From Adineta vaga (lineage: Eukaryota > Animalia > Rotifera): a stretch of DNA of 64,000 bases. Below the pieces are notes generated by a model. The model did no database searches. It saw only the letters and a program-made list of their open reading frames with translations, and was not told the origin of the DNA. The DNA lies in contig CP075497.1 in NCBI GenBank assembly GCA_021613535.1, forward strand, positions 1,302,001 through 1,366,000, read 5' to 3'. Shown here piece by piece: positions 1 through 64,000 of the stretch. Position 1 is the stretch's first letter, and the number at the start of each line of letters is the position of its first letter. A program made the translations under genes and the position numbers.

Positions 1-1526
1 GTACAAGAGATAATCTTCTTTGTTCTTGTTGAATATGATGTGAAACAGAACCGCGAACAATTGTTTGAATTTGTTGTTCAGTTAAAGGTTCACCAATAAT
101 TGAATTTCTCCATTCATAAGCTTGTTCACCATGTTCTTCTTCATCTAAACCCATTTCTTCATCAAATGAACCTTTTAATCCAACTAATTTATCAATTAAT
201 TTTAATAAAATAATTGTTATTATTCCTGACCATAAACCAGTTATAACAACAGCCATTGATTGAACACCAAGTAAATATGGACTATGTGTACCAAAGAATA
301 ATCCATCACGACCATCTTCATTAAATGATTTTTGACCAAAAAATCCAATTGCTATTGAACCAACAACACCTGTTATTCCATGAACACTTGAAACATCTAA
401 ATAAAAATAGATTTATTTCTTTTTTCTTTTTCTTTTTCTCTTTACCGAGTGCATCATCAATACGTAATTTATGTTTAATTAAAAATATACTTGAATAAGA
501 AGTAATACCTAAAATAACTCCAAGAACCGCTCCGTATTGTGGATCAATATAACCCGAAGCAGGTGTTATACCAGCTAAACCAGCAATAACACCATTAAGA
601 ACAGCTGTAGCTGATGGTTTATGTCTTATCCAAGATATAATTAGCCAAATAACTCCACTTGTCACAGCTGATCTTTGTGTAGCAACAACAGTTGAAACAG
701 CTAATGAACCACTTTGTAAAGCACTACCCGCATTAAAACCAAACCATGCTGTCCATAATAAAGCGCCACCAAGTGCTGCTAATGGTAAATTTGATGGAGG
801 AAATTCTCCATTATATTTATCGAAGTCTTTTCTTTGTCCTAAAACAATTCCACAAATTAAAGCAGAAACACCCGATGTTGTATGAATAACCATTCCACCT
901 GCAAAATCCTTTTTTATTCGAAATTGAAAATAAATTTATTTATATATTTGACAAATATTTTACTTGAACTCCAAAATTTTTATTTAACCATCCATCTCCC
1001 CAAATCCAATGTGCAACTGGATAATAAATCAATAATTCCCAACCAATAATAAATAAAACAAATGCTTTATAACGAAGTCTTTCAGCAAATGCTCCTGTTA
1101 TTAATAAAGGTGAAATAGCTGCAAACATCATTTCAAAAAACCCAAATAAAGCTGCAGGAATATTTGGTGAATGTCTACTACAATCTGTATATGGAACATC
1201 TAACATTAATATATTATTTAAACCTCCGATAACTCCACCTACTGAATGTCCAAATACTAATGTATAACCAATTAAATGCCACATAACTGATAAAATAGAT
1301 GCACCACCAATAATTTGTGTGACTAATGAAACTGTATTGATACTTTTTAATAAACCGGCTTAAGAAGATAAAAATAGAAAGAAACAAATCTTTTGAAAAT
1401 TCAAAAATAAAAACCTTCAAAAAAAGCTAAAGCTGGCATCATTGATAAAACTAATATTGAGGAAATTAAAACCCATGTTGTATCACCTGTATTTATACAA
1501 CTAATTGTTTCATTTGGACTTAACAT
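1..1526 (-). CDS. Ammonium transporter (Amt/MEP family, AmtB-like); spliced; 3' end runs off the left edge of the window
   Basis: ATG at 1526 (MLSPNETISCINTGDTTWVLISSILVLSMMPALAFFE). Motifs FFEMMFAAISPLLITGAFAER, YYPVAHWIWG, DFAGGMVIH, WFGFNAGS, GLAGITP, DDAL-DVSSVHG across exons joined by at least 3 short introns. Confidence 0.93.
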
Positions 1527-1910
1527 TTTTATTTTACATGAAATAAAATAAAAAGATTTCTTTTTTTTTCAGATATTTATTTATTTATTTATTCTTATCT
1601 TATCATTTTGTTTATTTCAATGAAGAAAAAAAAACACATACACAGACGCAACGTTATTTAATTTATAAATTTAAAAAAAAGAGAAGGAAAAAAATGTCCT
1701 CGAAGTCTTTGCTTTATCTTATCATTTTTAAGACAAGATTGTTCTCGTCGTTAGGAAATGAGAAGAGGAAAAGAATTTTCCAGAATTTCTTTTTCATCAA
1801 TCTGAACCAATGGAAAAAAAAGAAAATGCCATCGTCAATCTCGAGTTCATCTCATTCTTTCCTCTTTTTTTTTCTTCTTCGACAGAACATATCTTTAACC
1901 TTCTCAAAAA

Positions 1911-2764
1911 ATGGGTGGAAATAGCTCGAAAAAACCGTTTACTGAATGGGATTTAATTGAATTTAGTAATATAACTGGTAAAGATATGAATTGTGAGATG
2001 AATTGAAAAAAAATATTCTTTCGTATTTTAGGTGTTCCTTTACCAACTGTTGAAAAGATTTATAAAGATTTTCAAAATGTAACAGGCAAAAATAATAAAA
2101 TGGATAAAAAAGAATTTCGTCAATTATATAAAGAAATGTATTTAAATGTTCAAAATGGAAATAATATTGCACCGTTTTTAACTGATCATGATTTAGATAA
2201 AATATCTGATCATGTTTTTGAAACTTATGATTTTGATGGATCAGGTTTAAAGAAAATATTTCAAAAAATTTTAGATAAATAATTTTTCTCTTTTTCTTTT
2301 TTTAAGGAAAACTTAGTTTTGAAGAATTTGCTGAAGTTTATTTAATGTTAAATCATTATGGAGGAACAAATCCAAATGGAACAACAAAAAAAGACAAATT
2401 TAATTATATTTTAGATCAATATGATGATCCAACACCTACTTTTATAACTCGTGAACGTGGTCAACAACTTATTAACAACCTTAATAAATATCAAACGTAT
2501 AAATTTCTTTTTATCTTTTTTTTTTCTTCTTTGAAATTCTTTTTTTCTTTTTTTAGTTTATCAAATTGGAATAAATCATTAAATACGAATCCAACAACAA
2601 CAGCATGGGAACATCATTGGAATAAACTTGATGATGGAAGTGGAAGGTTAACCTTTATTTTCTCGTGTGTGTGTGTTTTTTTCTAATTCTTTTCTTTTAG
2701 AATTCCAAAAGACAAATTTGTTGATTATATAACAAAGACCAACGAATATAAAGATCATTTTTAA
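1911..2764 (+). CDS. Small myristoylated EF-hand calcium sensor (neuronal calcium sensor/recoverin-like), about 5 exons
   Basis: Starts MGGNSSK (N-myristoylation consensus). Contains MDKKEFRQLYKEM and the EF loop VFETYDFDGSGKLSFEEF. Short GT-AG introns; TAA near 2764. Confidence 0.8.
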
Positions 2765-2858
2765 TGAAAATCAATTGAAAATTAGAAAACAAAGATTTCT
2801 TTGAAAAATAAATGTTGTTTATTATTATTTTAATCTCGCAAATATTTAGCTTTTCTTT

Positions 2859-4947
2859 TTAAAATAAATCTTGAATACAACCACCATTTTGTGTATCACA
2901 TTTCGTACCTTGTGGACAACAATGTCGACCATCTTCACAACATTGAGCCTAAATAGAAGCAAATAAAGATAAAGAAAAGAAAAGAAAAGAAAATAACAAA
3001 CATTAGGAAGTGTACAACAAGCATAATCTCCATCAGATGATCCAAATGTTTGACAACATGTTTGATCTTTTGAACAACCAAAATCCGATAAACCACATTG
3101 ATTATAATCAATATCTAATCGAAGATTTCTTAAAAGATTCACTTCTTTTAATTGACATGATAATTGTTTATCATCACATTGATAATTATTTGGACAACAA
3201 ACTGAACCATTTCCACCACAACAAACACCTTTTGAATAAGGACAACATGAATATTGTATTGGGTTTGTATTTTTATTTGGACAACATGTTGTTGTTAATG
3301 AACATTTTGTAATTCCGTCAGGACATAATTGATCATCTTTTTTATTTAATAAAGTAAATGATTGAAATTTTAAACCAGATGAAATTATTTCTTTTGTTTG
3401 ATTAAATTCATTAAAATTTCTAATACATCTTTTTCCCGTTATATCACATGAATAACCATTACCACAACAATGAATCTAATTTCAAATTCATTAAATGATT
3501 ATTTTATGAATAATTTATTTGAACAAACCTTATCAGAACAACAAGATCCATCTGAATATGGACAACAACCATATGAACCATCGGTTAATTGACAACATGT
3601 TGTTTCTTCTGGACAATAAGATTTTTCATCTATTTAATTGAAAATGCAAAAGAATTTTAAAAAAAACAAGAAAAGAAGATTTTACCAGGACATTGAATAG
3701 TTGAAATCTGTTGATTATTTGATATTTGAATACGTTTTGAAAGTTTTGTAATTGATTCTTGTTTTTTTAATAAAGGAATTGAAGGATATATATCATGATC
3801 ACATTTAAATATATGTAAATCACATTTATAATGTGCAGGACAACAATGAACATGATCAGAACAACAAATCTGTTTTATTTATTTGAAATTTTTTTTTTAA
3901 TTTCAAGTTAAAACTTACAGCATGTTCAATTGGACAACAACCATAAACTAATTCCTTTGTTAAACAACATGATGATGTTGATGGACATAAACCTTGGGAG
4001 AAAAAATGAAATTTATTAAAAGAAAAAGATCAAAACTAACTTGTGCCATCGGGACAAACGATTACAGCACTTTCTTGAGATTTTATTTCGATTTTATAAA
4101 GTGGCATTGCATTATTATCGATTTCTACAAAAACAAAACTTCAAAATTTTTTTAAATAAAAATATCAATTGTAAATAAACTTGGTTTTTTCTGAATCGCT
4201 GCTTGTTTTTTAAACCAAGGAATTGCAATATCTTGTATACATTGTCCTTTTTCCACATCACATTGATATCCATGTGGACAACAATGAATATAATCACCTT
4301 TTTTTTTCAATTAAAATATTTCTCTCTATCTTATTGAATTAACTTACTACAACAAACAGCATCATCTAAAATAAAATATAATAAAGAATTTCTTAATAAG
4401 AAAAGATTTATCTAATTACCTAAAGGACAACAACCGTAATCTCCTGATTTTAAAAGACAACATGTATTTCCATTTGGACATGCTGATGAACCTAAATAAA
4501 GATGTTTTTTTATTTAAGAAATAAAGAATGAAGAAATAATTAACCATCAGGACAAGGAACATCATTTGATGGTTGTTTTAAAGGAGTTGATAACTAAAAG
4601 AAAAAAGAAAAGATAATTAAAAGAAAAGAAAAGAAAAGAAAATATTTCCATACAATTAATTGATTATTTGATGAAGTACAATTTCCATTAGGTAAACATT
4701 TATGATCTTTTGGACAACAATGAAGACCATCATCACAACAAACTCCACTTTCTATGGGACAACAAGCCCATAAACCAGTTGTTGTCTGACAACATGTTTC
4801 TTTTCCAGAACATGTTACCTAAAATGAATTCATTTGAATTACGTAAATTGAATAAAGAATTGATTGAAATCTTACATTTGTTGGACAATTATAAGAATCT
4901 GCATTGATTTGAAATAAAAACGTTGAAAATAAAAACCAGAATAACAT
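2859..4947 (-). CDS. GRN: Progranulin-like precursor with 6 granulin domains, many short exons
   Basis: Hydrophobic N-terminus (MLFWFLFSTFLFQINA) followed by six C-C-CC-CC-CC-CC-C-C modules, e.g. CPDGSSACPNGNTCCLLKSGDYGCCPLDDAVCCSDYIHCCPHGYQCDVEKGQC. Ends GGCIQDLF*. Confidence 0.92.
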
Positions 4948-5466
4948 TTTTTGAATTAAATGAAAAGAAAAGAAATTTCAAAGGACATTTGAATAAAAAA
5001 CAAGATAAAAAGTTATACTGATAAGATTAAAAAAAAATATCTTTCGTCATTTTCTAAATAAATTTAACATGTGAAATATTTCTCATTGATATATTGTTAG
5101 TGAGAAGATTGATCAATCATTCGATTCTCCAATAACAGATGTCACTAGTTTAGTCGATTGAGAAAAGATCTTTATATAATAATATTCTTTCTCTTATATA
5201 GTTAAGTTGATTTTATAAAAGAAATTCTCTTTATTAATTTGATCTGATGAATGAATATATATATTTTTCTTTTTCAAAATGTCATGTATAATAAGAGGAA
5301 AAACGTAGATCTTATATTTCTATAGCAAAAGAAATAAGTCATGTGTAACCTAATATCATAAGATTTGGTTATGAATAAGTAAAGAGAGACGATATTTTTG
5401 TCAAAATAAAAGCATTCTTTTTTTTCTTCAAAAAACACAAATTATTATCGTTAAGAAAAGATAAAA

Positions 5467-6741
5467 ATGAATAGATTTCGTTTATTTCGAAGGAAACAAA
5501 TCAATTCTTCAGTTGAAACTTTAACTTCTTTAGCTAATTTGTTGGTATTTTATTTCCTATTTGGGATTTAAATAAAAAAAGATTTGTTTTTTTTTTCTTT
5601 TAGAAATTTTTCAAGACAAATTCTGCAAGGTTTTCTTTTGTTTTCAAAGATAAAATTTCATTTTTGAAAAAAAGGTTTTTTATTTATTAGGTCGAAAACG
5701 GTTGATAACAAAAGGTGGAAGTCTAAATGCTGAAAGGTATAATCATTTCCAAAGAAATTTTTCTTTTTATTCAAATTTTATTAAAATAGATTAAATATTG
5801 AAAATCGACATCTTTATTTACGTGATATATTTACATCATTATTAGATTTAAAATGGACATATATTTTAATTTTATTTTCATTATCATTTATTCTCTCTTG
5901 GTTATTATTTGCAAGTATTTGGTATGTAATAATGACTATTCATGGTGATTTTAATAATAAATCCTCGTCAAATGGAACTGAACATATTCCTTGTGTTCTT
6001 GGAATAAAAACTTTTTCTGGTGTTCTTCTTTATTCAATTGAAACTCAACAAACAATTGGTTATGGAACACGTGCAGTAACTGAACAATGTACAGGTGGAA
6101 TTATTTTATTAATAATTCAAAGTATATTTAGTTTAATAATTCAATCGTTATGGATTGGTCTTGTTTATACAAAATTATCACGTCCTAAACGACGTCGAAG
6201 AACATTAATTTGGTCACGTGTTGCTGTAATTTCTTTAAAAGATAATTATTTAACATTTCAATGTCGTCTAGCTGATATGAGATTTCATTCGACATTAATT
6301 GAAGCTCATATTCGAATGTATTTTATAAGAAAAAGACAAACAAAAGAAAATGAAATCATTCCATTAACTTTATATGATATGAATGTTGGTTATGACGAAG
6401 GTAAAGATCGTTTATTTGTTAATTGGCCTGTTATTATTGAACATAAAATTGATTTTAAAAGTCCTTTATTTGAAATCAACAAAGAAAATCTTACGAAAGA
6501 AAAATTTGAAATTTTAGTTATTCTTGAAGGAACAATTGAACCAACTGGAATGTTAACACAAATTAAGACATCTTATATGCCAAATGAAATTATTTGGGCA
6601 GGAAGATTTTCAAGAATGATTCGTTTTGATGAAGAACGTTATATTATTGATTATGCGAAATTTAATTCTGTTTATCAAGATAATGTTACAAAAGAATATT
6701 CAGCTAAACAACTTCAAGAAATCGATCAAAATAATTTATAG
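5467..6741 (+). CDS. Inward-rectifier potassium channel (Kir)
   Basis: Selectivity filter ETQQTIGYG, YLRDIFTSLLDLKW, EILVILEGTIEPTG, TSYMPNEIIWAGRF. The 5' exons are short and approximate. Confidence 0.93.
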
Positions 6742-6918
6742 AAAAAAAGAATCTTTTTTCTTCAAATTTTACTTTTTTTTTAAATGAGAAAAAAATGTTT
6801 GTTAGTTTTTTAATGTTTATAGAAAGAAAGAAGAAGAAAAAAAGCGTTGTCATCGTTTTTTTTCGAATATATAATTTAAAATAAAACGTTGAATGAATAC
6901 ATTTTACTTTTTTCAATC

Positions 6919-9900
6919 ATGTCATTGATTTCTTCACCATCTCATTTTGGAAAAAATCCTTCGTCATTTTCATTTTATACAAAAGTAACAACTTTACCAA
7001 AAATTACTCATCCATCAAAACTTATTGAAAATGAACAAAATCATTCATCATTAGATATTCGTGGACAATCAAAACTTTCTCGAACAAATTCGTCTCTTTC
7101 AAATTATGATCAAATACCTGAAAATATTGATGTTACAATTGGACAAGATAGAAGTCAAGTTCGTTTACCAATTTTCGGTAAAGATTTTCTTTGGTTTTTT
7201 TATTTAAATAATTCTTTCTTTTGAATTTTGATATAAAAAAAAGGTCGTCGACCATCAACAAATTGTTCAGTAAATGAAATCGATGAATTTTCTTCAATAT
7301 TGAAAGAAAAAGTTCGTTTACAAGAAAATGATATTCGAATTAAATTTCGTCATTCAATTGATTTTGATTCAAATGGAAAAATCTCTCTTCAAGCATTAAA
7401 ACATATAATCGCATCAATATTTGGAACACAAAAGCAAATTTCACCAAATCAAATTGAAAAATTATTAGAAAAATTTCATCTAAATCATATAACTAAAATT
7501 AGGTTAAATTCTTTCTTCTTCTTCTTCTTATAATCTTTTCTTTTATTTAGTTTTGATGAATTTCTTCATTGTTTATCAAATGAACGACAACAAACAAATC
7601 GAACAATCAAATCTTCATCGCAATCTTATTTAACAAAAAGAACAGCTGGACAAATCTTTATTATTCTGAAAGATAAAGCTCGAACAAAGTTTATTTTATT
7701 CGATTTTTCTTTGAAAATCAAATCTTGATTTCTTTCGTTTTAGAAGTGAAGATTTAGTTCGATTTTGTCCTTCATTAAATGGTGGAATACCTACAAAAAT
7801 ATTTAAAAGTCAATTTCAAAATTTCATTATTGATATGGGTTATCGAATGGTGGATAAAGAATTCGATAAATTATGGAATAAGTATATATTAGATTTATAA
7901 AAAAAGAAAACTTTTTATTTTTATTTTGAAATATAAAGATTCGATCCAGATGGTTTTCAATTAATTAATTCAGAAAAATTCATTAAAAAATTAACAAATG
8001 AACATTTCCTTATAGAAACTTGTTCAACATCAAGAAGTGAAACACAAGATCAACAAACCGCTATTTTAAAAGCATCATTTATGGATTCTCAACAAAGTTC
8101 ATTTCATTTTTCTTTCTTTTCTTTCTTCAAAATTAAATTCTTTCATTTAAGATTCAAATGATCAACTCGATGAAAATCAAATACAAAAGTGGTTTAAACA
8201 AAAACTTCCTCAATGTATTGATGAACTCGAACATTCTTTAAAAGAATTAGATCAATTCAATTCAGGACAGGTTGATTACTTAAATCATTGTTTTCTTATA
8301 AAATAAAAGATTTCTTTTTCTCTAGATTTCATCTCAATTATTTCTTCAACAATTAAAACAGTTTGGATTGATCCTCGAAGAGAATCTTTTAGAATATTTT
8401 TTAAAACGTTTGAATATTCAATCAACATTAAATAATCAACGTATTCATTATCCCGATGTTATTAAAGCATTTAAGCAAAAAATTGATTTAACAAAAAAAA
8501 GAAAGAAACTTGAAAATCCTTTGTTCGTTTAATTTTCTTAACATATTTTCGAAGAAAATTTGTTTTTATTCAATAGGTCTTCAGAAGAAATTCGTCAATC
8601 ATCATTGGAAAAACAAGTTGAATATTTAATATCATTAAATTATGATAAAATCTTAGATAAAATGAGAAGTTTTGATAAAAAACAAACTGGAACAATTGAA
8701 AATAATGAAATGAGATCATTAATTGAAGATTTACTTGAATTTCCATTACGACATGACGAATATGAAGAATTACATAAACATTTTCCAAAGAATGACTATG
8801 GGAAAATCAATTATTTAATTTATTTAAAACAAATCAAAGATCATTGCCATTCTCTCCATTCAATTAAGGAAGAACAAGAAGAAGAACAAACAAATCGAAG
8901 GTTTTTCTATTTCTTTTTCTTTTTTTTGTTGAGATATTGAAATGAATTTTAGTGAAAAAATTCCTCAATGGGATTATATGAGATCAACTAATATTCGTGA
9001 AAGTCTTAAACAAGAACATTACAATGAAAAAAAACTTTCAAAAGAAAATCATATTAATGAAAATAATTCTAAAGAAAATCCTCGATCAATTCAACAAGTT
9101 TGAATTTTATTCTTTTCTTTTAAAATTTTCTTTTTCTTTCTTTTTTTCAAGCTAAATCAAATATTAAAAACATTAATACAAACTCAATGTAAAGATATCG
9201 AAGAAGAATTTAATAAAATTGATTATTGTTCATATAGAGAGTTAACACAAGAATATCTTTATCGATTATTGAAACGGTAAGAAAAAAACGGTTTACTTTT
9301 TTGAAAATTTCAATTTTAATTTATTTCAAGTTTTCCTTCAATAAAACCTGAAATAAGTTTCAAAGAAATTCAACTAATTTGGTCTCAATGTCATTTAAAA
9401 GAAAGTGGAAAATTAGATTTTGATGAATTTCTTCGTCAATTTGGTTATTCAAAAGCATCTGCACATTATCCAAATGCCAAACAAAATCCTCCAACAAAAG
9501 GTGATAGAGATTTCCTATTAACATCAAATAAATTATATGGAGATACAATTCTTGTTCATGATACGACACGTCATATGATAAAAACAAATTGGGAGAATTT
9601 ACGAAGAGAATTTGTACAAATTGATCCATATAGAACTGGTTTTGTTCATTCAGAAGAATTTGATGAAATTATAATTGAATTTTGTCCATCGATTGTTCAA
9701 CAAGATCTTGATCTACTTAAAAAAGATTATCAAAATATAAATGATTCAAGGTAATATTTGATTGTTTTTCAAAATAAAATTTATTTGTATTTATTTATTT
9801 AAACCAAAAGAATAAATTATATTCAATTTTTAAAACAATATTCACCAAATAATGAATTTTTTCATGAAATTGATCAACGAACAAAAAGACCACTAACTAC

Positions 9901-10249
9901 AGTTAATGAAAATATAATTCGAAATGCATCCGAACGATCAAATATTAATGATATTTCAATAAAAATTCGACGAAAAGTAATTCTTATTTTGATATCATAC
10001 AAAATATATAATAAAATATACTTAATTTAGTTATCTCATTCATATAAACAAATCCGACGATCGTTTAAACAAGAAGATATAACTAATTGTGGTTCAATAT
10101 CTATTAAACCTTTTAAAGATATTTTAAATGAATATAAATGTTCTTTAAATGATGAAGAATTTTATATATTAATATCTCAACTTGATACAAAAATGAATGG
10201 AACAATTAATTATAATCATTTTCTTCAACAATATTTGAAGGATATTTAA
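6919..10249 (+). CDS. EFCAB6: Large multi-EF-hand protein, EF-hand calcium-binding domain-containing protein 6-like; many exons
   Basis: Repeated degenerate EF-hand pairs (FDKKQTGTIENNEMRSLI; WENLRREFVQIDPYRTGFVHSEEF; QLDTKMNGTINYNHFLQQY). Continuous spliced reading frame. The EFCAB6 assignment comes from recalled architecture. Confidence 0.72.
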
Positions 10250-10580
10250 TTTTATTGAATAATTGAGTTTTTTCAATAAGAATAAAAAGAATTTTCTTTT
10301 TTTTAAATGAATCTCATCATTAGGTCTACTTAAGGATGTGGATGAGTAAAGCTACCATAATTGGTTTCGTTCTCTGCTTAATAGAATTCATTGAGTGAGA
10401 GTGTGAAACTGGAGATGATGTTGTCTATCTCCATTCACTCTCATTGTCAAGATCGATTCAATTGATTCATCCATAAAATACATAATATTTCTTTCAATTC
10501 ATTTTCTTAATAAATTAAATTTTTTTCCAATGAAGAATAAACATAATTATTCAATAAATCAAATTTTTTTTTGATCATTG

Positions 10581-10630
10581 AGGGTGGGTTTGGTTTAAGA
10601 GTATAGTCTGACCCTCACACACACCCACAA
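10581..10630. repeat. Degenerate telomere-like (GGGTGT) inverted-repeat hairpin
   Basis: agggtgggtttgg...accctcacacacacccac; related to the copies at 11579, 14157 and 58376. Confidence 0.45.
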
Positions 10631-10745
10631 GCTCTCATACAATATATCACTGATGAAATCAGACGATATACATATTCTCTCTATTTGATCTGCTTCTTAT
10701 TGCAGAGTAATCTATTTTCATTACTAAATCACTACATAAAATAAT

Positions 10746-11305
10746 TTATTGAAATAAAAATAGATATACTGGGAGAATAAAAAAATAATTAATAGAAATG
10801 TTCGTAGTTCGATTAATTCTTGTGGAATATCCTACAAAAGAAATAAAAATAGTGAATTAATTTAATGAAATTTTAACAAAATATATTCGATATTAGAACT
10901 GACCTATTGAATAACAAGTATTCATAGGCATATTTGTATAACGATACAAATGTCAGCGCAGCAATTAATAGTGGTAGTACAACAATCAGAATTCGTTTTA
11001 CATAGTTTTCCCTTCATTGGACAAGAAGTAGGACAACCTTGAGTTGTACATTTACTATCACAGTAACAACTATTCGCATTACTGCTACACCATCGATCAA
11101 GACACTATAATTAGAATCAGTACATGGACTAGATTGACGTTTCTCATGTTTCACAATTCAGTACGCCATTTTTCCACAATATCTCGACGTTCATCATCTT
11201 CCGATGAGTCTACTGATGCGTCTCCATGGGCGGATGTGCATTATTATATATTATCCAGCATCCCAAGATAAGAAACAAACAACTTAATATTCTTGTATTC
11301 ATCAT
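10746..11305 (-). pseudogene. Frameshifted gene for a secreted, Cys-rich, possibly GPI-anchored peptide precursor
   Basis: Signal peptide MMNTRILSCLFLILGCWIIYNNA; acidic segment DASVDSSEDERR; KR site; Cys-rich CLDRWCSSNANSCYCDSKCTTQGCPTSCPMKGKLCKTNSDCC...CC; an intron; hydrophobic tail YFFILPVYLFLFQ*. Needs about 4 frameshifts. Confidence 0.55.
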
Positions 11306-11578
11306 TTTGTCGTGAATAAGTACAAATAAAAGTATTTATGATTCAATAGTGATATTCTCTATGTTATATACGTATTATTTATTATAATATATATCGCGAA
11401 AAATTGATTGACGAAAAAAGCAAAAGTTTATTGAGTATTTATAAAATATCGTAATAAAACGTATTATTTACAGGTAACTATATTGATGTATTTTTGTCTT
11501 TAAACTATCGAAGGTAATTTTTCTTCATTAATAATCAGACACGATTGAAAAATATATTACATTGTATTACATATCTCT

Positions 11579-11628
11579 AGGGTGTGGGTGTGGGTCTGAA
11601 TATAACACCCACACCTACACACACCCCT
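11579..11628. repeat. Telomere-like (TGTGGG)n inverted-repeat hairpin
   Basis: AGGGTGTGGGTGTGGGT - ctgaatataac - ACCCACACCTACACACACCCCT. Confidence 0.7.
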
Positions 11629-12447
11629 AATTTAACTCAATTCATGAATTAAATTTAAAAGAATTCAGAAACCATATGAATTGAGTTGAGTTGCTCAGCA
11701 ATGATATATTTTGTACATTTTGTTAGAAAATTCAAGATGTACACTAACAAAATCTGTTAGTAATTACTACTCATAACCTTTCGAACATATTTCGTTACGG
11801 ACATCGTGTTTATTTAATTAAATTTTTTCATTACTAATTCTTGCTTCTGTTGATTTATTATGCATTGCTAAAAAAATACAGTAAATTTTACTTATATACT
11901 ATACTTCCATCTCCTCCATATTATTGCCATTTATTATAACTATGATAACCTCACAATCTCCAGGTAAATTAGATTCCGAACATCTCCACTTGATTTCGCT
12001 GCTTTTTTCTAATGATGATCTCATCAAAGTGAATCACATAGACTTGTCTAGTCCGAATTCAATTCATATAACATTAGATAGACCATTCGGTATTTTTGTC
12101 GATGAATATTATACATCGAATCATTGTCTATACTTAAATATATTCTTCTTCATTAACATATATATTGATTTTTTCCTCTTATGTACTTTTTTTTAATAAT
12201 AGAGCTGTGTCATGTACTTTTTTTTCCAAAATGAATAATTGCAACAAACATTTTATAGAATATCGATAAGAAAAAACGCATTAAAAAAGACTAATGAGGT
12301 GACGAAACGAATTTTTTCTCTCGATGCGATGTAACCGAAGGTTTATGTATAAAGGAAGAAGACATATCGATATAATTGCATTTGCCTTGAAATCATTCGT
12401 ATGTGTCAGAAGATCGTTTATATTTGATTAGAATACAAAATATCAAA

Positions 12448-13932
12448 ATGAAGAAAACTACTTTGGAATATTTAACATTTCAGCGTGGAAAATGGATTAA
12501 TAAATTATTTATCGAATATGATGACATCACAAAATTCAAGGATATTAAATTCTTTTATGCAAATATTATCGATTATATACGTATTATTTTATGTCTATTT
12601 GCAGCATATACAATTACAACAGATTATTATTTATTAACTGCTAGTTTAATTTTTACCGCTACTTTATTAGATTGGTTAGATGGACCTGTAGCACGTGCTT
12701 ATAATCAATGTTCAATACTTGGTTGTGGACTTGATTGGTCAGCAGATTTATTAAGTCAAATAGTTATGATTATATGGTGGGCTAGATATGATTTTAATGT
12801 TGTTCCTTGGTTATTGATTGCAACATTTATTGAAGTAATAACAGGAATATTTGATTATGCAACAACGACAACATTAAAATATCCTATATTAAGAGAAAAT
12901 CAAACAGGATTTTTTATCATTCTTAATTGGACAATGCCATTAAATTCATATACACAATTTGGAAATTTTCTTTGGTATTCTTATCCTTCATATTGTATAT
13001 TACGAACGTTAGAATGTTGTTATGGTTATAATAAATTAATTCCATTCATTAGTTTATCTACTGCAATACAAGAACAAAATTATGTATTAATTTTATTTTT
13101 ATTAAATCGTTATTGTTTATTAATTCCTTCGATATTTTATATATGGTGTGAAGCAGCATATGGTTTACATATTCTTAGATCATGGAGAGAACCATCGAGA
13201 AAAATTGAAGCAGCAAGTAATGATATAATTTATGATGATGCATTCGATTCGTATCAAGGAGGATTTATTCATTATAAAGTTGTATCAAATAAAAATAAGA
13301 TTTTATTAGAAAATTCTTATGAAGAACTTCAATTCATTTTGAAAGATAGATATGAATTAGCTTTATCAAATTATGAAGTTTTTTGGATTAATTTATGGAA
13401 ACGAACAGGTAATTTAACTGAAAACATTCTTTTAAAAAATCAAGATCAATTAAATACTATGGTTAATGAATTTATTCAAACATATTATCATTTAAATACT
13501 GTTTTATTAGATGGTTATGGTTATATATTAAATCCAATTAATTCTCATGCACAAGTATTTCATATTGATTATACACTAACATATTCAACATTATTTATTC
13601 CATTAGTTCCATTATCAGTTGATAATGCTACACAATATTTAATTCCATCGTTAAACATTGATCCGAAATTATTTGCTGAAGCTACGAAGAATTTCGATAA
13701 AATAAATGTTGATTTATTATTACAAGATCAAAATTATTATTCCGTTCGACAATGTATTGCAAATCCATTTACAGTACTTAAAATGGATTTTGGAACAATT
13801 CATCGTGCGATATCAAATCAAGGTACATATCATCGAGTGATGTTTTATATATCAGTTATAAAAAAAGATCAAATGAATCAAACAAATATTCCTGATGAAC
13901 CTCTTATTGCAACAATCAAAAAAGATTTATAA
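12448..13932 (+). CDS. Intronless fusion: CDP-alcohol phosphotransferase (PI-synthase-like membrane domain) plus C-terminal PhyH-like Fe(II)/2-oxoglutarate dioxygenase domain
   Basis: First ATG at 12448. YANIIDYIR and the full signature DWLDGPVARAYNQCSILGCGLDWSAD (DxxDGxxAR...GxxxDxxxD) with TM helices. C-terminal QVFHIDY...LFIPL...DNATQY...FGTIHRAISNQ..HRVMFY (HxD...H triad and distal Arg). Confidence 0.8.
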   Translation: MKKTTLEYLTFQRGKWINKLFIEYDDITKFKDIKFFYANIIDYIRIILCLFAAYTITTDYYLLTASLIFTATLLDWLDGPVARAYNQCSILGCGLDWSADLLSQIVMIIWWARYDFNVVPWLLIATFIEVITGIFDYATTTTLKYPILRENQTGFFIILNWTMPLNSYTQFGNFLWYSYPSYCILRTLECCYGYNKLIPFISLSTAIQEQNYVLILFLLNRYCLLIPSIFYIWCEAAYGLHILRSWREPSRKIEAASNDIIYDDAFDSYQGGFIHYKVVSNKNKILLENSYEELQFILKDRYELALSNYEVFWINLWKRTGNLTENILLKNQDQLNTMVNEFIQTYYHLNTVLLDGYGYILNPINSHAQVFHIDYTLTYSTLFIPLVPLSVDNATQYLIPSLNIDPKLFAEATKNFDKINVDLLLQDQNYYSVRQCIANPFTVLKMDFGTIHRAISNQGTYHRVMFYISVIKKDQMNQTNIPDEPLIATIKKDL

Positions 13933-14156
13933 AAAGATTGTTAACTTTTGAATATTAATTGAAATACTATAGTTTTTTTAATTTTTTTCTTTTTGAAAGT
14001 ATGGGTTTACGAAAGAACAATAGTTAAGAGTCTGTAATATTTAGTAGATACTCTATGTGTCCACGAAATGATAAAGTTGGTCATTAGATGTATCTACAAC
14101 GATATGTCCAAATAAATACTAGCAACTTATTCAGAGAGATCATCAAATCAGAGCAA

Positions 14157-14201
14157 GGTGTGGGTGTGGCTAAGATAAATATAAATAACCACACCCACAC
14201 C
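14157..14201. repeat. Perfect 13-bp inverted telomere-like repeat hairpin
   Basis: GGTGTGGGTGTGG (14157-14169), 19-nt AT-rich loop, CCACACCCACACC (14189-14201). Confidence 0.8.
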
Positions 14202-14402
14202 CATCCTATACTGTTTCTAGTTATGAAAATCACTGATGAAGTCATTACTTATCATATTAGATGACTATATGTCTTCTTTAAATCAATTGTTTAAAATGTA
14301 AAAGTTTTCGACAATATTAATCATTGAGAGAAACGTTTATATAAACTAAGAAACAATAAACATTAGAAAAATGATGATAAAAAGAATATCAATGAGCAAT
14401 AT

Positions 14403-15641
14403 TTATTGAATATTACAACACGATGAATAACAAGCTGCTTTTTCACCAAAACAACCACAACAATTAAGTGGATAATCATTTTCATAAATCATACTTTGTC
14501 CTTTAGCTGTAGAATATTGACAAAATCGAAACATGTTTTCTAAAGTAAAAGACAAAATAGTTTGAAAAAGAGATAAGACAAAATTCATACGTGATGTTGG
14601 ATTTCGTTTATTAACATAATTTTCTCCCATTGTATAACATATTTCTTCGAAACCCAAACGTTCGACAACAAAATCTATGCGACGCATTGCATTGTATTTA
14701 TTTTTTGTCGGAATATGATGTGTTTCATTATAATCTTTGATAATATTTGCTCGTAAAGGAATATCAAGTGTTTCTTCGTATATTGTTTGTACAAAATTTT
14801 CTATTGAAGATCCTTTTGACCATGATTCTTGTTTTGCTGACCAGAAAAGTGTGCGTTGTCCCTTACGTATTCTTTTATTGTGTAGAAATGAGTTTTGATA
14901 AAACCATGTAGAAGATCGAGTAAACCATTTAACAGTTAACGTTGGTAAATGACGAAAACCTCCATATCCTTTACAATCAGAACAGATTATTTGACCACCA
15001 CCTTTACATAGTGAGAACAATATTCTGTTTTATTACTATACAAATACAACATCTAATTAAGTTCTAAATCATTGAAATTCATACTTGATTCGACCATCGC
15101 CACTACAATAGCTACATGAAATTAATTTTTTTCCTCGACATTTTGAACATCTTGTATATGAAGCACTATTGGTTAACGCATATGTTTCACAAAATTTATC
15201 ACCGGACGGAAGACGAATTTGATAATCATTCCATATATCTCCTACTGCTTCACCAGAACGTTCGGTATTTTCAAAGAATCGTCCTATAAAAACCAGATCA
15301 TGTATAAAAAAAACTAAATCGTTACAGATGAACTTACCTAAGGAATGACTGCCAAGAACTGTATCAGTATCCCAACGATAGGGTGTTTTTTTTGTCCGTA
15401 ATTTTCTTGTTTCCATCAGTATTTTCATTTGACATTTAAAGGCAACTTTTGGTTGAACACTAATTAATTCAGCGTTTTCTATAGGTTTTGAATAGTAGCA
15501 ACATTTTGACTTTAAATATCTTTGAAAGTCAGCCAAAGATTTAGGTAATTCTTTCGGTGGTGACTGAGTGATTTGTGGAGTAACAATGGTATCTGATAGT
15601 TGATTAGCATCGAGAATCAGTTCTGGAGCTACTTTAGTCAT
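14403..15641 (-). CDS. SSUH2: SSUH2-like protein (DnaJ-type CxxCxGxG zinc-finger repeats), spliced
   Basis: CSKCRG, CSYCSGDG, CSLCKGGG, CSDCKGYG repeats; C-terminal YENDYPLNCCGC...CCNIQ; introns near 15280-15335, 15020-15085 and 14540-14590. Confidence 0.7.
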
Positions 15642-17414
15642 TCTGAATTAAAAGAAGCGGTTCAATCTACAACAGATTTAGTAATTTTTCTTTGATCCTA
15701 ACTTTTCCGCTATTCCTTTTTCATGTTAAAGCTAGAAAATTATTTTTAGAAACTAAGAAAGAAAGAAAGAAAGAACAAAACAGATTTTTGCAATCTACAA
15801 CTTTTACTCCATCAAATTCTGTGAAAAAGTTAACAAAGTTGTTCGAAATTCGATTCGTATACACATTATTGTATTTCAAATATTAGTTTTAATATCATAT
15901 ATCTTTAATGATATTTATTTTAATGCACTGTCAAATATCGTTTATAAAAGCAATATATTTATGTGATATTTTAATTCTACACGATTTTCATTCAAGACTA
16001 TATAGACGAAAATTGTAAATTACATTGCTAAACAGACAATAACATTCAATCGTGAATACTATGTCAGTTTTTGTTTGAGGGAGGATATAAATATAGGAGA
16101 AGAAAAGATACTAGTACATCATTGATTCAAAATCAGCAAAAACCTTTTCAAAAACGTACTTACACAGTTTTGTTACCACTTCTCACTATCGTGCAAGAAT
16201 TTATATATCCATGTATATAATTTCTCTGAAAATCCTTTATGAGTTGATGTCTGTTTTGAATAAGAGAAATAAAAAAAGCAGAAGTATACGTTTCACAATG
16301 TTTTATATAGTTCTTCTGATTCTCGAAAATTCTTATCGAACACTCAAGACTTCTCGCACTATTAATAACGCATAACATTTTTTCGAAACATCAATAAAAA
16401 TATTTGAATAATCGGGGAAACTCTTATCAGTTTTATGTAAAAATGTAAAGGATGAGAGTGATTTTATACTCTCTAATCAGAATTCGCTCTGACTTTTGCT
16501 AAAATTCCTATAAAACTATAAAGTTTTCATGACAAGATCTATAAAAAAGTTTCTTTTATTCATAGAATTTCACTTAAAAAGTGTGTTTCTTCAAATCTCT
16601 CTTCGCATATTACATTCAATAACAAAGTCTGTTGTGTGATACACCACGCGTCATAGCTAGCGTTATTTTTGTATCCTATGTTATTATGACAAATCATTAA
16701 ATCATGGCATCGTACATACATCGAAATAATTCGGTCTCATTATTTGATGTTTATGGTTTTCGCCCTCAATATACAATTTACACCGTTTCATGAAAGAAAG
16801 ACCGAATCATGTCCATCACATACATATAATAGATATATTCCCTCATATCTATACTGATTATCGAATATAAAAAATCTTTCATTGACATATTTTAAAACAT
16901 TGTTTATCATTTCAAGAGATATAATAAGATATCTCTATCGGTTTGAATAACAAATTTTTGATTACAACAGATATTAAATATTGAACTTTCCAAATTTCAC
17001 CATTTCTCCTCTTTTCAATAGATTTTTGTTCGCTGATTTTTACATTGCTATTAGTCAATAATTTATAAAAGCATGTTTTGTTTAAACTGTTGTTGCCGGA
17101 CATTAATAAAATATGATTATTATAGTGATAGAAAGTAGAATAAATCAATATAGAAGTTTATGTTTACTATCAAATAGTAAAAATATCTTTAGGTTCGTGT
17201 TATTCAACATATAACAATCTAATGTTTCTTCTTCAGTCCGAAAAGAATTCATGCTTTTCCTGTATTTATGCCGTCCGCCTCGTCCCTTCATAGATGAGTA
17301 CAAGATGAAATTATTCTTCTCGTCTCATAAGATTACATCCTATATACATATTTTATCGTTGGGCAGCCAAGTTGAGTGGCAATTTTATCTTACTTAACAC
17401 AAACAAACACGAAT

Positions 17415-19937
17415 TTATAATTTCTTTTTCACGCGTTCGTAATTGTTTTTCCATTGCTGAGACCGAAGATGATCTGAAGGCAATGATTCTTGTGCAATTT
17501 GTACAGCACGCTCATAAAATGAACAGGCTTTTGAATAATCACCCATGTTGTCATACACCAAACCAATGTTGTTGTAAGTTGATGCCAAATGAGGATGATT
17601 TGGAAGAAGTGATTGTTGTAGAATTGCAAGGGCTTTTTCATAATATGAAAGTGCTTCTGGATAGTCACCTATCTTGGAATACACCAAACCAATGTTGCCG
17701 TAAGATGCAGCCAAATCAGGATGGTTTGGAGGAAGTGATTGTTGTCGAATTGCAAGAGCTTTCTCATAAAATGAAAGTGCTTTTGGATAGTCACTCATGT
17801 TGTCATACACCAAACCGATGTTGTTGTAGGGTGAAGCCAAATCAGGATGATTTGGAGGAAGTGATTGTTGTTGAATTGCTAAGACATTTTCAAAGCATGA
17901 AAGTGCTTTTGGATAATCATTCATTTGTATATACAACGCGCCGATGTTGTTGTAAGATTTAGCCAAATGAGGATGATTTGGAGGAAGTGATTGTTGTTTA
18001 ATTGCAAGAGCTTTCTCATGAGACGAAAGTGCTTTTGGATGGTCTCCCATGTTGTCATACACCAAACCAATGTTATTGTAAGTTGATGCCAAATGAGGAT
18101 GATTTGGAGGAAGTGATTGTTGTTGAATTGCTAGAACTTTTTCAAAGCATGAAAGTGCTTTTGGGTAGGCCCCCATGTTAGAATACACCAAACCGATGTT
18201 GCCATAAGATGAAGCCAAATCAGGATGGTTTGGAGGAAGTGATTGTTGTTTGATTGCAAGAGCTTTCTCATGAGATGAAAGTGCTTTTGGATAGTCACCC
18301 ATGTTTTTATATACTAAACCGATATTGTTGTAAGACATAGCTAAATCAAGATGATTTGGAGGAAGTGACTGTTGTTTGATTGCAAGGGCTTTCTCATGAG
18401 ATGAAAGTGCTTTTGGATAGTCACCCATGTTGTCATACACCCCACCAATGTTGTTGTAAGATTTAGCCAACTCAGGATGTTGAGGAGAGAGAGTTTTTTC
18501 ATAGATGGCAAGTGATTTTTCATAGAATCTAATCGCCTCTTTATATTCTCCTTGATTGTCTTTGATCGAACCAAGTTGATTATAAATTGCTGCCTTTTCA
18601 CTTTCCTTCGTTGTTTGATCAAGTAGTATTTCATAAATCTCTTGAGATTTGTCATTTTGACCCATGTCTTTTAGTACTAAACCCAATCTGTACCATCCCT
18701 CTACGTCTGGAAAACTCTCTTCTCGTATGCGCTCAGTCAGTGCATGTAATTCTTTGTCATTATCACTGGTAAGTATCAAACTCACTTCGAAGAGTTCGTT
18801 ATTTCCACCCATTTGTTTGATATCCTGAATACGGAACACGCTGTGCATTGAAAATAGTACTTCATCTTCTTTCGAGAAGTAACTGACGCCACCAATTGAA
18901 GCGAATGCTATCGTTGATTGACGAGGATCTATTGTCATTACAAAGAGAATTCCCACCAAATCTGGATTACTTGCAGCACTTCGTGCAAAGCCAAGTGAAA
19001 TATCTCGGATCTTGCTGGTGGATAAGAAGTTATTAAATGATAATAATCCACCTTTTGTTTGCTTTAGTTGTTCGAAATCTATTTTTGATAATCCTTGTCC
19101 ACGATAAACTGTGAAAACATGATCGATATGTTGTTCTTGATGCACGGATTCAATGTGTCGATGTAGATCGCTGATAAAGAAGCCCATCCGTGTCATAATA
19201 TCACCATTCATTTCTCTTAATGCACGGTTAAGCATAGGATAGAGAACACTTTCCTTGGTATACCACCATATTGGTCTTTGCTGATAATATTTTGACGCCA
19301 ATTGCTGGATATTGTTCAGTTCTTCGCCATTATCTGCTAATGCCTCAGGACAATAGGAGACAAATTCTTGAATATGTGTAGCGTCGAATTTAATGGTTAA
19401 TAATATCTCTTTAAGGATTTGTGTGTACATGAACGAAGGATCTAATTGATTCAACTTTTTGCCAGATCCGACGAAACTAATGGAGATGGCATTCTGTTCG
19501 CATTTTTGTACTGCTTGTTTGAGTGCTTCACACATAGGTATGATCTCTGTGAAGACTCCCTTGATCTTTGGCCATTCTTTTGTCCATGCTTTATGTCGTT
19601 GCTTGTTGCCACAAAAGATAAAGATCGAATCCATTTGAGACATCCCATGTATCTGAGGTACAATATGCTGTCCGAGTGAACCTGAAATAATTATGCATGC
19701 CTTACGATCTTTGATTGTTTTGATGAATTGAATGCATTGATCGCCATCTGTATAGGTATTCACATCGTTAACAATACTTCTTAATCGAGTGATGGTATTT
19801 TGAGTGTCTTCATTGTTGTCGTCGATGTTGGCATCTAACCATATAAGAAGAACGTTTTGGATCTTTTGTATATCGATACGTTGACGTCCACGTGCTTCTT
19901 TATTTGTTTTAGAAATAGTTGATTTGCTGTTTCCCAT
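17415..19937 (-). CDS. Intronless NAD:arginine ADP-ribosyltransferase (R-S-E class) with N-terminal receiver-like domain and C-terminal 42-aa TPR array
   Basis: ATG at 19937 (MGNSKS). ART motifs VYRG / FLSTS / EDEVLF. About 9 TPR units of 126 bp (LAxSYNNIGxVYxxMGDYPKALSxxEKALAIxQQSLPPNHP). Confidence 0.9.
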   Translation of the reverse strand: MGNSKSTISKTNKEARGRQRIDIQKIQNVLLIWLDANIDDNNEDTQNTITRLRSIVNDVNTYTDGDQCIQFIKTIKDRKACIIISGSLGQHIVPQIHGMSQMDSIFIFCGNKQRHKAWTKEWPKIKGVFTEIIPMCEALKQAVQKCEQNAISISFVGSGKKLNQLDPSFMYTQILKEILLTIKFDATHIQEFVSYCPEALADNGEELNNIQQLASKYYQQRPIWWYTKESVLYPMLNRALREMNGDIMTRMGFFISDLHRHIESVHQEQHIDHVFTVYRGQGLSKIDFEQLKQTKGGLLSFNNFLSTSKIRDISLGFARSAASNPDLVGILFVMTIDPRQSTIAFASIGGVSYFSKEDEVLFSMHSVFRIQDIKQMGGNNELFEVSLILTSDNDKELHALTERIREESFPDVEGWYRLGLVLKDMGQNDKSQEIYEILLDQTTKESEKAAIYNQLGSIKDNQGEYKEAIRFYEKSLAIYEKTLSPQHPELAKSYNNIGGVYDNMGDYPKALSSHEKALAIKQQSLPPNHLDLAMSYNNIGLVYKNMGDYPKALSSHEKALAIKQQSLPPNHPDLASSYGNIGLVYSNMGAYPKALSCFEKVLAIQQQSLPPNHPHLASTYNNIGLVYDNMGDHPKALSSHEKALAIKQQSLPPNHPHLAKSYNNIGALYIQMNDYPKALSCFENVLAIQQQSLPPNHPDLASPYNNIGLVYDNMSDYPKALSFYEKALAIRQQSLPPNHPDLAASYGNIGLVYSKIGDYPEALSYYEKALAILQQSLLPNHPHLASTYNNIGLVYDNMGDYSKACSFYERAVQIAQESLPSDHLRSQQWKNNYERVKKKL
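17500..18600 (-). repeat. Coding tandem repeat with a 126-bp unit (TPR), 8 highly similar copies plus one divergent copy
   Basis: Recurrent ggaggaagtgattgttg / gaaagtgcttttggat at 126-bp spacing. Confidence 0.9.
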
Positions 19938-21149
19938 TGAAGTTGTTTGATATGTTCTTGGATAGTTGGATGTTGTGAATTTCAATTATTTGAAAAGATA
20001 TGAATAATTGACTGATGAAAATTTGGTCTTTATATATGTTTTTATTGTCTTCCCAGAGGTTTTTGTTTGTGTTCGAGAACGCCTTCGTTTTTTCTTCCGC
20101 TGATTTTTATATTTCTTCCAGAAGCATAAAATAAGCACGTTAACAAACAGAGATTTTTGTTTTTCTTTCTGAAATATTTTCAAGTACTTTTAGTTCCTGT
20201 TTACTTCTCTGTTCTTTGACTCGAGAGAAAATAGAACAGTGCAAGTATAAAATCGAATGACGAAAAAAGTTTTCTTCGTCAGTCAGTTATTACGTCTCAT
20301 AGAATATGTGAAAATTTTTCGACTGTCAGAATGTCAATTATATTTGTCCGGAAATAAATCTCTCTTACTAGATTTCACATATCTAATTATGATAATGAAA
20401 ACTTTTGAACATAAATCATAAAGATATGTATGTATGGAGTTTCAAATAGTATATTCAAAAATTATTTTTCTGCGTTGACAAAATTATTTTTTTCTTCACT
20501 CTCGAAATACTACAATTTCATCTTTTCTTTTTCTTATTTGATGAATGAGAATAAACTGTATAGTTGCAAAGAAAAACAAAACTGGTAAATTTATTCAAGA
20601 AAAGAAAAGAAATGTAAGGCACATTATATATCCAATGATTGTTTAAATATTCCTGAGAAATTATCTTAACATATTCTCATTTTCTCGTATTGTATGCATA
20701 ACTATTTGTAAGGATCATTTGAAAATATATTATAACATTCAATCTCAAATTGATAATTATCTAAATATTTCGTTTATTAAAATAAATTGTTTTTTCTTTG
20801 GAGTGAAATCACTTTCTACTGTAGTTTTAATATGATGTCTATCTCTCTTTCGAATAATTTGTATGACTTTTGTCAGTAATAACATTTTTTTTTGATAATT
20901 TTCATGATGAATTTCTTTAACGTATGACTATCTGTATATCAACAAATTTATTGATTTTACGATGGATTCAAGAGTATGAAGATTTATATATATATATCTA
21001 TTTTCTACGAAATATGTTTCTAAATGTAGATCAGAGATTTAATCGAAATGATAATGATAGAATTATTGTTATCATTAATAATATAATATTAGTTTTGTAG
21101 TATCATTAAAAGAAAAAAGTCAAAGGAATTTTATGTAACTCCATAGTGA

Positions 21150-21984
21150 TCTTGTTTATTTGAACATAAAATTCTATTTCAAATCGTTTTCTTCGTTTTT
21201 ATTTCAAAATCTAATATATATTTTTATAGAAATCTTCGATTACAATGATAAGTTTTTTTTGGAAACGATTTCTAAAAAACAAAACGAGAAGATTGAGAAA
21301 ATGTATAGAAAGAAATGACAACTTACAGAAAAGATTTGTTTAATCGATGAATTAATTTGAATATATAATGATCGAAGATTTTCTATTTCATTTAATTGAA
21401 TTTTCTAAAACAAATTCTATATATTTTATTAAAATAAAGATCAAATTCAAACTTTTTCTGCTGAAAATTCCACATATGGAAGTGTTTCTAATATAAAAGA
21501 ATAAATCAATTCATATTCTATTAAAGAAATCGATTTACTTAAATATTTCATTGAATAATCTTCTTTTCCACTTTTGTTTTCAATCTCGTTTTTCTTTCTT
21601 TAAAGAAGAAAATGAAAAAATTCAAATGAATAATTCAAATGAAATTTTACTTGAAAGAAGCTCGATGATGTTGAGGAAGTTTTGATTTCTTAAAAAGATT
21701 CTTGTCATTTAAATGAAGTCTAGAAAATTTTTGAATTTGTCTAAAAAATTTTAAAAGAAAAATTCTAATTTTGATTAAATTTCAATTTACTTATTTAAAT
21801 CTTTAATTAAATTTTTCTTTTGAAAATGTTCAAGTGATAAATTTAATATTGGATTTATTAATTCTAAACTATCATTTTCACTTTCATTCTCACTAAAAAA
21901 GAAAAGAAGTTTATTTTTCTCTTCAAAATCATTAAATATTCACCTTGAAACAATAATAATTTCATTTGATCTCGATTTACCCAT
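21150..21984 (-). CDS. Hypothetical small spliced protein, divergent from the UBX gene
   Basis: ATG at 21984 (MGKSRSNEIIIVS) followed by plausible short GT-AG introns and open exons. No recognisable domain; 3' end uncertain. Confidence 0.35.
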
Positions 21985-22126
21985 TTTTTTTATCTCTGAA
22001 ATGACATCAAGAAATAATAGAATTTAATTTCTTCTACTGACATCTATAAGAATATTCTTTGTTGTCACGAACAACAAACATTTCAATGGCAAAATCAAAT
22101 CAGATGATCAATCCTTTCAAATCAAA

Positions 22127-22579
22127 ATGGAATTTGAAAAAATACGAAGGTATTTCTTTTTTAATTCAAATTTCTTTTTCAAATTGTTCTTTTTTTGCTA
22201 AAGAAAACCGTCTGATTCTTGTTTAAATCGATATGAAATCTTACCTTCAATTGGCAATTCTCGTGAATTTATTCCTCATCCACCACTGATAAAACCTTCG
22301 AAAGAAATCAATAATCCACGTTATAAAAAACAACTAAAAGAAGAGAAAATTTTAATTGCAATTCGTTTTCAAAATGGAAAAAGAATTGAAAAAGAATTTT
22401 CATCAAATGATCGAATTAGTCAAATAATTGAATTTGTAAAAAATGAAGAAAAAGATCTTTCAAATGATATTTATTTATCAAGTGGTGATGTACCAAAAAG
22501 ACAATTTAAAGATTTTCATTTAACACTTTCACAAGCAAATCTTCAAACACATACTGTTCTTTTTATTGATCGATTATAA
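22127..22579 (+). CDS. UBX domain protein (UBXN10-like)
   Basis: LNRYEILPSIG motif and C-terminal UBX fold ILIAIRFQNGKRIEKEFSSNDRISQIIEFV...GDVPKRQF...LTLSQANL. One intron at about 22150-22203. Start codon uncertain. Confidence 0.75.
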
Positions 22580-22599
22580 ATAAATTTTTATTTTTTTAG

Positions 22600-24417
22600 A
22601 TGAATTCAAATGAATCAAAGAACTTTTTTTATAAAACAATCTTAGAAAATTCGAAAGTTTTTTTAACGGAAATTCCTTTTAAAGAAAATCGTAGTTTAAG
22701 TCTTAATGAATCAATTCAATCGGAAAATGATCAAATATCAATAAAATCAAATTCAGATAATCTTCATCAAGATTTAATATTCAAAAGAAACGATTGTCAT
22801 CAACGTCTTTCATTATGTTCAAGAAAAAAACTTTCGCTTTTATCATTTCAAGAACAAGTTATTATTATTATCTTCTCTTTATTAATAAATCTTGATTTTT
22901 CTTTTATTAAGAATGATAAGCAACATTCGAAATTTCAAAAATTTATTGATGATTCAAATATAAAAAGATCCAAAAGTATTCGTCAATATCAAATTGAATT
23001 AAAAGATTATCTTTTAAGACGTCTTGAAGCTGATCAATTAAAACAAGAATATAATCAACTTGCACATCAGTTAATCACATTTCTTCTCATCTTTTTTCTT
23101 ATTTATTTATTTTTAGATTATATCTATCTGATCAACAAGTTAAACTCTATCTTCCATATCAAAATATTCTTCAAAAAGCAATTCCTCTATTTCCAGCTGG
23201 TTTGAATATGAAAAAAGGTTTTCTTCTTCTTTTAAATTTTTCTTTTTTAAAGGTTTATTACAAGGTGCTCAAAATGATGCAAAAGGTGTTATGGCAAGAT
23301 ATAATACATTAAATGAAGTTAAAAAATCTTTAGAATCTCGAGATTATCAAGAAGAAGTTTGTGAAATTTTTCTTAAAGAAAAACTTCATTTTTGATTCTA
23401 GAAAAAACAAAATATGAAAGAAAGAAATGTTTTTACAACAACATAGTCTTAAAATTACACAATTAAGTACACGTTATGCACAATTATCTAATGAATTATT
23501 GTTATTGGAAATTCAAGTTCATAATCAAGAACAAAAACTTATTTTTCAAATGGATTTAAATAGAAATCGAGTGAGTACACTAATACTATCGGTCGGTATG
23601 GCCGTCCGGCTGTTTATTCGATAATTCTTCAAAGATACAATCGATTGAGCTGAAACTTTGTTCATATAATTGTCTCATCAATACTTCGATCAAGTTCGAA
23701 GATGAGAATGATCTCTCAAGTAATGGCTGAGTTATCGAGAAAAAAAACTTTTCTCAAAATTATTTAGAACATATGAATCGACTTAGTTTTTAAAGCTGAT
23801 TCCGAATCTAATATTGTTGTTGAGACAAATTGTAGTTTCCTAATGAAAAAAAATGCTTGAAAAAGTTCTCAAAATGCGCAAAAACTGTACTTTAACACCA
23901 AATTACCTAGATACGTCTCAGATGACCTGTAGTTTGGGAATTTCACAAATGCTTGTGTTTTTAGCTAATCAGAAGGACTATCAAAAGGAAAAAACTCAAT
24001 CGCCATACCTATTGATATTGATGATTTATCATAGATTTCTTATAGATTCATGAGGTTGCATATGACCACTATTCCGATAGATTCAAACACAAAGATTCAT
24101 TCTCTCTCATACACTTTTTGCAGTACACATAACTCTCGGATAAAATCCAAAGTTTCCGCATTTATTAAAATACAACAAAGAATATGTAATTCTTTCATTT
24201 AGACACAAACAATAAGTCAATTAGAAGCATGTATTAATTCTCTTTTTGAACGTTATCGTCTTATTCATCAAACGAAACCAACAAGTGATTATACAATGAA
24301 AGAAAAATTAAAATCAATTCAAGTAAAATTCGTTTTATTTATTAAAATTAATTTCTGTTCATTTTTTTGTAGGATTTTATTTTAAATCGAATGGATCTTG
24401 TGAATAGAGTTCATTAA
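22600..24417 (+). CDS. Coiled-coil protein, CCDC42/CFAP73 (DUF4200)-like, spliced
   Basis: KFQKFIDDSNIKRSKS, VMARYNTL and long coiled coils; multiple short introns plus one of about 550 bp (23571-24123). Confidence 0.55.
23590..23900. mobile_element. Intronic repeat-like insertion (non-autonomous element, class uncertain)
   Basis: Unusually long intron, higher GC, containing ccgtccggctg...caatcgattgagctgaaactttg...aagttcgaagatgag, reminiscent of DINE/Helentron-type non-autonomous elements. Confidence 0.35.
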
Positions 24418-25049
24418 TATTTTGATTTTTTTCGAATAAAGTAAACTCGTCTATTTTTAAAAGAGTTGAATCGATTTTTTAAAGAAAGAAATGATCATGT
24501 TTGAGATAAATCAGAGACTACACCGAGATGGAACAAAAAAATTCTTGTTCCACCGATCTTTGAGACATAAGATTTTTTGGTTGATAGCAAAGCTAATCTT
24601 TTCATCATTCGCAATAAACATTGATATTTTTCACTGAAACAAAGATTTCCAACAAGAAAATGAATAAACTAAAGTTCGACTAATTCCATATTTTGTATAT
24701 TCTATAATTCATATATATTTCAATTCATTTTTCTATAGTTTTGAAAATTTGGGAAGGTTCTATCAACGCACAAAATAAAAAAAATATGGAAATCTGGGAT
24801 CGAATCCGACCTTATAATTGATAAGACAAATTTTGATAACATCAATAGAGAATTAATACACGTTAACGGTCTCACTTCTGATGACCTTTGTCTGTCGATT
24901 TCCACAGCAAATTGTCGTCAGTAGTGTTCTGCGGGATTGCCATTTTCGATCACGATCACGATGACAGAAATAGCTCCAAATCACGCAGAACACTAACATT
25001 ATCCAAATACTAAACGCAATCTACTAATAAAACGTGATAAAAAATTTAT

Positions 25050-25606
25050 TTATTAACATCAAATAAATTATATGGTGATACAATTCTTATTCATGATAGA
25101 ACACGTCGTATGATTAAAACAAATTGCAATTTATTACGACCAGAATTTATACAAATTGATTCACATAAGACAGGTTTTATTCAATCAGAAGAATTTGATG
25201 ATATTTTAACAGATCTTGATTTATTTAAACAGATTTTCAAAATACAAATGATTCAAGGTAAAGAAATTTGAATTCTTTTATTTAAGACTAACTTGTATTC
25301 AATTTTTAAAACAATTTTATTCGAAATGCATCAGAACGATCAACAATCGATGATGTTTCAATAAAAATTCGACGAAAAGTAATTTTTTATTAATATTTTA
25401 TAAAGTTTAAGAAAATCTTGTTTTATTTTATAGTTATCCCATTCGTATAAACAAGTTCGACGATCATTTAAAGAGATTTCAAACGAACATAAATGTTCAT
25501 TAAATGATGAAGAATTTTATATATTAATATCTCAACTTGATACAAAAATGAATGGATAGCAATTAATCATAATCATTTTCTTCGACAATATATTGAAAAT
25601 ATTTAA
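25050..25606 (+). pseudogene. Degraded genomic duplicate of the 3' end of the EFCAB6-like gene (about 9516-10249)
   Basis: Direct similarity, e.g. tattaacatcaaataaattatatgg, cagaagaatttgatg, aaaattcgacgaaaagtaatt, tctttaaatgatgaagaattttatatattaatatctcaacttgatacaaaaatgaatgga (copy has cattaaat). Introns retained; internal deletions and stop codons. Confidence 0.9.
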
Positions 25607-25971
25607 ATTTACATTTATCGATTTTTTAATTAAAATAAAAACAATTCTCCTTCTCTAACATTTTCGATTAGATATTGTTTAAATGTATATACTTTCAAAG
25701 TATAATTTACCCTATTGTCATTTATCTCCTAATCGCATCGTTCAAGACATAATTGAGTTTAGATATCACTATTTTTCCATAATGATTTAGAGTCACACTT
25801 TATTAAACGACGAGAATTTAGGATTTAAAAGAGGAAATAAAAATTTTCCATTGTTCAAATCTTTAAATAAGCAATTCATTTCAAAATCAAGCGGCATCTA
25901 GAAAGTTTTATTACTATCAATCAAATTCTCATTTAAAGAATTCAAAAAGAAAAGAGACGAAACATGAAATA

Positions 25972-26166
25972 CCCAGGCCAAAACGTGTCCATCGGATCCG
26001 GTCGATCCGGTGTATTTCCGACAGGAACCTGCTGAAACTTCACCAGAATCCTAACAATCAGAATCCGACGTCGGAATAAATCGGAACCCGTACATAATTG
26101 ATCTATATCCTGTCAGACTCTGTCGGATTCCGATGCAATCCGGTAGTTAGGATTGATTCACCTGGG
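25972..26166. mobile_element. MITE-like element with CCCAGG...CCTGGG termini
   Basis: Inverted ends cccagg / cctggg and GC-rich internal ccgat/atcgg motifs within AT-rich flanks. Confidence 0.6.
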
Positions 26167-26340
26167 ATGCTTTGTTCATTGTTTCTTCAAACATTTTCAA
26201 TTAAATTAACACAAACTTTGTCGAAGATCAATGAAGAGTTCAAGCAATCGAATGTACATCTATTGATGCAGGTTATCTGATGAAAGTTGACCAATATATT
26301 ATGGCACAGTATAACAATCCCGGTCAATATGAAAAAACAA

Positions 26341-26825
26341 CCCAGATCGACAAACCTGGCATGGGATCCGATTGGATGGATCGACCTGGGTCGTAAATAC
26401 ATAGTATTCTTTTCCAAAACGGTTACTGTACGGATTCAGAACGGACCGTATTACTGTGCCCGATATTACGGTCAGTATCGTTCGACCTGGATTACTGATG
26501 ATGATTCTGAATAGAAGAAATATCCAATAGTAACAAAATATGAGTATAATGGTGCAGATGATTCGATAGCTTTTCAACAACACATCAGGATGGATCCTTT
26601 ACTCGGTATTCAGAATAATTTTGATTATCCAGATTATAGTACTTTTTCATTTAAACATCAGTTGAAATCCAATGCCTAGGTCCAAGAAAACGGCGTCGTG
26701 AACTACCTTAAACGATGGGAAAACGGCGAAATACGGTCAAAACCGAGGCAGTAAATTGCTGTTATCTAACCGTTTGCGGTCGTTTAAGGCGCCGTTTCCG
26801 ACCACCGGAATGATCGTCCTGAGAT
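26341..26825. mobile_element. Cluster of related CCCAG/CCTGG-terminated MITE fragments
   Basis: cccagatcgac...tcgacctggg (26341-26390), ...ttcgacctgg (about 26490), cctaggtcc...cgtcctgag (26676-26823), with acgg/ccgt-rich interiors. Confidence 0.5.
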
Positions 26826-27469
26826 GTCTTATTTGTTCCTTCTATGCGTGTTGGTCAAGTTGGTCAAAGAATAGCTACTATTAGTTTTCCAGGTATTGAA
26901 GGTAAGAAATGTTCATAAACTATAGAAGCAGAGTAGAAGGACTGCTGAAATTGTGATCAAGTAGAGATTTTGAAAAAAAAATTCTTTAACAAATGTTTAT
27001 CCGATTGTGGAAAATCTCATGGGTGGTTTTGGAAAACGTAAGTTATTCTTTTGAAATATATAATACAGAATTAATCATAGGTTTCTACCATTGATCAATT
27101 CTGTTAAACGAAGTTTTATAATCATTTTTTGACTTTTTCTTGTTGAATTTTTTGTCAATGTTTCATTTGAAGCTAAGACAAAATTTTGAGAATATCCTTC
27201 TGGATGATTGCGAAATTGTGCGAACGAAATTTCAAGCGATAATAATTGACTATGGTGTCGATTAACTAAAGATTGATAGGTATCAATTGAACTCCTTTCT
27301 ATTATATCAATAATAATTTTTGTCAAAAAGTTTTGAGACAGAATTGGAAATCAGAAAACTAAAAATGAAATCATTTTTTTATGAATTAAATTATTGTCAA
27401 TTCCTTTTGCTTTTCATAAGTTGAATAAAACTCTTCATTCGAAAATGTGAATTCGGTTTTTTTGAATAG

Positions 27470-27937
27470 GAAGTCGTTCGTTATGGTCGAATTGTTGCAC
27501 CATTTAAATTAGATTATAATCAACAATCATGGTTTGAAAATGTTGACAAAATCTTTACTATTGAAAATCAATGTATTTTAAATGAATCATCTGGAGGACA
27601 TACTCTGTTTTCAAAGAACTTCCATTTGTCTATTGAACTAAACTTAATTTGATGATTTTAGATTCTTTGCCGTGAATGTCAATCAATCAACCCAAACAAA
27701 AGAAAATATAGTATACCAATATAAAGGATTTAATAGAATTACCTCATTGTTCTACATGTTTAAATCAACCAAATACACGAAAATCAACAGTATATAATTT
27801 TGCTTTGACAGTTCATCATCCATCAATAGTGGAATCATATTGTCGGTTAATAAACAATTTACTTCATATATTCGATACTGATCAATTAAAAATATTTGAA
27901 AACTATTTTAATTATTATAAAATCGTTCATAACTGAT
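27470..27937 (+). pseudogene. Isolated coding fragment with CxxC motifs, disrupted
   Basis: Exon-like pieces EVVRYGRIVAPFKLDYNQQSWF..., ILCRECQSINP..., LPHCSTCLNQP...; frameshift and no 5' part visible. Confidence 0.3.
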
Positions 27938-28522
27938 ACTATTTTTTAATTTTATGTTTCATTCGATTTCAAAATAAAACTTGCAAAAACAAAACGTGTT
28001 TTTTATCGTTTATTCATAAATTCTCAAGTCCTATATTGTTAGGAGATATCGTTGAATAATAAAAATGGTTCATTTATAAATCAACATCATCTCTATATTC
28101 TGTAGTTGTTAATTATTTAAATAATAATATAATTGTTATTAATTAAAACTGTAATAAATATGGAGTTTTGCTTGATCATGATGATATAACATTTCATATT
28201 ATCATTTTGAAGATGACTTCTAAGTCGTTTTTATCAATTAAATTATAAACGAATAGAATTTCGTCTCTATGTTATTATAGATATTCACTTTTTCAATGGG
28301 TTATGATCGATTTTAATCATATGTATTATTATTCTCATTTGTAACGAAATAATATTATTCTTTATTTAAGACTTGATTTTATATCAAATTGATTTTATTT
28401 AAATAAAGTAGTGTCATCTATTCTTAAAAGATCTGAATTGATTGTTATAACTAACAAAGAAAAATGTAATGATGATGTATCTAAATAAATAAATAAAAGA
28501 TAAAAAATTCGATAAGATAACG

Positions 28523-29056
28523 ATGGAAAATGTATTAAAAAAAAGTTTAAATAAACGCGAAAAGTCATTTGAAAAAAGTTCTTGTCCGTTATGGTTATTA
28601 AATATTCTTCCAACACCATTTAAAACAATTGAAATAATTAATGAAAATGAAAATGATCAACAGCAACAACAACAACAACAACAACAAATCTTTGATGATT
28701 TAAAACCATATGAATTAATAACAAGAATTCCATTATTAAATAAAACAGAGAATGAATCAATAAATAATTCATTACAATTAATTTATTTATCATCAAATGA
28801 ACAAATCATAAATTTACTTAAAAAATTTCGTGAATATAAACAAATTCATCGAAAGAAATCGTCCGAAAAACGCCAAAATATTTATCAATGTCAAGAAAAT
28901 GTCTGTACAAATAAAGCAATTCCATTAAGTTCATTTTGTAAAAATCATTTTATTGAAAATGATTCGAAACAAATTTTATTTGAAAAATGTTCTTTTTGTC
29001 AACAAATTCAAATTAGATTTGATCAAAAAAATCTTTTCAATTTTTGTTCTCATTAA
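28523..29056 (+). CDS. Short protein with a KANSL2/INO80D-type C3H zinc finger and a poly-Q tract
   Basis: CQENVCTNKAIPLSSFCKNHFIENDSKQILFEKC matches the recalled zf-C3Hc3H pattern; single open exon of 177 aa. Confidence 0.6.
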   Translation: MENVLKKSLNKREKSFEKSSCPLWLLNILPTPFKTIEIINENENDQQQQQQQQQQIFDDLKPYELITRIPLLNKTENESINNSLQLIYLSSNEQIINLLKKFREYKQIHRKKSSEKRQNIYQCQENVCTNKAIPLSSFCKNHFIENDSKQILFEKCSFCQQIQIRFDQKNLFNFCSH

Positions 29057-29095
29057 ATAAATAAAAGATCTTATTTACCTATTTCAGATTTAACA

Positions 29096-32000
29096 ATGTC
29101 ATCATCATCTATATTTCGGAGTGAACAAATGACATTATGTCAATTATTTTTACAACCAGATACAGCTTATGCTTCTGTTGCTGAATTAGGTGAATTAGCA
29201 ATTGTTCAATTCCGTGATGTATAAACTTTCTTCTTCTTTTTCATTTAAATCTTTTCTTTCCTTTTTCTTTTCTAGTTAAATCCAAATGTTAATTCATTTC
29301 AAAGAAAATTCGTTAATGAACTTCGACGTTGTGAAGAAATGGAACGAAAAATTCGTAAGTTTTCGCAGAAGAGATTATGGATCGTTTCCAGCAGTGAAAT
29401 TTCGGTAATAGGGGCAGATCCAGAAAATCAGTGAGCGGGTGGCGGCGGTCGCTGAACAGCTAGATTCGCGCCTTATCGCGCTATTGATGAGATAATAATT
29501 TGCACAAAGTTTGGGTTACCGGAGAGAAGCGGATCTAGCTGTTTGGCGATCTGGCGACCCCTAGCCCCTCGCGAATGATTTTCCACCGATTTTCTCGATC
29601 GAGTTCATCACGGATTTGAATCCGAAGTTATTATAAATAAAAATTTGTCTTTTCTTTAAAGGTTTTCTTGAAACTGAAATTAAAAAAGAAGAAATTCCAA
29701 TTGTCGATACAAAGGAAAATCCTGATGCACCAAAACCACGTGAAATTATTGATCTTGAAGTAACAAATCAAATATTCTTTGAAATTAAAATTCATTTTTT
29801 CTTCAAAGATTATTATTGATAAATTAGATCATGATTTAAAACAAATCAATACAAATGCTGATGCTTTAAGAAAGAATTTTAATGAATTAACTGAATTAAA
29901 ATTCAATTTAGCCATGACACAAGGATTTTTTCAACAAGTATTTGTTTTTAAATTTAAATTATCATAAATATTAAAATTTATTTAGGTCGATTCAACTGGT
30001 CATGGATTATTTGATGGTTTAGATGAAAGTATTAATGATGAAAGTAATCGAATTGTATCAAGTGGAATGAAATTAGGGTAAGAAGATTAAATTGAATTGA
30101 AAAAGAATAAAATTGATTTTTATTTAAAGATTTGTCAGTGGAGTTATAACACGTGATCGAATGAATGCTTTTGAAAGAATGTTATGGAGAGTTTGTCGAG
30201 GAAATGTTTTCTTAAAATCAGCAGAAATTCCACAATTAATTGAAGATCCAACAACAGTTGAGAATTTCTTATTTTTGTTTTCTTTAAATTTCCTTTTCGT
30301 TTTTCTTTTTTATTAGGGTGAAAAACTACATAAAATTGTTTTTGTTGTATTTTTTCAAGGTGAACAATTAAAAACACGTGTACAAAAAATTTGTGAAGGG
30401 TTTGTTAATTAGAATTTGTTTGATATAAAAAAATTTCTTTCTTTATTACAAAAAGATTTCGTGCAAATATTTATCCATGTCCAGAAAATGTCAATGAACG
30501 TCGTGAATTAACAATGGGTTTAATGACACGTTTAGAAGATTTAAATGTTGTTATTAATCAAACAGAAGATCATCGTCAAAGAATTTTAATTGAAACATCA
30601 CGTTTAATTCGTTTATGGAAAATCAAATTACTTAAAATCAAATCAATTTATTTTATTATGAATATGTTTAATAATGATATTGCGAGAAAATGTTTTATTG
30701 CTGAATGTTGGATTCCAAATTTACAATTAGATTCAGTTCGATTAGCTTTAAGAAAAGGATCAGTAAGTTATTTACTTTACTTTTCTTGTTTTAATTTGAA
30801 TCTTTAAAAAAACAAAAAGGAAATTAGTGGAAATGTTCAAGTAACAACAATAATCAATGAAATGGCAACTGAAGAAAAACCACCGACATATCATAAATTA
30901 AATAAATTTACTCAAGGTTTTCAAAATTTAGTTGATGCATATGGTGTTGCTTCATATCGTGAAATAAATCCGATGTCATTTGTTTTAATAACATTTCCAT
31001 TTTTATTTGCTGTTATGTTTGGTGATGCTGGACATGGTCTTATTGTTACTTTATTTGCATTATGGATGGTTTTAAAAGAAAATCAATTGAAAGATAAATG
31101 GAGAAATCAAGAAGTTTGGACTATTTTCTTTGGAGGAAGATATATTATTTTATTAATGGGAATTTTTTCAATTTATACTGGTCTTATGTATAATGATGTC
31201 TTTTCGAAATCAATGAATATCTTTGGTTCAGCATGGAGAGTTAAATTTGAGTAAATTTATCTTGATGATTTATTCTAATTAATCTTTTTTTGTTTCTTTT
31301 AAAGTGATACAATTTTACTTAAAGCAGATTCAGTAACATTAGAAGCTAATCCAACACCTTATGCCGATGCTCCACATTATGTTCAAATGTATAGTGGAAA
31401 TCCTTATGCAATTGGTCTTGATCCAGTAAGTGAATATATTTGAATGAAGAAATTCTTTTCTATTGAAAATTTATTTAAGATTTGGCAAATTTCTGTTAAT
31501 AAAATCACATTTACAAATTCAATAAAAATGAAATTTGCAATTATAATTGGAATTATTCAAATGAGTTTTGGTGTTTTTCTTAGTTTATGGAATCATATGT
31601 AAGTTTATTTTATTTTGAATTTCGATTAATTTTGAAAAAAATAATATTCGGTTCTTTTAGATATTTTAAACATTATAATGCAATTTTCTTAGAATTTTTA
31701 CCTCAAATCATATTTTTAGCATCAATTTTTTTCTATTTGATTATTTTAATATTTTATAAATGGACACATTATCAAGCATCACAAGCAACAGATGCTCCAT
31801 CACTTCTTATTCGTATGTTTGAAAAAAAAACGTATAAGAAATCTTTTAAATTTTATTTTCTTTACCATTAGATTTAATTAATATGATGTTAATGTCATAT
31901 CCTGATAAAGATTCTAAAAATCCTCTAAGTTCATTAACATTTTATAATAATCAACGATTAATTCAAACAGTTTTATTAATTATTGCTGTTCTTTGTATTC

Positions 32001-32808
32001 CATGGTTATTAATTGGAAAACCAATTTATACACTAATTAAAAAGAAGAAAAAAGCTAATGTAAATTTTCTTTTATTTTCTTCTTCTTCTATTTTCTTTTT
32101 TTTCTCTATTCAAAAGTATTCTCAATTAGCTAATGAAACGAACGCAAGTAATGATATTGAATTACATGAACAAAATAAAGGACACCAAGAGGTTATCATC
32201 AAACCAACAAATGTTAAGCTTCGTTAATTATAAATGCTGCTCAAATGCTCTTTGAAAAAAAAAGACGAAAAATTTTGATTTTAAATTTCAAATCTTTTCT
32301 TTAGGTTGATATGAGTGAAGTTTGGGTGGAACAAGGTATTCATACAATTGAATATTTTCTTGGTTGTATTTCACATACAGCTTCATATTTACGTCTTTGG
32401 GCACTTTCATTAGCTCATGCACGTGAGTTTCATTTCTAATCAACTTTATTTTTTTCTCTTTTATTTCTATTCAAATAGAATTATCGGAAGTTTTATGGCA
32501 TATGGTTTTATATATTGGTTTATCAATAGGAGGAGTTGGTATCGGTGGAATTGTGATGTTTGTTGTATTTATGCCATGGTCAACATTAACGATTTTTATT
32601 CTACTTTTAATGGAAGGTCTTTCAGCTTTTCTTCATGCACTTCGTCTTCATTGGTTTGAATTCGTTTTTTTTTATATACATATAAAGATTGATCTGAATG
32701 TATTTTAGGGTGGAATTTCAATCAAAATTTTATAAAGGTGAAGGTTATCCATTTGTTCCATTTTCATTTCAACTAATTCTTGATGAAGAAAATTCAACAG
32801 AAAATTAA
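29096..32808 (+). CDS. ATP6V0A1: V-type proton ATPase V0 subunit a (116 kDa)
   Basis: [96 protein letters not shown]; many short introns. Confidence 0.96.
29410..29600. mobile_element. GC-rich fold-back MITE-like insertion in a V-ATPase intron
   Basis: Inverted repeat tcgctgaacagctagattcgc / gcggatctagctgtttggcga, plus gaaaatcagtg / caccgattttc, inside an intron of about 300 bp. Confidence 0.6.
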
Positions 32809-33425
32809 AAACTTTTCTTCGTCTTCTTTTCGTTTGATTCGAAAAAAAATGAAATTCTTTAATAAATTTTGATTTAAAAAACAAAACAAAAACGTTGAAA
32901 ATTGTAAAAGATGATGATGTGTGTTCGTTGATGTGTGACATGAAATGGATGTCATTAAACAAGAATAGATCATATCAATATGCGATCCATTAAGCACGTC
33001 GTCTAATGAATGAATATGAGTATCGTTACGGCTGTCACGTCATATATCTATCAAATATTGGTTGACCGATGAAAAAAAAGAAGAAGAAGAAGAAAAAGAA
33101 AGAATATCTTTTCTTTTCTTTTTTTTCGTAACAAATTTCATAGAAAAAATAAGCAGAAAAATCTTGTCTAATACATCTCTTGTGTCATCACTAAAAAGAT
33201 CTTTTCTCTTCTTTTTCTTTCTCATCAAATTTCATTGGTTAAATCAACATTTTCTCTCTTGTTAAATGATCTTTGTTGAATGAAATGTGTTTATTCAAGC
33301 GTTACTTTGCCCGTTCAATGGGTCAAAACTGAGTATAGATCGATATTCTATTCGATCAGTTTACTTTCATTTATATTTGACGACAGTCACATCTTCAATT
33401 ATCTTTTTTTTTAAACATTAAACAA

Positions 33426-34046
33426 ATGGGTCTTTTTGGAAATAAACGTGATAAAGGTGATAAAGTTGAAAAATATGAATATCATTCAACAACAAAAGGC
33501 AATCGAAATGGTTATGGTCCTCCAGCCTTATCAGCAACTCCTCCATCACCTTATTTTCCAAATGGTGCTGCTTATTTTGATGGTTTTGGACAAGTTGCAC
33601 CACAAGGTAAATCAGGTAAATATAATAAATATGCTGGTGTAAGTAAAAGTCTTTATGGTGGTGATCCAATGCAACAAGCAATGTTATTACCACCACAATC
33701 ACCTGCTGCTTTGCAAGCACAAGCAAATGCCATATTTCAAATGCAACAATATATGCAAGGACAAAATGCTGGTGGACAATTTGCTAATGTTCTTCCTCCA
33801 GTTCAAATGCCAATGAATTTTGGACAACAAAATGGATTATTACCAGCACAACCTCAACAATTTTATGGTTTTCCTGGTCAACAAAGTGGAACGCCGTTTT
33901 ATGATCCTAATTCATTTTTTCAACAGCAACAACAACAACAACAACAACAAGGTGCTTTTGCTCCATATCAACAACCAAACTTTTATGATCCAAGTGCGGC
34001 AAGTGGATTTTCTGCTCCATATGGATATATGCCAGCTGCTTTTTAG
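33426..34046 (+). CDS. Intronless low-complexity Q/P/G/F/Y-rich protein
   Basis: 206-aa ORF with coding-like codon usage, poly-Q, and a charge-poor aromatic-studded C-terminal region. Confidence 0.75.
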   Translation: MGLFGNKRDKGDKVEKYEYHSTTKGNRNGYGPPALSATPPSPYFPNGAAYFDGFGQVAPQGKSGKYNKYAGVSKSLYGGDPMQQAMLLPPQSPAALQAQANAIFQMQQYMQGQNAGGQFANVLPPVQMPMNFGQQNGLLPAQPQQFYGFPGQQSGTPFYDPNSFFQQQQQQQQQQGAFAPYQQPNFYDPSAASGFSAPYGYMPAAF

Positions 34047-34473
34047 AACAATTTTAGATAAAACTTGCTAGACAATAGAGTGTGAGCTTCTTTTTTTCTT
34101 TTCTTTTCTTCTTTTCTTTTATTTGTTTTAATCAGTCATTTATATGAAGATATGAATTGAGATAAATCGAAAATAAAACAAAAAATTCTAACGTGTGTGT
34201 TGTCCGGACATTAAAGACGTCTTCTTTATCACATTAATTCTATAAAATAAAACGAAAAGAAATTAATTTGTTTTTATTTTTGATTTATCTCTTTATTCAT
34301 TTTCTTTTTGCTTTTTATAAAATTCTTTCGTAGTCTTTCTTTGTTATTTTAATCTTGTTTTTTTTCTTCTCTTTTATTCAATTGAAATTTGAATTTAATT
34401 ACACAACAAAAAAACAAAAAGAAAATAAATTAAGAAGAGAATTATTGCTCACTTATTTAAACAACATTTCTTT

Positions 34474-37400
34474 TTATAAAGTTCCAGTAAGATTTGGTGA
34501 ATAAATTCGACTTTTTCGTTGATGAATCTAAATGAAAAAAAAAAAGAAGATTCAAGAAGAAAAAACAAAATCTAAACGAACATTAAGATCATGTGAAGCT
34601 CGTGTATTCGGTTTTCTTTTCATTTGCATTCTTCCTTCAGTAATTAATTTACCCCAACCTTCTTGCTGAGCAAATGCATAACTTGATCTTGGTAAACGTT
34701 TTCTTAAATGTTTTTTTGGTCGAATATGTTCAATAAATAAAGCTTTTTCTTCATAACGATATTTTTGATTATATCGAGCTTTATCAATTTCATTGGAATT
34801 AAATCTCATTTGATAAAATCTACATTAAAATCATATTTTCTCTTTAAAATAAAAGAAAAAGGAAAATAATTACTGATAAATAAAAACAGGTAATAAAAGA
34901 ATAACTAAAATTAATAATAAAATCAACCAAAAATTTGGATTTAATAAAATAAATTTAGCAACACCAACATAAGTATAATTAATATTAAAAAGTTTTTTTA
35001 AATAAGTTGAATAAAGTATTAAATGAAAGATAAAATAGATAAGAATAGTTAACCATAAAGCTAAATGATAATAAATAGTCCAATACCATATTTCTAATGC
35101 ATTTTGTAAATTAACAATTATTATTATTATTGTTCCAATTAAAAATCCAAATGATTGAAGATCAATTTCAATTTTTCCATTATTTAATAATGATAAATAT
35201 GTTATAAAATAAATTACTAATGATGTTAACATACCATGAATTATACTTTTTATTAAAATTGTTCGATTAAAAAATTCATTTTTTTGTCCTGGATAATATC
35301 TAAATTAAATTCATCTATATATATACGAAGAAGAAAGTTTGTTGAGGGTGGATGTAGGCGGGATCTGTTAGAAAACGGGAGGATTTCGAATGCTACATAG
35401 TATATGTTGTTCTATCTCAGATATGTATGACGGGATATATTGTGGTGATAGATGAAAAATTTTCAAGCACAACTCTCTCCGAATCTCCTGTCGTTTTCAG
35501 CCTGGACCAATATCAGATACTACCGCTAGTTCGTTTTGTATACTTACAAATATGGTTTATTCAATGAATAATTATCATTAACATCCTTTGAAAATAAACA
35601 GATATATTTAAGAAAAGAAAAGAGAAAAGATTTTACTCGATCAAAAATACTGAGAAATAAAATGGGAAATGTTGAAAATAATGAATTATATAAAGCACCA
35701 TACATTGGATCATAAACAGTCTAAATAAAAAGAGAAGAAATTAAAAAGAAACCAATGAAATATTGAAACAAACTTGTGCTGAATAACCACAGAAGAAAGC
35801 AAACCAAAAATGACAAAAAGTAAATGCAAAATTTTTATAAAAAAAATAACGTAAAAATTTTGAAACTCTTAAATAAGATAAACGACCATGAATTAATAAT
35901 AAACGTTCTAAATAACAAAATTGACCAAAACTAAAATCACTTGCTAATACAGCTTGTTGTCCTTCTTGTCCACTTATTCCAATACCAATATGAGCTTCTA
36001 CAAAAGATTTTTTTCGAAATCAATTTAAATATATTCAAAAATCAAACTTTGAATCATTGAAACATCATTTGCACCATCACCAATAGCTAATGTTGTTTGT
36101 TTTTCATTATCAATTACTAATTGAACAACTTCAGCTTTTTGCATTGGTGTTACACGACAACAAATAACTGCATTACACATTGTTGCTATTTCTAAGAATT
36201 TTAGTTTTAATTTATCAGATAAAGCATAAATTAATGCTTGACCAGTTATTAAGATAGCAAATCCATCAAATAATTCTTCGATTTCATCATTGTCGTAATT
36301 AATACTTTGATCATCCATTTGAAATCGAACTGATTTTGTTGAACTTATTCGATTTTCATTGATTTTTTTTCTAGATTTATTGAAATTTTTCGTATCAATA
36401 CCCAATTGATTCCAATTTAAACGTTGACTTTTATCAATAAAATTAATATCAAATAATTTTTCTATTTTATCAATCATTAAATTTCGAATTTCTTCTAATT
36501 TAGATTCAACATTTTCTTCTGTTGTTTCTTCAATCATTTGTATTTCCATTTCATTTCTCAATAATCGACATGAAAGACCAATATTATATGCTGTTTCAAT
36601 TTTATCTCCAGTTAATACCCAGATTTTAATTCCAGCTTGAGTTAATCTTTGAATACATTGTGGAACTCCATCTTGTAGTTTATCTTCAATTCCAGTTGCA
36701 CCAACTAATATTAAATCTTTTTCAATTTCTTCGTACATTTCAAATACTTTTTCATCACGATTTTCCATACTTGTACTTGAAAAAATAAACAATATTTTAT
36801 AGAGAAATTTCTTATGAAAATCGAAAAAGATTTTCTCTCTTGTAGAGAATCGAAAGAGTTAGTTCAATAGTACTCCTGTGATTTTTGAAGAAACGATATT
36901 TTTCACATAACTCTTGGCATATAGGTCTGAACGGGTAGGAACTTTGGATCTCTACATTGCATAATGAATAAAAACTTATGATTTCTGTCGAAAATGGATT
37001 TGTTTTGTTTTTACTAAATTCAGAAAGAATTCAAATAGACCATTGTATGAATTTCGAAATCATTCTCGAGTTTATTCTTTTAGTGTTCAAAGAAAAGAAG
37101 AAACAAACTTTGCAAGATTTAATTTTGTATTCCATTGTTGATATTCTGATTGATCTAATTGTTTCCATGCTAAACATAATGTTCTTAAACTATCATTTGC
37201 AAAATTCTAAAAAAAATAAAAAATCTTTTTTGTTTGTTTTTAAAAGACAAATCAAACATTAAGATGTTCATCTGTTTGTTTAGTAATTTGATCTTGATTT
37301 GAAGCTAATCTTTGTTTGATTTTTGTATCTCCACCTTTACAAAACAGATAAATTTGATTATCTTTTTCAACAATAATCTTTCAAACATAAAAAAAAGAAA

Positions 37401-39629
37401 CAAGAATAAAACTTCTTCAATTAAAATCAAATCTTACAGACATTCTTTGTCTTTCATTATTAAAATCTAAAATATTCAAAAGATTATATGTTTCTTGTTT
37501 ATCTTTAATTTGAATTGTAATTGTTGTTTGTGTTCGATTTTGAAATGAAAAATAAAAAGCTCGTGCAGCTGAAACTAAAGCATATTCATCAGGTGATTGT
37601 GCTTGATAAATAATTTTTCCATTTTTCTCTTCAATCATAACTGTATGACATAAAGATAAAATTTTAAAAAATCTTTGTATATCTTCATTATTTTGATCAA
37701 TTTCATCAATTAATTTTTGATCATACCAAAGAAAATCTTTTTCATCTTCATTTAATTTAATAAATTTTAATTTCTAAAATATAAAATTTACTTTCTTACA
37801 AAAATTAAATCAAACAAACATTAATATCTTCAATTTCATTTCCATTTAAATCATAAACATAACCATATAATTGACCAGCAATTGAACATTTTTTAAATGT
37901 CATAATATTCTATTAGAAAAATTCCAAAGAAATTTTTATTTATTAAAAAAAATCAACAAACAAACTTGTGTAAGTGTTCCTGTTTTATCAGAGAATATAT
38001 ATTGAATTTGTCCTAATTCTTCATTAAGTGTTGTTGTTCGAACATGAGCAGGAACATTATTTTTTTCATAGAACATTTCAATATCCCAATCAATCCATTT
38101 TGATTGTAATAAACGAACAAATTCAATACTAACATAAAGTGAAATTGGTACAAGTGTACTTAATGTTATTATATAAGATAAAAACACAAGAAAACCAATT
38201 TGAATTGATCCACGAAGATTATTTAATGAAATATAAGATTCTCGTGATAAATATTGAGAAAAATAATAACCGATTTTATATTCCCATATAGAACAACATA
38301 TTGTCATTGTTAAACATAATAATAATAAAAATAATAAAATCTATTTAAAAGAAAAAATTTTCGTTTTTTCAAAATAAATCAATGAAATTACTCCAATAAT
38401 AATTTTATCAAGTAATTGATCCATATGTGATCGTTTAAATGTTGATTTATTTGTATTTTTCATTAATTTTGTATCTGAACCAGCATAACAAACAACTAAA
38501 AATGAAACAAAGAAATTGAAAGAAAACGAAAACGAAAAGAAGATTTATACTTCCAACAACCCATTGTGTATTTCTTAATCGAGTTCCTCTTAATAAAATA
38601 TTTTCATTTTTTAATGAATATATTTGATTATTCCATTTTAAATTTCCTTGAAATTTATTTAAATTATTATTTGGTAATTCACATTCAATTTCACCATTAA
38701 AATTCGATAAATCATCAATATCATCACCAATTGGTTGAATTTCTTCAATTGATTGTCGAACTTTTAAATTTGTTTCTCTAAAATTCTTAGAAATATTTTA
38801 TTTCATTGAAAAAAAAAATTTTTTTTTTCAAATCTCAATTACCCATCCAATTCAGCTGTTTCAATATAACAAAGTCCATTTGGTTCACTTGTTGAAATAA
38901 TAAATATATCAGCCTATAGAGAAAGAACGTTCTTTTAAATCAAAGTAAAAAAACAAAACGATTTAACTGTAACAAATTCATCATTAGTTAATTGAATCAT
39001 ATCTCCAACTTGAATATCTTTCCATTTTCTATAAATAATATCATCTTCATCAATAACTTGTGTTTGTCTATTATTAACATGTGTATCACTTCGATGTCTT
39101 CCCTACGAAAATATTCGAAAAATGAATTGAAATAAGAAAATTCTTTTAAAATACAATATCATCAATTGCATCTTTAATTGCTGTTAATGTTAAAACAAAA
39201 ACTAATGGAACAATTGTTGTATATGGTGGTAAAGAACTTATTTGAGGAATTAACTAAAACAAAAAGAAAAGAAATTTTTAGAAAAAAAAACAACATTCAA
39301 ACTAACTTGTAAACAAAGTAAAAATAAAAAATAAGCATTTGCTAAACGATGAAATTGTTCGAATAAATTCTTGGGTAAAAATGTTAATAATGTATATCGT
39401 GATGTTGATACTTCATTTCTCTTAAAAAATAAATCAATGTATTTTAGAAGAAAACAAATTCGTTTTATTAAAAATTACTGAAAAATTTTTTAATAAATTT
39501 CCTTCTCGATCATTTACACGAATCTTTCGAGTTTCTTCTAAAAGACAAGCAAAATAAGATTAAATTTTCGAATAAAAGAATCTTTTCACCTGGATCAGAA
39601 GGTTTTTTGAAAAACGAAAAATTTTTCAT
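34474..39629 (-). CDS. P4-type ATPase phospholipid flippase (ATP8B-like)
   Basis: [75 protein letters not shown]; many short introns. Confidence 0.95.
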
Positions 39630-39935
39630 TGAAATATTTTCAATCTAAAGTAAAAACGACATTGATCTGTTTTTAAAATAATGTTTAATCGACCGTTTCA
39701 AATTATATATCGATCGATATACATTTCTTTCGTTCTATTCAAATGTATAGATTTGTAAATGAAGTAAAGAAGTACATTTTTATCTTTAAGATAACAAAAT
39801 ATCGAAAGTTTTTTTTTCTTCTTTAGAAATAAAAATAAAAAGAATGTTTATCAAATTCCTTTTCTTCGTTAGATAACAATGCAAACATTTATTTATTTTT
39901 CTTTTTCTGTTTCTTATTAAGAATAAATGAAATAA

Positions 39936-40781
39936 TTATAAAATATGACAATTATTTGGATGATTAAATTGTTGAACATGAAAATAATTATTTGAATTCA
40001 AATGAAAAATGAAATCAAGAAATGAATTTCTCATTTGATAAATATTTTTTATTTGTTCATCAAATGATTGTTTATTTGGATAAGATAATAATTGTGAACG
40101 TAATGAACCCATAAAAAGAATTTTTCGGTTAAAAAATTCTTTAAAATTATATTGTAAAAGTTGTTCGGAATGAAAAAATTCATTTAATTTCTCTTCTCTT
40201 TCATATTCATTTGTTTCTTCACAATGTGTTAAAATTAAATAAATATATTTTTCTAAAAATGAATAATTCTTCTTCATATAAATCATAGAATTAATTTCAT
40301 TTTTATCTAAAGTATTTTCAAAATTAATAACCAAACCAAAGAAATGAATATGTGTTAAATCTTCTTCCAAACATTTATTTAATGTTTTTCTCATTTGATT
40401 ACTTTTTATTGATTTATTAAACATTCCAGGTGTATCAATTAAATTAAAACAACAAATATGATTGTTTTCATTCGAATTCCAATTTCTTATTGATATTGGA
40501 TATATTGTTGTTTCTTTTGTTTCACAATAAAGTTTTCGAGATGATGGAATATAATATGGATTTTCTAAAACATTTCCAATTGTTGTTTTACCACTTCCTA
40601 TTTTACCCATTAAAAGAAGATTTAATGTTTTTCTATAAACTATTTCATATTTCATTAGTTTTTTATTTAATTCTAATTTTTCATTGATAATTTCATTTAA
40701 TTTCATTTGTTTATATTCTTGATTAATCCATTGATCTTCATCATTAATTTGACATGAAAAAGTTGAAATATATTTCGACAT
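39936..40781 (-). CDS. Intronless AIG1/GIMAP-type P-loop GTPase with a C-terminal CaaX box
   Basis: G1 GKIGSGKT, G3 LIDTPG, G4-like LILTHCE; ends NNCHIL*. Confidence 0.75.
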   Translation of the reverse strand: MSKYISTFSCQINDEDQWINQEYKQMKLNEIINEKLELNKKLMKYEIVYRKTLNLLLMGKIGSGKTTIGNVLENPYYIPSSRKLYCETKETTIYPISIRNWNSNENNHICCFNLIDTPGMFNKSIKSNQMRKTLNKCLEEDLTHIHFFGLVINFENTLDKNEINSMIYMKKNYSFLEKYIYLILTHCEETNEYEREEKLNEFFHSEQLLQYNFKEFFNRKILFMGSLRSQLLSYPNKQSFDEQIKNIYQMRNSFLDFIFHLNSNNYFHVQQFNHPNNCHIL

Positions 40782-41516
40782 AATTTCTAACAAAAACTTT
40801 GTTGTAAAAGATTCTTTTACTTCAATATCGAAGAAAAAAACTTATCTTAAATATGAACGATAAAAAGATTAATTGTAAATTGATATATTTATTTTCAAAA
40901 ACTATATTCATTTCTTTATCAGATAGTAAATTTATTATGAAAATTCTTCTCTTCAAGGTATTTATTGAATAGTAAATAACAATGACATTGATTCTATGCA
41001 ACAAAATCAAAACTTATTCCTTGTGAGAGAACATTTTGTATGAGGTATAATTGCATATAGATAAAAGTAAATCTATTCCTGTTACATGGAAAAACTCTGG
41101 CTCATGTTTATTCGTGATTTATTTTCGAAATGATATCAAATAGTTGAATGTGCATTTATATTCGAATTCGAGTTAGGCAGCACATGAAAAAAGGACTGAC
41201 AGATTTGAAAATCTATAAAATTTTTCAGTACATAAAACAGTTTGACCTTTTCCTCGATTATTATTTTATATATTCTTTTGAACAACTTTTGTTTGATCTA
41301 AAATAAATCGTGCATTAATCTCATTTTATCTTTTATTCATATAAGTCATTCATTATTTACCACTTTCAATATATTATAATCCAACACATATAATAGAATT
41401 AATTAATGATCTACGCGTTTTGTGAGAAAGTATAAGATATCATTTCATTTTATTATTTCTCGTCAACATTTGAACTCTTCGTTCGTCAACTAATCATCTA
41501 TATTAAATATAAAAAG

Positions 41517-42572
41517 ATGTCCTCAATAGTGGCTCTCTATTCAACTACATTATCCCAAATTCTCTCTAACATTACATTAAGTATCGATCTTATTACTTTC
41601 ATTTTTGGTATAATTGGTTGTATTGGTAATTTAATAACATTTACTAATCGAAAAATACGTCAATCTTCATCTGTATTCTATTTATTATGTGCAACAATAT
41701 TTGAATTAATAACTATTTTAATATGTGTTTCACTTCGTTTGTTTTCTGATCGTTCTGGAAGTAATTTATTAAATGAATCATCTTTATTTTGTAAATTTCG
41801 TTATTATTTTGCATTAACATTACCTACAATTTGTTCTTATTACATATTTTTATCTACACTTGATCGATATTTTTGTATATCAACTAATGCCAAAATACGT
41901 TCACGAAGTCAAATTAAAATTGCAAAACGAATATCAACTGTTATGTTAATACTTTCTATTACAATCCCAATACATATTCTTATCTTTTATAATATTTATA
42001 ATAATCTGTGTCAAATTCAACCTTCAAGTATTTATATATATATTAATGCATCTTATACAATTATTATTGTCATATTTTTACCTCATATTCTTATGTTAAT
42101 CTTTTCTCTTATGACTATAAATACTTTTAAACAATCACAACAACGTGTATTTCCTGCAATAACAGAAAATCGTACATCAAATCGTCGAAAAACATTCGAA
42201 ATTAAACTTCTAAAGGTACGATTTTATTAATATTTCTTATCAATAAATAAATCAATTCATGTAAATTTTTTTAAATTATAGATCATTTTAATACAAGTTT
42301 TTCTAAGTATATTACTTTCTCTCTTACGTTTTGGTTCTTTTACTTATCGTAATATTGTCTTTAATATTATTACTCCAACAGTTGCTCATCGTGCTGCAGT
42401 AGTGTTTGCTGAAACATTGGGTGGTTCTTTATATTTTGTCAATTATGCTTTATCTTTCTTCGTATCAATTATTTCAAGTAAATTCTTTCGAAATGTATTT
42501 TATGAAAGAATAATTATTTTGTATCGTCATTCGTTTCAAAAACTAGTACAAAGAAATGTACACAGTCATTAA
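41517..42572 (+). CDS. Rhodopsin-like (class A) GPCR, 2 exons
   Basis: GCIGNLITF (TM1), CKFRYY, STLDRY, NYALSFFVSIISSKFFR (TM7/helix 8); intron at about 42216-42280. Confidence 0.85.
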
Positions 42573-43440
42573 TTTTTCTTATCAAAAATAAAATATTAGA
42601 AACAATTATTGATCCAAATGTATATATCTATTATCAGACAAATTATGGACAATAAAAAATGTGAAAATCTCAGATTCAAATCTAAAGTTTTCCAGAAAAG
42701 AGTCTTTGGCTGAAACAAACTTCTTTTCATTAATAAGTATTTCATGTAGGCAGTTTTTATTGGAGTTCTATCTTCTGAAGTTATATGAGTAAAAAGACGG
42801 ACATACGGGTCGATTCTATAGCGTATATACAAAAGATAAGGTTCCAAGAATTTTGGACTTGAAAAGAGAAAAAACAGAAGATTCTCTGTTCATTGGAAAA
42901 AGGCGCATAGATAAACGTTTAATTAAGAAATGGATTTGTTAAAACAACGATTGATAAAAGATAAATATGACATTGAATTACGTTATTCTTATTTAATTGA
43001 ATTGTTATTAAATGAAAAAATGGATCGACATTGTAAATCTTTTAGAAGACACACCATTTATTGATTTTATTCAATTTAAACAAATTTTACATGAGCTGCC
43101 TAATGTGAGTTAGAATATAAATGAAGATTCAGCTGTTTGTTATAACTTCGAAAATAATTTATGAAAAAGACAACTATAATTTGAAGATAACATAAGGGTA
43201 GATGTAATTTTAATTTGATACATTTATAGCGCATTCCTATGAACTTCTGTAAAAATAGGGATTGTTAGGAATAGATTTATTTTGGCCTTTTTTTAATTCT
43301 AACTCATATATACAGATATAACTATGTCCGAATATGAATCAGAGGTACGTACAACTAAAACTATGTTTTCCTGATGAATTAATTTTATGTTAAGATTTGT
43401 TTTTGAAATAAACATTTATAATCGAACTCGAATTAGACAT

Positions 43441-43996
43441 CTACTCAACTAAAGAAAAAGAAAAGATTTCTTCAATTTTGTTTTCTTTTAAAATAAATTC
43501 AAATAACCCTGAACAAAACATTGAATTATTTGAAATAAATCTTTTAGGATATTTTTTATCTAAATTTTTCATAATATGTTGAGCAGTTCGATGAAATCCT
43601 AAAGTCCGTGGCCACCAATCCCATCCACTTGTATTTGTACCACATCGAAATGGTGGAAATTTACTATGAGAAAACAAAAGATTATTAAAATTCATATCAG
43701 TAAAATTCATTGGATTTATCCAAGCCTTGAAAATTAAAAAAAACAAGAGAAAAATTCGTTTTAATTTAAAAACAAAAAACAAAAGAGAATTTGTTTACAT
43801 CAAAATGAAAATATAAAGGAATTTTTTCTGGAAGTTTTCGATTAAATCGAATAAATGCAATAGTTTTAGCAAATGGAGATTTGATTTTTTCATTTTTATT
43901 ATTATATAATTCTAGTTTTGATAAAATATAAATAAAAATAAATAAAATAATTATTAACACAATTCGATTGATTATAAAAACTTTGTTTGATTTCAT
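43441..43996 (-). pseudogene. Truncated, internally deleted tandem paralog of the 44212-45446 gene
   Basis: SPFAKTIAFIRFN, YFHFD|AWINP, FPPFRC...WWP, FCSG. Lacks about 50 aa of exon 1 and has no recognisable third exon. Confidence 0.65.
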
Positions 43997-44211
43997 TTTA
44001 TTTTATTCGATCTAAACGAAATTCAATCTTTTTGTTTACTAAAATAATTCTAAATTAAACAAGATTATTATCTCTTATGATAAATAAACAAAAAGTGTTC
44101 TTTAAAATTCTTCATATTGATTATACTGAAAAGAGACATTTCAAATAAAAACTAAGGTTATACTTATTAGTTGAAAGTTTTGTGACAATGCAGATGTTTA
44201 TATTTATTTAT

Positions 44212-45446
44212 TTATTCATTTAGAAGAAACAAATGTCTAAAGAAAAATATTTTTCAAGGAACTAAATTCATTTCTAATCAATTCATTATTTAAATCCATT
44301 CTATGTCCACATCTTCTATTTTTTAAATCTAATCTTTGTGCTCCTGAAGCACAACAACTTCCCCAACAATCTGATATTTTTGTAATAATTGAATGTGATT
44401 TAGTAGATCGATAAGTAAAATCTATAATTTGAATGATTGTTGGAATTGCAATTTCATGAAAAGTTCCAGTGGAATGATAAATATTTGATAAAGTTATAAA
44501 ATCTTGAAAAAATCTTCTCGGAATATAATAAATATCAGACCATCTAACAAGAAAAAGATAGTTTTACATAGAATTATTCAGAAATAGTGGCAACAACATT
44601 TTAGTAGCAGATATTAAGCGTGATAAAAGTTTCTTTTTATATAAGATGATGGAAAGAAAAATACTCTTTTTTTCTATCCTATTTGATCATACTTCAATCA
44701 ATATTAATGACGTTATTACTACTTTTAGACAATCCTATGAGAAGATGATATAAATTTGTAAATTTACCCAACACAAAATTCATTTTGATCATTAATTAAA
44801 TATTTGTTTGAATAATTTTTTTCTATAATTATTCTCGTATTTTTAGCTCTTTTATGAATTCCATTTGTATCAGGCCACCAACCAATTTCACTTTCATTTC
44901 TTAAACATTTAAATGGTGGTGGATAAGCATCGAGAAACCAAATATTTTCAAAATTCATTCCATGAAATTTAAATGGTTGAATCCATGCCTAAAATGAATT
45001 TCAATGAAAATAAGAATTTTGTTTTTCAAAAAAGAAAAAAAATCTTTTTACATCAAAATGAAAAAATAAAATTCCTTGAATTAATGTATAGTTTCCATTG
45101 TTTCACTAACTACTTTATATGGAAAATCACATTTTTCTAATCCATCACTTGTTAAATTAACTTTATTTGTATACGAAGGAATTGAATAATGTAAATGAGA
45201 AAAAAATGGACGATATTTTTCCATTAATGGAATTCTTTGAAAATGAGCAGAATTCCATCGAATAAAAGCTAAAGTATTTCGAAATGGTGAAATGATTTGA
45301 TTTGATTTCAATTGAGAATTTAATAAAGGAATTTTATTTTGAAAATATTTTAATTGATTTAATTTGAAAAGTATTATTAAAATAAATAAAGATAATAAAA
45401 TCAATTTCCAATTCAATATTTGAAAACATATTCGATTATTTAACAT
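44212..45446 (-). pseudogene. Type II membrane protein, putative glycosyltransferase-like (STELLO/DUF288 C-terminal-like), with one frameshift
   Basis: N-terminal TM anchor; GILFFHFDAW, GWSDIYYIPRRFF, FHEIAIPT, DCWGSCC. Frame shifts near 45081 (ETIH* versus IQGILFFHFD). Family call from memory of motifs. Confidence 0.55.
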
Positions 45447-45570
45447 TGAAACTTAATTTTTTAACAATTTTTATACAAAAAATAAATTCAATATGCTTTT
45501 ATCATATGAAAAAGAAAAGTTTTCTTTCTTTTTTTTTTTGAAGAAAAAACTAAAGGAAGAGAAATACTTA

Positions 45571-45684
45571 AGGAGCATTCCAAAAATTTTGTCATCCGTT
45601 CAGCCGCACTGTCGCAGTATAACGACGTAAAATAAATTGTTCATACCGCGGCAGGGCGGCCGGCAAACATTTTGGAATGCTCCT
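45571..45684. mobile_element. 114-bp MITE with 15-bp terminal inverted repeats (PIF/Harbinger-like)
   Basis: AGGAGCATTCCAAAA ... TTTTGGAATGCTCCT; preceded by TTA; GC-rich interior. Confidence 0.75.
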
Positions 45685-46566
45685 TTTATGAAGAGAACTG
45701 ACTTTTTTCTTCTTATAAATAATTGAAATGAGTTCAACTAACTTTTAAAAAGATTAAAATATCCTTTTTCATGTTTTTAGATTCATATGTTCTTAATCAT
45801 GAAAATACAATAAACTTATTTAGAATAAAATCATTTTTCTTTTCTTTCATCTAAATCACAAATTTCCTAACTTGTTAGGTTCCTGAATTGGGTTTGAATT
45901 TCTTGTTGAAAAAGAAACTTGAACCTAACTTTTGGATTGTTCTAAAGATATGCGCTAAATAAAGCATAAAATTCTATGTCAGATCATTCTATTTTCCGAT
46001 CTCGCTCAAGTTCTATCGTAGGAGAAATATCAACGGGATTTACGAATCTATATATTAAATATTGATAAGTACAGAAACAACTTGAACATTAATTTTCTTG
46101 TAAAGTTAATAATAAATCATAGCTGTATCTATTCATAATTGAAAAGAGTTAAAGATATTGGTAAAAGAAAAGTTTATCTGCAATTTTCCTCTCTCAATCA
46201 TTCGAAAGAATTACAATTTGCAAAGAAGAATTAATAAAATACGATGAGTATCGAAACAATCAAATTTTTTTTCTTATATAACCTTTTCTATTATGTTTCT
46301 TTTGAAAAGAAATCATTTTTTCTGGATTTCTATATAAATTGACGATCGATCATATCTCAAATAGTTTTCATAGAATTTTTGTTGCATTATGATTGTCATA
46401 GAATTCAAGGACAAAGAAAAGTAACTTATCTATCGAGTTAAAAATGACGTCATAGTATGTTTAGAAATGATATTCTTTTATATATATATACCAAAAGAAG
46501 ATAACAAAGAAAAAGTTTAGACGACATTTGTTTTCTTTTTAGATATTGTCTCCAGTTGGATTTGAG

Positions 46567-48943
46567 ATGAAAATTTATTTGTATTTAGTTTTATTCATTT
46601 TCTTTTATGAAAATGTTCAATCAAATCAAAATGATCCAGGACAATTTTTAGTAGCTTTATTTTCTTTTTATTTTATAAAAAAATCATTTCATTTTCTTTG
46701 AGGTTGGTGCAGGAATTTATGATATTACTGGACAAGTTGCAGAAAGTCGTTTATTCTTTAAAATCATAATCTTTTGTTTGTTTAATTCTTCTCTACTTTA
46801 GTTGGTTTTATGGGTTATGCAGTACCAAAACAACGTGGTCAAGGTTTATTACAACGAATGCGTGCTCGAGCATTTATTATTGGTAATAAAGATAGAGAAG
46901 AAAATCGTGTTGTTTACGTCTCAGTGGATAATGGAATGGCTTTTCAAATCGTTAAAACTGAAGTTGTTGATAGATTAAATAAAACATTTCGATCAAATCT
47001 TTATAATGATAAAAATGTTTTAATATCTGGTACACATACACATTCAACACCAGGCGGAACTGGTGGTACTGCACTTGTTGATATAACAACGTTTGGTTTT
47101 GTTAAAGAAAATTGGGAAGCATGTGTTAATGGAATTGTTCAAGCAATAGTACGTGCACATAATAATATTCAATTAGGAAGAATTAAAATTAATGTTGGAC
47201 AAGTTGATAATGCAAATATTAATCGTTCACCAGCTTCTTATTTAAATAATATTGATAAAAATAATTACACAGATAATACTGATCATGAAATGACTGTTCT
47301 AAGATTTGAATCATTTGATGGAAAAAATGAAATTGGAATGATGAATTTTTATCCTGTTCATGCTGTTAGTTTAAATAATACAAATTTATTAGTTGCTGGA
47401 GATAATAAAGGTTATGCTTCATATTTATTTGAAAAATCAAAAAATCCACAAGGAACATTACCTGGTAAAGGAAAATTTGTTGCAGCTTTTGGACAAAGTA
47501 ATGAAGGAGATGTTAGTCCAAATTTAATGGGACCCAAATGTATCGATACAGGTTTACCTTGTGAATTTGCTACTTCAACATGTGGTGGAAGAACAGAAAA
47601 ATGTATTGCTTTTGGTCCGGGAAAAGATATGTATGAATCAAATACAATTATTGGTCAAAGACAATTTGAAACAGCAAAAGATTTATATGATAGAGCACAA
47701 AATTTTATTAATGGAAATAATATTGTTCAATTTCGACATACTTATATTGATATGCAAGTAAGATTTATTTTAACATAAAAATTATTTCTTTTTTGCCTTT
47801 TTCTTAAGACAATAAATGTAAGTAGTCGATTTACATCAACAAAACGAAATGAAACAACATGTCAAGCGGCACTTGGTTATGGATTTGCTGCTGGAACAAC
47901 TGATGGTCCTGGTGATTTTGATTTTACACAAGCGAAAAATTCAACAAATCCATTTTGGCAATTTGTTGCATCATTCTTAGCAAAACCAACACAACAACAA
48001 ATTCAATGTCAAGCACCAAAACCAATTTTACTTGATGTTGGTCTTATTAAACCAATTGAATGGGTTCCTTTTGTTTTACCACAACAAATCTTTCAAATTG
48101 GACAATTATATATTATTGGACTTCCAGGCGAATTTACAACAATGAGTGGAAGAAGACTTAAAGCAACTGTTAAACAAGCTTTGATTAATGCGGTATGAAT
48201 ATAGAAACAAAGTTATTATTTTAAACTCTTCTTTTATGTTTTAAAGGGAACATGGACATCAGATAGTCATGTTGTTATAGCTGGCCTTTCAAATAGTTAT
48301 ACACATTATATAACAACATTTGAAGAATATCAGGAACAACGTTATGAAGGAGCATCAACATTATATGGTCCACATACATTAGCTTCATATCAACAAATTT
48401 ATGATGATTTAGCAACAAAATTAGCTCAAAATCAATCAGTACCATCTGGTCCGGCACCATATGATATGAGAGGCAAAACATTTTCATTTGTTTTACCACC
48501 AATATGGGATGGTTAGATTTGAATTTCTATTTAAAAACGAAATCTTTCATGTTTTTCTTTAAATAGGTGTACCAATTGGAAAGAAATTTGGTGATGTTAT
48601 TGATGATGTTCATTCATCATATAAACCAGGTGATATTGCTCGTTGTTCATGGTGGGGTGCAAATCCACGTAATGATCTGTTTACAGAAAAATCTTATTTA
48701 TATATTGAACAATATATTAATCAAACATGGACACCTATATTAACTGATGATGATATTCAAACAAGATTTCATTGGAAAAGACAAGGAATTGATCATAGTG
48801 TTATTACTGTTGAATGGTTTATTCCATTGACACAACAAACTGGTCAAGATTTATATCGAATACATCATAATGGAGTTAAAAATAATATCTTCGGTAAAGA
48901 ACAATACAATGCTTTATCGAAAAGTTTTACAATTCAAAATTAA
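46567..48943 (+). CDS. ASAH2: Neutral/alkaline non-lysosomal ceramidase
   Basis: Signal peptide; GAGIYDITG, MGYA, SGTHTHSTPGG, NINRSP, GEFTTMSGRRL, QRYEGASTLYGPHTL, GANPRND. Confidence 0.95.
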
Positions 48944-49029
48944 AAAAAACTGTTTTTTTATTTGATTTATTTTAAAGAAAAGAATAAAGATATCTTTTGT
49001 TTTGATTCTATAAAATGAATAAAATAATT

Positions 49030-50763
49030 TTAATATCCCGTAGCATGTCCATCACCTCTCGGATCAGATGAAGCTGCCCAAACTAATTGATTATCATCAT
49101 TATAAACTCGATAAATAATTTGTCCACGACCAAACATTGCACGTTCAAAATCTTTAATTAATTTCACATGATGACCATATGATTTTAATTTTTCTAAAAT
49201 CTCGTCATTAATTCCATCTTCAAAAAAAATTTCACTTGGACAATCTGTTTCTTCATTCCCATTTGGAATAAATGGACCAATACAAAATCGAGGAAGATCA
49301 AGTGCTTGTTGAATATTCATTTGATAATGTAATAAATTTAAAAAAACTTGTAAATGACCTTGTGGTTGCATAAAACCACCCATAACACCATAACAAGCTA
49401 ATAAATCACCATTTTCATAAGTTATCATTGATGGAATAATCGTATGATATGGTCTTTTACCACCTTGAAAACAATTTGGATGATTTTCATCTAAAATAAA
49501 ATTTGATCCACGATTTTGTAATGTAAATCCACAATTATTTGGAATAGCACCCGTACCAAAACCCATATAATTTGAATATATAAATGAACAAGCATTTCCA
49601 TGAGAATCCGTAACAGCGAAATAAACAGTATCGGAAGAATTTAGAGGATTTCCATGTTTCAAATTTTTATTTATTGATGTTAAATCAAAATTTTGAGCAC
49701 GTTTCGATAAATAATCATCAGATAATAATTCATCGATAGGAATTTGATTAAATGTTGGATCATTAATAAAATATCTTCCATCAGCAAATGCTAAACGAAG
49801 TGATTCAATTAATATATGAAGATATTCAGCGGAATTATGTTGTAATTTTTCCAATGAAGGAATTTTCTTTTGTTTTTGTAATTGTTGAAGAATTCCAATG
49901 GCTAAAAGTGCAATAAGACCTTGACCATTTGGTGGACATTCCCATATTCTAACTGATGGGAAATTTTCAACATTATATAAAATTGATATTGGTTCAATTA
50001 TTGTTGTTTGATGTTCTTCTAAATCTTCTAATGTCATTTCACCACCTTTTTCTTGAATTAAATCAACAATTGATTGTGCAACATAGCCTTTGTAAAATCC
50101 ATCACGTCCTTTATCAATTATTTCACGAAATGTTTTAGCTAGTTTTGGCATTTTCATAATTTCACCTGGTTTCGGTGCTTTGCCATTTTTTAACATATCA
50201 TCTCCATTAGATGATGCTTGTTTTAATAACTTTTCTGCATTAGTCCAACTATTTGAAGTAATTTCTGATACAGGATAACCATTTTCAGCTAAACGAATTG
50301 CAGGTGTTAAAATATCATTTAATGAAATGTTTTGTGAACCAAATTGTTCAATTGTTTGAATAAAAGCGTCAACAGCACCAGGTACAGTAACTGAATTGAG
50401 ATTATTTGGTGGAATACAATCTCCTTTAATACCTTTTTGACGAAGTTTTTCTAAATTTAAATTTTTTGGTGATCTTCCACTTCCATTTAATCCTAAAACT
50501 TTTTTTGTCTTGCTATTATAAAATAGAACAAAACAATCACCACCAACTCCACATGAACTTGGTTCAGTAACATTTAATGCAGCTGCAACTGCAACAGCTG
50601 CATCAGCCGCATTTCCACCTTTTCGTAAAATTTCTAAACCAGCTTCACATGCTAACGGTTGAGAGCATGCAACAATTCCATGTGTTCCATAAACAACTGA
50701 ACGACGTGATTGAAAATTGAAATTTGATTTTTCGTTTAATTTTAAATAGTCATTAGTCGACAT
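49030..50763 (-). CDS. Gamma-glutamyltransferase/glutathione hydrolase, cytosolic YwrD/LmbA-like (microbial type), intronless
   Basis: GGNAADAAVA, LNGSGRSP, ECPPNGQG, catalytic Thr in SDTVYF, LQNRG, KRPYHTIIP, GVMGGFMQPQGH, SDPRGDG; no N-terminal TM anchor. Confidence 0.93.
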   Translation of the reverse strand: MSTNDYLKLNEKSNFNFQSRRSVVYGTHGIVACSQPLACEAGLEILRKGGNAADAAVAVAAALNVTEPSSCGVGGDCFVLFYNSKTKKVLGLNGSGRSPKNLNLEKLRQKGIKGDCIPPNNLNSVTVPGAVDAFIQTIEQFGSQNISLNDILTPAIRLAENGYPVSEITSNSWTNAEKLLKQASSNGDDMLKNGKAPKPGEIMKMPKLAKTFREIIDKGRDGFYKGYVAQSIVDLIQEKGGEMTLEDLEEHQTTIIEPISILYNVENFPSVRIWECPPNGQGLIALLAIGILQQLQKQKKIPSLEKLQHNSAEYLHILIESLRLAFADGRYFINDPTFNQIPIDELLSDDYLSKRAQNFDLTSINKNLKHGNPLNSSDTVYFAVTDSHGNACSFIYSNYMGFGTGAIPNNCGFTLQNRGSNFILDENHPNCFQGGKRPYHTIIPSMITYENGDLLACYGVMGGFMQPQGHLQVFLNLLHYQMNIQQALDLPRFCIGPFIPNGNEETDCPSEIFFEDGINDEILEKLKSYGHHVKLIKDFERAMFGRGQIIYRVYNDDNQLVWAASSDPRGDGHATGY

Positions 50764-51341
50764 TTTTTGTATTCTTTCTTATCATTTAATAAAAAGATAA
50801 TAAAACAATATAACAAATGATTTACCTTATTTGATAAATTTTGTACCAACGAAATTAATTCACTTTCTTTTTAAATTAAATTAAATTAAATTTTGAAGAG
50901 ATCCATTTGATTAAGAATTGTTTATCTATTTAATGATCACGCAGAACATATAGAATGTTCTAATACATCATAAGTCAAAGACTCAAGACAAGAGCGCCAT
51001 CTTATTTATTCAATATGTAAAAATATACAAGGTAAAGGATATGTCCCAAAAGTTCTGAAACGATTTTGAATATTTCTCGATTTTTGTATTTATAGATAGC
51101 GAATCTCTTCGAAACTTTTACAGATTATTTACCATTTCTAGGATATTTTAATTAATTGTATCAGACTGAAAAGCTTTTCTTATAACTACATCATCTTGAG
51201 ACGGAGCATGTAACTGAATGTAGGTGAGAATGATGGACGGATATATTTTCTTTCATCACTCACATCCACACCCTCAAAATTTATTATTACAGCACAATTA
51301 AAAGTATTTCCTTTCTTTTTTACATTATAGGAAAGACTGAT

Positions 51342-52334
51342 TTATATTTTTTGCTGAATTTCGTCCAGTACATTCTGTTTCAGTCGATTGAATGTGCCGA
51401 TACACTGTTTGCTAATTTCTTCGACATGCCGATGATCTGTTCCACAACATCCACCGAATATGCTTAAAACCTTGGATTTCTCTAAAAGAGCTCTGTTTAG
51501 TTCACCAAATTCCACTGGATTTCCTGAATCAAGTTCTTTACATTCATCGAGCTCAGTATGACTCTTCGCCGAAGCATTGCATCGAATTCCACGAATTCTT
51601 AATAGCCAAGGTTCATCCGAAACGAAGAGACGTTCAAAATGACCGGGATGGGCACAATTTATCATATAATAGACGGGTGTATTCTCAGTAGCGTGATCGA
51701 CAAGTTCAATAGCATCTTTCAGTGTTTGTCCTGATGGTAGGCAACCATCGGTTTCCACCGTGAACGAAATTACAATAGGCATACCAACTGCTTTCGCAGC
51801 TCGAGTAATTCCAATAGCTTCTTCTGCGTAATTTAAAGTCATGGCAGTAATGAGATCTGCATTAGTCTGACTAAAAATGTTAATTTGTACCGCATGATAT
51901 AATTGTGCTTCTTCTGCTGACATCATACTCGTAGGATTATATCCATCACCGCGCGGACCTAAGCATCCACTAGTAATGATCGGAAAATTTTCTGCAGAAT
52001 ATTCATTACGAATATCTTCGAGCATTTCGATCGCCTGGCGATTGATATCAATAACATCTTGATCAGAATAACCGAGTTTCTTCATCCAATCAGGATTAGC
52101 TCGCCAAGTAACGCTTTGCAAGATAAAACCAGTATTATACTTTCGAGCAAGATTCATGTATGTTCGTAGATAATTTCTTACCCATTCACATTTCGTTTCG
52201 TCTTTCAGTAGAATGAATGCCGCGAAGCAAGGAAGTTCTATACCTTCATCAAAGATCAGAATCGTTTCAACGCCAGCATCCGTGATAAAGAATTGATCGA
52301 CAAATTGTGACAATTGATTTCGATATTTAGCCAT
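51342..52334 (-). CDS. Homocysteine S-methyltransferase family protein (bacterial-like), intronless
   Basis: TDAGVET, TWRAN, GPRGDGY, ISFTVETDG, and Zn-binding INCAHP and GGCCGT. Confidence 0.9.
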   Translation of the reverse strand: MAKYRNQLSQFVDQFFITDAGVETILIFDEGIELPCFAAFILLKDETKCEWVRNYLRTYMNLARKYNTGFILQSVTWRANPDWMKKLGYSDQDVIDINRQAIEMLEDIRNEYSAENFPIITSGCLGPRGDGYNPTSMMSAEEAQLYHAVQINIFSQTNADLITAMTLNYAEEAIGITRAAKAVGMPIVISFTVETDGCLPSGQTLKDAIELVDHATENTPVYYMINCAHPGHFERLFVSDEPWLLRIRGIRCNASAKSHTELDECKELDSGNPVEFGELNRALLEKSKVLSIFGGCCGTDHRHVEEISKQCIGTFNRLKQNVLDEIQQKI

Positions 52335-52913
52335 ACTAAGTACATAAAATAAAGAATAATTTCGCTGTAAGAAAAATGTCTAACAATAGTGAGAAAAGAA
52401 TATTTGTTGACGTTGATAGTTATGAAAAACGCAGTTTGCTTATATTGTTACCAAATGGGTGCAATAATGAGAGAACGAGCAAGACACTGTAGATATGTAT
52501 CAATTTGACTATTCTTACACCTGTTAACGAGAAAAACGAAACACATACAGTATGTCATCACACGTTCTATGATAAATGCCAGTACTTTCATCCTTTCGCG
52601 TACATGTATATATTTACTCATTCTCATATCATGCACGAAGTGTGTGATCGAGATGACTTAGCATTTTTTCTAATTTCTTGATACAGGAAAAAATACGAAT
52701 ATTGAAAGTGAACAATTTTTTTCAACAATGATTGAAGAAATTATTCGTGGATATGAAAAACGACATAACGACACACTTACTTTTTTATTATAGGTCTATA
52801 TGGGGACGGGCGTCTTGTCGGGCATCATGTCTGATATTTGTATGAGCAATGACTAGGCGAGACGGGGAATCAGGACTGGAAAAAGACTCGTCGTTTGCTT
52901 ATCTGGGCGACTA

Positions 52914-53620
52914 ATGCTTGATGAATGGTTATTTAATGTCTCTTTTTCATCGTATTATAATATATGTTTACCATTATCGTGTACATATCAATATGAAGAT
53001 CGAAACCATCTTTTCGTTAGTATTACAACTATTATAAGTATCTTTGGTGGATTATCTTTAGTATTAAAAAACTTTTATTCATCATTGGACTTGAATTTAT
53101 TGATAAAATTGATAGTTTCTTTGAGTTTAATCAAACAAATCTTTATTTGTCAACATGAAAAACAAATTATTCGTCGATTACATATTATTTTAGTTATTGG
53201 AATTCTTACTGTATGTTACATGTTTTCTGTTTTTACTCCTCGTATAATAACTAATCAGACAAATAAACCTTTATTAGAAATTTATCAAGATGTATCTAAA
53301 CAATCTTATGATATATATTCGAATGTTCTTGTTCACATCTTTCAATTAAATATGAGATATTTTTAAATTTAACAGCTCGTTTTCATGAAATTCGTTCAAG
53401 TGATTTAATTAATGATCAATGGATTTCATATTTATATGAGAAGAGAAGTGCTGATTATCAATATTCTGTGTATGATTTTTATTATTCAGCTGTTGGACAA
53501 TTTCAATTACTTTCATCATTTTATAATTTATCGAATGAAATAGTTGAAAATTCAATTTTTCAATTTAAAACAAGTGATTTTATTAATAATCAACTTTTAT
53601 TATTTGGATTCTTGAATATA
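52914..53620 (+). pseudogene. Fragment of a multi-TM Cys-containing protein, frameshifted
   Basis: YYNICLPLSCTYQY, a TM helix, then out-of-frame continuation ARFHEIRSSDLINDQWI and QFQLLSSFYNLS. Resembles a repeated bdelloid family (recollection). Confidence 0.5.
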
Positions 53621-55321
53621 GGGAGAGATAGAGAACACATGATGAACATATAATATGACATCATACACAACGAAAGAAAACATATGTATATGTATAGACA
53701 GAAAACAATATCGTATAGGAAATATTCCATCAGAACATCAAAATGAATTTCTTTTCAATACACCAGCCATATATCACGAACATTGTTCTGGAGATGTTTA
53801 AGACGATTTCTAGCTACATAATTATTAATTCCTATAACCACCGCTAAATTTTCTTCAGTATTCGTAATAGGCATAATATGTGTAATAAACGTTATAATAG
53901 AAATGATCAAAATAGAAAACAAGATTTTGAGGCGATGAGTTCTATCGTCGATTTTTCAATTCTAAAATACAATCGAAACAGAATTCGAAGTACTTTCGCA
54001 CTTTGTTTCTCGGACAAATGCTTTTTTTAATTAAGATACAATACAATATAAACTGATTTTAGTAGAGAATGCGGGTAAAATCCACGTCGTAATTGATACC
54101 AACGAGGACATGTTTTCATAAAGAAGTTTTACAAGTTCCATTTCAGTGATAATTCAGGCCAATGGATTCAGTGCTTGATCCAAAGAACATTCGGTGAGAT
54201 CCGATTGTCGCATTCTTATCGGGAAAATTACTTTTTGTAATAGCAGATTAATATCCATTGACATTTCTAATAAAGCAGCAATCGAGTTATTTACTTAATT
54301 CATCACTTAAATAAATTTAAGACATTGTTTTCTCGAAATATTTGATTAAATTCAAATTTGTCACAAAACCAAATTCTCCATAAATTTGATCTAAACCATT
54401 CTGACAATGATCAGCTTCTCTTGGGATATATTTTCACAACAAATATAACCAAATCTGTCAATTTATAATTAACGACCACCAATCGGCCAAAGAATTGGAA
54501 TCTCTTCAGTCTATAAAAACAGAATACAAGAAAATGAAAATAGATACCTTTCGAGGAGGAGATGATTGTTTATGATGTATCTGAGCGTTATGCCTCTTGT
54601 ATTCTTTTGAAATTTGCTTTTTCTTTGTTTGATTCTCTTATTATCGTTTTCAATCAAGCCTGTTTTATTTTTATATTATTTCTTTTTCTTTTTTTCATCT
54701 ACATATCTTAATTCATACTTTTACAACCGTTTTATTTTTAACAATTGTTATTCTGTTCGATATCGACTGAATAAAGTGATATCTGCATTTTTTTTCTTCA
54801 TTTGTACGATCTGTTTGATCTGTTCTTCGTAGCTGCGGATACAACCAAAGCGAAGTCACTGAGATTCTTTAATTTTGTTTCTTGTCTGGTAACGTGACAA
54901 GATACATATGAATGCAAGCAACATTTTTCTTTCATATATGTTAAAACTTCTCCGATACTTGTTTGTAACAGAAAAACAACACCATCACAATATTCAGAAT
55001 CAAATTAATTTTATGATGATGCGAGCTGCATGACTTACAGTATAAAATATAATGACTAGCGTACTATATAGATACAGAATGATTCTTGTAATATTATATA
55101 ATGATACTTCATAAGGTCAAATATGGTCTGTAATAACAAATAATATCATTTAACAATACCAATACTATAATGGTATTCTTACATCTCTAATACTAATCAA
55201 TACTCATATGGTGCGACCTTAACTGAATATATGTAGTATATATCGTATCAGTATTGTGGTACAAAAAAACACGATATATTTTACATTTAATTTTATTAAA
55301 CAAATCAAAAGAGAGTTCTAT

Positions 55322-57318
55322 TTATAATAATAATGGAAAAAAACTATAGAATTCTGTAGTATGTACCAACGGTGAGAATATTAGTAATTGTTTTATTTTA
55401 GCACAATTGCGTCGTGTTTCTTTTCTGGTAAAATTATTTGTAACAATTCTTAAGTTATTATAAACGACTCTTAGTTTTGTCAGACATGGTACATATGTCT
55501 TTGTTTCATTTAAAAATTGCTCAATATAATCATTTCCACATCGAATGTCAAGATAGGTAAGATGAGGATATTTAGCAATTTCGTATGATTGACTATCAGT
55601 AAATTGACATGATTGCGGTTCCCTATTAAAAATACGCAAAGTCATTAGTAATGGAAAAGCTCGAGCAAGTTGAATGAAGAATTCTCGATTGAATGAAATT
55701 ACATCTCGTACCACCAGATATGTAACATAATTAAATCTGATATTTGGAATCATATGACCAATATCTTCAAGATGATCAAATGTAAAGGGAATCGAGAAGA
55801 CAGAACATGTAATTTCTTCACAACTAGAATGATTGATAATATTAACTACATGATGTTGTTCGATATTGGTAAATATTCGTTGAATATCTTCACTAGATAA
55901 TTGGTCTTGTAAACCATCAGTATTGATATAAGTACAAATATAGAAAGTGAACCAATGAAGATGTGGCATATGAACAAGAATTTCATTTTGAAGCAGAGTA
56001 CCATCCACAAATCTATCCTGATCTTTTATACGAAGATATAAAGTTAATTTTTCCAAATTTGACATACGACGAAAAAGAGGTAGAAGATTAGTATCATATA
56101 GATTAATTCGAAAATCACATTTTAAAGAGAAACATGTCATATGAGGTAAATTATCCTAAAAATAAAAATAAATATCCCTTGATCAAGATAAAAAAAAACA
56201 TTAGTCAATTAGTTCTAAGCAGACAAACAAAATTTCGAAAATTGCGTATGACCGAGCTAGTTAAGCGTGTGAGGGTAGGAATGAGCATGTTGTGGATTTG
56301 AAATGATGTATTCTGTTTTGAACTCTTCGTTCACATTTTCATGTGCATCTTTTGTGAAACAGGAAACTAATTTTATGACGATTTTTCTACTCTCATCAAG
56401 TCCTACTGATTACCAGATTATGACCTCTAATGTTATAAATCAAAAGTGTACAGAATAAGTAGTCAATTTCATTCCATAATCAACTACATTTGTTACAACT
56501 CACCATATTGTGAATGATCGATAACGAGCTGTCTATGTAACCTATTCGAACATTAAGTGTAGTCAATTGTTTGAGTCTACCATCAAGTAAATAAAGACAA
56601 TCGTCTAAACTGCACATATCGATAGATAAATAAGTAAGAATCGAAGAATGGAAAGTATTCGGTGGTAAACCAACAAGTGACAAGTACGGATTTGACATCT
56701 TGACTGATCCAATAATATTCAAATGTTTCAAGTTTTTAAAGAACTTCAAAATACGTTCATATACATCTACAGTATAATTGTTCGATAGTTCTGTCAGCTT
56801 GTCTTTGTCATGATTTACAAGAATAAGATGTGTAATTTGTTCTTGAAAGATATGTCGAAGAGGTGATCCATCTAAATAAAACAATAATATACTTCGTTTA
56901 GATTGTTTTCATTTAATATCAGTCTTGTTTTTGTTATTCCACTTACTTGTAAGATAAGGTAAAACGAATTCTTGTTTGAAATTGAAAAGTTTTATTTTGG
57001 TCAGATTTGGATAGTCGCTACAAAAAGAACACATTCCATCAAACCTGGTTTCAGAATAAAATATTTGACATTCTCATGAATTTTTGGTAATATATCGATG
57101 CAAAAATGTTTGAGTTTGAAGCGATCAATTGAAGACATAGGATCGAACGATACAAAATCAAGGATGTTACTGAAGATTTTTTCTTTTGCTAGAATATCAA
57201 GTCGTTCATCGTCAATATTCAATAACGAATAAAGAACATCAGTATTGCTGAGTTTTTTCAAAATGATAAGTAGTAACTCGTCGGGTAGATCCAGAAGACA
57301 AACACCAAATTGATTCAT
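55322..57318 (-). pseudogene. F-box/LRR-like protein, 3 exons, with one frameshift in exon 1
   Basis: F-box LLDLPDELLLIILKKLSNTDVLYSL; DCLYLLDGRLKQL; RRMSNLEKLTLYL; TRRNCAKIKQL. The continuation DYPNLTKIKLFNF is out of frame near 57020. Confidence 0.75.
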
Positions 57319-58375
57319 ATTTTATTTTGACTTGAATAGATGAATTCAGTAAGAAAATGTTTCATTGCATAATCGTACAAGGTCAAAGGCCCCAAACAGA
57401 CTAGACTAGACTAAAACAAAACAAAACAAAGAAAATTGGCATATTAACACTCAAATTATTTTCATGAGATGAGCTATTGATTAATTCAGTTTCAATTCTT
57501 CTAGTCTGTTTGAAGCCAACGCGAGATGAATGAGCCAACCAACATCAAATAAAAACACAATAATGTACTTGAGGGCAGCCCATGTCATCCCATTTAATCT
57601 AAAGTCCTTCTTAACACACACTGTTGATAGATGAGAGATAAATTTTCTGATGGAGTTCGATTTTTGAACCTTAATCTCATTTCCGAGAAAACTGACATTT
57701 AATGAGACCAATATTCCTATCAGTACTGTTTATCCAAACGATTACGCGAAACAAGATTAAAATGGAATAATGCTTCTATCGTCTGTAGAATCTTTAATCT
57801 ATCAGAAAAAAATATTTTTTCAGATTGAAAATCGAGTATCTTTCCACTATGTAAACGATAGGGATCTGATGTATTTTAGAATTTTTCTACGATGTGATAG
57901 TGAGTGACAATGGAAATGTCTCCAGGGCTGCCAAACCTCCTGATTTGATCAGAAGTCTCGTGGTTTTTGCTTTCCCTCAGTCGAGATTTACAGACACCTT
58001 CTCGTTTATAGCCATTTAGTGGAGAAAACGAGAAAATAATCAGAATTCAATAGATTTTAATCAACTATTTCTGTGTCGAATGCTTTTTCTAAATCAGTTT
58101 TTTGATACATGATGTTTTTTTGACAACAATCAGAAACAAGATGACATATGGTTTAGCTGAAGTAGAATTCCAAACTATATGAACACCCATTTGACATCTA
58201 TAGTTTTATGTTTATGTTTAATAAATCGAATATAGTCAGAGAAATTCGATCGTCAGAGAAATATAGTCTCATTGAAAAAAGCCACCAGTTTAATAGTAAT
58301 TACTTAATTACATACTTTCTGCTTTATGTTTTGTTCTGTATTATTCGAGAAGTTAATATTCATTTGCTAATAATT

Positions 58376-58421
58376 AGGGTGGGTGTGGTTGGAGAAGACA
58401 TGTTTATACTCCACCCACCCT
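58376..58421. repeat. Telomere-like inverted-repeat hairpin
   Basis: AGGGTGGGTG(tggttggag)...(ctc)CACCCACCCT. Confidence 0.6.
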
Positions 58422-59262
58422 CCCAATTTTTCAATGAATTTGAGCCAATTTGATTGAGTCGAACTTACAACTGCCTATATCCATTAGCATATCCGACATA
58501 ATAGAAAAAAATTAATGAATTTGGTTTCGAATCTGTGCCTAAAGACTGAGATTTCAGGAGTTTTATATGAATATTTTTTAACTTGTTTGTGTGTAAGCTA
58601 CTCTCTCTCTTTTATGCAATATGATTCGAAGTCAAACACACATCCAATAATAAACCATTCTTTATCTGCAAATAAATAGGATGTAGGTAATTATTATGCT
58701 TATTGTCGATTTAAATTCTAATTATTCCAAATTTCACATAAAAGTTATTAATTTTATGAATCGATTTATTGAAAAATAAATAAATTTTATTTTTGTTATA
58801 GTAGTAAAAAAATCAAAAATCATCTTTTAATATCTACTATGAAATAGTAACCAAAAGTAAAGTGAAATCCATGTTCTGAGCGTGACAAGACGTCTACCTT
58901 CTTTTGCCTCTATTATTCCAATGATTCAACATGTATAATTATAGAATCATTCTAAAATATATCTCTAATGTCAAAAATATGATAACAAAATAAAGTTTTA
59001 TTTATGTTTAAAAATGAATACTCTTTCTAAACATTGATATCTTATTTCATTGATTATAATCGTTTACAAACTACTCCTATGCTATCTAGTTTCAATTAAC
59101 TGATAACTATCACAATGACATGACTAGAGTAATTTGAAACATTGTTTATCATATATATACAAATGTTTTTAATCGCTATTCTTATAAAGGAGAACAGTAC
59201 TAATCGCTAATATCTTCGGTTAAACAGATTTCCATTTACATAAAAAAAGACGTTCATAAAAG

Positions 59263-60049
59263 ATGGTTAATCCACAAAATATCGTTCGTTTCGATGCTCG
59301 TATACGATCCCAGCGAAAACTTCTTTTGATTTGCATTTTTCTATCAATGGTAAATATTCTTTGAATTTAAACTTATTCATTATAAATGAACATTTAGGGA
59401 ATCGATATATTTCTTTTTATTATGCAAAATATTGCATTAATATTTTCATTGGTGATAACTCATATCGATACTGACAAAACAGTTGATGGAGCAATTAATA
59501 AATTAACTAAAATTTTCAACGAAGGTAAGTTATTTGGCTTTATTTCTATGAATAATCTCATATTATTACCAATCATTATTATTTCTTCTATCATAGCTAT
59601 AATCAGTATCATTATTGACGCTCTTATGCTTTATTTCGTTGTCAAACTTAATCGTCTTGGTATATTAGTTGTAAGTAAATCATGTATATACGATTTAATT
59701 TGAATTTTTATCGTTTTATTACTTAGTTTGGATGGATCACTGTAATTTATATTATTTTGGAAGTTTTATCTATGATATTTTTCATTATTCTTTTGAGCAA
59801 ACATCTAATAGTGTTAACTCAAGAGTACAGTCATTCTGAATCAACTACTCTGAACGGAATTGATATAGTTATGATGATTGGGTATGGAACTCTTTTGATT
59901 ATAACAGTAAGCGAATGTTTTTGATTGTTTTATCGATTTGAAATGAATATATCTTTTAGATTTCGAAAATTATTTTCATCTTTAAATTAGAAAAATCACT
60001 CAAAGAACGAAATAAACATGATATACAACAATCATTTCCATTAGTTTGA
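59263..60049 (+). CDS. Small multi-pass membrane protein (about 4 TM), 4 exons, unknown function
   Basis: MVNPQNIVRFDARIRSQRKLLLICIFLSM; consecutive hydrophobic helices; clean GT-AG introns; ends SFPLV*. Confidence 0.65.
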
Positions 60050-60366
60050 TGAATTGCTTTTGTTTTCACAGGTTATACAAAAAAAAGTACGTTCATCTAT
60101 CTTTCCCTATATAATTTCGATGAAAATTGATACCCGTTTTATTTGACTTGAATTCTATTTTAAAATAAATAAATCAATCGAGAATGTCGTATTTAGTATA
60201 TTTATCGACAATAGAAATGTATTTATATTTATAGAAGAAGCAATCAAATAAAAAAAAAGACAAGAAAAGAAAGCTCATATATATATATATATATTTGTTT
60301 GTAGATTCGTTTGAAAAGAGTCACTGATGATGTAAATCGAAATAGCACCGGAATGTTGAATAAAGA

Positions 60367-62846
60367 CTAGAAATCTGTTGTTTCTCCAGGTGAACTTAAA
60401 GTGCTATTACGAATTGAAGAAGCACGAATATTATTTGTTTGAGTATTATTATTATTATTATTTGATTTAGCAGCAGCCATTCGATTATTTAATTCTGAAA
60501 TTAACTTTCCCACATTAACAGAATCATTTGTTTGTGTTGACGTATTTTCATGAATTGTTGTTTGTTCACAATAAGAATTATTACTATTCGTTTGCAGTGG
60601 AATTGAAAGTCTTTCTTTTGACCGAAGAATTGGTGAAGCAACAACAACAACTGGTGGAGGAAGAGGTGGGGGAGCTGTTGGACGATCTAATGGAATTCCA
60701 TCACTTGGTGTACGACGATGAGTTTTATCATTTTTCGTAAAACTTGATGAACTTGCAACTAGAAATAATAAATTTGAATGAATAAATAAAAAAATGAGAT
60801 TCATTATTTGATAAATTAAAGAGTTAAGAGAAAAAAAACGAGTAAAGCAAAGATAAAGCTTCTTTTTTTTAAACGAACAATTAAACATAAAAAAGCGAGC
60901 AAAAAATAGAAAGAAACCTCTTGTAAATCTTCTATAAATATTTTTGATTTGATTAGATGATTGAGATGATTCTTCCACACTTCTCGATATGAATAGTTTC
61001 GATTGAGTTTCATTACCTGATAAATTGTCAGTTAAAATTTGTTCAGATACATTTTCTTCATATAATATTTGTTGAGATGAAGAAGGAGGAGGAGGAGGAG
61101 GAGGCAGTGGAGCTTTATTTTTTCGACGTGTACCAGGTGAACTAAATTGATTTATTTAATCAGAAAGAAAAGAAAAGAAAAAGAAGGAACATACGGTTGT
61201 GCAGATCCTGAAGAAAGTGGATTTTCTAATAAATTTTCCGATGAATTTGATCGACTTTTGGAATGAAATTCCGTTGGAATAAGATCAGGTTGAGATTTAA
61301 ATGATTTTGTTATTTGTTCTTGTTGTGGAAATAATTGTTTCGAATAATTAATCATTAATTCAAGAATCATTGAACCACTTGTATATGATGATGTTGTTGT
61401 TGTTTGATCTTTTGGATATAAAATACTACATCCAATACAAATACCTAAATTAGCTGCATTCATTTTATTTTCTGCAGAATATTCAGCAACACGTGATAAA
61501 AAACGAATTAAATAAAAAAGATTATCATAATGAATTTTAGGTAATTGAGATATTAATTGAGAAATACGTTGAACACGTAATTGTTCATTACTAGAATATA
61601 TATAAAAGAAAATATGTTTTCAAAAATGAAAAGAAAAAGAAAGTAAACCTTAATTGTGGAATTTGATTCCATTGTTGAAAAAGTGTTGATGTAAGTAAAC
61701 AATCAGGTAATTCTCTTAAATATTGTTTTAATGTATTAGCAGGAACATGTGGATCATAAGAAAGTTCATTTAAAGTTGAAATTCGATCAATTAATTGTAA
61801 ATCTAATTCTTGAATAAATTTCTTTTGTTTATTATGTGCTGATGCAATACGAAAAAGGCCTTCTTCTCTTAAATTATTTTCTAATAATTTAATACAAATT
61901 TCAATTGGATAAGCAATTGTTGTATCATATCGTTTTGAACAATGTTTTATTAAATCATAATGAAATGATGGTATTAATTCATATTCTTCTAATCTTTGTT
62001 CAATTATTGGAATTCTTAATGATAAATATTTTGATATTTCAGAATAAAAAATATTTTGTTCAAATAAATATTGTGAAAATAAATTTTGTGTAAGAAAATG
62101 TTCTTCATTAGCAAATTTATATGTTTCAGTAACATAAATATCTCGTGTTAATGTTCGTGTTTGTTCACAATCATTACGAATATCTTCTAATTCATGTGAA
62201 CGTTCATCATAATTTGTTAATTGATAACGATCAGATCGAGTTTGAAATTTTTTTAGATTTGAATCAGCTGTTTCCAAACGTTTTTGAGCTTTTTCATAAT
62301 TTTCTTTCACTTCTGTCATTGTTTGACGAATAGTTGACTAAATTATAAAGATTTCAAAAAACTAAAAAGTAAAAAAAATCAAACAAACTTGTTTTTCTTT
62401 TGCTTGATCAATAATTTTTTTAATTTGTTCAAGAGATTCTTTTCTTCTTAAATCAATAAAATCATGTATTTGTACTAAATCATCAATTGTACGATTAAGA
62501 ATTGATGAAGCACCATTTGGACCATATGGAGAACGATAATTTTTCGCCACTTCACTTGAACGAAAATCTTTAAATGATTTCGATATTTCATTATCGAAAC
62601 TTTTATTTAACTAAAATGAAATTCTATTTTCATTTTCTTATTTATTAAAACAATTCAACTTACAAAATCTTTATCTGTTTTATAAATATCAGATAAAACT
62701 TTACAAGCATCTCGAATATATCGAACTCGATTATAACAATCTGGTACATCATCATTTCTAAATAAGAATTTTCAATGAAAGAAATTCTTTTGAAAAAATA
62801 AAATCATTTACTTTGTTCCCGAGATAAATGGACGTAATTTATTCAT
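60367..62846 (-). CDS. BAR-domain Rho GTPase-activating protein (ARHGAP17/44, SH3BP1-like)
   Basis: N-terminal helical BAR-like region; GAP motifs EEGLFRI, DPHVPANTLKQYLRELPDCLLT, NKMNAANLGICIG; proline-rich tracts; PDZ-ligand-like end ETTDF*. Confidence 0.88.
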
Positions 62847-63234
62847 CTAAAATGAATTTATTTAAAAGTTTTTTCTCGAATGATCGTGATCAAATAAAAT
62901 CGAAAGATTGATTTTTAATGATTATTTATTAAAAAAAGAATCTTTCTTCGAAATTCAAATCGATTTATTCCTTTTAATATATAATAATAATAATCATCAA
63001 ATCTTTTTAATTTATTTGATTAGAATCAATCAATCAATCATTTACAAAAACAAAATATTTATTTCATTTTATATTTTTTATATTTTCTTTTTTAGTTTAA
63101 GAAAAAAATTAAAAGAATAATTTCATTTTTAAATTCAAAATTTGATTTTCGCAAGATGTCGCTCATTTACAATGTAAAGAGAATGAATAGGATGAGATTA
63201 TTTTCTATTTTTATAATCAAATGAAACCTATTCA

Positions 63235-63623
63235 ATGAATTTGTTGAAAAACTTTCTGTTTTTTTCTTTTCTTATTTCATTTCTAATGAATAACATCGAA
63301 GAATATTCTTTACCTACGAATTCTATTTCAATAATTGATGAAAATAATTCTTATGAAAGATCATTTCAAGATTCTAATTGGACTATACAACGAGAAACAT
63401 CAATTACTATTGAGTATAAATTCAGATTTTTTTTCATAGGTTTTATTCATTTATTCTTCTTTTTTCCAGTAAGAGTATCAATAATTCATCAATATGTTTT
63501 TCAAAGAAAATTCAAATTTTATTTGGAATATTTCTACTTATTGTAATTATTTTATCTATATTATTACCAATAATAGTATGTGTTATATATCCTCGTTATA
63601 TTTCATCATCAAAATACAAGTAA
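63235..63623 (+). CDS. Possible small single-pass membrane protein
   Basis: Signal-like N-terminus and a downstream exon-like TM segment ILFGIFLLIVIILSILLPIIVCVIY; splicing uncertain. Confidence 0.3.
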
Positions 63624-64000
63624 ATGGGAAAAAAGTTTTCAACAATTTGGATTGGTGAATTGTTTTTATTTCCTAATGTGATCAGAACAAAGTTCTAATA
63701 CATAAAAGTTTGAAAAGTGCATTGTCTTAATTTAATATGCTACATTCAAAAAGATGTCGGAGAACAACAACACGTAGTTGTAAGGTTTTAAAATTAATTC
63801 TTCGAATAGCAATAGAATTTGTATGTTCTACCACCGTATAACATTAGTATGAAGGAATAATATAATCAATTCATTCATCTGTATCACAACATATATCAAA
63901 AACTTCTACATCGTATCTCTATAGGGTATGTACTGTGGTGCTTTCATTCAATACATCGAATCTTGAAAAATATTGTCTGTTATTATTGTATGACAGATGT

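Follow-up and report, generated by a model that had tools for sequence, protein, structure and literature searches.

A window of 64,000 nucleotides of the Adineta vaga genome was found to carry a real, intact and transcribed gene encoding a two-domain membrane enzyme, in which a CDP-alcohol phosphotransferase is joined to a divergent PhyH-like Fe(II)/2-oxoglutarate (2OG) oxygenase. Both halves come from well-known superfamilies, while their combination is undescribed. The fusion probably makes a modified membrane lipid.

The coding sequence is complete and intronless and occupies positions 12448..13932 of the window, on the forward strand like all features described here. It specifies 494 amino acids and a stop codon, as judged from the list of open reading frames, a 100% self-match and full-length homologues. 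The open frame itself extends from 12403 to 13932, starting at an upstream GTG; the earliest ATG is at 12448, and a Met start at this position is common to the rotifer homologues. We regard the frame as real and well past chance because it stays open for 509 codons despite a local GC content of ~25% and because its homologues are conserved, with 33-73% identity, along the whole fusion protein. The A. vaga genome contains a single copy.

The N-terminal six-helix domain (12556..13182, aa 37-245) is a CDP-alcohol phosphotransferase with all of the catalytic motif residues. Pfam CDP-OH_P_transf (PF01066) matched aa 37-140 with an E value of 1.6e-12 (48.5 bits against a cut-off of 22), and the full-length AF2 model contained six long helices, taken as transmembrane (37-55, 61-84, 90-114, 116-142, 170-191 and 212-245). 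The catalytic signature read from the translation, D75xxD78G79xxA82R83x8G92xxxD96xxxD100, lies at 12670..12747 (DWLDGPVARAYNQCSILGCGLDWSAD), on TM2 and TM3. Across 19 homologues, D78, G79, A82, G92, D96 and D100 were invariant, and D75 and R83 were present in at least 90%. Structural comparison of aa 28-250 returned PSS (7b1k, Z 12.4) and PgsA (7drj, Z 11.3), although Z values of this size are only moderately specific for helical bundles; PIP synthase (6h53) was a further match among solved proteins. NCBIfam matches were weak (AIP synthase, PssA/pssA, ClsA and PgsA/pgsA), and no equivalog cut-off for PssA, PgsA, PIP/AIP synthase or ClsA was reached, the best scores being 31.9 bits against 180 and 31.7 against 107. 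Since all equivalog scores fell far under their cut-offs, assigning the domain to any characterised specificity is impossible.

A low-confidence linker (13183..13221, aa 246-258; pLDDT below 50 at aa 252-258 of the full-length model) leads from the membrane to the soluble domain, and with a pTM of 0.55 the full-length model leaves the relative placement of the two domains uncertain. The C-terminal domain itself (13222..13902, aa ~259-485), recognised by AF2, Foldseek and structural Z scores, is a divergent PhyH-like Fe(II)/2OG oxygenase with the triad HxD...H and, 11 residues past its distal His, an Arg. The AF2 model of the C-terminal 240 aa had a pLDDT of 88.8 and a pTM of 0.88 and folded as a double-stranded beta-helix (DSBH). 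Foldseek matched SnoK, AusE and KanJ at E values of ~1e-6 and more than 260 PDB chains at E<=1e-3; among the 50 matches listed, all but one were Fe/2OG or related non-heme iron oxygenases. Structural Z scores were 15.5 for AviO1, 14.8 for SnoK, 13.9 for EctD, 13.1 for PHYHD1 and 12.6 for PHYH, at sequence identities of 8-16% to solved structures, and PhyH clusters of the Atlas matched with TM scores of 0.65-0.69.

Assignment of the iron triad draws on the invariance of its residues, on the alignment of its motifs with those of PhyH-like enzymes of solved structure, and on the fold. The proposed first and second iron ligands, H372-I-D374 (13561..13569), were invariant in the 19 homologues and in 64 family members and align with the WHRD of EasH. 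The distal ligand and the proposed 2OG-binding Arg lie in H452-R-A-I-S-N457-...-R463 (13801..13836), with H452 at 13801 and R463 at 13834; this motif aligns to THRGSDNRSDKMR in EasH and VHGGGANRSDKPR in AndA, whose Arg at +11 we take to bind the C5 carboxylate of 2OG. H452, R453, N457 and R463 were invariant in the 19 fusion proteins, and H452 was retained in at least 90% of the 64 broader members. The pattern H.D...H.{10}R occurred in 80 of 95 representatives of at least 200 aa, and further polar residues (R434, R453, N393, Q369 and Y375) were invariant in the 19 homologues. A PDB sequence search with the 19-sequence profile of the domain gave no match; the 64-sequence profile gave weak PhyH-like matches to EasH, AndA and KanJ (profile E 0.016-0.5), with the triad aligned residue by residue.

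The oxygenase half is a separate family within the PhyH-like fold class and has no Pfam model. Neither PhyH (PF05721) nor any other Pfam family matched the C-terminal part of the window protein at E<=10, Pfam assigned no family to the oxygenase domain of ten relatives, and just 3 of the 64 relatives matched PhyH, weakly (best E 0.02). The original prediction had read from one intronless ORF a complete phosphotransferase signature with about six transmembrane helices, followed by a PhyH-like dioxygenase with HxD...H...R, and this reading was borne out, with the motif, the HID, the distal His and the downstream Arg all at the positions given above. It had also named no characterised protein of this architecture, in agreement with our literature search, which found no description of the fusion or of its bacterial gene cluster.

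The pairing of transferase and oxygenase is conserved. They form one protein in bdelloid rotifers, protists and bacteria, and at a single bacterial locus they are neighbouring genes, so the fusion is not a rotifer invention. A search across taxa, as the original prediction had proposed, showed the architecture to be rare. We found 28 homologues with near-full coverage of the fusion, and most long representatives of the family have the phosphotransferase motif. The full-length relatives form a eukaryote clade of rotifers and protists (SH-aLRT 99) and a bacterial clade (SH-aLRT 96), with the bacterial carriers scattered over Actinomycetota, Acidobacteriota, Verrucomicrobiota and Spirochaetota MAGs.

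Around the bacterial genes there is a recurrent cluster comprising an MsbA-like ABC exporter, a class-I methyltransferase and a SET-domain methyltransferase, to which some loci add a decarboxylase-nucleotidyltransferase or a cytidylyltransferase. The suggestion of a single-gene pathway therefore does not hold for bacteria, where the fusion sits in a cluster of about five genes. Across 15 loci with a fusion or split pair, the ABC exporter was found at 9, a methyltransferase at 6, a SET-domain protein at 6 and a decarboxylase-NTP transferase at 4. The exporter matched MsbA_rel (1.6e-125) and also resembles HlyB/HepA-type exporters, the decarboxylase half matched CobD TIGR01140 (E 1e-47 to 1e-54), and the nucleotidyltransferase half matched the IPCT/DIPPS model weakly. 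At one locus a CTP_transf_like gene lies directly downstream of the fusion. The split version has the order methyltransferase, phosphotransferase, DSBH, SET, with the two halves as adjacent genes. Stand-alone DSBH genes also adjoin SET, methyltransferase or ABC genes, and two loci (L039 and L040) have a DSBH-SET-ABC module without an adjacent phosphotransferase; a 244-aa gene beside the oxygenase in L039 was considered as a phosphotransferase and is not one. Weak NCBIfam matches to 'DVU_1551' and 'DVU_1556' were uninformative. In the rotifer genome the SET partners have no close homologues, only generic SET matches.

We propose, with a probability of roughly 0.55, that the fusion works on the cytoplasmic side as a bifunctional enzyme, transferring an amino-alcohol phosphate from its CDP-activated form and then tailoring the head group by oxidation; both substrates are ones that we infer. 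With six transmembrane helices, the transferase active site and the oxygenase would both face the cytoplasm, and so could act in sequence on one molecule. A soluble CDP-activated alcohol would come from enzymes of the bacterial cluster, in some loci from the fused CobD-like phospho-amino-acid decarboxylase and nucleotidyltransferase and in a different lineage from a TagD/ECT-type cytidylyltransferase. The transferase would place a phospho-amino-alcohol, ethanolamine- or aminopropanol-like, on a lipid hydroxyl, and the oxygenase would next hydroxylate or otherwise oxidise the attached polar head group. In bacteria the product may then be N-methylated by the class I and SET amine-type methyltransferases and flipped outward by the MsbA-like exporter, whereas the rotifer, with the fusion gene alone, would draw on its own pool of CDP-ethanolamine and CDP-choline. 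Because the cluster combines enzymes that make CDP-alcohols with two amine-type methyltransferases and an MsbA-like exporter, amino-alcohol transfer followed by head-group oxidation appears the most likely sequence of events. Against it, nucleotidyltransferase genes lie within 6 kb at just 5 of the 15 loci. The DSBH-SET-ABC modules without an adjacent phosphotransferase also indicate that the oxygenase substrate need not be the transferase product, and rotifer and bacteria may not make the same product, since the rotifer has no close homologues of the SET partners.

A further point against this order of steps is that the nearest relatives of the transferase (PssA, PgsA and PIP synthase) take a CDP-diacylglycerol donor rather than a soluble CDP-alcohol, which suits a reversed order that we consider unlikely but deserving of attention. 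Here the oxygenase would hydroxylate an amine or a derivative of an amino acid, soluble and perhaps N-methylated, and the transferase would phosphatidylate the new hydroxyl from CDP-diacylglycerol, much as PssA and PgsA phosphatidylate serine or glycerol-3-phosphate. The result would be a phospholipid with a novel head group, zwitterionic or cationic. The transferase's best matches, in NCBIfam (AIP synthase, pssA, ClsA, pgsA) and among structures (6h53, 7drj and PSS), are all users of CDP-diacylglycerol or CDP-archaeol; the closest DSBH structures (EctD, KanJ, proline hydroxylase and MysH) work on small polar molecules; the extra invariant residues of the oxygenase would suit a small substrate that is anionic or polar; and the SET and methyltransferase partners could prepare a methylated amine. 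However, the similarity scores to the CDP-diacylglycerol enzymes are all weak and far under family cut-offs, and the two unrelated kinds of cytidylyl- or nucleotidyltransferase found beside the fusion in different lineages stay unexplained, since CDP-diacylglycerol comes from housekeeping CdsA.

It is improbable that the oxygenase instead modifies the lipid's hydrophobic portion, for instance by acyl 2-hydroxylation, or another membrane lipid altogether, with the fusion serving as a membrane tether beside a phospholipid synthase. Structural matches at Z 12.6-13.1 include PHYH, which 2-hydroxylates phytanoyl-CoA, and PHYHD1, and the lipid-modifying hydroxylases LpxO and OlsC are bacterial precedents. 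The invariant pocket residues, however, are polar or charged, the best structural neighbours take polar small molecules, and its regular companions are methyltransferases for amines rather than enzymes of acyl chains.

A phosphonolipid product, which the original prediction had favoured as an example, received no support from gene context and is quite improbable. PhnY belongs to the PhyH-like fold class, as does the C-terminal domain, and a PhnY-like oxygenase could act on 2-aminoethylphosphonate (AEP), with the transferase installing (hydroxy)AEP from CMP-AEP. The rotifer genome does encode a PEP mutase, which scores 359.9 bits with TIGR02320 and so passes its cut-off, but in five bacterial genomes with the fusion no PEP mutase reached the family cut-off, no PepM or Ppd genes occur in the bacterial neighbourhoods examined, and the CobD-like phospho-amino-acid decarboxylase of the clusters points to phosphate esters, not phosphonates. 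The suggested relevance to membrane protection in desiccation likewise received no support.

There is very little chance that the target is not a glycerolipid and that a protein, glycan or polymer is decorated with a methylated, hydroxylated phospho-alcohol and exported by the ABC transporter. The classical role of SET domains is to methylate lysine in proteins; the ABC partner's likeness to HlyB/HepA-type exporters would fit, and so would the DSBH-SET-ABC modules that stand apart from a transferase. Yet the similarity of the ABC partner is strongest to MsbA-type lipid flippases, the eukaryotic copies have no transporter context, and to our knowledge CDP-alcohol phosphotransferases use only lipid or small-molecule acceptors.

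That the ORF is transcribed, as the original prediction presupposed, is supported by RNA contigs over the gene. Contigs of the spliced run X3 cover the fusion ORF and its 3' untranslated region, and one spanning 13300-14075 gives this region a minimum extent of 13933..14075. Run X3 is taken to be RNA because splicing is seen in another of its contigs, which lies on the neighbouring gene; the RNA nature of the other runs is a guess, and coverage of the fusion gene by RNA-run contigs was low. The gene lies on a 13.9-Mb chromosome-scale contig, flanked by animal genes that include, within the window, a Kir channel, an Amt exon and the spliced neighbour, and its GC content equals that of the surrounding DNA. 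That the gene is contamination, or a foreign relic in decay without function in the rotifer, as the single intronless copy and low RNA-run coverage might suggest, is already largely refuted by this setting and GC content, by an open frame with all catalytic residues intact, by the RNA contigs and by the conservation of orthologues and paralogues across Rotaria species, and is scarcely credible.

Rotifers were the only animals among the matches that bear an organism name, and this, with the lack of introns and the normal animal neighbours, makes a foreign origin in the animal plausible. The original suggestion of horizontal acquisition stands to that extent; a direct bacterial donor is not indicated, since the rotifer genes, in two paralogue clades, are nested within the eukaryote clade. 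The gene was probably taken from another eukaryote before the lineage of the window and Rotaria split. A scan of viral contigs with a narrow alignment found no relative, so two giant-virus/phage-like Atlas clusters are regarded as unconfirmed look-alikes.

Conservation of the pairing in bacteria, protists and an animal lineage, together with the recurrent bacterial cluster, argues for a real, unexplored lipid-tailoring chemistry. We know of no Fe/2OG oxygenase dedicated to a phospholipid head group. The cluster genes are ready candidates for the remaining steps of the pathway, and for bdelloid biology the fusion adds a probably foreign gene that is expressed, has long been resident and has its closest relatives among eukaryotes, not bacteria. 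A bolder and tentative proposal is that the fusion and its SET, methyltransferase and ABC partners may form an undescribed pathway to a new class of membrane lipid. The phospho-head group of such a lipid would be amino-alcohol- or amino-acid-like, and an Fe/2OG oxygenase dedicated to it would introduce a hydroxyl, whether as the point of attachment or to tailor the product. The core enzyme would have been captured by protists and then by bdelloid rotifers, which might thus make a lipid made by no other animal.

Each half of the fusion can be set beside known enzymes. It shares the full D..DG..AR..G...D...D motif and six transmembrane helices with PssA/PSS, PgsA and the PIP/AIP synthases (PF01066), and differs from them in a family-specific N-terminal beta-hairpin, 'F.GGKW', and in its 240-aa C-terminal oxygenase domain, which none of them carries. 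With the PhyH-like oxygenases (AviO1, SnoK, EctD, KanJ, EasH/AndA and PHYH/PHYHD1) it has in common the DSBH (Z 12.6-15.5), HxD...H, and the Asn at +5 and Arg at +11 past the distal His, and the domain is small, like AviO1; unlike them, it is missed by Pfam PhyH and is tethered to the membrane by the fusion. The LpxO and OlsC hydroxylases and the PmtA and OlsG head-group N-methyltransferases of bacteria embody the same concept of oxidative or methyl tailoring of polar lipid parts beside a synthase, although LpxO and OlsC are of the Asp/Asn beta-hydroxylase type, not PhyH-like, and are not fused to a synthase; we know of no SET-domain partner for any of the four. The bifunctional IPCT/DIPPS of hyperthermophiles follows the same principle, in that a six-TM CDP-alcohol phosphotransferase is joined to a soluble enzyme of its pathway in the cytoplasm and successive steps are thereby coupled. 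In IPCT/DIPPS, though, the soluble part lies at the N-terminus and produces the CDP-alcohol, whereas that of the rotifer fusion is C-terminal and is an oxygenase.

The window is AT-rich (23-37% GC in 2-kb bins), with 25.5% GC around the fusion gene. A single long frame is open on the plus strand at 12403..13932; its first ATG, at 12448, gives a 494-aa protein, and the rotifer homologues begin at the equivalent methionine. Translation placed the transferase motif DWLDGPVAR...GCGLDWSAD at 12670-12747, H-I-D at 13561-13569, IHRAISN from 13798 and R463 at 13834 (all plus strand), confirming every landmark of the original prediction. The assembly comprises 100.8 Mb in 6 contigs, with the window at 1.30-1.37 Mb of contig 6, and the fusion gene is present in one copy. 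Because the gene lies among ordinary animal genes (an inward-rectifier K+ channel and an exon of an ammonium transporter) and the gene downstream (14403-15641, minus strand) has a 51-nt intron at 14540-14590, the fusion ORF is part of the animal genome and not a contaminant. That downstream gene encodes Cys-rich CxxCxGxG repeats and had no Pfam match. We also noted a possible TATA box, tataaagg at 12348-12355, ~100 nt upstream of the fusion ATG. An uninterrupted 856-aa ORF at 17415-19985 (minus strand) encodes many TPR repeats together with an ADP-ribosyltransferase exoenzyme-like domain (PF03496, aa 234-391), and GC climbs there to 37.5%, versus ~25% in the surroundings.

Four sequencing runs guessed to be RNA (X1-X4) were compared with 10200-16100. 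One contig from run X3 omits 14540-14590, the intron of the downstream gene, whose minus-strand ends are GT..AG; X3 is therefore spliced RNA. A 776-nt contig from this run (13300-14075) covers the 3' half of the fusion ORF and 143 nt past its stop, and contigs from X1, X2 and X4 were confined to the ORF interior (12508-13894); such contigs do not show strand or level of expression. Across the four runs, the 2.1 kb upstream of the ORF was empty but for one 21-nt fragment.

The N-terminal half matched Pfam CDP-OH_P_transf at aa 37-140 (E 1.6e-12, 48.5 bits against a cut-off of 22) and carries the complete signature D75xxD78G79xxA82R83x8G92xxxD96xxxD100, in which 6 of the 8 residues are invariant among 19 homologues and D75 and R83 nearly so. 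An AF2 model of the full-length protein (pLDDT 84.2) contains six long helices within aa 37-245. The top solved structural match was archaeal phosphatidylserine synthase 7b1k (Z 12.4, rmsd 4.6, 148 residues), followed by PgsA 7drj (Z 11.3, rmsd 3.8, 169 residues). NCBIfam equivalogs for AIP synthase, PssA, ClsA and PgsA matched weakly, all far below their cut-offs. The transferase half belongs to the CDP-alcohol phosphotransferase superfamily and to none of its characterised specificities. In P0004, a homologue from Rotaria sp. Silwood1, the D..DG..AR motif has Cys where Arg is conserved, with further changes nearby, and transferase activity may be lost or changed in this Rotaria paralogue.

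The C-terminal half had no match in Pfam, NCBIfam or PDB sequence searches. Modelled alone from a 19-sequence alignment, it gave pLDDT 88.8 and pTM 0.88, and Foldseek at E<=1e-3 matched the model to over 260 PDB chains, the top ones being SnoK, AusE, KanJ, PrhA, AsqJ and PHYHD1. An independent structure search, over ~180-209 aligned residues, returned AviO1 (Z 15.5), SnoK (14.8), proline hydroxylase H11 (14.7), MysH (14.6), EctD (13.9), KanJ (13.6), PHYHD1 (13.1) and PHYH (12.6), and PhyH clusters were among the shape neighbours in ESM-Atlas (TM 0.65-0.69). A 157-aa fragment of the domain from Rotaria sordida is entered in UniRef as 'Phytanoyl-CoA dioxygenase'. The fusion proteins all share H372, D374, H452, R453, N457 and R463; across a wider 64-member alignment H372 and D374 remain invariant and the other four nearly so. 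The pattern H.D...H.{10}R occurred in 80 of 95 representatives of at least 200 aa. The 64-member profile matched EasH (E 0.016), AndA and KanJ, setting the family's Q.fHiD opposite QKWHRD of EasH and HRGiaNtgdydR opposite HRGSDNRSDKMR of EasH and HGGGANRSDKPR of AndA, which places the distal His, the Asn at +5 and the Arg at +11 in register. From fold and alignment, we infer that the three putative ligands would meet at one site.

Neighbouring ORFs within 6 kb were clustered at 15 bacterial loci with the fusion or a split pair. An MsbA-like ABC exporter (MsbA_rel, E 1.6e-125; some with a cNMP-binding domain) was found at 9 of the 15, a class-I SAM methyltransferase at 6, a SET-domain protein of ~200 aa at 6, and a nucleotidyltransferase fused to a CobD-like PLP decarboxylase (TIGR01140, E 1e-47 to 1e-54) at 4. 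In an actinomycete MAG, a TagD/ECT-type cytidylyltransferase gene lies directly downstream of the fusion. Locus L006 is a split form, with abutting genes for a methyltransferase, phosphotransferase (239 aa), oxygenase (232 aa) and SET protein. Stand-alone oxygenase genes likewise adjoin SET (L037), SET and ABC (L039/L040) or methyltransferase and SET genes (L041). On the one eukaryote-like contig, with COG6, the fusion adjoins a gene (L021:7875-9377) joining a D-Ala-D-Ala-ligase-like ATP-grasp domain to a SET part that is 26% identical (E 2e-8) to a SET protein of the bacterial clusters; this single case may be coincidence.

Other features of these loci were observed. Cluster transporters at L002:16046-18340, L003:5641-7830 and L041:3390-6494, all MsbA-like ABC exporters except for one MFS protein, have a cyclic-nucleotide-binding domain at the C-terminus, which suggests that product export may be cNMP-gated. 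Upstream of the fusion in GCA_009612815.1 (L001:1-5657) is a dense polyamine block, with four spermidine/spermine-synthase paralogues, an amine oxidase, AdoMet decarboxylase and an OGFOD2-like 2OG oxygenase. A 455-aa Aminotran_1_2/alpha-oxoamine-synthase-like gene 3 kb from another fusion (L004:5665-7032, minus strand) could hint at a sphingolipid link, in a single case.

CDP-alcohol phosphotransferases have their CDP-alcohol site on the cytoplasmic side of the membrane. Six transmembrane helices would put both termini on one side, cytoplasmic from what is known of the family, and hence the Fe(II)/2OG-requiring oxygenase adjacent to the transferase active site. In different lineages the fusion adjoins two unrelated kinds of nucleotidyl- or cytidylyltransferase, together with a phospho-amino-acid decarboxylase, which argues that the pathway would require a soluble CDP-amino-alcohol donor. 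The presence of two methyltransferases points to a head group that contains an amine, and that of an MsbA-like transporter to a lipid product. This gene context favours an order in which the transferase would place a phospho-amino-alcohol on a lipid and the oxygenase would then oxidise the installed head group. The main rival is the reverse, in which the oxygenase creates an alcohol that a CDP-DAG-type transferase then phosphatidylates, and the resemblance of the transferase half to PssA and PgsA speaks for it. The polar invariant oxygenase residues Q369, Y375, N393, R434 and R453 would fit a phosphate- or carboxylate-bearing substrate in either order.

A word-indexed search found 28 proteins covering the fusion at near-full length, with identities of 54-66% for Rotaria species, 64-73% for sequences without an organism name and 33-45% for metagenomic or MAG proteins; two came from EukProt transcriptomes, of which one belongs to the kinetoplastid Apiculatamorpha spiralis. 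Exhaustive HMMER with the C-terminal profile matched only 256 of 1.84 billion cluster representatives at E<=1e-3, many of them stand-alone and 220-250 aa long. When 185,579 species genomes were scanned with a pattern, 13 loci were found, all in MAGs (Actinomycetota, Acidobacteriota, Verrucomicrobiota and a Turneriella), and among 401 sampled genomes from one carrier's phylum none but the carrier had the fusion. These results make the family rare and its distribution patchy. In a maximum-likelihood tree (quick search, midpoint root only, with AT-rich rotifer rows flagged for compositional heterogeneity and many rows unlabelled), 46 full-length proteins split into a eukaryote clade (SH-aLRT 99) and a bacterial clade (SH-aLRT 96). 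The former comprised ten sequences from rotifers, the two from EukProt and a number from metagenomes, one of these on a contig that also carries a COG6 gene. The rotifer sequences formed one group (support 100) of two paralogue clades; since the window protein joins a Rotaria subclade inside one of them, the fusion would have been resident since before that split. Among matches with an organism name the only animals are rotifers, and the fusion gene lacks introns, so acquisition from another eukaryote is the simplest reading, with ancient patchy inheritance as the alternative.

The original prediction was right about architecture and fold; its proposals on the product and on a possible part in desiccation went unsupported. 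A phosphonate role would have to be confined to rotifers and has low probability: PEP mutase above the TIGR02320 cut-off was found in 0 of 5 bacterial carrier genomes and phosphonate genes in no neighbourhood examined, while the rotifer genome has a match above it (L032, outside the window at G000:C2:1855205-1855933; 359.9 bits, E 2.5e-106; one in-frame TAG, possibly an intron) and may make C-P compounds.

Literature searches for the fusion architecture, the bacterial cluster and bdelloid reports found no relevant description. The fusion is a new, conserved pairing of two known kinds of enzyme, with a proposed and testable part in the synthesis of a tailored membrane lipid.
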